From contig NC_067399.1 of assembly GCF_016432865.1 (NCBI RefSeq), positions 578,274,001-578,338,000 on the forward strand: a DNA stretch of 64,000 nucleotides. Reading direction: 5' to 3'. Below the pieces are notes generated by a model. The model was given only the letters and a program-made list of their open reading frames with translations. It ran no database searches and was not told where the DNA came from. The DNA comes from Antechinus flavipes (lineage: Eukaryota). Each line of letters starts with the position of its first letter. Within the stretch, counting starts at the first letter, position 1. A program made the position numbers and the translations under genes. Of the stretch, positions 1 through 64,000 are shown in pieces.

Positions 1-2319
1 CATTCCTCCTATATGTTCTGCAATCCAATGCACTGGTCTTCTTGCTGTCCCTCAATCACCACACTCAAGTCTCCCAATCCAGGCATTTTTCCTGGCTGTT
101 CTCCATACCTGGAATTCTCTCCTTCATCATTTCTATCTCCTGGATTCCTTGACTTCAAGTCCCAGCTAAAATCAGACCTCCACAGGAAGTCTTCTTGATC
201 TTCCCTTGAGCTAATGCATTCCCCCATCTATTATTTTGTTTTTCCTATATATAATTTGTTTGAATATAGTTGTTTATAGGGTATCTTCCCCATTAGACTT
301 CATAGTCCTTGAGTCAGGGCCTGTATTTTGCCTTTCTTTGTATCCCCAACGGCAATTAATAAGTGCTTATTTACTGTCTGAAAAACTACTCCCAGCTGAA
401 TGTTCTCTCCTCCAAAAAATCTTTCTATTGTACTTTGGTTCTTCTACTTTCTATCATATTGGTCTGTGTACATTTTGTTCATCTCTATCAGAATGTAAAT
501 TCCTTGAAGGTCCAGTTGTTGCTATTTCCTCTTTCTACCCCCTTTACTTGGAGCAATATCTTGCACATAACAGGTATTTAAAAATATTTGTTGAAAGGAA
601 TTGATCCCTTTTGAAACATTGCTCCAGAACTCATGGTGGCTCCATAAGTTTTTAGGCAAAATGAGTAATTTGAAATTACTGGCACTTTACTTTGCTGGCA
701 GATGTGGATGCCAAGGCCAGAATGGCACTATGTCTCTTTGTTTTTTTCCTTTGCCTCTTGGGTACCTCAGGACCTCTAAAACACCATTCTAACTACTAGC
801 TAGTTCATTCCAAAGAATAACCATGGAAAGATCCAGATGGAATAAAGGTTTTTAGAATTAATTGGGAATAGCTTCTTCCTTTCCTTTCCACCCAAATACT
901 GAGGATCAACCTCCATAAAAAAAAGGCTTTTTAAAATTTCCACTGCCTTCACCCTAATTTATGCCTACACAGTGGCAATAACCTCCTAGCCAATCTCCCT
1001 GCCTTTGGTTTCACTCAATAATCCTTCCTAGTATTGTGACCAGCATTCATCTGACCATATCACTTTTCTGATCAAAGTCTTCAGTGGCTCTTCACTGTTT
1101 ATGTAATAAAATTCGTTGAATGTAATAGCCTTGCACCCAAGGATTCCTATGCTCTGTCTTCAGCCTTTCTTTCTTGATTTATCTTCCACTGTTCACCTAC
1201 AAATAGCCTTTCCATCAGCCAAATCAAACTAGTAATCATTTCATGCAAATATTCCACTCTCTTCCCCCTTCAGTACCTTTTCTAAAATAAATTTTACTTA
1301 TGCTTTCAGGGTTTACAGTTATTTCCCAGTATATGTTCCCTCTCTCCCTTACCCATTTATATCCTCCCTTATAACAATGAAAGTCAGGAAAGAAAAACTG
1401 TTTAATACTGTTCTCTCATGGCATCTCCTTGTTTATAATGTCCTCCTTTCTCTATTTCCCTACACAATTTCTGCCTGTCAAAACCCTACACATCCTTTTA
1501 AGCCCATCAAACGCCACCCTAAAATTGGTGTAATAATTTTAGTGTTGAAAAGAATTTTAGAGATCATGTAATACATGCTCCTAATCGGTGCAAGAGCCCT
1601 CTCTATGGTATCCCCAAGGGTAAATAGTCATCCAGATTCTCTTCAGATGCTTTCCATGATGGAGAACTCACAGGCTGTTGGCATTTTTTTGTCAGTTCTA
1701 ATTAAGATCCTGCTTGCCTGAAGGGAAGCCTGGCTCCCCATAATTTATAACTATTGGTTCTAATTCTGACTCCTGGAACCATTTTGAATTGAGTCTAGTC
1801 CTATTTGAAGGCAAGTAAACTTGCTGTCTCATTCACACCTCACATGGCAGCCTGATGCAGAACTATAAAACTGAAATAGAAATAAGGGGCATTTTCTTTA
1901 ATATGTTTTATATGATTGTGCTTGTATAACCTATATTGACTTGCTTACTATTTTGGGGAGGGGGAAAGGAAGAAAAGGGGAAAAAATTAAAAACTCAAAA
2001 TCTTACAAAAATGAATGTTTTAAACTGTCTTTACTTGTAATTGAAAAAATAAAATACAATTAAGTGCAAAAAATTTTTTAATTTCATTTTTTAAAAATAG
2101 GGGGCATTAATCCATACAGAAGAATTGCTATAAGCAACATATTGACTTCGTCTTAAAACTTAATATTATCTCTGTATTACTGTATTTTAATTTATTTTAT
2201 TAAATATTTTTCAATTACATTCTAATCCTATTTAGCAGTACTCAAGAGTATTGTTTGTTTGATATCTTTGGTGTAATGGATAGAAAGATGATCTCAGCTG
2301 AAAGGGCTATAAAACTGTG

Positions 2320-2835
2320 CAGTGCCACTACTAGGAATGTATCCCAAAGAAATCATAAAGGAGGGGATAGGACCCACATGTGCAAAAATGTTTGTAGAAC
2401 CTCTTTTTGTAGTGGCAAAAAATTAGAAAATTAGTAGATGTTTATCAATTGGAGAATGGCTGAATAAGTTATGGTATATGAAGGTAATGTAATATTATTG
2501 TTCCATAAAAAATGAACAAGCTGATTTCAGAAAAACCTGTAAAGATTTATATGAACTGATGCTGAGCGAAACAAGTAGAACCAGGAATACATTATACATA
2601 TAACAACAAGATTGTGCAATGATCAACTATGAAATGCCATCTGTATACAGAGAGAAAACTCTGGAGACTGAATATAAATCAACACATACTATGTTCATTT
2701 CTTTTTTTTTCTTTTGTTTTTTTTTTCGCTTGTGGTTTTCCCCTTTTGTTCTGATTTTTCTCTCCCAAAACACGATTCATATAGAAATGTGTATTTAAAA
2801 AATTAATGTACATGTATAACCAGGAAAAAAAAAAA
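2320..2835 (+). mobile_element. Older L1 3' fragment (ORF2 C-terminus plus 3' UTR and A tail)
   Basis: Similar to the L1 copies at 16.6 and 63.7 kb (cccaaagaaatcataaag...ggagaatggctgaataagttatggtatatg), ending in an A-rich tail. Confidence 0.75.
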
Positions 2836-5294
2836 GAAAACAAGACTTTAAAAAAGTAAAGTTGAATTGACCAAATGGAAAAGGAAGTACAAAAGCTAAC
2901 TAAAGAAAATCATTCCTTAAAAATTATAATTGAGCAGATGGAAGCTAATGACTCTATAAGATATCACGAATCAGTCAAACAAAATTTAAAAACAAAAATA
3001 GAATAAATTGTAAAATACTTAATTGGAAAAACAACATTGGAAGAATGATGAGAATCTAGGGAAGAGGGTAGAGAGAAAGGGGGAAAATTGCAATATGAGA
3101 TTTTTCAAGAGTCAATGGTAAAAAATTATCCCTTCATCTGTTTTGAAAAATAAAAAACTTCAATTAAAAAAAGATTGCATTCCAATTAGATCCATGATGC
3201 AAGGAGACTAACTATAGCTGTGATCCTTAATAAAAATAAGTAATAAAGCTCAAGTCATTGGCTTGAAATGAAGAAATAAAAAAAGAATAATGGGAGCAAC
3301 TGAAGATCATGATCAAAAAATAAAAATAAATAATAAAAAAAGACAACTCAGAGTTAAGAAAATTAGAGCTTAACTCCCATCTCTTTACACATACCAGTGT
3401 GATTTTGGCCAAATCATTTAACCTCTTAGGATCCAATTAGTTTTCTAAGACTACCTATGAAAAAACATTTTCAGATTTTACATTGTTGGAGAAAGTTTTC
3501 TTACTAGATTTCCTATTCTTAGTGAAATCTCCAAACCTTTTTATTTTTCTGATTATACATGTACATTAATTGATTTTGGTATTGCCATATTCTTGAGACC
3601 TCTTATCAAATGAGATAAACAAGAGCACTTTAGTGTGGTATATGGTAGGTGCTTAATAAATGTTTCTTCACTTCTCCCATTCCCTTCTCATTTGCCAGTC
3701 TTGATTATCTTCCTCTGAATCTACTCATTTCTCAGTGAGGCACTTGGAACTGAAGTTCATACTTCAGGTATTGTTTTTCTGTTACAGAATATAACAGAAT
3801 TATGGTCTGCTTTGATCTAGATGTTATATTTACTTTAATTCAGCCCAAGATTATGTGAACTTTTCTTATTTTTTCACATCTTTTTAAAAAAATACTTCCT
3901 CCAATTATATGTAAAAACAATTTTTAACATTCTTTTTAAAAATTTTTACACACCACACTTTTACTCATACTGAACTTATAGCCAACTAAAGCCCCTAGAA
4001 CTTTCTCCATGAATTGCTACCTAGTCATGTCTTCGCTATGCCATAGGTCTGCTGTTAATTTTATCTGGTCATTTGCAAAGTTTAAAAGTTTAAAATAAAT
4101 GGCTGACATTGATACGGTGCTTTAAGATTTACAAAACTACTTCATATGCATGACATCATTTAATAGTCAAGTTATATTATCTCATGTGATACCTTCATCT
4201 AAGTCTATGATAATTATTGATGAGAAATTTCTTCATTCTATGATCATCTCCTAATTAGACATGGTCTCCCCTCCTCTAATACTTGAGTGAACTTTCCCTC
4301 TCCACTTTTCTTGGGGCAGTTACCATATCCTACCTTAGATTATCATTATTTGCACATGTATCACCTTCCCAAATAGATTGTGAATTCTCTGAGATCAGGC
4401 ACCCTAGTATGTCTAGGAAATCCGAAACTATTTGTCAAATGAATGAACTTGTCTCTCTTACAGATTAGGAAAGAAGAGGGAGCACTCATTTTACTACTAA
4501 GCATCAATTAATAAGCACGTATTAAGTGCCTCTTATTTGAATCTGTTAATGAGTCTGAAATTCCTGGAGCAAAGAGGATTATTCCCGGATTTGTGTTCCA
4601 TGTGATTCCCTTACAGTTCAAGGGACATCAGACTTCCTGGGGAGAGTCACAAGATCACAGATATAGAAAGGACCTTAGGCATCCTCTAGTGCAAGATGTT
4701 TGTGGCGTAGATACAATCTGATATAGCAGTGGGATGAAACCTATTTTTCCCATCTCACATGTTTTTAAATACATAAAATAAAATATACCATATTAAGAAG
4801 AAAAAATATGATGAAATGAAGCTATTGTATATACATATACATAGAATTATGTTCTAAGACCCCTTCACGCTCTGAAATGTGAATTTCACATTTTCCCAAC
4901 ACACTCACACACAGAGAGAGCTATCTTTATAGCTTCATTCTTTCCCACACCAGGTTTTCAGCACCCAATGTATGAATGATCAAAGAATCCATTAGCACAC
5001 ACACACAAATTCCCACACCCCAGATTAAGAACTTTTAAATTTTATTCTTTTCACAGCCACAGAAAGAAAACCACAGGCAAGTCAAGTAACTTGTCGTAGG
5101 TCTCTCATGCTAGCCTAGGACACGAGGTGGATTTGAATCCAGGGCTTCTTGGCTCCAGAGCCACTCTCAGCTTTGCAGCTCACTGCCTTTCATTCAGATA
5201 CAGCTGCTTAGTCAGGGACAGGTTAACACAGATGCCTAGAAGAATTGCAGAGGCAGAGAGTGTAGATAGAGATCTGTGCATTATTCATAGGGAA

Positions 5295-5345
5295 GACTCC
5301 ACCCCCCAGGGCCAAGGGACTTAAAGGGAGCTGAGGGAAGGAAGC
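5295..5345 (+). promoter_or_regulatory. Candidate NMB core promoter (CACCC box plus TATA-like CTTAAAG)
   Basis: CCACCCCCC at ~5299-5307 and CTTAAAG at 5320-5326, ~130 nt upstream of the ATG at 5454. No CpG island here. Confidence 0.4.
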
Positions 5346-5453
5346 GCAGAGGGGAGCTTGAGAGAAATCCCAGAGCACAAGGAGCTGGGGAAGCAACTAG
5401 ACAGGGACAAGTCCTACAAGTGGTTCAGAGTGGGATTTGGGTCCAAGACAAGC

Positions 5454-8400
5454 ATGTCCTCTGAGCTGACCTGCCGACCCCTGCACCCTCGGCTCCTGAG
5501 TTGCCTGGTGTTCCTTGCTTTTCTATCCAGCACTTCTACACTCAGCCTGGACTTTGCAGAACATCGGAATAAAGCAGCCAAGATCAAAATCCATCCCAGA
5601 GGCAACCTCTGGGCCACAGGTACATTCATTGGGTTTGAGTAAATGTCTGGGGTGTCAGTTTTGTAGATGGGGCAGGGGTGAATGTTCTATGAACCTCCAA
5701 ATGATAATTCCCTGACTTTCCTCCTTCCATAGACTCCTCTTCCCATTTCTCTCCTTTACCTCCTCCCTTCTTTAGTTACCCTCCTCATTCCTTTCCTCTT
5801 TCCCTCTGTTATTTGTTCTCAGAGCACCCATTTTTGTCCTCTCTTCATGCTCCCTCTTTTCTCCAGTGATTATTCTGGCTCACCCTTCAAAGTTGTATAA
5901 ATGCCTTCCAAGCTGTTCTTTCAATATTTGGTCTTTATAATATTCCTATGAAGAGCATCATGGGATCATAGATTCAGGGCTGAAAGGAACCATAGAGTCC
6001 ATCTGGTCCAACTTTTCATTTTACAGATAAGGAAACAGACTCAGAAAGAGTAAATGACTTGCTGGACCTGGGATAAATTCAGTCCCAGGTCCCATGATTC
6101 CCAATCAAATGTTTCCTCCACTACACCAGGAGCATTGTTGTCACCTCCATTTTATAGGGGAAGAAACTAGGACTCAGCTTGAATGACTTACCCCGGAAGA
6201 TACAGCTAGCAAAGAACCGACCTAGAACTACTTTCTTAATGCTTGGTCCCATCTGTTTATTCCTTTCAACATCCTATTCATCAATTTCTCTCCTCTTCTC
6301 CTGCCCTGGTTAGACAGAAAAGAAATAGATGCTTTCTCCAGTCTAGCTTTAATACCCAGAGACACAGGCACACATGGAAAAACACTAAATGTGGACAGAT
6401 CCACAAAGAGATTAGCAAATATATTCACATTCCCCAATACATCGTGAGGAGGTGAGGGCATGAAGAATTGGCTAAGGGTTCTTAAAGTATCTTGTGGTAC
6501 AGTGGAAAGAGCACTCAGCAGGGCTGCAATTAGAGCATATTCATTTAAAATGCAGCTCTGCTCCCTGCTCCCCTGCATAACCTTAGCTCAACCTCTGAAA
6601 CCCTCTGCACTTCAGAAGTTTGGGCTTTTTTCTGTAAAATGAGGACTTCAACTGGATCAAAGTTTCTTAAACTGTGAGTTGCTACCCCATATGGGGCTGT
6701 ATAACTGATATGAGAGTTGTGAGATTGTGATTTGTTATCAGTGATTTGTATACCTATTTTATATATCTATATACCTGGGATCAAATAAAAATTTTTTCAG
6801 GCATAAAGGAGTTGCTGATGGAAAAAGTTTAAGAAGCCCTGGCCTAGATGGTTTGTAAAGTCACTTTACATCCAGATAGTTTTCATCCTATGATCCTTTG
6901 GTTATTCATACCCTGGGTGCTGAAAAGCTGTGGTAGGAAGAAATAAGGCTATAAAGAGAGGCACATATATATTTCCAAACATCCCCACCTCAACCATATG
7001 TATATTTTATAGACAAAAAAGCTAAACCACAGAGAAATTTGAAAGTTATCTGAATTGACCAAATTTATGCATCAAAAGGAGGAATTGAGATCTCTAGAAT
7101 CTCAGGTCAGTGGTCATTCTTTCAAATCACCTAGCCTCAGGTCACCCCTCTCATTTTCTCTTTCCCCAACTTGCTACCTTATATCCCTTGACCTTTCCAA
7201 AATCTCTGCTTTCTTTTCCAGGCCACTTCATGGGCAAGAAAAGTGTGGAGCCCCTGATCTTCTCATCTCCTGAGACAACTTCCCACACTACCCAGGAGGA
7301 AATGAAAGATCGGCTAAGTCATGAGTTAGCTAGGATCCTCCAGCTAAAGAAATCCCTGGGCATGAACGAAGAGGGCCCTGCAGTGAGTGCCCAGGTGATC
7401 TGTCCCCACTACCCTGCCCACAGCCCAAAGGGACAGAGGAGAAATGTGGTTGGGGGAACGATGAACATTTGTGATGACATGGAAGCCTCAGCCCTATATT
7501 CTTGAGTGCCTTTCCTATAGCAGGAAAGGATGCAGGTCCTCCCTAGAGTAGGATCTCAATCACCTCCACGCTTGGTTAACTCTATTCTCAGGTTCCCAGA
7601 GCTAGAGGCTTTGCTGTGATGAGCCCTCAGGGTTGTTGTGAAGATCAGATGAGACATTTGAACAACACTTAGCACAGTGCTTGGCACATAGTAAGGGCTT
7701 AATAACAATTATTTCCCATTTCCATTTCTCTATCTCAACAACTCTGGGAAATAGGTGGAACATTTTCCAGATGAAAACCTGTGGCTTAAATCAGGTTAGT
7801 TAGTGGAGCCAGAGTCTGAATCTTGGCATTGTGACTTTTTGCCCAATGCCCTCTCTACCATTCATATTAATATCTCATGTTTATAACATATTTTGTGATT
7901 TACAGAGCACTTTACAAACAGAGCAGCCCCTGGACTTGGAGTCAGAGTGAACTGAGTTTGCAGATACTTGCTATCTGTGTAACCTTGTTGAAATCACTTA
8001 CTTCCCCTGAGCCTCTGTTCCCTTACCTGTTAAGTGGTAGTAATAGGGCCAGAGAGATGGTGCAGTGGATAGAGCACCAGCTCTGGAATCAAAAGGACCT
8101 AAATTCAAATTCAGCCTCAGACACTTAAAGTTTCCTAGCTTTGTGATCCAGGGCAAGTCACTTAATACCCCCAACTGCCTCTCAAAAGAAAAAAAGATTT
8201 AAAATGGTGGTAATAGCATCTACCTAACAGGGTTGGTATGAGAATCAAATGAGGTTTATGTGAAACATCAAGTGGTGTTTAAGGTTTAAGGTTTAAGGTT
8301 CAAGTGAACCTTAAAATGGCACACAGGGTGTCCCAAAAGTCTTGGTGCAGTTGTATTACTGTTTAAACTTAAATAGCACAGTGGAATTTTAAGTTTTAGA

Positions 8401-11019
8401 AATTTAAAACTGCACTAAAATTTTGGGGATACCCTACATACACATGAACTTTTATTATTTAAGTCTCAGGACTACCCTTTGAGATAAGTAAGTAGTACAA
8501 GTATTGTTATCCTTATTTAATAGAAGGGGAAACTGAAGCTGATCAAAGTGATCTAGGTCCTCTGCCTTTGAACAATGATATTCTATTACATCATTTGCCT
8601 TCCTAAAATTGATATCTTATTTTAGAGAACCTGCTATCTACCATGAAAGCTAGGGATAATATCTAATGCCACTTAAGCCTGTAACATATAACTAATTTTA
8701 ATATTGACCTACATAAAGGATAATTAGGAAGATAGCCTTTGCTTCTTCTGCCAACAAAATAATCACATTAATTTTATCAATACTATTTTTGGAGTATTCA
8801 TTCCAATTTTTCAATTCTTCAATACAAGTCATTTATAAATTTAACTCCACAAATATTTATCAAGTATTTACTGAGTGCTGGGTGCTGGGTATACAATGAT
8901 AAAATTAACCAACCTTTCCCCTCAAATAGCTTGTGTTACTTGAAACATATTCAATTTCCTTTCAAATCTACAATTAATTTTTGAGGAAATACTCTATGTA
9001 AGGTACTATGGTAGACATTGGGAGGAATCTAAAGGTAAACAAGACAGTCTCTACCTTCCACAGATCATCAAATCATAGGCTACTATATTAGAAAGGACTA
9101 TAGGGATCATCTATCATAACCCCTAAATTCTGCCGATGAGGAAACTAAGGCTCAGAATATTTAAGTGACTCGCTCAAGATTTGGGATCTCTGATTTTATA
9201 TAAACTCCTCTGTCTTTCTCATCCTGAACCTGGATGAGGGGTTAGAATGATCCCTGTTACAGCAGTATTGTCTATACTGGCCCTGTACTCTTTGAGATTT
9301 GTCCCTGGGATACCAGGTGAGGAGAATAACATCATATTTTGGTCAGGCAAATAACTGCTATGTTGTTTTTCCCAATCCAACCCAATAATAATTTGCTGAG
9401 CATCTACTATGTACAAGCTACGTGTTTGGATTCTGGGAATAAAAAGACTAGACAGTTCCTGCCTTCTGGGAGTTTACATCCCCCCTGGAGAGTGAAAAGC
9501 GAATTCTCTTTTGTAGTCATATGAAAGGGTCTCAGGATCTAGCCAAAAGCTTTGTTATTTGTCATACAGAAAAATAGTGGAATAATCCCATTCAAACATA
9601 GTATAAATCCATAACAGGAGTGAAAGAGAGAAGGAAAGAAGAAAAGAGGGAAGGAGGAAGAGAGAGAAGGAATGAATGAATNNNNNNNNNNNNNNNNNNN
9701 NNNNNNNNNNNNNNNNNNNNNNNNNNNNNNNNNNNNNNNNNNNNNNNNNNNNNNNNNNNNNNNNNNNNNNNNNNNNNNNNNNNNNNNNNNNNNNNNNNNN
9801 NNNNNNNNNNNNNAGGAAAGAAGTAAAGAAGGAAGGAAGGAAGGAAGGAAGGAGGGAGGGAAGGAAGGAGGAAGGGAAGAAAGAAAGGAAAAAAGGAAGG
9901 GAGAAAAAGAAGGAAGGGAAAGAAAGAGGGAAGAAAGGAAAGAGGAAGAAAAAAGGATTTATTGATAGGGATTGTTATGTGCCAGGGATTGTATTAAGCT
10001 CTTTACAATGCCAGAAGGTTGGTATTCATTAGTGATCACATTTTGTTGTTAAGTCATTTCAATCATGTCTTCATGGGTCTTCAATACCTAAGGCTGTAGC
10101 ATGTGCAGAAGTGGGTATCACGATGCAGTTACATGGGAATTGTTTCCTAAGATAATAGCGGAGGGCACTAAGTTGGAAGTAGGTCTGAAAGTTTATGGGA
10201 CAATGCTATTCCTAAACCTCCCAAGACAAGAAGATAGTTGTCTCTATTAGGATGTAAGGGAAGATAGATGATGATTGAGATAGAGAGAGAACTGACTTGC
10301 CTGGAATATACTGCTTCCTCTCTTGCCCTCAAAATGTCCTGCTGCTCCAACTAACTTGATTCATCTACCTTGTGTATGGCAGGTTAAATATCTGAATCTA
10401 GTGTTCTTTCCATCAGCCCACATTGTTTCTCATTTAACTGCCTTTCTCTCAATTTTCTCTCCATTAGTTCTCTTCTCTTTTTTTCTTTCTCTCTCTTTGT
10501 CTCTGAGGGGGAAGGAAGGAGAGGAGTGTTGGGAAGTGAGGCTTTAGTTAGTATGGATATGCAGGGTGATGCTGCTATATTGCATGCCATGGTCTATGGC
10601 ATAAATGGTCCATGGATCATCTGCAGCCTAGGTCTATTCCACTAAAGAAGAGTGAATAGAGATTAGTTGTCACTTCCTCTTAATTATTCCTTTTTCTCAC
10701 TTCACAGATAAGAGCAGAGAGAGAAACATAGCACTCAGCTCCTCTAGGGTCTAGAGAGATGAGAATTCTGGGTAAAATTCAAGGTTTCAATTAGGCGCTT
10801 CCCAACAAAATAGTTCCATCCCTTTCCTGTGATTCCTTCCAAGGTTCTACCCTTTTTACTTGAAGATATACAATTCTCCCCTACAGGGTTATTTATCCAT
10901 CTCCATCCCCTCCTGATGACAGATAGCTGGGGCTGATGAAGTGTTCCAAAGGATAATTCTTGATATTATTTTTCCCTTCCTAGGATCTATGGATGCTGCT
11001 TCAGCAGCTGGAGAAGTAG
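5454..11019 (+). CDS. NMB: Neuromedin B preproprotein (3 coding exons, 124 aa; 120 aa with the alternative donor)
   Basis: Exons 5454-5619, 7222-7394 (or 7382) and 10984-11019, all GT-AG. Hydrophobic signal peptide, then LSLDFAEHRNKAAKIKIHPR-GNLWATGHFM-G-KK, i.e. the NMB decapeptide with amidation and dibasic cleavage site split by a phase-1 intron. The 11-codon last exon DLWMLLQQLEK* resembles human YRRLLVQILQK*. Confidence 0.96.
6658..6841. mobile_element. hAT/Charlie-type MITE inserted in a MIR
   Basis: Termini CAAAGTTTCTTAAACT and AGTTTAAGAAGCCCTG are imperfect inverted repeats, flanked by degenerate ctagat-type 8-bp sites. MIR sequence continues on both sides. Confidence 0.6.
8046..8196 (+). 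mobile_element. Marsupial tRNA-derived SINE (WSINE1-like) nested in a MIR
   Basis: A box tggtgcagtggatagagc, B box ttcaaattc, core ggcaagtcacttaa and A tail, with degenerate TSD aagtggtagtaatag / aaatggtggtaatag. Confidence 0.8.
8324..8436. mobile_element. Tc1/mariner-type MITE (~113 bp)
   Basis: ~30-bp imperfect TIRs cagggtgtcccaaaagtcttggtgcagtt / aactgcactaaaattttggggataccct. A partial second copy lies at ~20270-20310. Confidence 0.65.
9621..9955. repeat. Purine-rich (GGAA/AAGG-type) simple repeat containing a 132-bp assembly gap (N 9682-9813)
   Basis: Directly visible in NMB intron 2. Confidence 0.95.
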
Positions 11020-11252
11020 TCAGGCCACCAATAGCTACAGCTCACACTGTACAGACCATGAAGCTGTATGGAGTTGAGACCATGGCCACTGGGGGCTATT
11101 GCTACAATCTGATGAAGAGTAGTTTCAGGTCCTTGTTGTTACATCATTTCTATCATCTTTGACTGAAGTTACTCACTGTTAACACTGTTCTTCAAGACAC
11201 AAGTGGTATCTCTTCAGCATATTTTTTCCCTTGCATCCTTGATGACGTTGTG

Positions 11253-11258
11253 AATAAA
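11253..11258 (+). terminator. Probable NMB polyadenylation signal AATAAA
   Basis: First AATAAA ~235 nt after the NMB stop, followed by T/GT-rich sequence. Confidence 0.65.
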
Positions 11259-12179
11259 ACCTTATTCTTTGCACAGAATGTGTGGGCCTCTCCTTTCCGC
11301 CGTTCCTGTGAGAAATCTCACCAGGGGGGTGAGGGGAAGGGGCTGAGAGATGAGAGGAGGACCATGGACCTTTTTTTTTTTTTTAAGTCAAACTGGCTCC
11401 TGTGCTTCCCACTACTTCACCCTCCCCACTATGGCTTTCTGTGAAACTCTTTGTTTGACTCTCCCTGGCTAGGATGTTTCTTGCAGAGGAAGGTTGTTGC
11501 TCTCCTGTGCCTGATTGGGCTTCATGGCCCTTCTACTGAGGGATGGAGGGTGATGTCAGTCAGCCAATAAGCATTGATACTGTGTGCCAGGCACTTTGCT
11601 AAGCTCTGATTTGCTCCCCCCACCCTTGTAGGACCTTAGTGGACACCAGACTCTCTCCTCATCAGTCAGGCTTGGTCTGCATAAATAGTTTTCTAAAAAA
11701 AATGAAAATTGTGGTATAGTAGAAAGGTCGCTCCTCAGGCAGGGGAAGGGGGGTGCTAACCCGCCAGTATCCCGGCACCCCCTGCCAGCATAAAGTTGGA
11801 GAAGAAAAGAGCAGACCTCTCCGGTATCTTTAGCAATTGGCAAGTGGACAGTTAGTTGCTCCACAACGTAATGAAGAGTTACCTTGAACAACTGAACGAA
11901 AAGCAGAGATACCCCAGTGGGAGGCAATGGTTTGAGTTTTCCTCCTACCTCTGCCCCAAATTATGCAATGGTGGGCAAGTTGTGTGTGTGTGTCTCCTCC
12001 CGGAGAATCAGTTTCCCCAACTGCAAAATAAGTTAGACTGCGTGGTCTCTAAGGGTCCTTTAGCACGCCAAGATTTTATCAATCTCGGAACAGAGACAAA
12101 GTGATCCAGTCCTAAAAGAGGAATGAAGGGGCCCATGATTTGCCAATATAATAACGTTGTGACCTTCTCAACTTACTCA

Positions 12180-12900
12180 GTTGACGCGATGGGGTTGGAC
12201 TGGGTGACCGCTAATGTCCCTACCGATTCTAAGTCCCGGGATCTTTGCAGGCCAGGGAAGACCGGGGCCCCTCCCCCAGCTCATTTGACGTTTCCAGGGG
12301 AGGGCCCCCGCGGAGGCTCCAGCCTCTGGCAATCCGGGACTCTTCTCTCTATCCACGTAAGCGTCGCTCCCTTCCGCCGAGCTCCTCCGGTCCCGGGCTA
12401 GGGGGGAAGGGGCGGGGTTACAATCAGCGGGCGAGGCCCCGCCCCCGCCCTTGGGGCCCCGCCCCCGCCCTTGGGGCCCCGCCCACGCTTAAAGTCTCCG
12501 CCACGGAGCTCCGCTTCCGCGTGGAGCGGCAGGAAGCTTTCGGACGGCGAGGAGCATGGACGAGGCAGCAGATTGGCTCGTGGACTCTCTCCGCATGTAA
12601 GCCGGGCGGGGAAGCGGGCGGGGCGGGGAGGGAGGGTAGGCCTGGGGCCTCCGGGGGCCGGCCCAGAGCCCTGCGGTATGTCCCGCTGAACGGAGCGGAC
12701 TGGCCGTTTTCCAGCCCGCAGGCTCTTTTCCTCTGCGTGGGCCGAGAGGCCGGAAGCCCCGGGGTTGGGCCCATTATCCCTCCCCCAGCACACCTCCCGA
12801 ACCTCAATTTCCCCATCTGTTCGATGGGCATAAAATAAAGCCCCGCCGGACGCTGAAAAGTGCTTTGTAGACGTGAAGTTAATGGCGGTGGAAGTGCATA
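12180..12900. promoter_or_regulatory. CpG island / WDR73 promoter with multiple GC boxes
   Basis: Abrupt GC/CpG enrichment spanning WDR73 exon 1, repeated GGGGCGGGG/CCCCGCCCC motifs at 12409-12484, and CTTCCG (ETS) just upstream of the ATG. Confidence 0.9.
12435..12484. repeat. 20-bp tandem repeat x2.5 (ggccccgcccccgcccttgg) in the WDR73 promoter
   Basis: Two perfect copies at 12435-12454 and 12455-12474, plus a 10-bp partial copy. Confidence 0.9.
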
Positions 12901-15900
12901 AAGCTAATACTAACCCCAAAACATGGTAGTTCGCATTTATGAGGTTCGTAGGTGCTTCCCGTGGGCTGATCCTGGGAGGAAACCAGACTCAGTTGAAGTG
13001 ACTTGTTATTGGGCACAAAGCTTAGAAAAGCCACACTTGGCTCTTGAATGAAGGCAGGTCTTCTGACTGCACACAGTATCCTTTTCATAGCATAATACTG
13101 TTTTTCCCCCCATTTAGGTATCACGATCTCCATGCATTTGAGTTGCAAGGCCCTACCAGAGTCCTGGAGTGGACCGATAGCCAAGGTGACTTTATCCCCT
13201 TTTGCCTTCCAAGGGAGTAAGTCCCCCTTAGGTAGCCTCCTAAAGAAACCAGTAGGTGCTGATTTGCCAGCCCAATCAAAGAACTCTGCTGACCCAGTTT
13301 CCTGACCAGTGTCCTGAAAGCAGATTCATGCTACTGCTTTTGTGATGCCAGTGTTTTCTATGTCTAAATGTCATAGCTTGCTGGATAAGGTTATACAGGA
13401 GAGGCTGCCCCTATTCAGAATGGGAAGGTTTTGCAGGGTGTTTCTGTACTTGCCTTTGATCTAGAAGATATCAGTTTGCTGACATTTTTTGTTTCATCTT
13501 ATAGGAGTTTATGTTGCGGGCTATGAAAGTCAGAAAAAAAATGAAGTTCTGCATCTTCTTTTACCTCCCAAACTTTCTGCTGAAAACCAGGTATATTGGA
13601 AGTCAAACTGCTCCTTCACCTTCAAAATGATTGTAGAAATAGAAGGCAGCCTTTAGGGCCTGAATGTATGAAAAAGTCTTTTTTAAAGTGATTTAGTATT
13701 CAGTAAATCACTTAATAAAGATTTTCTCATTCATTTTTAAATGAATCATCATTTGATTTACTGTATATACTAGGTACTCTGCTAAATGCTGGGTATGCAA
13801 ATGTTAAAAAAAAATTAGATAAGTTTCTGCCTTTATGTAGTTTATATTCTAAAACGGGAAGACAGCACATAAAAAAGGGAAAGATGTTTTGATCTGGAAA
13901 AATAAAAGGATGATGAATGGAGCTAAAGGGTAATTAATTGAAAGTCTTTACAAGAGCTAGAAATACGTATGAAAGAAGGGTCATAAAGCATGAAGATCTT
14001 GGAAAGCCAGTGTTGGGTCCAGCCTAGAGATAGAAAACTCTCTCTATTTAGGAGCCAGAGATGTCAGGGTGAAAGTTGGAGTTCTATGTCTCAGGCAAAG
14101 GCTGGAGCATGGAATGAAGATGGCTGTGAATAAGAATGGTCATTAAATGTATATGAAGTCCTAGGGAATATTTGTTCCCAAATTCCATATCGCCTGTCCT
14201 AGATGTCCATTCATCACCAGTCTGGCTGCCAATAATGAAATCCTTCCGAACTGGGCCTGCCGGCCTAGGTTTTCTTCTTCATGGCATTCTCACACATCTC
14301 CCGTTTCCATTTTGGAAACCACACCCACACACACTTTTTAAAACTGATTTTTTTAACTGATTCAATAGAATCTGAATGTGCCTTAGAGAATAAATGCAGG
14401 ACAGAAAGGAAGGAAAGACTACCTAAAGACTACTTAAGAAGCAGAAAAGAGAGCCTACTGGCTACTAGAGATGAGAGTTGAGAAAACACTTAAAGCAAGG
14501 TTTGTCTGACTAGCTCTTTTTGTAAATTAAGAGAATTCCTTGGTCATGTTCAAATTCTACTTTGGTGTTTTTTGTTTATGAGTTTTTACTTTTTTGGAGA
14601 AGTTAATGTAATGAAAAGAGCACCTTGAGGGGAGAATCAGGTATAATTGTCTTTTCATCCAACTAACCAATGGCTTTTTCTCCAACTTTGGGAAATATAG
14701 AACTAGGGACTCAAGGATAGGACTGATGCATATATATTTTTCCTTTTTAGTAATAGTGAAAACAATTCTGATTCTGGACAACTGGTACAAGCACAAGCAA
14801 CAATTGGAATGATTAGCTTTCATTCTACTCCCTTCCATGTATTCTATAATCTAGTGACTATGACCTTATTGCTATTTTTCATATGTGATTCTCCATCCCT
14901 TGGCTCTGTATGTTTTAATTTCATTATCTATCCCCTTTGCCTGGAATACTCTCCCTCCCTATTTCTGTCTTCTGGCTTCCATCAAGACTCAGCTCAAATC
15001 CTGTCTTCTTTTGTAAGAGACCTTTCTTACTCTCCGTTGTCCCTTCCCCTTCACACAGTGTTCTGAGATTATATTTTTCTCTCTTTCCCCTATCTTTTGT
15101 ATTTGTATTTCTCCATCTGTCTATATTTCTTTTTCTAGATAGATAGCTAAATAAATGATAGATAGATAGATTTTGTATGTATATAGTTGTTTGCATGTTG
15201 GGTCCCACATTGGAATATGAGTTCCTGAGATCAGAGACTATATTTTTCAGTTTCTGACCTTGATTCATAAGTAACATTATTATTATGGATTGTCTCCAAA
15301 TTTTTCAAATTGATTGGGCTGTAAACTTTTACTCTGATATGGATAGGGTAGAGTTGGTCTTGTTAGCTTGCCTTTATGTACCTTTTTTTTTTTTTTTTTT
15401 TTTGGTGTGATAATAGAAAGTAGCTCACTTATTCATGGCTCTTAAGAGAGGAATTTGGAATATAAAATTTATACTACATCAGAAAGGGCTGGGGAAATGA
15501 ATTAATTGGATGTGAATCAAAGAACTCTTGATGTGTTTTTGCAAGGGCAAGAAAGATAAGGAATACAAATTTCAGCATTTTTAAATGATGGAGAAAGTTT
15601 TCATACTAATTAGCCATTTACTATCATCCAGGTAACTTTCTTAGCTTTTTTTCATTTCTGAGATCCTAAACTGATTTACATTTCTCCTAACTTTTTGGAA
15701 GCCAAAAATCAAACATTGCCTCAGGGTTCTCCAATCCTTAACTCCTCCAGAGATATTTATCTGTTTTACTTAATTTTTCCTTCAAGCCATAACCTGCCCC
15801 ATTCAGATATTTAAGACTTTCTCTAACCATCTACAGAGACCTCTGATAAGATATCATGGGGAAAAAGGCACATAGTAAAAGTAGCAGGAATGTTTCTCCA

Positions 15901-18900
15901 GATTTATACCTTCTCCTTGTTTTTGTGAATTTATTGATGTCATGGAACTCATTTATAAAAAGCATCCAAAGACCAGGGGATATTTAATTGACTTTCTGTT
16001 AATGTTTTAGAGCTTATGCCCAGAAAGAGATTTCAGAGTGAAACATGGGGGATTTTCAGACAAGCCTGTCTACAACCTGAAGCATGTGCCAGAGACCAGG
16101 TATGAATCAGTTCTGTCCCCACTACATTTTAATTTTTCTAAAAATAGGTTATTAATGTCTTTTGTTTTTCATATCACTTGTTTTTAGATATGACTTTATT
16201 CCTTGAAACAGTTAAGCAAAACCAGCTGGCACTTTTGCCAGCATATACAACAGTCAGCACTCATAATTTCCTACCTCAGTATCAAAAGAAGGGATGGAAC
16301 AGAGGTAATAATATCATTCTTGTCAAAATAGAGCCTAAGAAAATGAGGAAGTGTTTCTGTGTACATCCCATCTCTGATTTTGGTACTCCTTTCTATATGT
16401 CCCACATTCAAATAAAAACAATAAAAAACTAAGACTGTAGGTAAAACTAGAACCTAGCTCAAAACCAAAACAACAACAAACTCCCTTACACAGACAGCCA
16501 GACACCCACACCCCCCATACCCACATACACCTTTTTTAACTGATTTCGATAGAATCTGAATGTGCCTTAGAAAATAAATGCAGTACCCTTTGATCCAGCA
16601 GTGTTTCTACTGGGCTTATACCCCAAAGAGATACTAAAGAAAGGAAAGGGACCTGTATGTGCCAAAATGTTTGTGGCAGCCCTGTTTGTAGTGGCTAGAA
16701 GCTGGAAAATGAAAGGATGTCCATCAATTGGAGAATGGTTGAGTAAATTGTGGTATATGAACGTTATGGAATATTATTGTTCTGTAAGGATAAATACAGA
16801 GAGGACTGGCGAGACTTACATGAACTGATGATGAGTGAAATGAGCAGAACCAGGAGATCATAATATACCTCAACAATGATACTGTTTGAGGATGTATTCT
16901 GATGGAAGTGGACCTCTTTGATAAAGAGAGCCTTAATTGATCAAAGATGGACAGAAGCAGCTACACCCAGAGAAAGAACACTGGAAATGAATATAAACTG
17001 CTTGCATTTATGTTTTTCCTCCCGGGTTATTTATACCTTCTGAATTCAATTCTCCCTGTGCAACAAGAAAACTGTTCAGTTCTGCACACATATATTGTAT
17101 CTAGGATATACTGCAACCCATTCAACATGTAAAGGACTCTTGCCATCTGGGGGAAGGGGTGGAGGGAGGGAGGGGAAAAATCGGAACAGAAATGAATGCA
17201 AGGGATAATGCTGTAAAAAATTACTCTGGCATGCGTTCTATCAATAAAAAATTATTTAAAAAAAAAAAAGAAAAAAAGAAAATAAATGCAGGACAGAAGG
17301 GAAGGAAGGTATCCTTTAGATACCTAAAGACGTATCTAAGAAGTAGAAAAGAGAGCCTACTGGCAACTAGAGATGAGAATTGAGAAAACACTTAAAGCAA
17401 AGTTTGTCTGACTAGCTCATTTTGTAAATTAAGAGAATTTCTTGGTCGTGTTTAAATTCTACTTTGGTGTTTTTTGTTTATGAGTTTTTACTTTTTTGGA
17501 GAAGTTAATAGTTAACATAATAAAAAAAAGCAGTGGACTAGGGATTATGGTGCTGATCCCAGCACTGTCTCTGACTATGGAACCTTAGGCCAGTCACTAT
17601 ACTAAAGTTTCTTTACCTCTACAAAAAAGAATTGGAATAAAAGGACTCTAGTGTCTTGGAACAGCTAAGTGACACAATGTATAGAGTGCTGAGCTTCAAG
17701 TTAGGAAGACATTTTCCTGAGTTCAAAACTGACTTCAGATACTTATGAACTGTATGACCCTGGGCAAATCATTTTGATCCCCATTTGCCTCAGTTTCCTC
17801 ATCAACAAAATGAATTAGAAAAGGAAATGGCAAACCACTCCAGTATCCTTGCCAAGAAAATCTCAGATGAGGTCACAGAGTCAAGACAACAAGTGAACAG
17901 CAATGTCTAATGTCTAATATTGTGAGATTCTCAGAGGTACATTAGGAGCAGGCATGGATTATGTATAAGAAGTCAAAGAAGATGAATGGGGTAGGCTGTA
18001 AAGTCTGGCATAATATCTCTACTTGCTTTCCATAGGTTGCTGGTCACTACAGGCCCACCCGGCAATTCTCTACAGGTATGGCAAGTTGCAGAAGATAGCG
18101 GTAAGTGATTTCAGAAGATTTTTTAAATGAGATCATGGAAAATAAGAGCTCATATCATTATAACTCTAAATGATTTTACAAAGCATTTTGTAATATTCCT
18201 GGAATAGATAGTACAAATACTATTATTTCCATTTAATAATTAAGGAAACTGAGGCTCAGAGATGATGATTTGCCCCAGTCATACAAGAAGCAATAGAATA
18301 GCGCTCAGATTCTATATCACAACACCTGTCTTTCCAGCATGATTTCCATATTTTTCATCTTTACTAATTTGATGGTGTGAAGTGAAACTTCACAGTTGAT
18401 TTAATTTGCATTTTTCTTATTAATAATTTGAATTGTAGTCAATCTTCCTTGCTACCAACAGTTTCTATACTTGTCATTCCAGCTGTTGTATTTCAGCCCT
18501 TTTTCTAATTTCATTAGATTCAGTTCAGATCAACAAGTAGCACATCTTATAGCCCTGTTCATAGCATGTGTTCTGAAATTATTAGTCATTGTCACAGTCA
18601 CTGGGAAAGAGAAGGTTGTGCTGAAAGATTGATACATAATCCAGCTGATATGTATTTTGGTTCTTTGAACATGTGTAGATTTCCAGAGAAGGAAATAGCA
18701 TACTAGTCCACTGTTTATCATCACTGTCAAGACCTTCCTTGTACTTTATTTTTATCTAAACCATTTCTATTTAAAATTCATCTCATGTTAAATGTAAAAG
18801 TATTCCAATGTAGTTATCTTTTTAAATATTTTTCCCCTCTTCCTCCAGATATGATTAAAGCTGTAAGTACCATTGCTATACATGAGGCAAAATCCTGGCC

Positions 18901-21292
18901 TAGGATTGCAGTCCTCAACTCCAAGGTCCCCAAAGTCCTTCATGGGACCAGGGTCAATGATCTGCATGTTACCGAGCTGGAGTCCCAGAACACACTCTAC
19001 ATGTCAGGTACTGAAATGATACTCTCACCCTGATCTGTCCTGGATAGAGTCACCATTTCCTTATTTAATTTATTAATTCCTATCTTCCTATGGCATTTCT
19101 CCTTCATAATGCTCAAAATACTTCTTGAAATTGATGAAGCTTGGCCAATTATAGAATGAAATACAGTATAGTACTGAGGAAAGAATTCTGGATTTGGAGT
19201 CAAACCTGGATTTAAATCCTAGGACTACTCACTATCTGTGTGACTTTGAGCAAATCATTTAAACTCCCTGGGCCTCTCTTTCTTAATCTCTAAAAAGTAA
19301 CTGGTTGGTATGAATTGATCTTCCAAAGCCTTTGGCTATGATTTTGCTACTTTCTTTCCATTTTGCTCCAGAAGATTATTTGATACATCCTTGCTGGAGA
19401 GAGTATGCTCACAGTTTGGGTATCATTTTTATGAGAGACTATTCAGGCCCTTTCTTCTCCTAGACATCAGGTTTGTGTTCTATAGGGCACCAGAAGGAAA
19501 AATCTGTTTTTACCTCCTCCACTTTAAGGTGTGAGAATTAACAAGGGCACATGACTTGCTGCTATTCCACAGCATATTCACTGAATTTCCTTTCAGGTTT
19601 ATTTGTTAATAGAACTGTTCTCATATTGACCTTGCAGGTGAGAGTGACAGTGAAGAAGAGATAAGCAGTCTGCAGGTGTTGGATGCAGATACCTTTGTCT
19701 TCTGTTGTGCTTCAGGACGACTGGGGCTTGTGGACATTCGCCAGAAGCGGGGTGATTCAGGGAGGACTACCTCGAGCCCTGGACCTGGTGGGGAGTTGTG
19801 GTGTGCTGCAGTTCGAACCAGTGGGCTAGGGTCAGGCCCCACCATTGCCAGTTTGTCTTCAAATGGACAGCTTCAACTCACAGACTTAAGGGACCTTGAC
19901 CATCCAGTGACAACAGTTCAGTGTCGGGTTTCTATGCCCAGTCCAGACTGGGAGTTGCTGAGGGTAACCTGGGCTCCTTCTCTAGATGGCTGCTTAGCCA
20001 TTTCAGGTATCCTTGAAACTGCATATCTGTCTTAACTTTACTTTCTAGGTGATTCCATAAGCTTCTGGTTTTACATTCAGTTTGCTCCTGGTTGTTGAAA
20101 TTTACCTACAAGAGCTCTCAATTAACCCACCACTCAACCATATAAAAATAAAAATAGACAGCCTACAAAGGAACCAGGGAACATGCACGCACACATAGTA
20201 CATATATGTAATTTATGCTCCCAGAAGCTTCTTCATCTTAAGCTAGTAAAACTTTTAAGCACTTAAGATTTAATAGCTTAAAGTTGCACTGAGACTTTTG
20301 GAACACTATATATCTGTATCCATATGATTGGACTATGAGGATTATTATAATTTCTGGGAGACAAGTTTATATCTCTTTACCCTCTGGAATTTGTTTTTGT
20401 TTTTTCCATGAGGATCTTTATTTTTCTTAATTGCAAGAGAAGCGTTAAAGACTAGCAGATATCTTGACTCCCAGTTCAGCATATTAATGTTCTGAGTTAT
20501 GGATATGGGTGGCAGCTTTTTCAGTTTTAAAATCATCCAGTCTTAATGGAATAGATGCCCTGAATATCACCAAAATGTTTATTGGGTCGTCATTGTAGCT
20601 TTTCACTTCCTCCTATCTTGTGATCCATGTTTTAATCGTTTTAGGCAGTTTGATATAGTGAAACAACACTAGATAAGAAGTGAAGAAACTTGATTTTGGT
20701 TCTGGTCCTGCCACTATCTTACTTACTGGGTAACTTTGGGCAGGCCTTGTCTTCTCCTATGCAAGAGAAGGAAATTGTGTTAGAGAGATGTCCTTTTCAG
20801 CCCTTTTGTTAGGATAATGGGTGAAAGAGTGTTTTTAGCCAGCTTTGATATATTTATCAGGATGATTGACTACATTGATTTAGGGAGGATATTATTAACA
20901 TCCCCTTTAGGAAATCTTTCATTTTTAAATTCAGTATCTCTTGGCTGGCTTTATGTCATTTTGAGGAAAGCTTAATACTGTTGATTATTGAGTAACTATA
21001 TACTGCTAATACTGTTTTACCTGGTTTGTTTATTAAATCTTTATTCTATTCATTAGGTTTTGATGGGACTGTCCAGATCTATGATACCATGTCCTGGAAG
21101 AAAAATGGGAGCCATGTAGAACCACTCTTTATCCATAAAGGACATCTTTTCATGGATGGGACTGAGAATAATATGCATTCAATGGTCACCACACATTCTT
21201 GGCACCCCAACAAACCAAGGACATTGTTGTCTGCAGCAGTTGATGCATCTTTGCATGTGTGGGATTGGATAGATCCTTGTAACTCCTGTTGA
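12556..21292 (+). CDS. WDR73: WD repeat-containing protein 73 (8 coding exons, 370 aa)
   Basis: Exons 12556-12596, 13118-13185, 13505-13590, 16011-16099, 18036-18100, 18849-19007, 19638-20006 and 21057-21292, all GT-AG, summing to 1113 nt in one open frame. Translation [32 protein letters not shown]...[13 protein letters not shown]...[18 protein letters not shown]...ASLHVWDW matches WDR73, and exon sizes 41/68/89/65 match the human structure as recalled. Confidence 0.97.
14320..14610 (+). repeat. ~290-bp local duplication, copy A (WDR73 intron 3)
   Basis: Matches 16505-16583 plus 17292-17510 at roughly 90% by eye. Confidence 0.9.
16505..17510 (+). repeat. ~290-bp local duplication, copy B (WDR73 intron 4), split by an L1 insertion
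   Basis: ttttaactgatt...tgtgccttagaaaataaatgcag [L1] gacagaagggaagg...ggagaagttaat. Confidence 0.9.
16584..17276 (+). mobile_element. 5'-truncated L1 (ORF2 C-terminus, 3' UTR, poly A) with 15-bp TSD
   Basis: [34 protein letters not shown]...[17 protein letters not shown] agaaaataaatgcag at 16569-16583 and 17277-17291. Confidence 0.95.
17658..17903 (+). mobile_element. MAR1-type CORE-SINE (MIR core plus RTE/BovB-like tail)
   Basis: Core gggcaaatcatttt...gcctcagtttcctcatc followed by gaaaaggaaatggcaaaccactccagtatccttgccaagaaaa. Confidence 0.8.
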
Positions 21293-22478
21293 TCCCATTC
21301 AAAGGAAGGAACAGGCCCAAACATTCCCAGGTTTCTATGTTGTAGAGAATGAAACCGAAGACTTGTAAATCTTACTCTGCATGTAAAGGGCAAGTATTCT
21401 AAGACCTTTTTGGCTGCTATATGGGCATTGGTTTATTTTTTCTTAAAATTAAGGTAGGATAGTGTTTTACATGGCACTGCTAGGAAATTAGAGGTTCAAA
21501 AACCTCTGTCTATCCCTGACTTTTGGCCTTATAGGATTAGTAGCATGCCGTAGCAAGTATACAGTAACTGAATGTAAATCCTTGTACTTTTATGGTCTGC
21601 CATAGTAGTATTATGATATGTTAGTGCATCTGGAAGAGGAATATTCTCATCCAGCTTTCAGGTGTCACCATTCCTCTCTTCCCAAGCCTCTGGTAGGGTA
21701 CCACCCCACAACACCCTTTCTTCACCATATACCCTTCCTCTGGCTTGCAAGGATTCCCCAGTCTAGGTCAGGCACTTATCATTTTGCCCCTCTATGATCT
21801 GCTTGGATGGTGCTACGATAAGTTGCTTTTGTCACATTACTTTGGTTACTTTGAAAGCTCTGGTATTTCATTAGTATGGGTCGTCCTGCTACTGATCACA
21901 CCTCTCTTGGCCTTTTATTCTTGTAATTATTGTATAATTCTTGTCCCTGTTTTTCTTAATGTGTCCCACAAAGTATCTGACATGTTGAAGGCCTTCCTTT
22001 TTCTATTTCAGGGATGACTATTGTACCATTTGGCATTATTCATTTATTTCTTAGTTTCTGTGTTATAATTATTTATGACAGGCCATTTTTAGTATACAAA
22101 TAATTGTTAGTAAGTAACTGAAGTTGATACCTACGTTGTATCTTTCTGTTTATCTAGGTGTAATTATTCTGAGTTTTTTTTTTTTTTTTAGTTTGCAAAG
22201 TTCCTATTCCCATGGACTTCAGAAGTTTTTCTGTATGAAACAAATTTCATTTTGGAATTGTTAAAGTGTTTGTGAATTTACTAGTAGTCCTGAAAGATTT
22301 TTTGACCAATTCCAATTGTTTAATTCCCAAACCTTTAAACTTGGGAATCTGTATTTATTTTATTCTAAGCTTTCCTTCATCTTTTTTTTTTTTTTTTTTG
22401 GTTTAAATGATTCCTAATCGAAATAATCTCTAAGGAGAATCAACCCTCCCAAAAAAAATTCCAAGGAAAAAACTTTTA

Positions 22479-22976
22479 TTTTTTTAATAACTTTTTATTG
22501 ACAAAACCCATGCCAGGGTAATTTTTTACAACATTATCCCTTGTACTCATTTCTGTTCCGATTTTTCCCCTCCCTCCCTCCACCCCTTCCCCCAGATGGC
22601 AAGCAGTCCTATATATGTTAGATATGTCGCAGTATATCCTAGATACAATCTATATGTGCAGAACCAAACAGTTCTCTTGTTGCACAGGGAGAATTGGGTT
22701 CAGAAGGTAGAAATAACCTGGGAAGAAAAACAAAAATGCAAACAGTTTACATTCATTTCCCAGTGTTCTTTCTTTGGGTGTAGCTGCTTCTGTCCATCAT
22801 TAATCAGTTGGAACTGAATTAGATCTCTTTGTCAAAGAAATCTACTTCCATCAGAATACATCCTTATTCAATATCGTTGTCAAAGTGTATAATGATCTCC
22901 TGGTTCTGCTCATTTCACTTAGCATCAGTTCATGTAAGTCTCTCCAAGCCTCTCTCTATTCATCCTGCTGGTCATT
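22479..22976 (-). mobile_element. 5'-truncated L1 3' end with 16-bp TSD
   Basis: Reverse complement of the L1 3' UTR seen at 16.9-17.3 kb. TSD aaggaaaaaactttta at 22463-22478 and 22977-22992. Confidence 0.92.
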
Positions 22977-23175
22977 AAGGAAAAAACTTTTAGGGAAATA
23001 ATGGCACACTGGTGACAGTTCTAATAACTCGCAAATCTCTTACAATTCACCATGAATGCATCAAACATAATTGTTTGCCAGAGGGAAAAAATTACTCTAT
23101 GGATTGGATTTTCCTCTTCCTTTTGGCCATTGCTTTTTGAATACATATACATATGTAATTAAAATTTTTTTTGGC

Positions 23176-23317
23176 TTTTTTTTTTTTGGAGAGGCAATTG
23201 GAATTAAGTGACTTGCCCAGGGTCACACAGTGACACAAGTGTCTAAGATCATATTTGAACTTGGGTTCTTCTGACTCTACGGCTGGTGCTTTGTCTACTA
23301 CTCCATCTAGCTGGCTC
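23176..23317 (-). mobile_element. WSINE1-like SINE
   Basis: Poly T then gaggcaattgg...ttaagtgacttgcccagggtcacacag...tttgaact...ccatctagctg. Confidence 0.8.
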
Positions 23318-25290
23318 TTGGCTATTCCTTTTATTTCAATTTTTTTTTAACTTTATCTACAAAATTTCCTATTTGATTCTTTTTCCTAATAGATCACAGC
23401 TTAAGGTTTCTATGTTTAGACACTCAAAAATATTTTTTGATTGGATCTCTTCTTTTCTGTCTGTGGTCCTCAACATGAATGGTGAAGGTTACCTCTAGTA
23501 TTCTAACCTCTCTGAGAGATAGTGGTCCCTCTTTATTTATTTATTGGGTTTTTTGTTTGTGTGTTTGTTGTTGTGTGGTTTTTTTGGTCTGTGTCTTCTT
23601 TTACAATAGACTAATAGGGAAACAGGTTTTGCATGATTGCACATATATAACCTATATAAAACTGCTTATCATGGTGGGGTGGGGAGGGTTGGGTAAAGAG
23701 AGAGGGAGAATATTTGGACTCAGAATTTTTTTAAATGAATGTTAAAAACTGTCTTTACATATAATTGGGAAAAAAATTTTAAAGGAAATATTAACCCCTT
23801 TGTTTTAGATAGAGGGTAGTTACCCTCTTTAGAAGTGTTCCTTCTTTAAAAAAAAAAAAATAATAAGAAGAAGAAGTGTTCCTTCTTGTGTTTGTACTTA
23901 TCCTGATTTGAAAAGATACTTCAAGGGTGTGCTGAATACTTTTTTCTCTTGGATTAGTAGGCATATCTCCTCATTTCTTCAGTTGTATTTGGGAAATGTG
24001 ATTTCCTTTCCTTTCTAGGAATGGTAGCATAACTCTATCCACTCAGTGGATAAAACACTGGATGTATTATGTACAAATTGTACCTCATATATACAGTAAT
24101 CTCGTTTCTAAAATACTAGGATTGGACTAAGTGGTTTCCAAGGACCCTTCCAATTCTAAATCTATTATCCTTTGTTCCCTTCTTTTCTCCATGTATTGTT
24201 TGACCTTATTTGGCACATTTTTTAGATGATAAGGAGAGCTGGGCATAGTTTGCCATTTTGCTAGAATCATCTCATTTCTGCTACCACTTCCCAAAGACAA
24301 AAGAAGCATTGTGATGTGATAATCAGGACCTTGAAGGCAAATTATAGTTAGGTTCAGTGTCTAATTCTACCACTTCGCTATATGGTCTTGAACTTTTTTT
24401 CCTCTCATCTGTGAAATGAAGCATATATAGTAATGATCATATACCTTCATTTAATAGCACTTGCAATGTCAAAAAATAGGTTTTTATTAATACTATTATT
24501 CTATTACCCAAGTTTGCTACCTCCCCAATTTTAGATAGCCACTCTTTGTAACAAATAATTTTTAAAAGAAAAAGGAAAAAAATCAACCAAGTCTAATAAA
24601 CACTGAAAAAAATCTTGTGTTATATGATGAGAGAAAGGACTGTTAATAATGATTATTTTGGGGAGATTCAGAATTCTACCCCTTTTTCAAAATCTTGATT
24701 TTAACTTCAGTCTTTTGAAGGACATTAGTGATAATAACATTGAATTAATTCTCCCCAATCTTGATCTGACCCCTTCCCCCTCTCAATTTTAAAAGGAATG
24801 TAATCTAAAGTGAGGAAATCCATTGTATTGTACTCAAAACTTGGGAGGAGATAAATCCTTTTGTCTAGTTTTCCCAAGGCAGAGGATGGTCTATCCAAGG
24901 ATGGCATAACATTTATTCTCAATCTCTCATTGAGCACCTATTCTTCAAAGGGCATATAAACTGTGAGCCTGCTGCCATAGTTGACTTTATTCAAAGAGAA
25001 GCCAAATGACATTTCTTTTATTATTAACCCTGCTGGCATTAATAAAATGATTAAATTAACCAGAAATTATGTCTCTAGAACTTTTAAAATCATCACAGTG
25101 TAATATTCCATACCTGTGGACCTTGGCTTCTGAAAAAGAATTGGGGAAAGTATTTAAATCTCTTTGGAGACAAGTCTCTTGTTTATATTTCTGCAATATT
25201 TAGTTTTAACTGTTTTGTAGCTATTCTTTCCATTTATACTGTTGCAGTCATTGCAATTCATGTAAATTTTTCCATGCTTTTCTGTATTCT

Positions 25291-25456
25291 AAATGCTAAC
25301 TAATTTTTAACATAACAGTACTCCATAACATTCATATACTAAAGTTTGGCTGGCCAGTGGACATCATTTTCAAAATGCTAACTAATTTTTAACATAACAG
25401 TACTCCATAACATTCATGTACTAAAGTTTGGCTGGCCAGTGGACATCGTTTTCAAA
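25291..25456. repeat. 82-bp direct tandem duplication (2 copies, 2 mismatches)
   Basis: aaatgctaactaatttttaacataacag...ggacatc(a/g)ttttc begins at 25291 and again at 25373. Confidence 0.92.
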
Positions 25457-27299
25457 TAGTTGTTACCACAAAAAATCTTGCTAAAAATGTTTGGGTATGT
25501 ATAAAGCCTTTTTAAAAAATGGTGGTGACTTCACTGGCATATATTGCCCAGAAGTGGAAACTCTGGGTTTGATGGTTTGGACATGTTGGTCACTTTATTT
25601 GAATAATTCCAAATTATTTCTCAGAATAATCACTTCAGTTCACAGCTTCATGTCTTTGCCAGTGATGAATGCATTTGTTGCTTTACTTTCCACAATCCTT
25701 CCAACTTTGACTATTCTCTTCTTTTGTTATTTTTGTCAGTTTGTTGGGCATGAAGTCTCAAGCTCAGATTTCTCTTAACACGAATGACGTGGAACATCTT
25801 TTCATGTGCTTGTTCATAGTTTGCTATAGTTCTTTTGGGAACTGTTTTTTAAATTATTGTTATTAGTGAGCTATTGTGAATGTCTTCGGTTGTCTGTATA
25901 TATCTTGTTCATGAAAATCTTATTGAAGATAAATTTTTTTTCAATTTTGCAAAATCAGAATTAGCTCTTTTGTCTTTTGTAATTGACAATCTTTTTTGAT
26001 TGGGAATCCATCCTAAATCCATAGCTATAAGAAGCATATGTTTTGTTTTGTTTTTTTCTAATAGCATGTAATATTGGCTAAATAGTTCATAATCATTTGA
26101 TTGGATTCTCACAATAGCCATGAAGAAGAAATTTCCTGATCAGAAAAAAGTAAATTGCAGAAATAGATGTTAAGCCCAGTTCTTCTGACATCAAGGCAAC
26201 TGCTGTTTTCCCTGTCCCCTGTAGCTTTTTATTTGGTTTTTCTTCTTTCTAAAGAGTAGTAGTAAAGATCACCTAACACCAAACATGCCTATATTATAAA
26301 TGACTCTAGGGTTCTAATGAGGCCATGTTGAAGGGCTGTAGCAAGGTCATGGCAAATGTTTCAAGTCAGTCAAAAATAATTTTTTATACATGTGGGGTAT
26401 AAAGGTCAACAGGCCAGACTTTATAAGGAATGTTAATTGGATAGGGATTATAGGATGCAGAAATTTGGGTAGCAGAGGAGAAGAAAAATACAGAAAGTGC
26501 TTCAGGGATGATTACTCAGGAATCAGAAAAATATGCCCAAATCTCAATCTTATAAGGAATATCCATCATTTTCTGGACTTCTTTTCCTTGAAAAGGCAAA
26601 AGCTTAGATAACAAAGCTGATAAGAAAAAAAAGAAAGAAAAGAACCCTTAGAAACTAATTAGCTCATAGGTTTTCAAAGTCCCTATATACAAGACTCTGA
26701 ACTGGAGCATCACCTCCTTGTCCTTTCATTTGCTTTCCAGAAGAGATCTAGACATAACGCAAAACTAGCTAGGTGGATTTTTCTCAGTCAATGGAAATAG
26801 AATTTCTAATATGCAAACCTACAATGGACCTCACCATGGCAATCAGTGCTTCCCAAACCCAAGACAAGATCAGCTGTCTGTGAACATGGCTGAAAACAGT
26901 GCAGGGATTTAACAGCGTGGAGTAAATTGGAAATCCAAGAGTGTAGTATTCATGCCCATAGGACAAAATAATTAGAGAACCATTAGAGAGAGCCTGAATC
27001 TGTGGGAAAGAGGGCAAGTGCAGCCAAGCTCATAGCTGACACATATAGAAGCAAGCAGCTGTTTTACTCACTTTAGACTCCAAACTCCTGAAGAAGAGTG
27101 ACTCCTCTTAACTGTATGCACAGTTAGAAGAAAAAGCACCCCCCTTCCCATGAAGTTTTGTAAGTCATAGTACATTTATATAATATAGGCCCTTGGGCCT
27201 CTGATCCTGGGCTTGTAAAATTAGCAAAATGACCTTTTTATGATCCCTCCAAGCTCTAAAATTGAAGACTCTACGATACATAGATGGCTAGGAGACTTT

Positions 27300-27365
27300 A
27301 TAATAATTCAAATCAAACAGTAAGCATTTATTAAGCAAAGAATAGCTCTGGCATACAAAGGTTAA
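27300..27365 (-). mobile_element. L2 3'-end fragment carrying AATAAA on the HYI strand
   Basis: aaacagtaagcatttattaagc...ctctggcatacaaag resembles the reverse complement of the L2 tail. TTTATT at 27327-27332. Confidence 0.55.
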
Positions 27366-27469
27366 ATTTAAACAGTTTCGGAGGAGTTTCCATTTTATCA
27401 GAAGAGATACACATGTTTTGTGGGCTGGTGTCTTAGGAACGGGCAGATGGAGGATGGAGGGGCCACTTC

Positions 27470-28330
27470 TTAAGTTGGGATATCTGCTGGGCTCTCAGCG
27501 TTTCCCGGGGCCAGCCCCCGGCTCTCCCAATAGGCCCGCAGCCAGCCCAACCCTTCATTAGTGTCTCCGCGCGGCCGGTACTCGCAGCCCACGTAGCCTG
27601 TGTAGCCTAGCTCCTCCAATAGCTGAAACAAATAGGGGAAGTTGAGCTCCCCGGGGCTGTCGGGCTCGCCCCGGTCGGGGACCTGGGCCACCTGCACGTG
27701 CCCAATCAGAGGCAAGAAGGCACGGATTTTGGCAGTCAGGTTCCCTCCCATGATCTGCCAGTGGAATATGTCCAGCTGCAGCCGCAGATTGGGCCGATCC
27801 ACCAGGCGCAGGATAGAGGCAGCCTGCTCCGGCGTGTCCAGGTAGTAGCGCGGGTCCGTGAGCCGGCTGTTGATGGGTTCCACGAGCCCCACGAGGTTCT
27901 CGCGGGCCAGCACGTCGGCGGCGTGCCGCAGGTTCTCCACGAACACGGCCTCCATGTCCCGGGCCACGGCGGAGCGCTCAGCACCCTGCGGGACGCGACC
28001 TGCCATCAGATGCACCTGGGGGCAGCCGAGCTCCCGTGCGTACGAGACCGCCAGCTCCAGCCCCTCTCGGAAGGCGTCCTGGCGCCCGGGCACGGCACCC
28101 AGCCCCAGCTCCCCGAGATCCGTAGCCCCTGGCGGTGTGTTGAGCAACACTAGCCGCAGCCCCGTTGTCCTCAAGGCAACCGCCAACTGCGCCGCGGGCT
28201 CCTCGTATGGCCAAGCAACCTCGGCCACCCTGAAGCCAGCCCGGGCTGCGGCCTCGAGGCGCGCGCTCAGCGCCGAGCCCTGCTCCGAGAACAACCACGA
28301 CAGGTTGGCTGCGAAGCGCAGAGGAGCCAT
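27470..28330 (-). CDS. HYI: Putative hydroxypyruvate isomerase, intronless (retrogene), 286 aa
   Basis: Uninterrupted ORF from ATG 28330 (strong Kozak gtcATGg): MAPLRFAANLSWLF...VEPINSRLTDPRYYLDTP...QLDIFHWQIMGGNL...GHVQVAQVPDRGEP...VGCEYRP. It carries the xylose-isomerase-like TIM-barrel E/D/Q/E motifs and is collinear with vertebrate HYI. The ORF-track start at 28405 is a GTG. Confidence 0.93.
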   Translation of the reverse strand: MAPLRFAANLSWLFSEQGSALSARLEAAARAGFRVAEVAWPYEEPAAQLAVALRTTGLRLVLLNTPPGATDLGELGLGAVPGRQDAFREGLELAVSYARELGCPQVHLMAGRVPQGAERSAVARDMEAVFVENLRHAADVLARENLVGLVEPINSRLTDPRYYLDTPEQAASILRLVDRPNLRLQLDIFHWQIMGGNLTAKIRAFLPLIGHVQVAQVPDRGEPDSPGELNFPYLFQLLEELGYTGYVGCEYRPRGDTNEGLGWLRAYWESRGLAPGNAESPADIPT

Positions 28331-28460
28331 GACTGCAGCTCGCTCCGGCAGCTCCCCGCCAAAGTCCTTGCTCGTCCAGGGTGCGCTCCGCCTTTTCCGT
28401 CTCACCTCGTGCCCTCTGGACCCCTCTCTAGCGCCCTTTGCCCGAGAACTAGGGGGAAGG
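27500..28460. promoter_or_regulatory. CpG island covering the HYI ORF and its 5' flank
   Basis: CpG-dense, GC-rich block with sharp edges in otherwise AT-rich DNA. Confidence 0.8.
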
Positions 28461-30399
28461 GTGTGGAGGGGCTGGTACCTGGAAAGATCTAGGGTTCATG
28501 GATTTAGGGTAGGAAGGAACTTCAGAGGCATCTAGTCCGGGCCCTCTATTTTTTTTTTTTTTTAAACAGTTGAGGAAACTGAAGAATAGAAAGTTGAAAT
28601 GACTTTTCTAGGTCACATACAAGGAATCAGGACGTTTAAACTTAAGAGTCACAGGTTTTGAGGAGTCACAATAACAGATTTAGGATCACATAAGTGATTT
28701 GGAATTTGAAAATGACTTTTCTGAGCAGTCATTTGACCAGATCTGTAAATAATAAGAGCTGAGATGAAGAGAACATTTTAAAGTTTGCAGAGCCCTTCAA
28801 TTACCCCACAAGAAATAGGCCAGCTTTTGCCCTCTCTTCTAAGAGAGAATTTAAGTGCTGTAAAAATTAAGCATATATAAAATATATACATATATATATA
28901 AAATATAAAAAACTATATATAAAAAATATAAGTATATTTAAAAATGTAAAAATTAAGTATACATAAAATAAATATATAAAATATATATCTATATAAAATA
29001 GCTTCGAATATAAGGTAATTGGGGGGGAAATGATAAGAGAGTGGGGAGAATCCGAAAGGGTCTCAACTAAAAGGTGGCATTTGAACTAAGGGGCATGTGT
29101 AAAGCTGCATGTGAAGAAATGCAAGAAGGCCACCGATTTTGGCTGTATTAAAAAGTGTGTGAAGGGAGTAATGTATGATAAGGTTAGAGAAGTATCTAGG
29201 AGCCAGTTTGTGAAGGATTTTACATATCAAATAGAGAAGTTTAATTGTAAAGGTAAAAATAAGTTTCTAAGTTTGAATATAGAGGTAAAAAGGAATTACT
29301 TGATTTCAGACCATTTCCAACTGGGTGCTCCCATCTTAGGACATCTTGAACTCAGTATGTTCATATTATAGGTCATTATTGTTCAGCTCAAACCTAGACC
29401 TTAACCTTCCTTATTTATGTGAAGGATATAATGATCTATTTATGTGACATAAATATCCTATGAAGGACATATTTATGTGAAAGATATAATGTCCATGTCT
29501 GCAAGCTTAGGGTCACCCTTAATTTCATAGTCACTTTACATATCCGTTCAGTTGCTAAATGTTGTAATTTTTACTTTCATATCTCTTCGCTCAATGATCC
29601 TTTCCTTAATACACAAACATCATTCTAGTTCAGGCCTGTATCCTTAAACTATTGAAAGTCTCCTAACTAGTCTCACTGCTTCTCTCTCTCCCTTTCCCCT
29701 GCCCTCCACTCCAAGTTGTCCTTTACACAGCTTCCAAAGTGATCATTTTCCTTAGCCATTAACCATGATAACTCTTCTATTCAATAAACTCCAGTTAATT
29801 AAATCCAGTTTATAATCATAAACATTAATAAGGATGTGCCGGGGTTCCTTAAAAGATTAGGAAATGCTAATTCATAAGAAGACTTTTCCCCATCCCATTT
29901 GACTCGTAACTGAAGTCTTAGGCGGTGTCTCATTCATTAAAATTTAAGCTACTTGATAGTAAGGATTATCTTCTTTTTCCATCTGTATCTTCCAAGTCAG
30001 TGATTTGGATATGATAAACACCTAATAAATGTTTTCATTCAGTTATTCCTCCATATGAGGGTATTCTAGGGTCTTCCCTGCTAAGGCTACTTCCAGCTGC
30101 TCTGTAAATGTACTTGTATGTGCCGTGGCTGCCCCCATTAAGTAAGCAGCAGTACTTATGCCTATCTCCATCCCTTATCACAGCGCCTGACACAAGGTTG
30201 TTGGAATCCTTACAAACTCGCACAAGGTAACCGTTTAATATACGAAAGTTGACTGACTGAAGTTCGGAGGAGGAGTAGGTTTGATGGGGAAAGGAGTTTC
30301 TTTTCAGATGCTCGCAGAACAACGAAGTAGAAATGTCCTGGGGACAGCTGGTGAAGCTAGTACGTTACCTCATTAGGTTTCATTTTATACATGAGGAAG

Positions 30400-31000
30400 C
30401 TGGGCTAGCGGCTCAGAAAAGCTTGGTGGGCTGTCAGAGACACAGCTACTAAATAGGGGAGACGGGACTTTAAGCTGATTTCGGGTGCGGCGCCTCGGAT
30501 ACCGCGCTTCGGGGCCCAGCCCACCTTCGCAGAGAACGGCGGCCGCAAAGGCTCAGCTGACAAGAGAATCTCTTCCGAGTCCTTTTTTCTATGGCACCGC
30601 CCTAAAGCTCGGGATTGGGTGGGTTTGAGGGGAGGGGAAAATACAGGGCCGAGGGAAGCCAGAACTACGGAAGCAAACTCGGACTGGTGGGCCAAGCCAC
30701 CGCCCCGGAAGTTTTTAGAGGCGGCGGAAGTCTCGAGCCTTCTCCGCTCGAAGTTTCTGAGAAAGCGGAAGTTGCGATGTTTTCCTGCGAAGCTTGGAGC
30801 TTACCCGGGGGAGGGAGGAAAGAATAGTGCCCGCTTTGCTCTCCAGTTTTCTCGACTGCCCCCTTCCCCGGGGCCCCTTTTCGCCACTCGGACTTCTCTT
30901 GTTCCTCGCTTCCCGCTTGCTCTCCCTTCTCTCGCGGTGGTCAAAGTGAAGACTCCTCTGAAATAGAAATCTAGTCTTGGGAAACCACCTGAAATTCATG
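30400..31000. promoter_or_regulatory. Orphan CpG island with three ETS/GABP-type CGGAAGT sites
   Basis: CCGGAAGT 30705-30712, GCGGAAGT 30724-30731 and GCGGAAGT 30765-30772 in CpG-rich sequence. No coding exon is recognisable in it. Confidence 0.8.
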
Positions 31001-34000
31001 AAATTTCAGTAACCCCACCAGATCTAGAATAAAACGCCTATTAAAAGAAAATTGTGTTTATTTATTTTTGCAACATGGCAAATATATCAATAGGTTTAGC
31101 ATAGTTTCAGGTGTATATAATGGGCTTATTTGCATCTCAATGATGAGAATTTGGAATATTTAAAAAATAAATGTTAAAAGTCTTTAAAATTTAATGTTAA
31201 GAAACGAAAATAAAACCTTGACAAACTCTGCTTTCGGTCTTGCCAGATTTCTTTCTTTGACATTCCTCTACGCTCCAGTTAAACGGGCAAGAACCCCTAC
31301 CTCTGTGGCCCGGGCACAAGCCGTGCTCCAACCTACAACTCCCCCCGTACTCTCTCATGGAATATCCTGCTTACTCCAAGCTTTGGTGCTGCCTCCCAGA
31401 GAAAGCCAAGCTATTTCAGATTCACTTATCTGTGTCCCTGGTGTTTTCCTGCAGTAGAAGGCAAAGCCCCTTGTGATTCTTGTGTTCCTAATCTCCAGGG
31501 TTTGTCAGTTCCTCCAATTTAGCACATTCGTTGGTGAGCAGCCTATCTAAACTTCCTTGAAATTCTCTTCAGTTTTCCCTCTTGGGTTTAAATTAACAGT
31601 GCTATTACTAATTTGAAAACTACTTTAAAAATCACTATCATTATCAAATAATGAATTCTTATCCCAAATAAGACCACACCAGCTGATACTGAGCTGACCT
31701 TGCTCTTGGCTTCTATGCATTTATGCACCACATTTAACACAGAAAGATAGACATCCTTAACTAAAAACTTAGGTTATATTTATCAGAAACAAAGATTGGT
31801 GCATATTTTTTTCCCTCCACAATTATACATCTCAAGCAACTCATATATTTTATCTGAAAACTAGCTTCTTCCTGACCAGTTGTTTCCATATTCCTTTGGT
31901 TGAATACATTAGGGGAAGTGGAGACACCTTTTTCTAAATTCAAGGACTTGTACCAGTTCACTCTTTCCCTTACAATTTGGAAAGTTCCCTAATCTTTCCT
32001 TCAATTAGAAATCAGCTTACTTAACTTTATATCCTCATTGTTCTCTTTTAGTCTTATTTGATAAATTGGTTTTTAATGCACAGACATGTCTCTCTCTCTC
32101 TCTCTATTTTTAATACTACTTCAACCTACTATTTTTGACCAAGAGATGCTCTGTACTAAAATATGGTGCTTTTTTTTTTTATTATGTTAAATTTTTTAAA
32201 GAACATCTCAGTCTCTAGTGGGTTTTGAGGAAGATTTCAAACACAAAATTATCCATAGTAGAGGCTGTTTTAGCTATGGACAGTACTATGCATATAAACT
32301 TAACATGAAGTACCTTCCCCAAGGATATAATTTACACATTGTATTTCTAATAGTAAAAAGCATTGTCACTTTGTTTTAATACTTAATGTACACATATATA
32401 TGGAATATTATTGTTCTGTAAGAAATGACGATCAGGATGAATGATAGTCCCCAACAGAACTATGAGATTGGTGAAACTATTCAGGAACCTCAGGCAAAAA
32501 GCAAGGGTCAACCATTAAAACAAATAGGTTGATTCCCAAATGTAAAGTCCCTGTTACCAGTTTTTTATGGGGAGACCTCATTTAGCCTTTCTTATTTTAA
32601 AGGGAGCCAGAATTCTGATATTAAGAAGCACCAAGGTAATTCTGAAAATGTGAAATATTTACCTCACCAGGATAGAACAATGTTGGAAAGTTATGGTTGA
32701 AGCATTATTAGAGCTATATGATGATTGATCAGTTGTTACACTTAGAAAAATTTCACTTAGTTTCTGACCCTTCTTTGAATCCTGGGTATGTAGGGACACC
32801 AACTCAACAAAACTGTTTCCCGTCTAAACCTTTTTATCCTGGCTTAGTGCATACCCTTCCAGGAAAGAATCAAGAGAATTAAGAATAAAATATGAAGCTA
32901 TCCCTATCCCAAAACTGTATAGATTGAGAACTGTATAACACTTAACTAAATTATTCTGCCCAGACCAATTATTTAATTTCCCAGGCACTCTAAGTTTCCC
33001 ATAAATAGGGATACTTGGTATCTACCTTGCTAAAATGGAACCCATCACACTATTTCTGCAGATTACAAATCTTTCAGATTTATCACTGCTTCATCTTCAG
33101 TTAGGTGGTAAGCATACGATTTCTTTTTTTTTTTCTTTACAGGGTAAGTACATCTTATTTTTTTTAATAGCTTTTTATTTTCCAAAATACATAGCATATG
33201 ACTTCTTTGAAGGATGTAATTTTTCACAGATAATTTTTCCTTTCGTTTTTCCTAGTTAATTTTAGTCAGCAGCCCCAGATTGTTTCTTTGAGAATGTGGT
33301 TTGTTTTCTCATGTCACCATCACAAAGGCCATTTAATATAATTACAAGATAGATAAGAATGTTAATGACCTTCATGGAATTTCTCAGATCACATAGGACT
33401 ATTGCTTCTACAATAGTAGAAAAGTTGGAAAACATACACATTTTCTGGGATCCCCAGTGCCCCCTTCCTCCCCACCCTGATTTTCCACATTCCAGGTAAA
33501 GAGAGACATTTTAAGATTACTAAAAGCCAGAATAAAAAAAAAGTAAACATTTGTCCAAATATGCCTAACGGCCTAAAAGAAACTGATAACTGAGAATACA
33601 AATATTCACAGATATCTTAAGTTAGTGAAATGAAGCATAATATACTAAGAGAAGAATGGTAGGAGACATACCAATTTATTTTTTGTTGTTCAGTTCTATC
33701 AAACTCATTTCATGATCCCTTTGGAATTTGGGGGGGGGGGGTTAAATGACTTGCCTAGGGGCACAGAGCTAGTGTCTGAGTCTGGATTTGAACTCAGGAT
33801 TTCTGGACTCCAGATCAGGTATCCTATCCAATGTGCCGCCTATGCTCTGAGAGATGTGGACAAACATTTCATGGAGATGATTATCTTTTATGGTTGATTA
33901 AAGCAGCACTAGAATAGAGAAATGAACCATGAAGAAAATAGAATTCTGTCTTATTAAAAGAAAAGGAAATTGTTGATAATTCTGAAGGCTCCTAATCTTT

Positions 34001-34242
34001 AGGATTCAAAGAGGCAGGTATGGAAACACCTTCAACCTTATAATTTTTCATCTTTCTAGAAGTGATACCTGACCTTGAAAGCATTGAGCCCATCTGGATT
34101 CTTTTCATCTTGATGTTTTGTGGGACTAGAAATGAGGCACAGACAGCAAATTGTGGGATTTGATGAGGGAGCAAAAGGAGTATGTTCAGTCTGTCTTCAA
34201 TTCAGGGATCTTAGAGGCTAGTCCTAAAACTAAATCAATTCT

Positions 34243-34403
34243 ATTTTTTTTTTTTTTTTGCTTTTTGCTGAGGCAAATGGGGTTAAGTGACTTGCTCAGG
34301 ATCATACAGCTAGGAAGTGTTAAAATGTCTGAGGTCAAATTTGAACTCAGGCCCTCCTGATTTCAGGGCTTATGCTCTATCCACTGCGCCATCTAGCTGC
34401 TCC
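34243..34403 (-). mobile_element. WSINE1-like SINE with 16-bp TSD
   Basis: TSD aaactaa(a/g)tcaattct at 34227-34242 and 34404-34419, with poly-T tail and A/B boxes on -. Confidence 0.92.
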
Positions 34404-35219
34404 AAACTAAGTCAATTCTTAAAGACACTATTTTTTAGTTATTGTTCAGGATACATTCTCAAGACTCTTTACCACATCTCAAGAAACCATCTGTTTTGTC
34501 TCTTCTAAATAACCCAGTTACATTTTCTTATACACAATACCTAATTTCAGATCAAAGACTGTAATTCTTTAACACTATGGAAGCATAGATGTAATTTGAA
34601 ACAATTATTTTTGTATTTCTTCCATCCCCTATCAAGAGTGCATAGTGTAGTCCTATGTATGTAGTAGGCATTTAATATCATGGCTATGAAATTGAATTAA
34701 ATATAGTACCATCACTCATAATCATACCTCATTAAATAAAGATAAACCAAGCTGGCAAATGTTGGTTGTGCTGGTTTAGAGACTAATCTTTGCTTCCATC
34801 CTTCCCTGGAAGAAAGTCTAAGAAATGTAGTCTTTCTTCTTTCATGTCCTCAAATGATGCTGTGCAGTGATGACTGCCCACTTGCTGTGGGTTGACATCC
34901 CTTCTCTGCAGCCAGGTTATAAGACTATACTTGTCACTACTCTGATGGTGATAATGCTAGGGAGTGTATTCAAGGACAGGACTGCCCTCTTCCTATTTCT
35001 GAAGTGTGGGAGCTAAGGCACAGGAACCATTCAGCAATACATCCAGAAGAGAATCTGAAGGATATTTTCTCAGACAAGTGTGCATTTTAATAAAACAAAC
35101 ATCATTTCAGTTGGGTAATGAACTTCAACTATTATAGTCTTTTTCAAATGTGGTATAGAATTAAATATAATAGAAACTTTTCTTTTGGGGTTAATTACCT
35201 GGTATTTGAAACTCGAACC

Positions 35220-35225
35220 TTTATT
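35220..35225 (-). terminator. Candidate polyadenylation signal of the SCAN/Myb zinc finger gene
   Basis: TTTATT on + (AATAAA on -) ~21 nt after the stop at 35247-35249. A longer UTR cannot be excluded. Confidence 0.4.
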
Positions 35226-35246
35226 GACCATAACATTTGGTGCTAG

Positions 35247-44839
<9,593 letters not shown>

Positions 44840-45549
44840 TGTCCAGTTAAAGAAGAGGTTTTGTTCTTATGGTGGGATCTCTTCCTTTTTTTTCCTGGCA
44901 AGCTAACTCTTGTGTCTGGTTAGAGACCAGTGAGTGGAACTCTTCCAGAGGGCTCTAGATATAGAGAAAAACAACAATAACATCAACAGATGTTACCTGA
45001 GGGATATTAATCCATCCATCCCAGTAACATAAAATATCTCCTTGTTTATTCCTTTCCCAGGATTCTTCAACAGAGAAAGATCAATCCCTATCTATCCTTC
45101 CATTAGGATATCAAGTTATGTATGTCCCCAGAACTACAAATTAGGACCCAGAACAATGTTGAGAGGACATACAAGACAGGACCATGGCTAGCAACATCTG
45201 AGCTGGGGCATGCGATTTTAGGAAAGGGTAAGATGGTTGTTTTCCCCATTATTCTCCATACCCTGTTCTCCTTAGACCCCGAGTTTTCTGACCGAGCCAA
45301 TGAATCATAGATTTTTAGTGTTGGAAGGAGCTTTTGGAAAGAGTACAATCCCCTCCTTTTATAGGTAAGAAAAATTTGTCAAGAAGTCAAGTGATTTAAG
45401 ATCCTACAAATAAATTAATGGCACAAAAAGAGCTCTAGGTTTAAACTTGAATTAGGTGATTCAAACTCGAGAATTCTAACAGAAACGTTCCCTGAGTTAA
45501 CATGTGCCATTTCACTTCCAGTGAAAGTTCTTGGGTGTACACTTGGGAC

Positions 45550-47000
45550 CACTTCTTTCTGAGCATCAATCAACTCTGGTGAAGCGGGCAACACAAGCAA
45601 AACACTCCGGGGACTATGGCCATGCCTCGGCCACAGCACAAACTACGGGGAAAAGAAAGAAAAGGGGGAGGGGACCTCTCGGGGCCCGGGAAGTAAGATT
45701 GAGAAGGGATGCTGTCCCTGAGAACCCTTCCCCACCAGGGCCGGCGAGTCTCGAAGCCCGGCGGGCGGAGAAGCCCACCTCCCATCCCCTCCCTTCGCAG
45801 GCCTGAGGGCCTCGGGCAGCGTCCAGCCCTCATAGACCCGGCCCCTTTCCCATGCTGCTGCCGGAGCCCCGCACTGCACAGGAAGGTCTGCTCACTCCCG
45901 AGGGATCGCCAGCTCTTCGGGGAGTCCGCGTTCCCCGCGGCCTCCTAGTCTACCCCTCAATCGCCTCAGTTTAAGGGTCCGAGCCGACAAGCAGACACAA
46001 CCACAGCCATACAGGAAGCGGAAATGCGAACCCTTCCACCAGGGACCCAAGTTGAGTCAAAACAACTACGTTTCCCAAAAGCCTCCTCGCGCTCTCCTCG
46101 CCCCGCAAGATCAGCCAATGGAAAAAGGGTAACTTAGGGCGCGACTTCTCACGGACCTATCATCGGCGGAGAAGAGTGGGCACTTCTTACTTCAAGGTTC
46201 CCAGTGTTTGGAGGCCGTTTCGTGGACTGGGCCGTTAAGAGTCGTCCGCCACCCCGCGGGCGCGCAAAAGCCTAAAGCGACGACTCCGGGGCGGGGCCTC
46301 GTAGGGGGCGAGGTCGACCCGACTCGGTCCGTCCCCCCTTCTGAGTCTGGGGTTGAGAGCTGCGGGCCTAGAGAGCGAGAGCCCCGCCCAGTAACGACTT
46401 CATTCATTCGTTAGTTAAGACTGGCTGCGGCATGGCGCCGGCGACTAGCGAGGACTGCCGGCCCGGTTCCGGCCCGGGCCCGGGCCCCAGCCCCAGCCCC
46501 AGCCCTGGCCCGAGATGTGAATGCCTGCTGTGCCCAGAGACAGCCGGCTACCGAGGAAACGCCCCCGATCTAGAAACCGGACCGCTGCATTGGAACGTCG
46601 GCTTCGCCACGAACTCGCGGTGTGATCACGGGCAAGTCGCTCCACTTCTCTGGCCTCCGTTTCCTCGTCTGTAAAATGTTGGGGTTGGACTAAATGACCC
46701 CTGAGGTGACTTAAATCCTAGGATCCAGGTTGAATGGCTGAGGGGAAGCTGCCGCTCCGGGCAAAGTCCTGCCCCCGCAGTGCGTTTTTGACCGAGAGAG
46801 AGGAAAAGGGGGATTGAGGATGGATAGCAGAAAGTGACAGGTTGGCCCTGTGCGAAGAGCACAAGGCCGGGATTCAGGACACCTGAACTCTCATCCTGAC
46901 TGCCATTAACTTGTGCTCATCTTGAGCAAGCAGATCTTCACCTTTCTGAGCCTCAGTTTCCGCATCCATGCTGAGGGCTCGCAGAGCCCTGCCTCTGCCT
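45550..47000. promoter_or_regulatory. CpG island / probably bidirectional promoter of the SCAN/Myb zinc finger gene
   Basis: CpG-rich. ACTACGTTTCCCA (ACTAYRNNNCCCR, ZNF143/THAP11-type) at 46065-46077, CCAAT at 46115-46119, and GGAAGCGGAAAT ETS-like sites at ~46013-46024. Candidate non-coding first exon on - of ~46030-45896 (donor GGA|GTGAGC), with an acceptor at 44954 for the SCAN exon. Confidence 0.85.
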
Positions 47001-49916
47001 CCCACATAAGCCAGTGGTCACTGAGATAGCGGATGTGAGTATTAACTTAAACAAATGAAGCCAAAATTACTGGGAAATGAGAAGAAGTTGGACTGCTTTT
47101 TTTTTTTCCTCCTCCTTTTCTCGTTGCAAGCCCGGGACTCCTCTCATTTCTGTGCACTTAAAGGGAGGCTGGGCACAGCACAGGTGCTCGCTAAGCGCAT
47201 GTGACTATCGTTACTCTCCTCTGAGCCTAGAAGTTGTCTTGCAAACTGTGAGTGACCTTTCCTCCTTCACTGGGAATGTGAAGGGTTGGATTTGGTGGTC
47301 CCTAAGATCCGCTTCAATTCTGAAACCTGTAATCTTGTGGAGTCCTTTTTTATGGAAGTGGGCACTGGACAGAACATCAGGTGCTATGCAATCTAGTGAT
47401 AGGCACCTACCTACCCCTACCAGAGAAAACCACGACAAAATACATCCTCTGGCTAGCTCAGTTTTCTCATTTTGGAACTTTTGACTAAGATTTCTATGAG
47501 TTCTATGGATGGATGGGATGTAGCCTTTGAATTCTAAGGTCTTTGCTATGTAAAACCAACATCTGTAGAACATGGTTAATAGAAGAAACCAGCACTGGGT
47601 TCTGTCTTTCCCCCAGTCATTCAGCCTTTTTTGGTGCATGGGCACCTCGGGTCTTCTGAAGTCTTAAAGAAAATGGGAATTGTGATAGGGAACAAAGTCA
47701 AACATGGAGACTATAGATTCACACACAATTCATATATGCATTCATCCTCTATCTTGAGGGAAAAGGATAGTTAGATACAATTTCTAAAGTTATGTTTTGA
47801 AGCATAATACCTGAGACACTGGGTACCTTCAGTGTTTGTACAGATTGGCCTTTTAAACAATCATGGAAAAAGGCTCACTCTACCTTAAAAAGTGAACTGC
47901 AATTTCCTTATCCCAAAGGATGCTTCTCAACAAAACCTTGACACTTCATCTTTGTGGAACATAACTTACCTGCTCCCAGCTACTGGGTATTTATGGAGAC
48001 TAGATATCACTGTCAATAGGGGATTATTTGGAAGAAAACATCCAACTAATCTCTCTGATATTAAGAGGAGCTGAAGCAATAGAAGGCAGCTAGAAAGGCA
48101 GATTCAACAAAAAGTTTTGATAAGGGTCAAGAAGAGGTTGTGTGAAAGACTGAGAATTCAGATTCATTAGAACCATGAGGTGATTTGGAGACACTATATA
48201 TGGCAGTATGTAAAATGGAATGAAAAACTCAATTTGTTTAGATTTAATGATTTTGTTATTAAAGTAGTTGGGCAAATATGCTCTTCTTATAGGACTAATG
48301 GGATGTTCCTCTATTATAAGAGCAATAGATTTGTTGTCAAAGAACAATCTTTGGGATGCACTACATCTTAGTTGAAAATATGTTGATGAAGATAAAGCAT
48401 AAGAGTGAAATCTTGTAAGCATAAGCTGTGGAGCATAGTTTTGACAGAACTGTGGATAAACCTGTTAAAAACCTGTCAGAAAACTAAAATTGACAGATTA
48501 AATTAAGCAGACATATGCTTCAGTTAGTATTTCATGCTTTTTATGCTTTCTTACTGATTTAGTACTATAATTCATTTTATGTGCAATTATAATTTTTTTT
48601 ATAAATATGCAAGTTAAGTTCTGGTTAAGAAAGCTCCATTTCCAATTATATGTAAAGTATCCAGGCCAGTGAATCACCACCACCAATATTTGAAAACATT
48701 TTTCACCTGACACAATCAACCAGGAGTGATATAAAATGACTTATAATTAAACACTCTTACTAGGACATGCCTCATCCTAAAAACTAATAAAAATGAGGGT
48801 AGACTTTCTTAGGAGTACATTTCTTTATAACTATGAGGATTCTATTAGATCTATAGATTTAATATAGAGGGTTTAGAGCTAAAGCTTAGAGATTACCTAG
48901 TTCAATCTTGTCATCTGAAGACTGGTTATTTAAATAAGGTAGAAGAGAAATAAATGCTAAGTACTTATACTGTCAGTTACATTTTTAAAATGATAAATGG
49001 TCAAACTGGCCATTAAGAATATAGTAGGGTGACTGTTTAAAATACATTGTTTCAATGAACCTTTATTGGTTAGTATATTTAGGTCTGAATACATTCACTA
49101 AGGCCAGTTACAAAGAATGTAATGTTAAAGTCAGTCAGATGAACAAATATTGAGGGCCAGCTGTCTCACAAAAGCCAAATAAATCACATTCAAAGAAAGA
49201 ATATTTTTAAAAACCCAAATCAATTTTCAGGATACAATTTTAAATTGTAGCTGAAGATGAAACAATGACAAATGAAGTATGCATTATCTAAGGGAATGAA
49301 CATTTCTGTTACATGATCAGACAGCTAAAGAAAGTTTGTGTCCTGTCCTTGAAGATTTTTTTTCCTGCTGTTTAAAAACTATTAAGAGACCTATAAGCCA
49401 ACAAATATTGATCAATTATTTTGTGCAAGGCACTATGTAGGGCTCTGGAATAGCTATGGCTGAACATACTCTCCAACTGCCCAGCAGTTTCATGAGTTGG
49501 GGCTACAATAGGCCTGGTGGCAAATCCTATATACAACAGAGGGTCCCAAAACTGGAACTATCTTTTATTTCTCTGAGGTACTAGTGAAATCATTTTTAGG
49601 GAGAGAGAGGAAAGGTTGCAGAAGAATGATGGTAAAGTCTCTGAACTTGGGAGTGGGATGAGGCATTTTGACAATTCAAGTCCTCAAAAAGGAAGGAGAT
49701 AAATACCAGCTGTCTTTCTCATTCTATCAGGTCTCTGGCAAACTATCACAGGTTGGACAGTTGTGACTGGCAGCAGTGACAACTGTTGTGACAACTGGCT
49801 TAGTTTATTAGGTAGACTTTCAATCTTAATCCACTGAGTGGGACTTCCTGATATAGAAACACATGATTTTGAACCACACAAGTTAAAGGACTGAGTCAGC
49901 AGAGGGACAGGAATAT

Positions 49917-49922
49917 TTTATT
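49917..49922 (-). terminator. Candidate ZSCAN2 polyadenylation signal
   Basis: TTTATT on + (AATAAA on -) ~1.3 kb downstream of the ZSCAN2 stop. Confidence 0.35.
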
Positions 49923-51257
49923 AAAAGAATGAAGGACCATGGGACCTAAAGATTCATTTTGAGTCTAGGTTCCATGGACAGAGGGAGGAGAAACACTTAA
50001 TTCCCAGAAACACTTTCTCTGCCTGTCCTCTGCCCCACTAATAACCCCCTTCAGCTGTTCTCCCACTGTCTTCACTGCTGAAAGAATCAGGGACCACAGG
50101 CACAAAGCCATAGCAGTGTCAAACAGAAATGAGGACAAGCCATAGAATGACCTCCCACAAGGGTCTAAGACTCAGACCAGATGACATGAACACCAGTACT
50201 TCCTTAGAAATAAGTTTTTAGTATGCAATATACTACTTGATAGACTGCTAGAGCTGGATATACAAGAGAAATAACCTATAGGGAAATACAAGTGCATAGA
50301 ATGAGTTACTATAAAATGATTATAGGGCTACAATCTGTGTAGGGTTAAGTGAGAAAAAAAATTTCCTTCAGCAGTGAGGGAAGTATCAACTGTCTCCCAC
50401 TATATGAGGAAGAAAATCATTAACCACCAATAGTAGAATTTACCAGGTCTCAACTGGGCCTCTACCCCTGGAGATAAATATTCTCAACAACAAATGCTAT
50501 TTCCCCAATGTAGCTTTCTTACTCTGGCAAGGCTACTACATGATTAGCTTAATGGACAACTGTTAAATTCAGTTCAGTTCATAAATTTCTAGATCTGGGA
50601 GGCCCAGCCCCTTTCAGTGCATTGCAGCTTGGTTTTCAGTTGCAGCTTTCTCTGTGCTCCTGACATATTACAGAAACAAAAAGGGCTATCTATTCCTCCT
50701 CTTTTCATTACAAGATGGTATTGCCCTATCTAAGATCTTTGATCTTAGAAGCATAGCCTAATATACTTAATCCAAGAAGAAAATATATAGTGGCAACACA
50801 ACAGAATGGAATGAAGGCACCATAGCAACAACTAACCTGGGAGAAAGAAAAATCATTCATTTGAACCTCTGGCCTTTTTCTGAGCAATCTGACCCATTTT
50901 GCAGATGTTTTTTTCCTCACAAGTGGAAATAGTCTCCCTATTTTATCAAGGGGAAAATCTTAGGCACAAGGAAGCAGACAGGGATTTAAGCAGTGAATTG
51001 CTGGCAGAACCAGATACATGATCCATATTGCCTGACTTTCCTGTCTTGTTTCTTTTGAGCTCTTCAAACTACAAGGTGGCAAATACCAGGATGAGCAATG
51101 TTAAAATTTTGGCAAAAAGTTCTATAGAACTTTAAAGTGAGTAGACCTCTCAATGGGATGTTAGATACATTTTTTTTGGTAAAACTACTGCCTTTAGGAT
51201 GCTTGTGGCTTTCCTCTATCAGTTTCCTGACAGCAAACTTTTCCCATATTTGCTACA

Positions 51258-52696
51258 TCAATAGAGCTTCTCTTTCATGTGAGTTCTCTGATGTGTAATA
51301 AAGTTGGAACTATTACTAAAGCCTTTCCCACATTCTGGACACTTGTAGGGCCTTTCTCCTGTGTGTATTCTTTGATGTATGATAAGAACAGAATTCCAAC
51401 TAAAGCCTTTCCCACATTCGGGACATCTATAAGGTTTGTCCCCTAGATGAGCTCTCTGATGCATGACAAGGATTGATCCCCGGCTGAAGCTTTTTCCACA
51501 CATGAGGCATTTATATGGCTTCTCTCCTGTGTGAGTTCTCTGATGGACCACAAGTTGTGATCGCTGGCTGAAACATTTCCCACACTCAGAGCACTTATAG
51601 GGCTTCTCTCCTGTGTGGATTCTCTGGTGTTTAATAAGGTTGGAACTCCAGCTAAAGCTTTCCCCACATGTCAGACATTCATAGGGTTTCTCTCCTGTGT
51701 GCATTCCTTGATGGGCAATCAAACTAGAACTCTGGCTGAAACTTTTCCCACACTCACCACATTTATAGGGCTTCTCCACCATGTGGGTTCTTCGGTGTGT
51801 TGCCAGATTTGAGCTCCGGCTAAAGCTTTTTCCACATTCGTTGCACTGATAGGGCTTTTCTCCTGTATGAGTTCTTCGGTGTGTAATAAGGGCTGAGCTC
51901 TGACTGAATCTTTGTCCACAGTCAGTACATTTATATGGTTTCTCTCCTGTGTGGATTCTCTGGTGCCTAATTAAGTTAGAGTTGTAACTAAAGCTTTCAC
52001 CACACTCTTTACATTCATAGGGTTTCTCTCCAGTGTGAATTCCCTGGTGTGTATTAAGGCTAGAACGGTTACCAAAGCTCTTTCCACACTCCAGGCATGA
52101 ATATGGTTTTTCTCCTGTGTGGGTTCGCTGATGAGCAATGAGGTTGGGACTTCTGCTGAAACTTTTCCCACACTCAGCACACTGGAAGGGTTTTTCCCCT
52201 GTGTGGATTCTCTGGTGTGTTATTAGGTTTGCACTCCGGCTAAAGCTTTTCCCACAATCTCTGCATTTATAAGGTTTCTCCCCAGTATGAGTTGTTTGGT
52301 GTCTACTAAAGTTTGAGCCATCACTAAAGCTTTTTCCACATTCATCACATTTATAGTATTTCTCTCCTGTATGGGTCCTCTCATGTGTAATAAGATGTGA
52401 TTTTCGACTGAAGGTTTTCCCACACTGAGGGCATTCATAGGGCTTCTCACCTAAATAGGTACCCTGAAGGCCTATGAATTGTCCTATTTCCCTGTCCTGT
52501 GAAATAGTTTCCCCATATTTCTCTACTTGGGAATTTCCCTGAGGCTTTTCTAACCCAAAGTCTCTCTCAAAGTCACTTCCCCAAGCAGAATGCTGAATGC
52601 CTTCCCCTTCAGGCCTTCCTGATAACATATTTTCTTCCACTGTTTCAAACATTTCTTGATTTGAATTCTCTTCATTTTCACTCTGGATCTCAAAAT
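51258..52696 (-). CDS. ZSCAN2: Zinc finger and SCAN domain-containing protein 2, last coding exon (14 C2H2 fingers)
   Basis: Acceptor tcctttcag|AT TTT GAG ATC (DFEIQSEN), then [36 protein letters not shown], 14 fingers and [11 protein letters not shown]. These are diagnostic of ZSCAN2, and the gene is syntenic with WDR73/NMB. Confidence 0.96.
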
Positions 52697-55600
52697 CTGA
52701 AAGGACCAAGAAAAAACATGTTTAAAAACTATTTCTTTCATTGAAAAGGAAACAAACTAAAAAAAAAAAAAAAAAAAGAAAGAAAAGCTAAAATTAAGTT
52801 TCTGATGATAATAAAAAGCTTTGAGAGTTCACGAAGTTTAATCTCTGCTTTATTTTCTTTAAGCTCCAACTATTCTCACAACCATCTCACCTGAGTAGAA
52901 TGACTGTATCAGAATCTTCCTTTTTTCCCAAAGCTTAGAAATATTGGTATATGGCTCTAATTTTTACTTCAGCTGAAAAGTGAAGTCAGGTTTAGAATTT
53001 GGGAATCTGATTACCAGGAAGCAAACAGGGTACACAAATCTTTTGTTGATCCCATAGATAAAATCCAAAGATCAATACTGGAGTATCAGGCATATTTACA
53101 TTTTAATTTAGCATCTATCTAGGGTCCACCATCATTTACCTGGCATTTTAACAACATATGAGATGATCAAATAATCACAACCAGGTCCCTAAAGCATTTA
53201 CATAACTTACAAGGTTCATGGTTAAAAATAAAAAAAAAAAAATTTAATCTGTAGGACAGGGTAAAAGGTTCAAGAAATATTTTGGTCTCATAACCATAGA
53301 TTATATGATGGGGTAAAAGGAAGTCCTGTTTCAATTTCTATATCCATGAAGTAAACCAAGGGCAGAAAACCCTGGCAGTCTTAAAAACATTACATCTGTG
53401 AGGACCTCAACATTCTTTGGGGTTCAAGAAACAAGAGAAGGCAGTTCCTTAACCTTAATTGCAATTATGGTTCTCTTCAGAAAGGCCAAAGTCTGAGGCT
53501 TATTTTGCTGATGGTGTCTTAAGTTATAGCTTAGTGCTAGATAGAACTAGTCAGAAGCACATAATCATTTGAGGACTCATGATAAAAGTCAACAAGTAAT
53601 AAAGTCTCCTGAGCCCAATAATTTAACAACTCAAATAGAAGCAGAAGCCACTAATTCATACATAAAAATCTCTGTGGGTCATTTATAGACTTATTTTTAA
53701 AATGTAATGTTATTTATATTTTATCATTCTTGTTTATTTTGTTAAATATGTCCTGATCACATTTTAATTTGGTTCAGGCAGTACTTGGGAATGTTATAGA
53801 CCACATATGACTGAGTGATTGCCAACTCTGTTATAGCAGATACAAAGAACATAGAAGACACAATTCCTGTTAGATCTTATAGTCTGGTTGGAGAGAAAAG
53901 GGGAAATTATGCAAGCATATGTATGAGCACACACATATTTAAAATAATATAATCATGTTAAGTAAAGGACATTACAGTATCTAGTGCAATGCTGATAAAG
54001 CTTATGAATGTCTTGGGAATCCAAAGAAAGGCTATCTCAATATGGACTGGAGGAGTGAAGAAAGGTTTTAGGAGAGATAGGATTTGGGTTGGGTCTTGAA
54101 AGAAATAAATGTTATATGGAGGAAGGGACATAAGTAACAGGGATAGAAGTAACAGAAATAGATTTGGAAGTGAGCACCATAATAGTGAAGGAAATGTATG
54201 GAAATTAAGAGAAATAATGTTATTATGCCTAAGGGGAATAAAGTTGGCTAAGGGCTGGGGGTGAATATGGTCTAAGAAAGAAGCCAGTCCAAGCTCAAGA
54301 TAGAGGGAGAGGGATTCTCAGTGGAATGTGCAATAACCTTGCTTGCTCCATGTTAAAAATGTATTATTGTAAGCATGCTATCTCAAGGATAAAAGAGATA
54401 TGACCCAGAAAGGACAAATGGGAGTTCTTTATCCTTGAAGGTGACACACAAGATATACAAGATATCTAAGGGAAGACACAACAGGAAAAGAACCTCATGG
54501 AAGACCCCAAGAATGCATGGTAATCAGGAAGAACCTGGATTAAAAAAAAAAAAAACCTGGGAATGAACTGAGGCAATGATCTGAAGGTGCAATAGGACAG
54601 CAGAGCAACCCCTCACTCCCACTGGGTCTTGGACTGGGCAGGTACAAGGCTATGGATACTGTAGAAAACAACAGACATCCAGTATCTGGAACTGATGCTT
54701 GAATGACATTTGGGGAATGGTAAGGGAAAAGTTATGTCTGTGAACATCTTGGGAATGGGAGGAAAATGAGATGTGGCTTAATGAGTATGGTCCAGTATCC
54801 AGAGGAGATGTGGGACTTGAATGCATGTACAGCAAGTGCATTCCCCACATCTTTTACCTGGAACCATGCAGGCTTAATAAAGTACTTAGATAAATTCAGG
54901 TTTGCTTTATGTTGTTCTGTGAACCTGACAAGCCACATTTAGAGGGAAGATAGGAGTAATAAATAGGAAGGTTCATACTAGAAACCAATAGGAGATAAAG
55001 TTAAACAGATAAGATGAGACTAAACTATATTTCCAATAAGTCACTGAATATTTACTGAGCACTGTATTAGGTACTTCAGGGATAGATAGATACGTAAGAT
55101 ATTTCAAAGAGGTTTTAATGTAGTAGGGGGACTATGAGAAGAATAAATACAAAAATAATTTTAATTCCAGGCTGAGGAGCTAAGTTTAATTTTATTATGT
55201 TAGGTATTCTGTAGGAATGTGTTGAAAGTTTTTAAGAAAACTTAATTTGGCATCAGGAAACAGAGACTGGAATCAAAAAGAACAATTATTCAATAATATA
55301 GGGTGGTGGCAGGAATTTTAGAAAAGAAATAGAAAAATCTCAGAGACATTTCAGAGCAGTTTTTAGTGATTAACTAGATATGGTCAAAAATGAATGATTC
55401 TAATATTCTGAGCCTATATAACTGATAGAATGGTACCACCATTGATTAAGAAAAGTTGGAGAGGGAGACAGATTTGGAGAGGAGAATTGAATTTTATTCC
55501 AGATATATTAGATCTGAGCTAATAGTGGGAAATTAACATGGAAAAAGATGTCCTATAGGAAGCCAAAACTACATGACTAGAAGTTGGATAGGAGAGTCAG

Positions 55601-56992
55601 TGGTAGACATATGAATTAAGAGTTATTTACTAAGACCTCAAAGTTCAAGCATAACTCTTGTTGAGTTTTCTAAGGGAGTAAGAGAAAAGAAAAAGTAAGG
55701 ACTGAAAGATGGTAGACATCCATAGGTATAGTGCAAAAGAATTAAGTAAAGACAAAATGGGAGGAGAGAAGAAAGTAAAATAAATGCTGCAAGTAATAAG
55801 AGTTCCCTCTGCAACATATACAATAACTGGCCCTCCAACCTTTGCCTGGTGATTATTTGTGTATCTTACAGAGGAGTCTTATTTAGGTACAGACTACACC
55901 AAAAGGCCTCTGAAATTCCTTCCAATTCTGAGCTTGTAAACTTCTGAACTGTAAATATGATTAATTTTTGTTTAAAGTTTTATTAGAGGGAGTTATCATT
56001 TTTGTGAAAAATGCCTGTAATTACATATTTAGTAGCCATTCTAGCCATTTTTCCTGATGTCTAGTCTTGAAATTTTGAAGATTCTAAGAGACATTAGTTT
56101 GTACAAACGTTTTGTCTATCACTTGCTAAAATAATATATGGAAAATAAAGTGATCTGAGAGAAAATTACACAAAGAATAAGGAACAACAGAAATAATAAC
56201 AGAACAATTTCTTGAAACCAGGATTTTCTCAATTTTCTAGGAAGCTCCTTACTCCAAACAAAACTGAGTTGTCTCTTAAATATACATTTTTTTCCCTCTG
56301 AAAATGGTAAAAATTGAGAAGGGGCAATAATATCTGACTTTAAAAAATAGGGTATGTGTATTGCCAAATTATGTTTTGTGAAAAACTTTATATAAGTTTG
56401 CTACCTCAGGTGATGAATCTACGAGTGACTATTGCTTTCTGAATCAATCTTTGAAAGATGAATTATATTGTTAAGAATCAAAAAAAGATTACATATTTAC
56501 CAACAGAAAAGAAAATAAGTATAAAAATCTTTAAAAATGAAAATGATCCACAGTGCTATATAGCAGTGGGATCAAGACAAATGATAAAGGGCTGGTATAT
56601 CTGAATAGGAAATCTTGGGATCAGAGAGGGAGAAATTTCATTACAGTATTGAAGCCAGATGCTAGATTACAAAAGGTCAATGAAGAAATGAAAATAGTAG
56701 GTGCAAACTACTCCCTGAAAGAGTTTGGTAGCAAAAGGGGAGAAATGAGATAATAGATTTTTTCAAAAGGTATATAAATATTGCCTCTACAATTGAAGAC
56801 TATGAATGGAGGGAAGAAGTGGGAAAGGAAGGAATAGGATTCTGAGCACAGCTGAAGGATTTGGCTTTAGAAAGGAAGAAGAATAGGTTTTCTTCTGAGA
56901 AACATAGGGAACATTTAAAAAATTAAGGAAATTTTTAAAATGGCTATTAAAATGGCTGTTATATGGATCAGGTGGAAGAATCACATGGAAGA

Positions 56993-56994
<2 letters not shown>

Positions 56995-57027
<33 letters not shown>

Positions 57028-57075
57028 TGTGTGTGCGCGCGTGCACACGCGCGCATGTGTATGTGCATGCATGTG
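56995..57075. repeat. (TG)n/(CG)n alternating purine-pyrimidine microsatellite
   Basis: Directly visible in the ZSCAN2 intron. Confidence 0.9.
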
Positions 57076-57842
57076 TGAAAAATAATACAACAAACTGTAT
57101 GGACATAAATTACTAATTACAGAACTACCATAGGAAATGCATATGAATCCTGATAAGGGTTGGGAAAGAATTTGGAGTGAGGTAAATAAAATTAGGGTTC
57201 TTTTTATTTATATGCTAAGTCTACGATGAAGAATGAAGGTAAGAAAGAACAAATATGTTAGAAATAAAAGGCTAGCTCCTCAGCTATGGTAACAAACATG
57301 CAAGGAGAACATAAAGGTCAAACAGATTACTAAACAACTAGGAAGGAGAAGTGGTAGTCTAGTTTTATAGTTAATCAATTTTCTAAAGTAGTACTCAAAG
57401 CTTAGGAGAAAGAAGAGAAAAAGCTGAGGTGATACTATGTTGAGTATTAGTCAGGAGCAGTGGAAAGTCAGAGGGGAACATTTTAGTCCTAGAGAGGTAA
57501 ACACTTAAATAGCTAACAGTGGAATAAATCTGGGGCAGAGGAAGGATCTAGTCAGGAAGAGACTAATCTCCAGATAAGAACATGGGAGAGAGAAGATCTA
57601 GATTGGGAGATCTCAGAGGTGAAATGATACCTTGTGATAATTCAGGCCAAAACATGGTCATGTTTCTGAGCTGCTTAAAATCAAGTAGAAAGGGAAGTGA
57701 GCAAAGTCAAAGAGGGCAAGCTATCACTCATTCAACTCTAATAAATGTGCTACCCAGAACAAAAAGAGGGAAAGCAATTGTCTTGGGGCCATGCATGTTA
57801 ATCTGTTGTATTTAATCAGCACTCTTCAAAAGTAAATATAAG

Positions 57843-58003
57843 ATTTTAACATATTTAACATGTATTGGTCAACCTGCCACCTGGGGGAGGGGATGAGGGG
57901 AAGAAGGGGAAAAGTTGTAACAAAAGGTTTGGCAATTGTCAATGCTGTAAAATTACCCATGCATATAACTTGTAAATAAAAAGCTATAATAATAATAATA
58001 ATA
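57843..58003 (+). mobile_element. Short L1 3'-end insertion (different subfamily) with (AAT)n tail and 15-bp TSD
   Basis: TSD aaaagtaaatataag at 57828-57842 and 58004-58018. Confidence 0.85.
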
Positions 58004-60346
58004 AAAAGTAAATATAAGGAGCTGAATCTAAGGGAACATTAGCTCCAAAGCAAAATTAAGACTAGAAGCCAAACTTGAATCCTACTAAAATGCTGTTCTC
58101 CTTTATTAACAAAACAAAACAGCTATTAGTAGCTGACACACCCTTTCTATTGGTTCCTGACTAAACTGGATTTAGGAGCCACAAAACTCTCTGCCACATA
58201 ATGAGATATTGTTTGGGTCATCTTTTCATTAAATTATTTCATATTTGTTGGTCAGTATTTATCTAAGTAGCAAATAGTATAAAATGTTCTTAATAAAGTT
58301 AAATTTCAGTTCTAATCCTGTTAGAATCTAAAAAAGGCTAAAATATAAAAATGTAAACTTAGGAACCTAATATCTCTAGCCTGCAAACGACAAGCCAAGC
58401 ATCTATAACTTTTTCCTTTGGTTTTCATTAAATATGCATCTCAGTATTGCTCAAATCCTCCATGGTAGAGTACCATCATCTTCCTCTGAAGGTAGAAATC
58501 TTTTCTCTGTCTACTCATAGCCATCCATAGGACCTAACTACCTTCTTCTAGATCTGCTTGCCCCAGTGACTCTAAGAAAATACTGATCTCACCAACAATG
58601 GTTTGATTTTTTTTTTCCTTTGACATCTTTTATAAAGATCAAAAAATTAGCTGCTTATACTGAAAGGGTGGGACATTAGAGAAGGAAGGAAACTTATCTA
58701 TCTCCTTACAAAAAAATTACATTTTATAAAAACTGGTTACTAAGAAATTATCTGGGCAACTTTTTAATCTGCTTTAAGTTCCAGTTGGCCCTCAATCTCT
58801 GGGTTTTTTTAGGTGCATTTCTTATTGTTTATAGCTACAGAGGCAACAAAGATAAATACACACACACACACACACACACACACGTGTGCAAGAATAAGTG
58901 CTTAATGAATGGCTGATTGACATATAATATTGCCCTCAAATCCACACTCTTGGAACTAAGAACAGAGAAAAGACTTTTGTGTGCTACAAAGTATGGAAAT
59001 TATACCAGTTTTTGAGGTTCTCTGTAACATCATAGGATCATGGATTTAGAGCTAAAAGGGATTTGGTTGACTGTCTAGTCCTATCTTGCTGTTTCAAATG
59101 AAAAACTTAAGAGCTACAGAGAAGAAGGGTGTGCCCAAGTTTACATAGTAAGTGCCAGAGCTGAGATTTGCAACCAAGTCCTCTGTCTCAACTTGACATC
59201 ATAAAATAAAGATGAACATACCATGACAGTATAATGATTGGCCATTAAAAAATATGTGCACTATAAAAATAATCTTTTTAAAAAATCAAGGGTGTCATTC
59301 TGTTTTGTGTTATAGGCTGCTAAATGCCTTGCCTACCACAAGTTCTCTTGAACTACTTGGCTTACTACTATTGTTGACCTATTTTCTTATCTGTAGTTTG
59401 CCTTTCCATCCTCCCAACTTGGGAACCAAGATCCTGGTGTAGTAGAAAGAGGATGTAGAGCTGAATCCTGCAAAGCATTTGCTTTTAACGTGAAGCTCAC
59501 TTTTCTCATCTATAAAATTAGGGCTTGGATGTGATAATTTAAGATCCCTTCTAGTTTTAAAATCTCTGACTTCTTGATTTTCACCCTTTGCTCTGACTAG
59601 GAATCTACTGTGTTTAAATATGTCATTTCAAGAATCCTTTTCTACTGACCAGGGTTGCACTTAACTCTTTATTTTACACTGTGTTTAATTGTCTGCTTAT
59701 ATCTGCATAAATTACTAGAAAAGTTAGACTACTTTGCACAGTGCCTAATTCAAAATGTCCTTTGATGAACACTTTTAATGATCAGGAAGATGATGATCTG
59801 ATTAAGCTCAAGAGTTTTGAAAAATCAGACTTCCTAAATAAGCAGTACCTATTCTTAGGTAAGAAGAGTAATTAAAATTATTAAAGCTCTGATGATAGAC
59901 TTATAATGTTAAGACTCATTATTTGCTGGTTTTAGGCAAGAGGTTTTGCTATGGTTAAATTCTTCTGGTATCCAAAAATAAATAGAAAGGTGTTTGATTC
60001 CCACATATTAAAATTTGACATATCTTATAGTAAGGCACATCATAGTAAGGGATCCAGATATGACTTTCACCTTCAATGAACACAGTCTTATTCAGATTAG
60101 TAAAATGAAAATAGGAATGTAAAACAAATTCTGATTCGAGAATGTGGTAATTTTTCCTTCCCTGGGGGAACTGAAGCCAGGGCTGATTATCAGTCAATGC
60201 ACATGCAACACATACTTATTTTAAATATTGATACTCTGAACATGTCAGATGTCATTTTTTACTGTATATAGGGATGAAATTTCATATGGGGACACATTTT
60301 GAAAAAAAAAACCTATTAAATATTTGCAGAGAAAATAACTTTTTAC

Positions 60347-60473
60347 CATGTGACATGACATTCCCATAATTCTCCTGCATCACACCACTACAGAGGTTCT
60401 TCGAAACAGCATCTAGACCTTCTTGCTCCTCTTGGGAAGGAGAAACTTCCCCATCATTAAATGTCCCCGGCCC
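60347..60473 (-). CDS. ZSCAN2: Degenerate KRAB-A-like coding exon (127 nt), probably ZSCAN2
   Basis: tttcag|GGG CCG GGG ACA TTT...ATG CAG GAG AAT TAT...CAT G|gtaaaa gives GPGTFNDGEVSPSQEEQEGLDAVSKNLCSGVMQENYGNVMSH. This is the canonical KRAB-A exon size, phase 0 to 1, in frame with the ZSCAN2 last exon. Confidence 0.7.
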
Positions 60474-60827
60474 CTGAAACAAGAATAGCTTTTACTATTA
60501 TCTGCTGCCTCGAGGATAATCCACCTGCAAAGATATCAAAACTTGCAAACAATATTTAAGTAAAGCTGCTCTGCCTCCAAAAAGTTAGATGCTCTGGAGT
60601 CATGGAATTCCAATGCTGGCAAAGGAGAAGCCTGGGAAACAGAATAGCAGGCTAGAAAAAATACTCATTTCCCCTAGAATAGGAATTTAAAGGTCTTCCA
60701 GATAAAATTGTTTTGACAGGGTTATCTTAGTGTGGGGGAAAAAACCCCACTTTTATCAAAGAAGGTAATGGGTAAGCCACAAGTAAGCAGCAGTAATACT
60801 AAAAGAATAGAAGGACCCCAAACTTAC

Positions 60828-60919
60828 CTGAGCCCTGGCCATAAGGAGTGCATCCTCTATAACTTGGTCTTCAGTACTGTCCTCTTCAGAAAAGGCTGGA
60901 ACACGTGCAATAGAGAGAG
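60828..60919 (-). CDS. ZSCAN2: SCAN-KRAB linker coding exon (92 nt), probably ZSCAN2
   Basis: ctcttttag|CT CTC TCT...GCT CAG|gtaagt gives ALSIARVPAFSEEDSTEDQVIEDALLMARAQ, typical of the phase 1 to 0 small exon preceding KRAB in ZKSCAN genes. Confidence 0.68.
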
Positions 60920-62450
60920 CTAAAAGAGGAGAAGGTAAGGGCATTAAAGGCTAAGGTCCATTCTCATTCCTCCTGTCTCAAGAGCCCATTAAGAATTGAG
61001 AAATTATTTTTTTAAAAAGAATTGATAAATTATTTAACTGGTTGTATTCAGAGATATTTTGACTATAGAAAAGGGCTACTAATATTTCTAATGAGGATGG
61101 GAAGGTAGGAGCTGCTTTAGTCACAATAACCATACTGCTTAGGGAAAGAAAGGGTCTTCAGATTACCTATTTGTTTGGGGTACCTCCTAGTCAGGAAAGC
61201 CACTTCAGCAGCAGCAGCAATAAGTCTGAAGTTTTTATCTCCAAAAGTTCATTTTGATTAATGTACAAGAGAAATCAAAATAAAATCAGGGCCTAGCTTT
61301 TGTTAGTCTCTACTCCTATATTTTGGAATTTTAAGTCCGATCCCATGGTTTCCATACAAGCAATAAGGAATTATGTTCATTTAAGTCAATTTAGTTAGCA
61401 CCTATGATATCTATACAGAGTTTTACTCCACTGCCTTATTGTGGTAAAAGATCAGTAATCTTAGATTCTATAGTCTATAAAACACAAGTTCTGCTAGGTT
61501 TTTAACCACGATGGAGAAATTTCGAGCATGGTCCAGGCAATAACTTAACTTTCCAAGGATTAGCCTGAGTAGAGAGTCTCCATACTATAAGCTGTCATTT
61601 GGTGGATGAATACCAAATACCCCTTAGTCCTGTGGGCCTCTCTCCTAGTTGCAGGGATGAGGTCAAAGTTCCTCAAAAAAGGAACTAAGGAGAACTATGA
61701 ATCATGTTTTTTTAGACCACCATTAAACATTAACTTAGCCATTAGTTGTCTCTATATGAAATCCTGATCCAGTAAACAACAAACATGCAACAGGAGGAAC
61801 TGACATCAACCTTGATATTTTTTCTATAAATGAAAACACAACACCAAAAAAAAAAAAAAGAAAAGAAAAAAAAGTGGAGAGAGGAAAAGAGAAGGGCACA
61901 GATTAGAACTATTAAAAAAATTTCAACAATGTAAAACAACTGCCATCATGAGAAGATTTTGGCCAATAAGCTCCTGTTCTCCTTTGCCAAAGTTATCCCA
62001 AGAACACTTAAGGATGTAACTAGAAGGATAACAAATAGATGAAAAAGCATAAAAATAAACGTTTCACCATCAAGAATGGAACCATGATGTACAAATTCTA
62101 TCATCATAATACATACTATGCTATCCAAGGAAATGGAAGCAGTGCAGAAATCAAAAATAGGAAAGACAGCTAGGAATGATCAAAGTTATACAGAGAAGGG
62201 TTGTGTTTAAGGGAACATAAATGAAGGAATAAACCAAAGATGTGGGGAAACAAAGTCAATCAAGAGAATAGCAATAACTACAGACTCCTTTGCCTATTTT
62301 CCTACCTGTGTAAGAATTTTGTAAAAATAATTTGGATGGACATCAAGTACCTCCTTGGAGAAAGTATAAGAAGGAGATAGATAGGTTTTGACCATTTGTT
62401 TTACAAATGAAATTCACCTAGAACTTTGACTCTTTAGAAACAAAATAATG

Positions 62451-62581
62451 GGGGCAACTAGGTGGTGCAATGGGTAGAGCACCAGCCCTGAAGTCAGGAG
62501 AACCTGAGTTCAAATCTGTCTCAGACACTTAACACTTCCTAACTGTCTGATCTGGGGCAAGTCACTTAACCCCAATTACCT

Positions 62582-62611
<30 letters not shown>
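62451..62611 (+). mobile_element. WSINE1-like SINE with long A tail and perfect 15-bp TSD
   Basis: TSD agaaacaaaataatg at 62436-62450 and 62612-62626. Confidence 0.95.
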
Positions 62612-62612
<1 letters not shown>

Positions 62613-62729
62613 GAAACAAAATAATGTTTTAAGATTCCAAACCATACAACATCATTTAGAGAATGTTTGTATTTTTTTTAAGTCTAAAATTAAGGGTTGC
62701 CTAAGAATTGTTAGAAGTACTGCACAATT

Positions 62730-64000
62730 ACCTAGGAAAAATAACAACAAAGTTCATATGGAAAAACAAAAGGTCAAGAATTTCAAGGGAATTAATGAAA
62801 AAAAAATCAAATGAAGGTGGCCTAGCTGTACCAGATCTAAAATTATATTACAAAGCAGCAGTTACTAAAACCATCTGGTATTGGCTAAGAAATAGACTAG
62901 TTGATCAATGGAATAGGTTAGGTTCAAAGGACAAAACAGCCAATAACTTTAACAATCTAGTGTTTGACAAATCCAAAGACCCCAGTTTTGGGGATAAGAA
63001 TGCATTATTTGACAAAAATTGCTGGGAAAATTGGAAATTAGTATGGCAGAAACTAGGCATTGACCCACACTTAACACTATACACCAAGATAAGGTCAAAA
63101 TGGGTTCATGGCCTAGACATAAAGAATGAGATTATAAATAAATTGGAAGAGCATAGGATAGTTTACCTCTCAGACCTGTGGAAGAGGAAGGAATTTATGA
63201 CCAAAGAAGAACTAGAGATCACTATTGACCACAAAATAGAAAATTTTGATTATATCAAATTGAAAAGTTTTTGTACAAACAAAACTAATGCAGACAAGAT
63301 TAGAAGGGAAAGAATAAACTGGGAAAACATTTTTACAATCAAAGGTTCTGATAAAGGCCTCATTTCCAAAATATATAGAGAATTGACTCTATAAGAAATC
63401 AAGCCATTCTCCAATTGATAAATGATCAAAGGATATGAACAGACAATTCTCAGATGAAGAAATTAAAACTATTTATAGACATATGAAAATATGCTCCAAA
63501 TCAGAGAAATACAAATTAAGACAACTCTGAGATATCACTACACACCTGTCAGATTGGCTAGAATGACAGGGAAAGATAATGCGGAATGTTGGAGGGGATG
63601 TGGGAAAACAGGGACACTGATACATTGTTGGTGGAATTGTGAACACATCCAGCCATTCTGGAGAGCAATTTGGAACTATGCTCAAAAAGTTATCAAACTG
63701 TGCATACCCTTTGATCCAGCAGTGTTTCTACTGGGCTTATACCCCAAAGAGATACTAAAGAAGGGAAAGGGACCTGTATGTGCCAAAATGTTTGTGGCAG
63801 CCCTGTTTGTAGTGGCTAGAAGCTGGAAAATGAATGGATGCCCATCAATTGGAAAATGGCTGGGTAAATTGTGGTATATGAATGTTATGGAATATTATTG
63901 TTCTGTAAGAAATGACCAGCAGGATAAATACAGAGAGGCTTGGAGAAACTTACATGAACTGATGCTAAATGAAATGAGCAGAACCAGGAGATCATTATAT
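62730..64000 (+). mobile_element. 5'-truncated L1 ORF2 3' region (runs off the window), antisense in the ZSCAN2 intron
   Basis: KFIWKNKRSRISRELMKKKSNEGGLAVPDLKLYYKAAVTKTIWYWLRNR...DKGLISKIYRELT is L1 ORF2. Frameshifted after ~63390. Confidence 0.97.

Follow-up and report, generated by a model that had tools for sequence, protein, structure and literature searches.

Orphan retrogenes, which have replaced their parental genes, are a known class in mammals, with RNF113A, MARS2 and TRMT12 among the examples described (Ciomborowska et al., 2013, PMC3548309; Carelli et al., 2016, PMC4772013). An association of these genes with CpG-island promoters was described in both studies, and in Carelli et al. 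such promoters are reported for 9/10 of the orphan families (PMC4772013). The main text of that study does not mention HYI, which may be listed in its Table 2 and supplements, and in the literature searched no paper was found that links HYI with the terms retrogene, retrocopy, intronless, opossum or marsupial.

The marsupial HYI gene described here resembles the known orphan retrogenes in being intronless, apparently mRNA-derived, placed at a new locus, under purifying selection and associated with a CpG island. The known examples have no functional parent in their lineage, whereas for marsupial HYI the loss of the parent is judged at the level of annotated proteins. Unlike the cited cases, that of HYI is marsupial-wide and concerns a metabolic enzyme of unknown role in mammals. 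It is thus a clear but ordinary case that apparently replaced its parent, and it adds a well-supported, marsupial-wide example to a small class. As the best explanation, to which a probability of about 80% is assigned, HYI was retroposed in the marsupial stem and maintained by selection, and its parent was most likely lost.

The window, i.e., the whole stretch of 64,000 nt of Antechinus flavipes DNA that was analyzed, contains on its minus strand an uninterrupted HYI ORF of 861 nt including the stop codon (286 aa), reaching from an ATG at 28328-28330 to a TAA at 27470-27472 (Table 1). The start codon is embedded in the context GCAGTCATGG, in which both −3 and +4 are G, so that the intact frame and the strong Kozak context named in the initial annotation were both found. 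The motifs VEPIN, LDxFH, GHVQ and GCEY are also present, in agreement with the intact catalytic-type motifs mentioned there. The gene had previously been annotated as “putative hydroxypyruvate isomerase”. Upstream of the ATG, the frame is open only as far as a GTG at 28405. An N-terminal extension of 64-65 residues from an upstream ATG occurs in two annotated proteins, those of Gracilinanus (L009 10001-10192) and Petaurus (P0125). The Gracilinanus extension aligns with nothing in other species and is probably a gene-model artefact.

Table 1. Features of the HYI locus and its neighbors (window coordinates).
Feature	Position	Strand	Evidence
WDR73 exon, neighbor convergent with HYI	19616..20026	+	PDB 8r22_D (WD repeat-containing protein 73), residues 182-303, E 1.6e-46
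Candidate 3′UTR, 3′ flank portion that can still be aligned with Monodelphis	27292..27469	-	alignment; no similarity to parental 3′UTRs detected
AATAAA polyadenylation signal, 138 nt past the stop codon	27327..27332	-	conserved in 6/7 marsupials
HYI retrogene CDS, one exon, 286 codons + TAA	27470..28330	-	colinear over all seven parental intron positions
CpG island over most of the CDS and the start region	27651..28450		GC 0.69, o/e 0.82; equivalent in 7/7 marsupials
Conserved 5′ flank, candidate 5′UTR and proximal promoter	28331..28535	-	68% mean column identity, 7 marsupials; putative function
Second CpG island, 2.0-2.7 kb upstream of HYI	30351..31000		invariant ACTTCCG, TTCCGG, CCAAT
3′ end of upstream SCAN-KRAB-Myb-zinc-finger gene (SCAND2-like)	35047..36364	-	collinear with called gene ends in L003, L007, L008, L009, L010

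The antechinus protein matches the xylose-isomerase-like TIM barrel family (Pfam PF01261) over residues 25-266 (E 5e-47) and profile positions 1-248 of 249, with a score of 161.1 bits that exceeds the gathering cut-off of 31.1. Its top solved relatives are the bacterial 3ngf and 1k77/YgbM, which align over the full length (E 1e-63 to 1e-64). The PF01261 fold, the full-length alignment and the E/D/H/E-type motifs are shared with the bacterial Hyi (TIGR03234) and OtnI (NF043033; 2-oxo-tetronate isomerase) proteins. However, the scores of 261.6 bits for the NCBIfam Hyi equivalog (cut-off 353.45) and 294.5 bits for the OtnI equivalog (cut-off 325) mark marsupial HYI as a relative and not as an equivalog of either. 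Since both scores are below their cut-offs, they do not settle the substrate of the vertebrate enzyme, and the name hydroxypyruvate isomerase may misdescribe the substrate of vertebrate-type HYI. Proteins of this type score higher with the OtnI model than with the Hyi model. What is known of HYI biology is unchanged by the marsupial retrogene.

In Monodelphis, Gracilinanus, Dromiciops, koala, Trichosurus and Macrotis, the HYI CDS is likewise one uninterrupted stretch, which translates exactly to the respective database protein. In the marsupials, a SCAN-KRAB-Myb-zinc-finger gene precedes it on the same strand, and a WD40 gene of 370-400 residues follows in convergent orientation. By BLASTN, the window is collinear with the six other marsupial loci over about 10 kb in either direction; in the flank queries, window positions 28536-28579 were replaced by N, and the alignments of the upstream flank end at 28535. 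The initial annotation had placed the insertion between WDR73 and zinc-finger (ZSCAN) neighbors. This was confirmed, the same site being occupied in seven marsupials including the American opossums, and an intronless HYI was thus present at the syntenic position in the opossum and koala loci. In Trichosurus, the entire 20-kb locus (L010 1-20828) is covered on the HYI strand by a called gene, the product of which has 211 residues and a Tim17 domain. This gene model is listed in none of the other marsupial loci.

The exon structures of HYI genes outside the marsupials were obtained by mapping each database protein onto its own locus. In platypus, echidna and Chinese hamster, HYI comprises eight coding exons, and the seven introns have identical positions and phases, located after codons 66 (phase 1), 103 (phase 2), 142 (phase 0), 168 (phase 1), 185 (phase 0), 208 (phase 1) and 253 (phase 1). 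The grouse gene has seven coding exons with the last six of these introns. When joined, the exons of all four multi-exon genes yield the respective database proteins. Downstream of the hamster and the grouse HYI, at a distance of 0.7-1 kb, there is a large convergent gene with a product of 3434 or 3632 residues, and the two large genes are orthologous. The last exon of the hamster gene matches the C-terminus of SZT2 in PDB 9v0j and 25ge (E 6e-27). A multi-exon HYI beside SZT2, as initially stated for eutherians, was therefore seen in hamster, and also in grouse. No SZT2 was found up to a distance of 10 kb from the monotreme HYI genes. From the hamster and grouse arrangement, a multi-exon HYI in tail-to-tail orientation with SZT2 is taken as the ancestral amniote state.

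All seven marsupial CDS are without the seven introns, and they are located at the WDR73/SCAN zinc-finger site instead of the SZT2 flank. A TBLASTX comparison of the window flanks with the flanks of the four multi-exon loci revealed nothing in common, compared to hundreds of matches in the Dromiciops control. No non-mammalian HYI was found at the marsupial site, as that of grouse is located elsewhere and has dissimilar flanks. On this basis, marsupial HYI can be classified as a retrogene, i.e., an mRNA-derived intronless copy at a new chromosomal site. The joint absence of all seven introns and a new neighborhood common to species on both sides of the deepest marsupial split are the usual hallmark of retroposition, which is placed before the marsupial crown; likewise, the one collinear site shared by seven marsupials implies that the insertion predates the opossum/Australasian split. 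This agrees with the old retrocopy proposed initially, and the shared site brackets the insertion in time.

Neither an A-rich tail after the 3′ end of HYI (none in 7/7 marsupials) nor a direct repeat bracketing the unit as a target-site duplication could be found, as had been remarked before. These absences are not counted against a retrogene because both are expected to have been erased if the insertion predates the marsupial crown. A T-run at about 28549-28565 was ruled out as the tail of the retrocopy due to its position 5′ of the gene. The local alignment of the HYI 3′ flank with the parental 3′UTRs was no better than with shuffled sequences. As the UTRs show no similarity to parental ones, the case for retroposition rests on intron loss and relocation. 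A self-BLAST of the HYI flanks revealed no other copies within the window. Parts of the flanks (27150-27330, 28440-28535 and 28580-28700) contain stretches such as GAGGAAACTGA and GATCATCTA.TCC, which may be similar to old MIR-type SINE sequence.

In the preferred scenario, a spliced HYI mRNA would have been reverse-transcribed and inserted between a SCAND2-like zinc-finger gene and WDR73, presumably by an L1-type mechanism, in the marsupial stem lineage after the placental split and before the opossum/Australasian split. The copy would have kept its full reading frame within a CpG island that stayed CpG-rich, and strong purifying selection would afterwards have maintained it as an ordinary metal-dependent TIM-barrel isomerase. 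The SZT2-adjacent parent would have been lost, leaving the retrogene most likely as the only marsupial HYI.

Pairwise dN/dS values among the marsupials range from 0.09 to 0.23, with dS up to 0.52. In a codon model of the marsupial genes, omega was estimated at 0.060 (lnL −2393.8, compared to −2636.3 at omega = 1; 2dlnL about 485), and the four multi-exon HYI genes resulted in an omega of 0.107. Furthermore, 95 alignment columns do not vary among 19 non-marsupial vertebrates; 90 of these are likewise unchanged in the marsupials (10/10), and the remaining five show conservative changes in one species each. The purifying selection assumed in the initial annotation was thereby borne out, with dN/dS values of 0.06-0.2, and a dN/dS near 1 combined with disrupted orthologues, which would have spoken for a pseudogene, was not observed: the frame is intact in seven species and dN/dS is significantly below 1. 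From dN/dS, omega and the retention of the invariant residues, the marsupial gene is predicted to be functional and to encode a working HYI-type enzyme, an ordinary metal-dependent TIM-barrel isomerase. The bilby gene (Macrotis, L008 10001-10849) has a GC3 of 0.95, and its pairwise dN/dS values (0.17-0.23) are the highest among the marsupials compared.

The same data bear on the idea that the ORF belongs to a processed pseudogene, young or neutral, and is open by chance, or that it stems from bacterial contamination or horizontal transfer. An intronless, GC-rich unit in an AT-rich region might suggest such an origin, and the family is mostly bacterial. However, seven marsupials from both sides of their deepest split have intact orthologues, and omega = 1 is rejected; by these intact orthologues and the omega estimate, a young or neutral pseudogene is refuted. 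Contamination and horizontal transfer are excluded by the place of the marsupial clade inside mammalian HYI in the protein tree (96/91). In sum, either origin is given hardly any credence.

To which relatives the functional retrogene belongs was seen in a word search, in which marsupial proteins named “putative hydroxypyruvate isomerase” showed 87-92% identity, monotreme proteins 71-74%, and those of placentals and birds about 72%. At 90% identity, the protein of the window clusters with those of Dromiciops, Sarcophilus, Sminthopsis, Notamacropus, Petaurus, Trichosurus, Phascolarctos, Vombatus, Monodelphis and Gracilinanus, and Macrotis HYI forms a separate second cluster. The Ensembl and NCBI entries for opossum are considered the same gene because they differ by a single residue. 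In the protein tree, antechinus HYI is nearest to Sminthopsis and Sarcophilus.

Of the best 120 proteins in the list (down to 395 bits), none outside the three marsupial clusters is named as marsupial, and a second marsupial HYI was not among them; each of the 12 independently annotated marsupial genomes contributed the retro form alone to the named matches, and the unnamed Logan rows have at most 72% identity, similar to placentals. An intact parent should rank near the top of such a list, and for this reason an annotated functional parent is regarded as absent in marsupials. The lack of a second protein fits an orphan retrogene, and antechinus HYI, judged on annotated proteins, is probably the sole marsupial HYI.

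Alternatively, a working multi-exon HYI beside SZT2 may have been missed by annotation or assemblies, in which case the present gene would be a functional extra copy and not an orphan. The comparison covered annotated proteins, and GC-rich loci are sometimes missing from assemblies, which leaves some room for this reading. The consistent result for the 12 genomes speaks against it, as do the constraint on the retrogene, which is at least at the parental level, and the residue conservation described above, which is as expected for a sole copy. A hidden parent is hence considered unlikely. For comparative work, it is relevant that marsupial “HYI” and placental HYI are not positional orthologues; pipelines that rely on synteny may assign the marsupial gene wrongly.

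In a protein tree of 29 taxa, marsupial HYI forms one clade (100/99) within the mammals. In the maximum likelihood (ML) tree, monotremes and placentals are grouped (87/79), and not marsupials and placentals. With a length of 0.24, the stem of the marsupials exceeds those of the two other mammalian groups (0.15 and 0.17). Such a topology would suit a retrocopy older than Theria, which coexisted with its parent until reciprocal loss removed the copy in placentals and monotremes and the parent in marsupials. However, the support of 87/79 is below the starred threshold of the tool, the AU test does not reject a grouping of marsupials and placentals (Theria; p = 0.255), and a long stem can draw the marsupial clade outwards. 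Moreover, two extra losses would be needed, and the placentals among the matches listed show only isoforms of one HYI gene, none marked as a second copy. A pre-therian origin is thus rated as improbable, a little more so than a hidden parent. If it was true, copy and parent would have coexisted for tens of millions of years, and HYI would be a dated example of long-delayed parent replacement. Under the preferred stem-marsupial origin, the long stem is read as somewhat faster evolution after copying.

The HYI ORF has a GC content of 0.672 and a CpG o/e of 0.795 (77 CpG), compared to 0.385 and 0.229 for the window, in line with the CpG-dense gene in CpG-depleted surroundings described initially, and in the flanks the o/e drops to 0.16-0.19 within about 200 bp. 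In 7/7 marsupial loci, a CpG island extends from about −250 to +600/+850 relative to the ATG. The CpG o/e of the marsupial CDS is 0.79-0.91 with a GC3 of 0.82-0.95, whereas parental-type CDS have a lower o/e of 0.57-0.68. The retention of CpG over a long time suggests that the region is hypomethylated in the germ line and contains an active promoter region. In the preferred scenario, the gene would also be expressed. Since the conserved island coincides almost exactly with the inserted CDS, HYI may be a convenient system for studying how an inserted cDNA carries or recruits a CpG-island promoter. At the 3′ end, the parental HYI genes have a polyadenylation signal 18-131 nt past the stop codon, and Macrotis has AAACAAA where AATAAA is conserved in other marsupials.

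The second CpG island, 2-3.5 kb upstream of HYI, is kept in 6/7 marsupials, i.e., all but Gracilinanus (orthologous islands in L001, L003, L007, L008 and L010). The motifs ACTTCCG and TTCCGG (ETS-like) as well as CCAAT do not vary over the six aligned sequences. The island contains no ORF of note and no Rfam family, and the Rfam search revealed nothing on either side of HYI. It may be an alternative HYI promoter or part of an unannotated transcript, and with its ETS and CCAAT motifs it is a testable candidate for a recruited HYI promoter. A motif similar to a splice acceptor, TCTTTCCAG/G, is located at 28479-28487 on the minus strand, some 150 nt before the ATG, and is present in 5/7 marsupials; it could accept a 5′ leader exon. 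The candidate splice donors below the upstream island are not conserved, and for this reason sequence alone provides no support for a spliced 5′ leader.

Window positions 26800-29000 were matched by 24 sequencing runs. Six of these, the kind of which is not specified, contain 73-97% of the sampled words and comprise 3.1-4.5 thousand million letters each, a size that seems typical of RNA-seq and not of mammalian whole-genome data. The other eighteen are small runs with one other organism label from six studies, and all hold exactly 0.17 of the sampled words; four of them are on record as RNA, and the others were guessed to be RNA.
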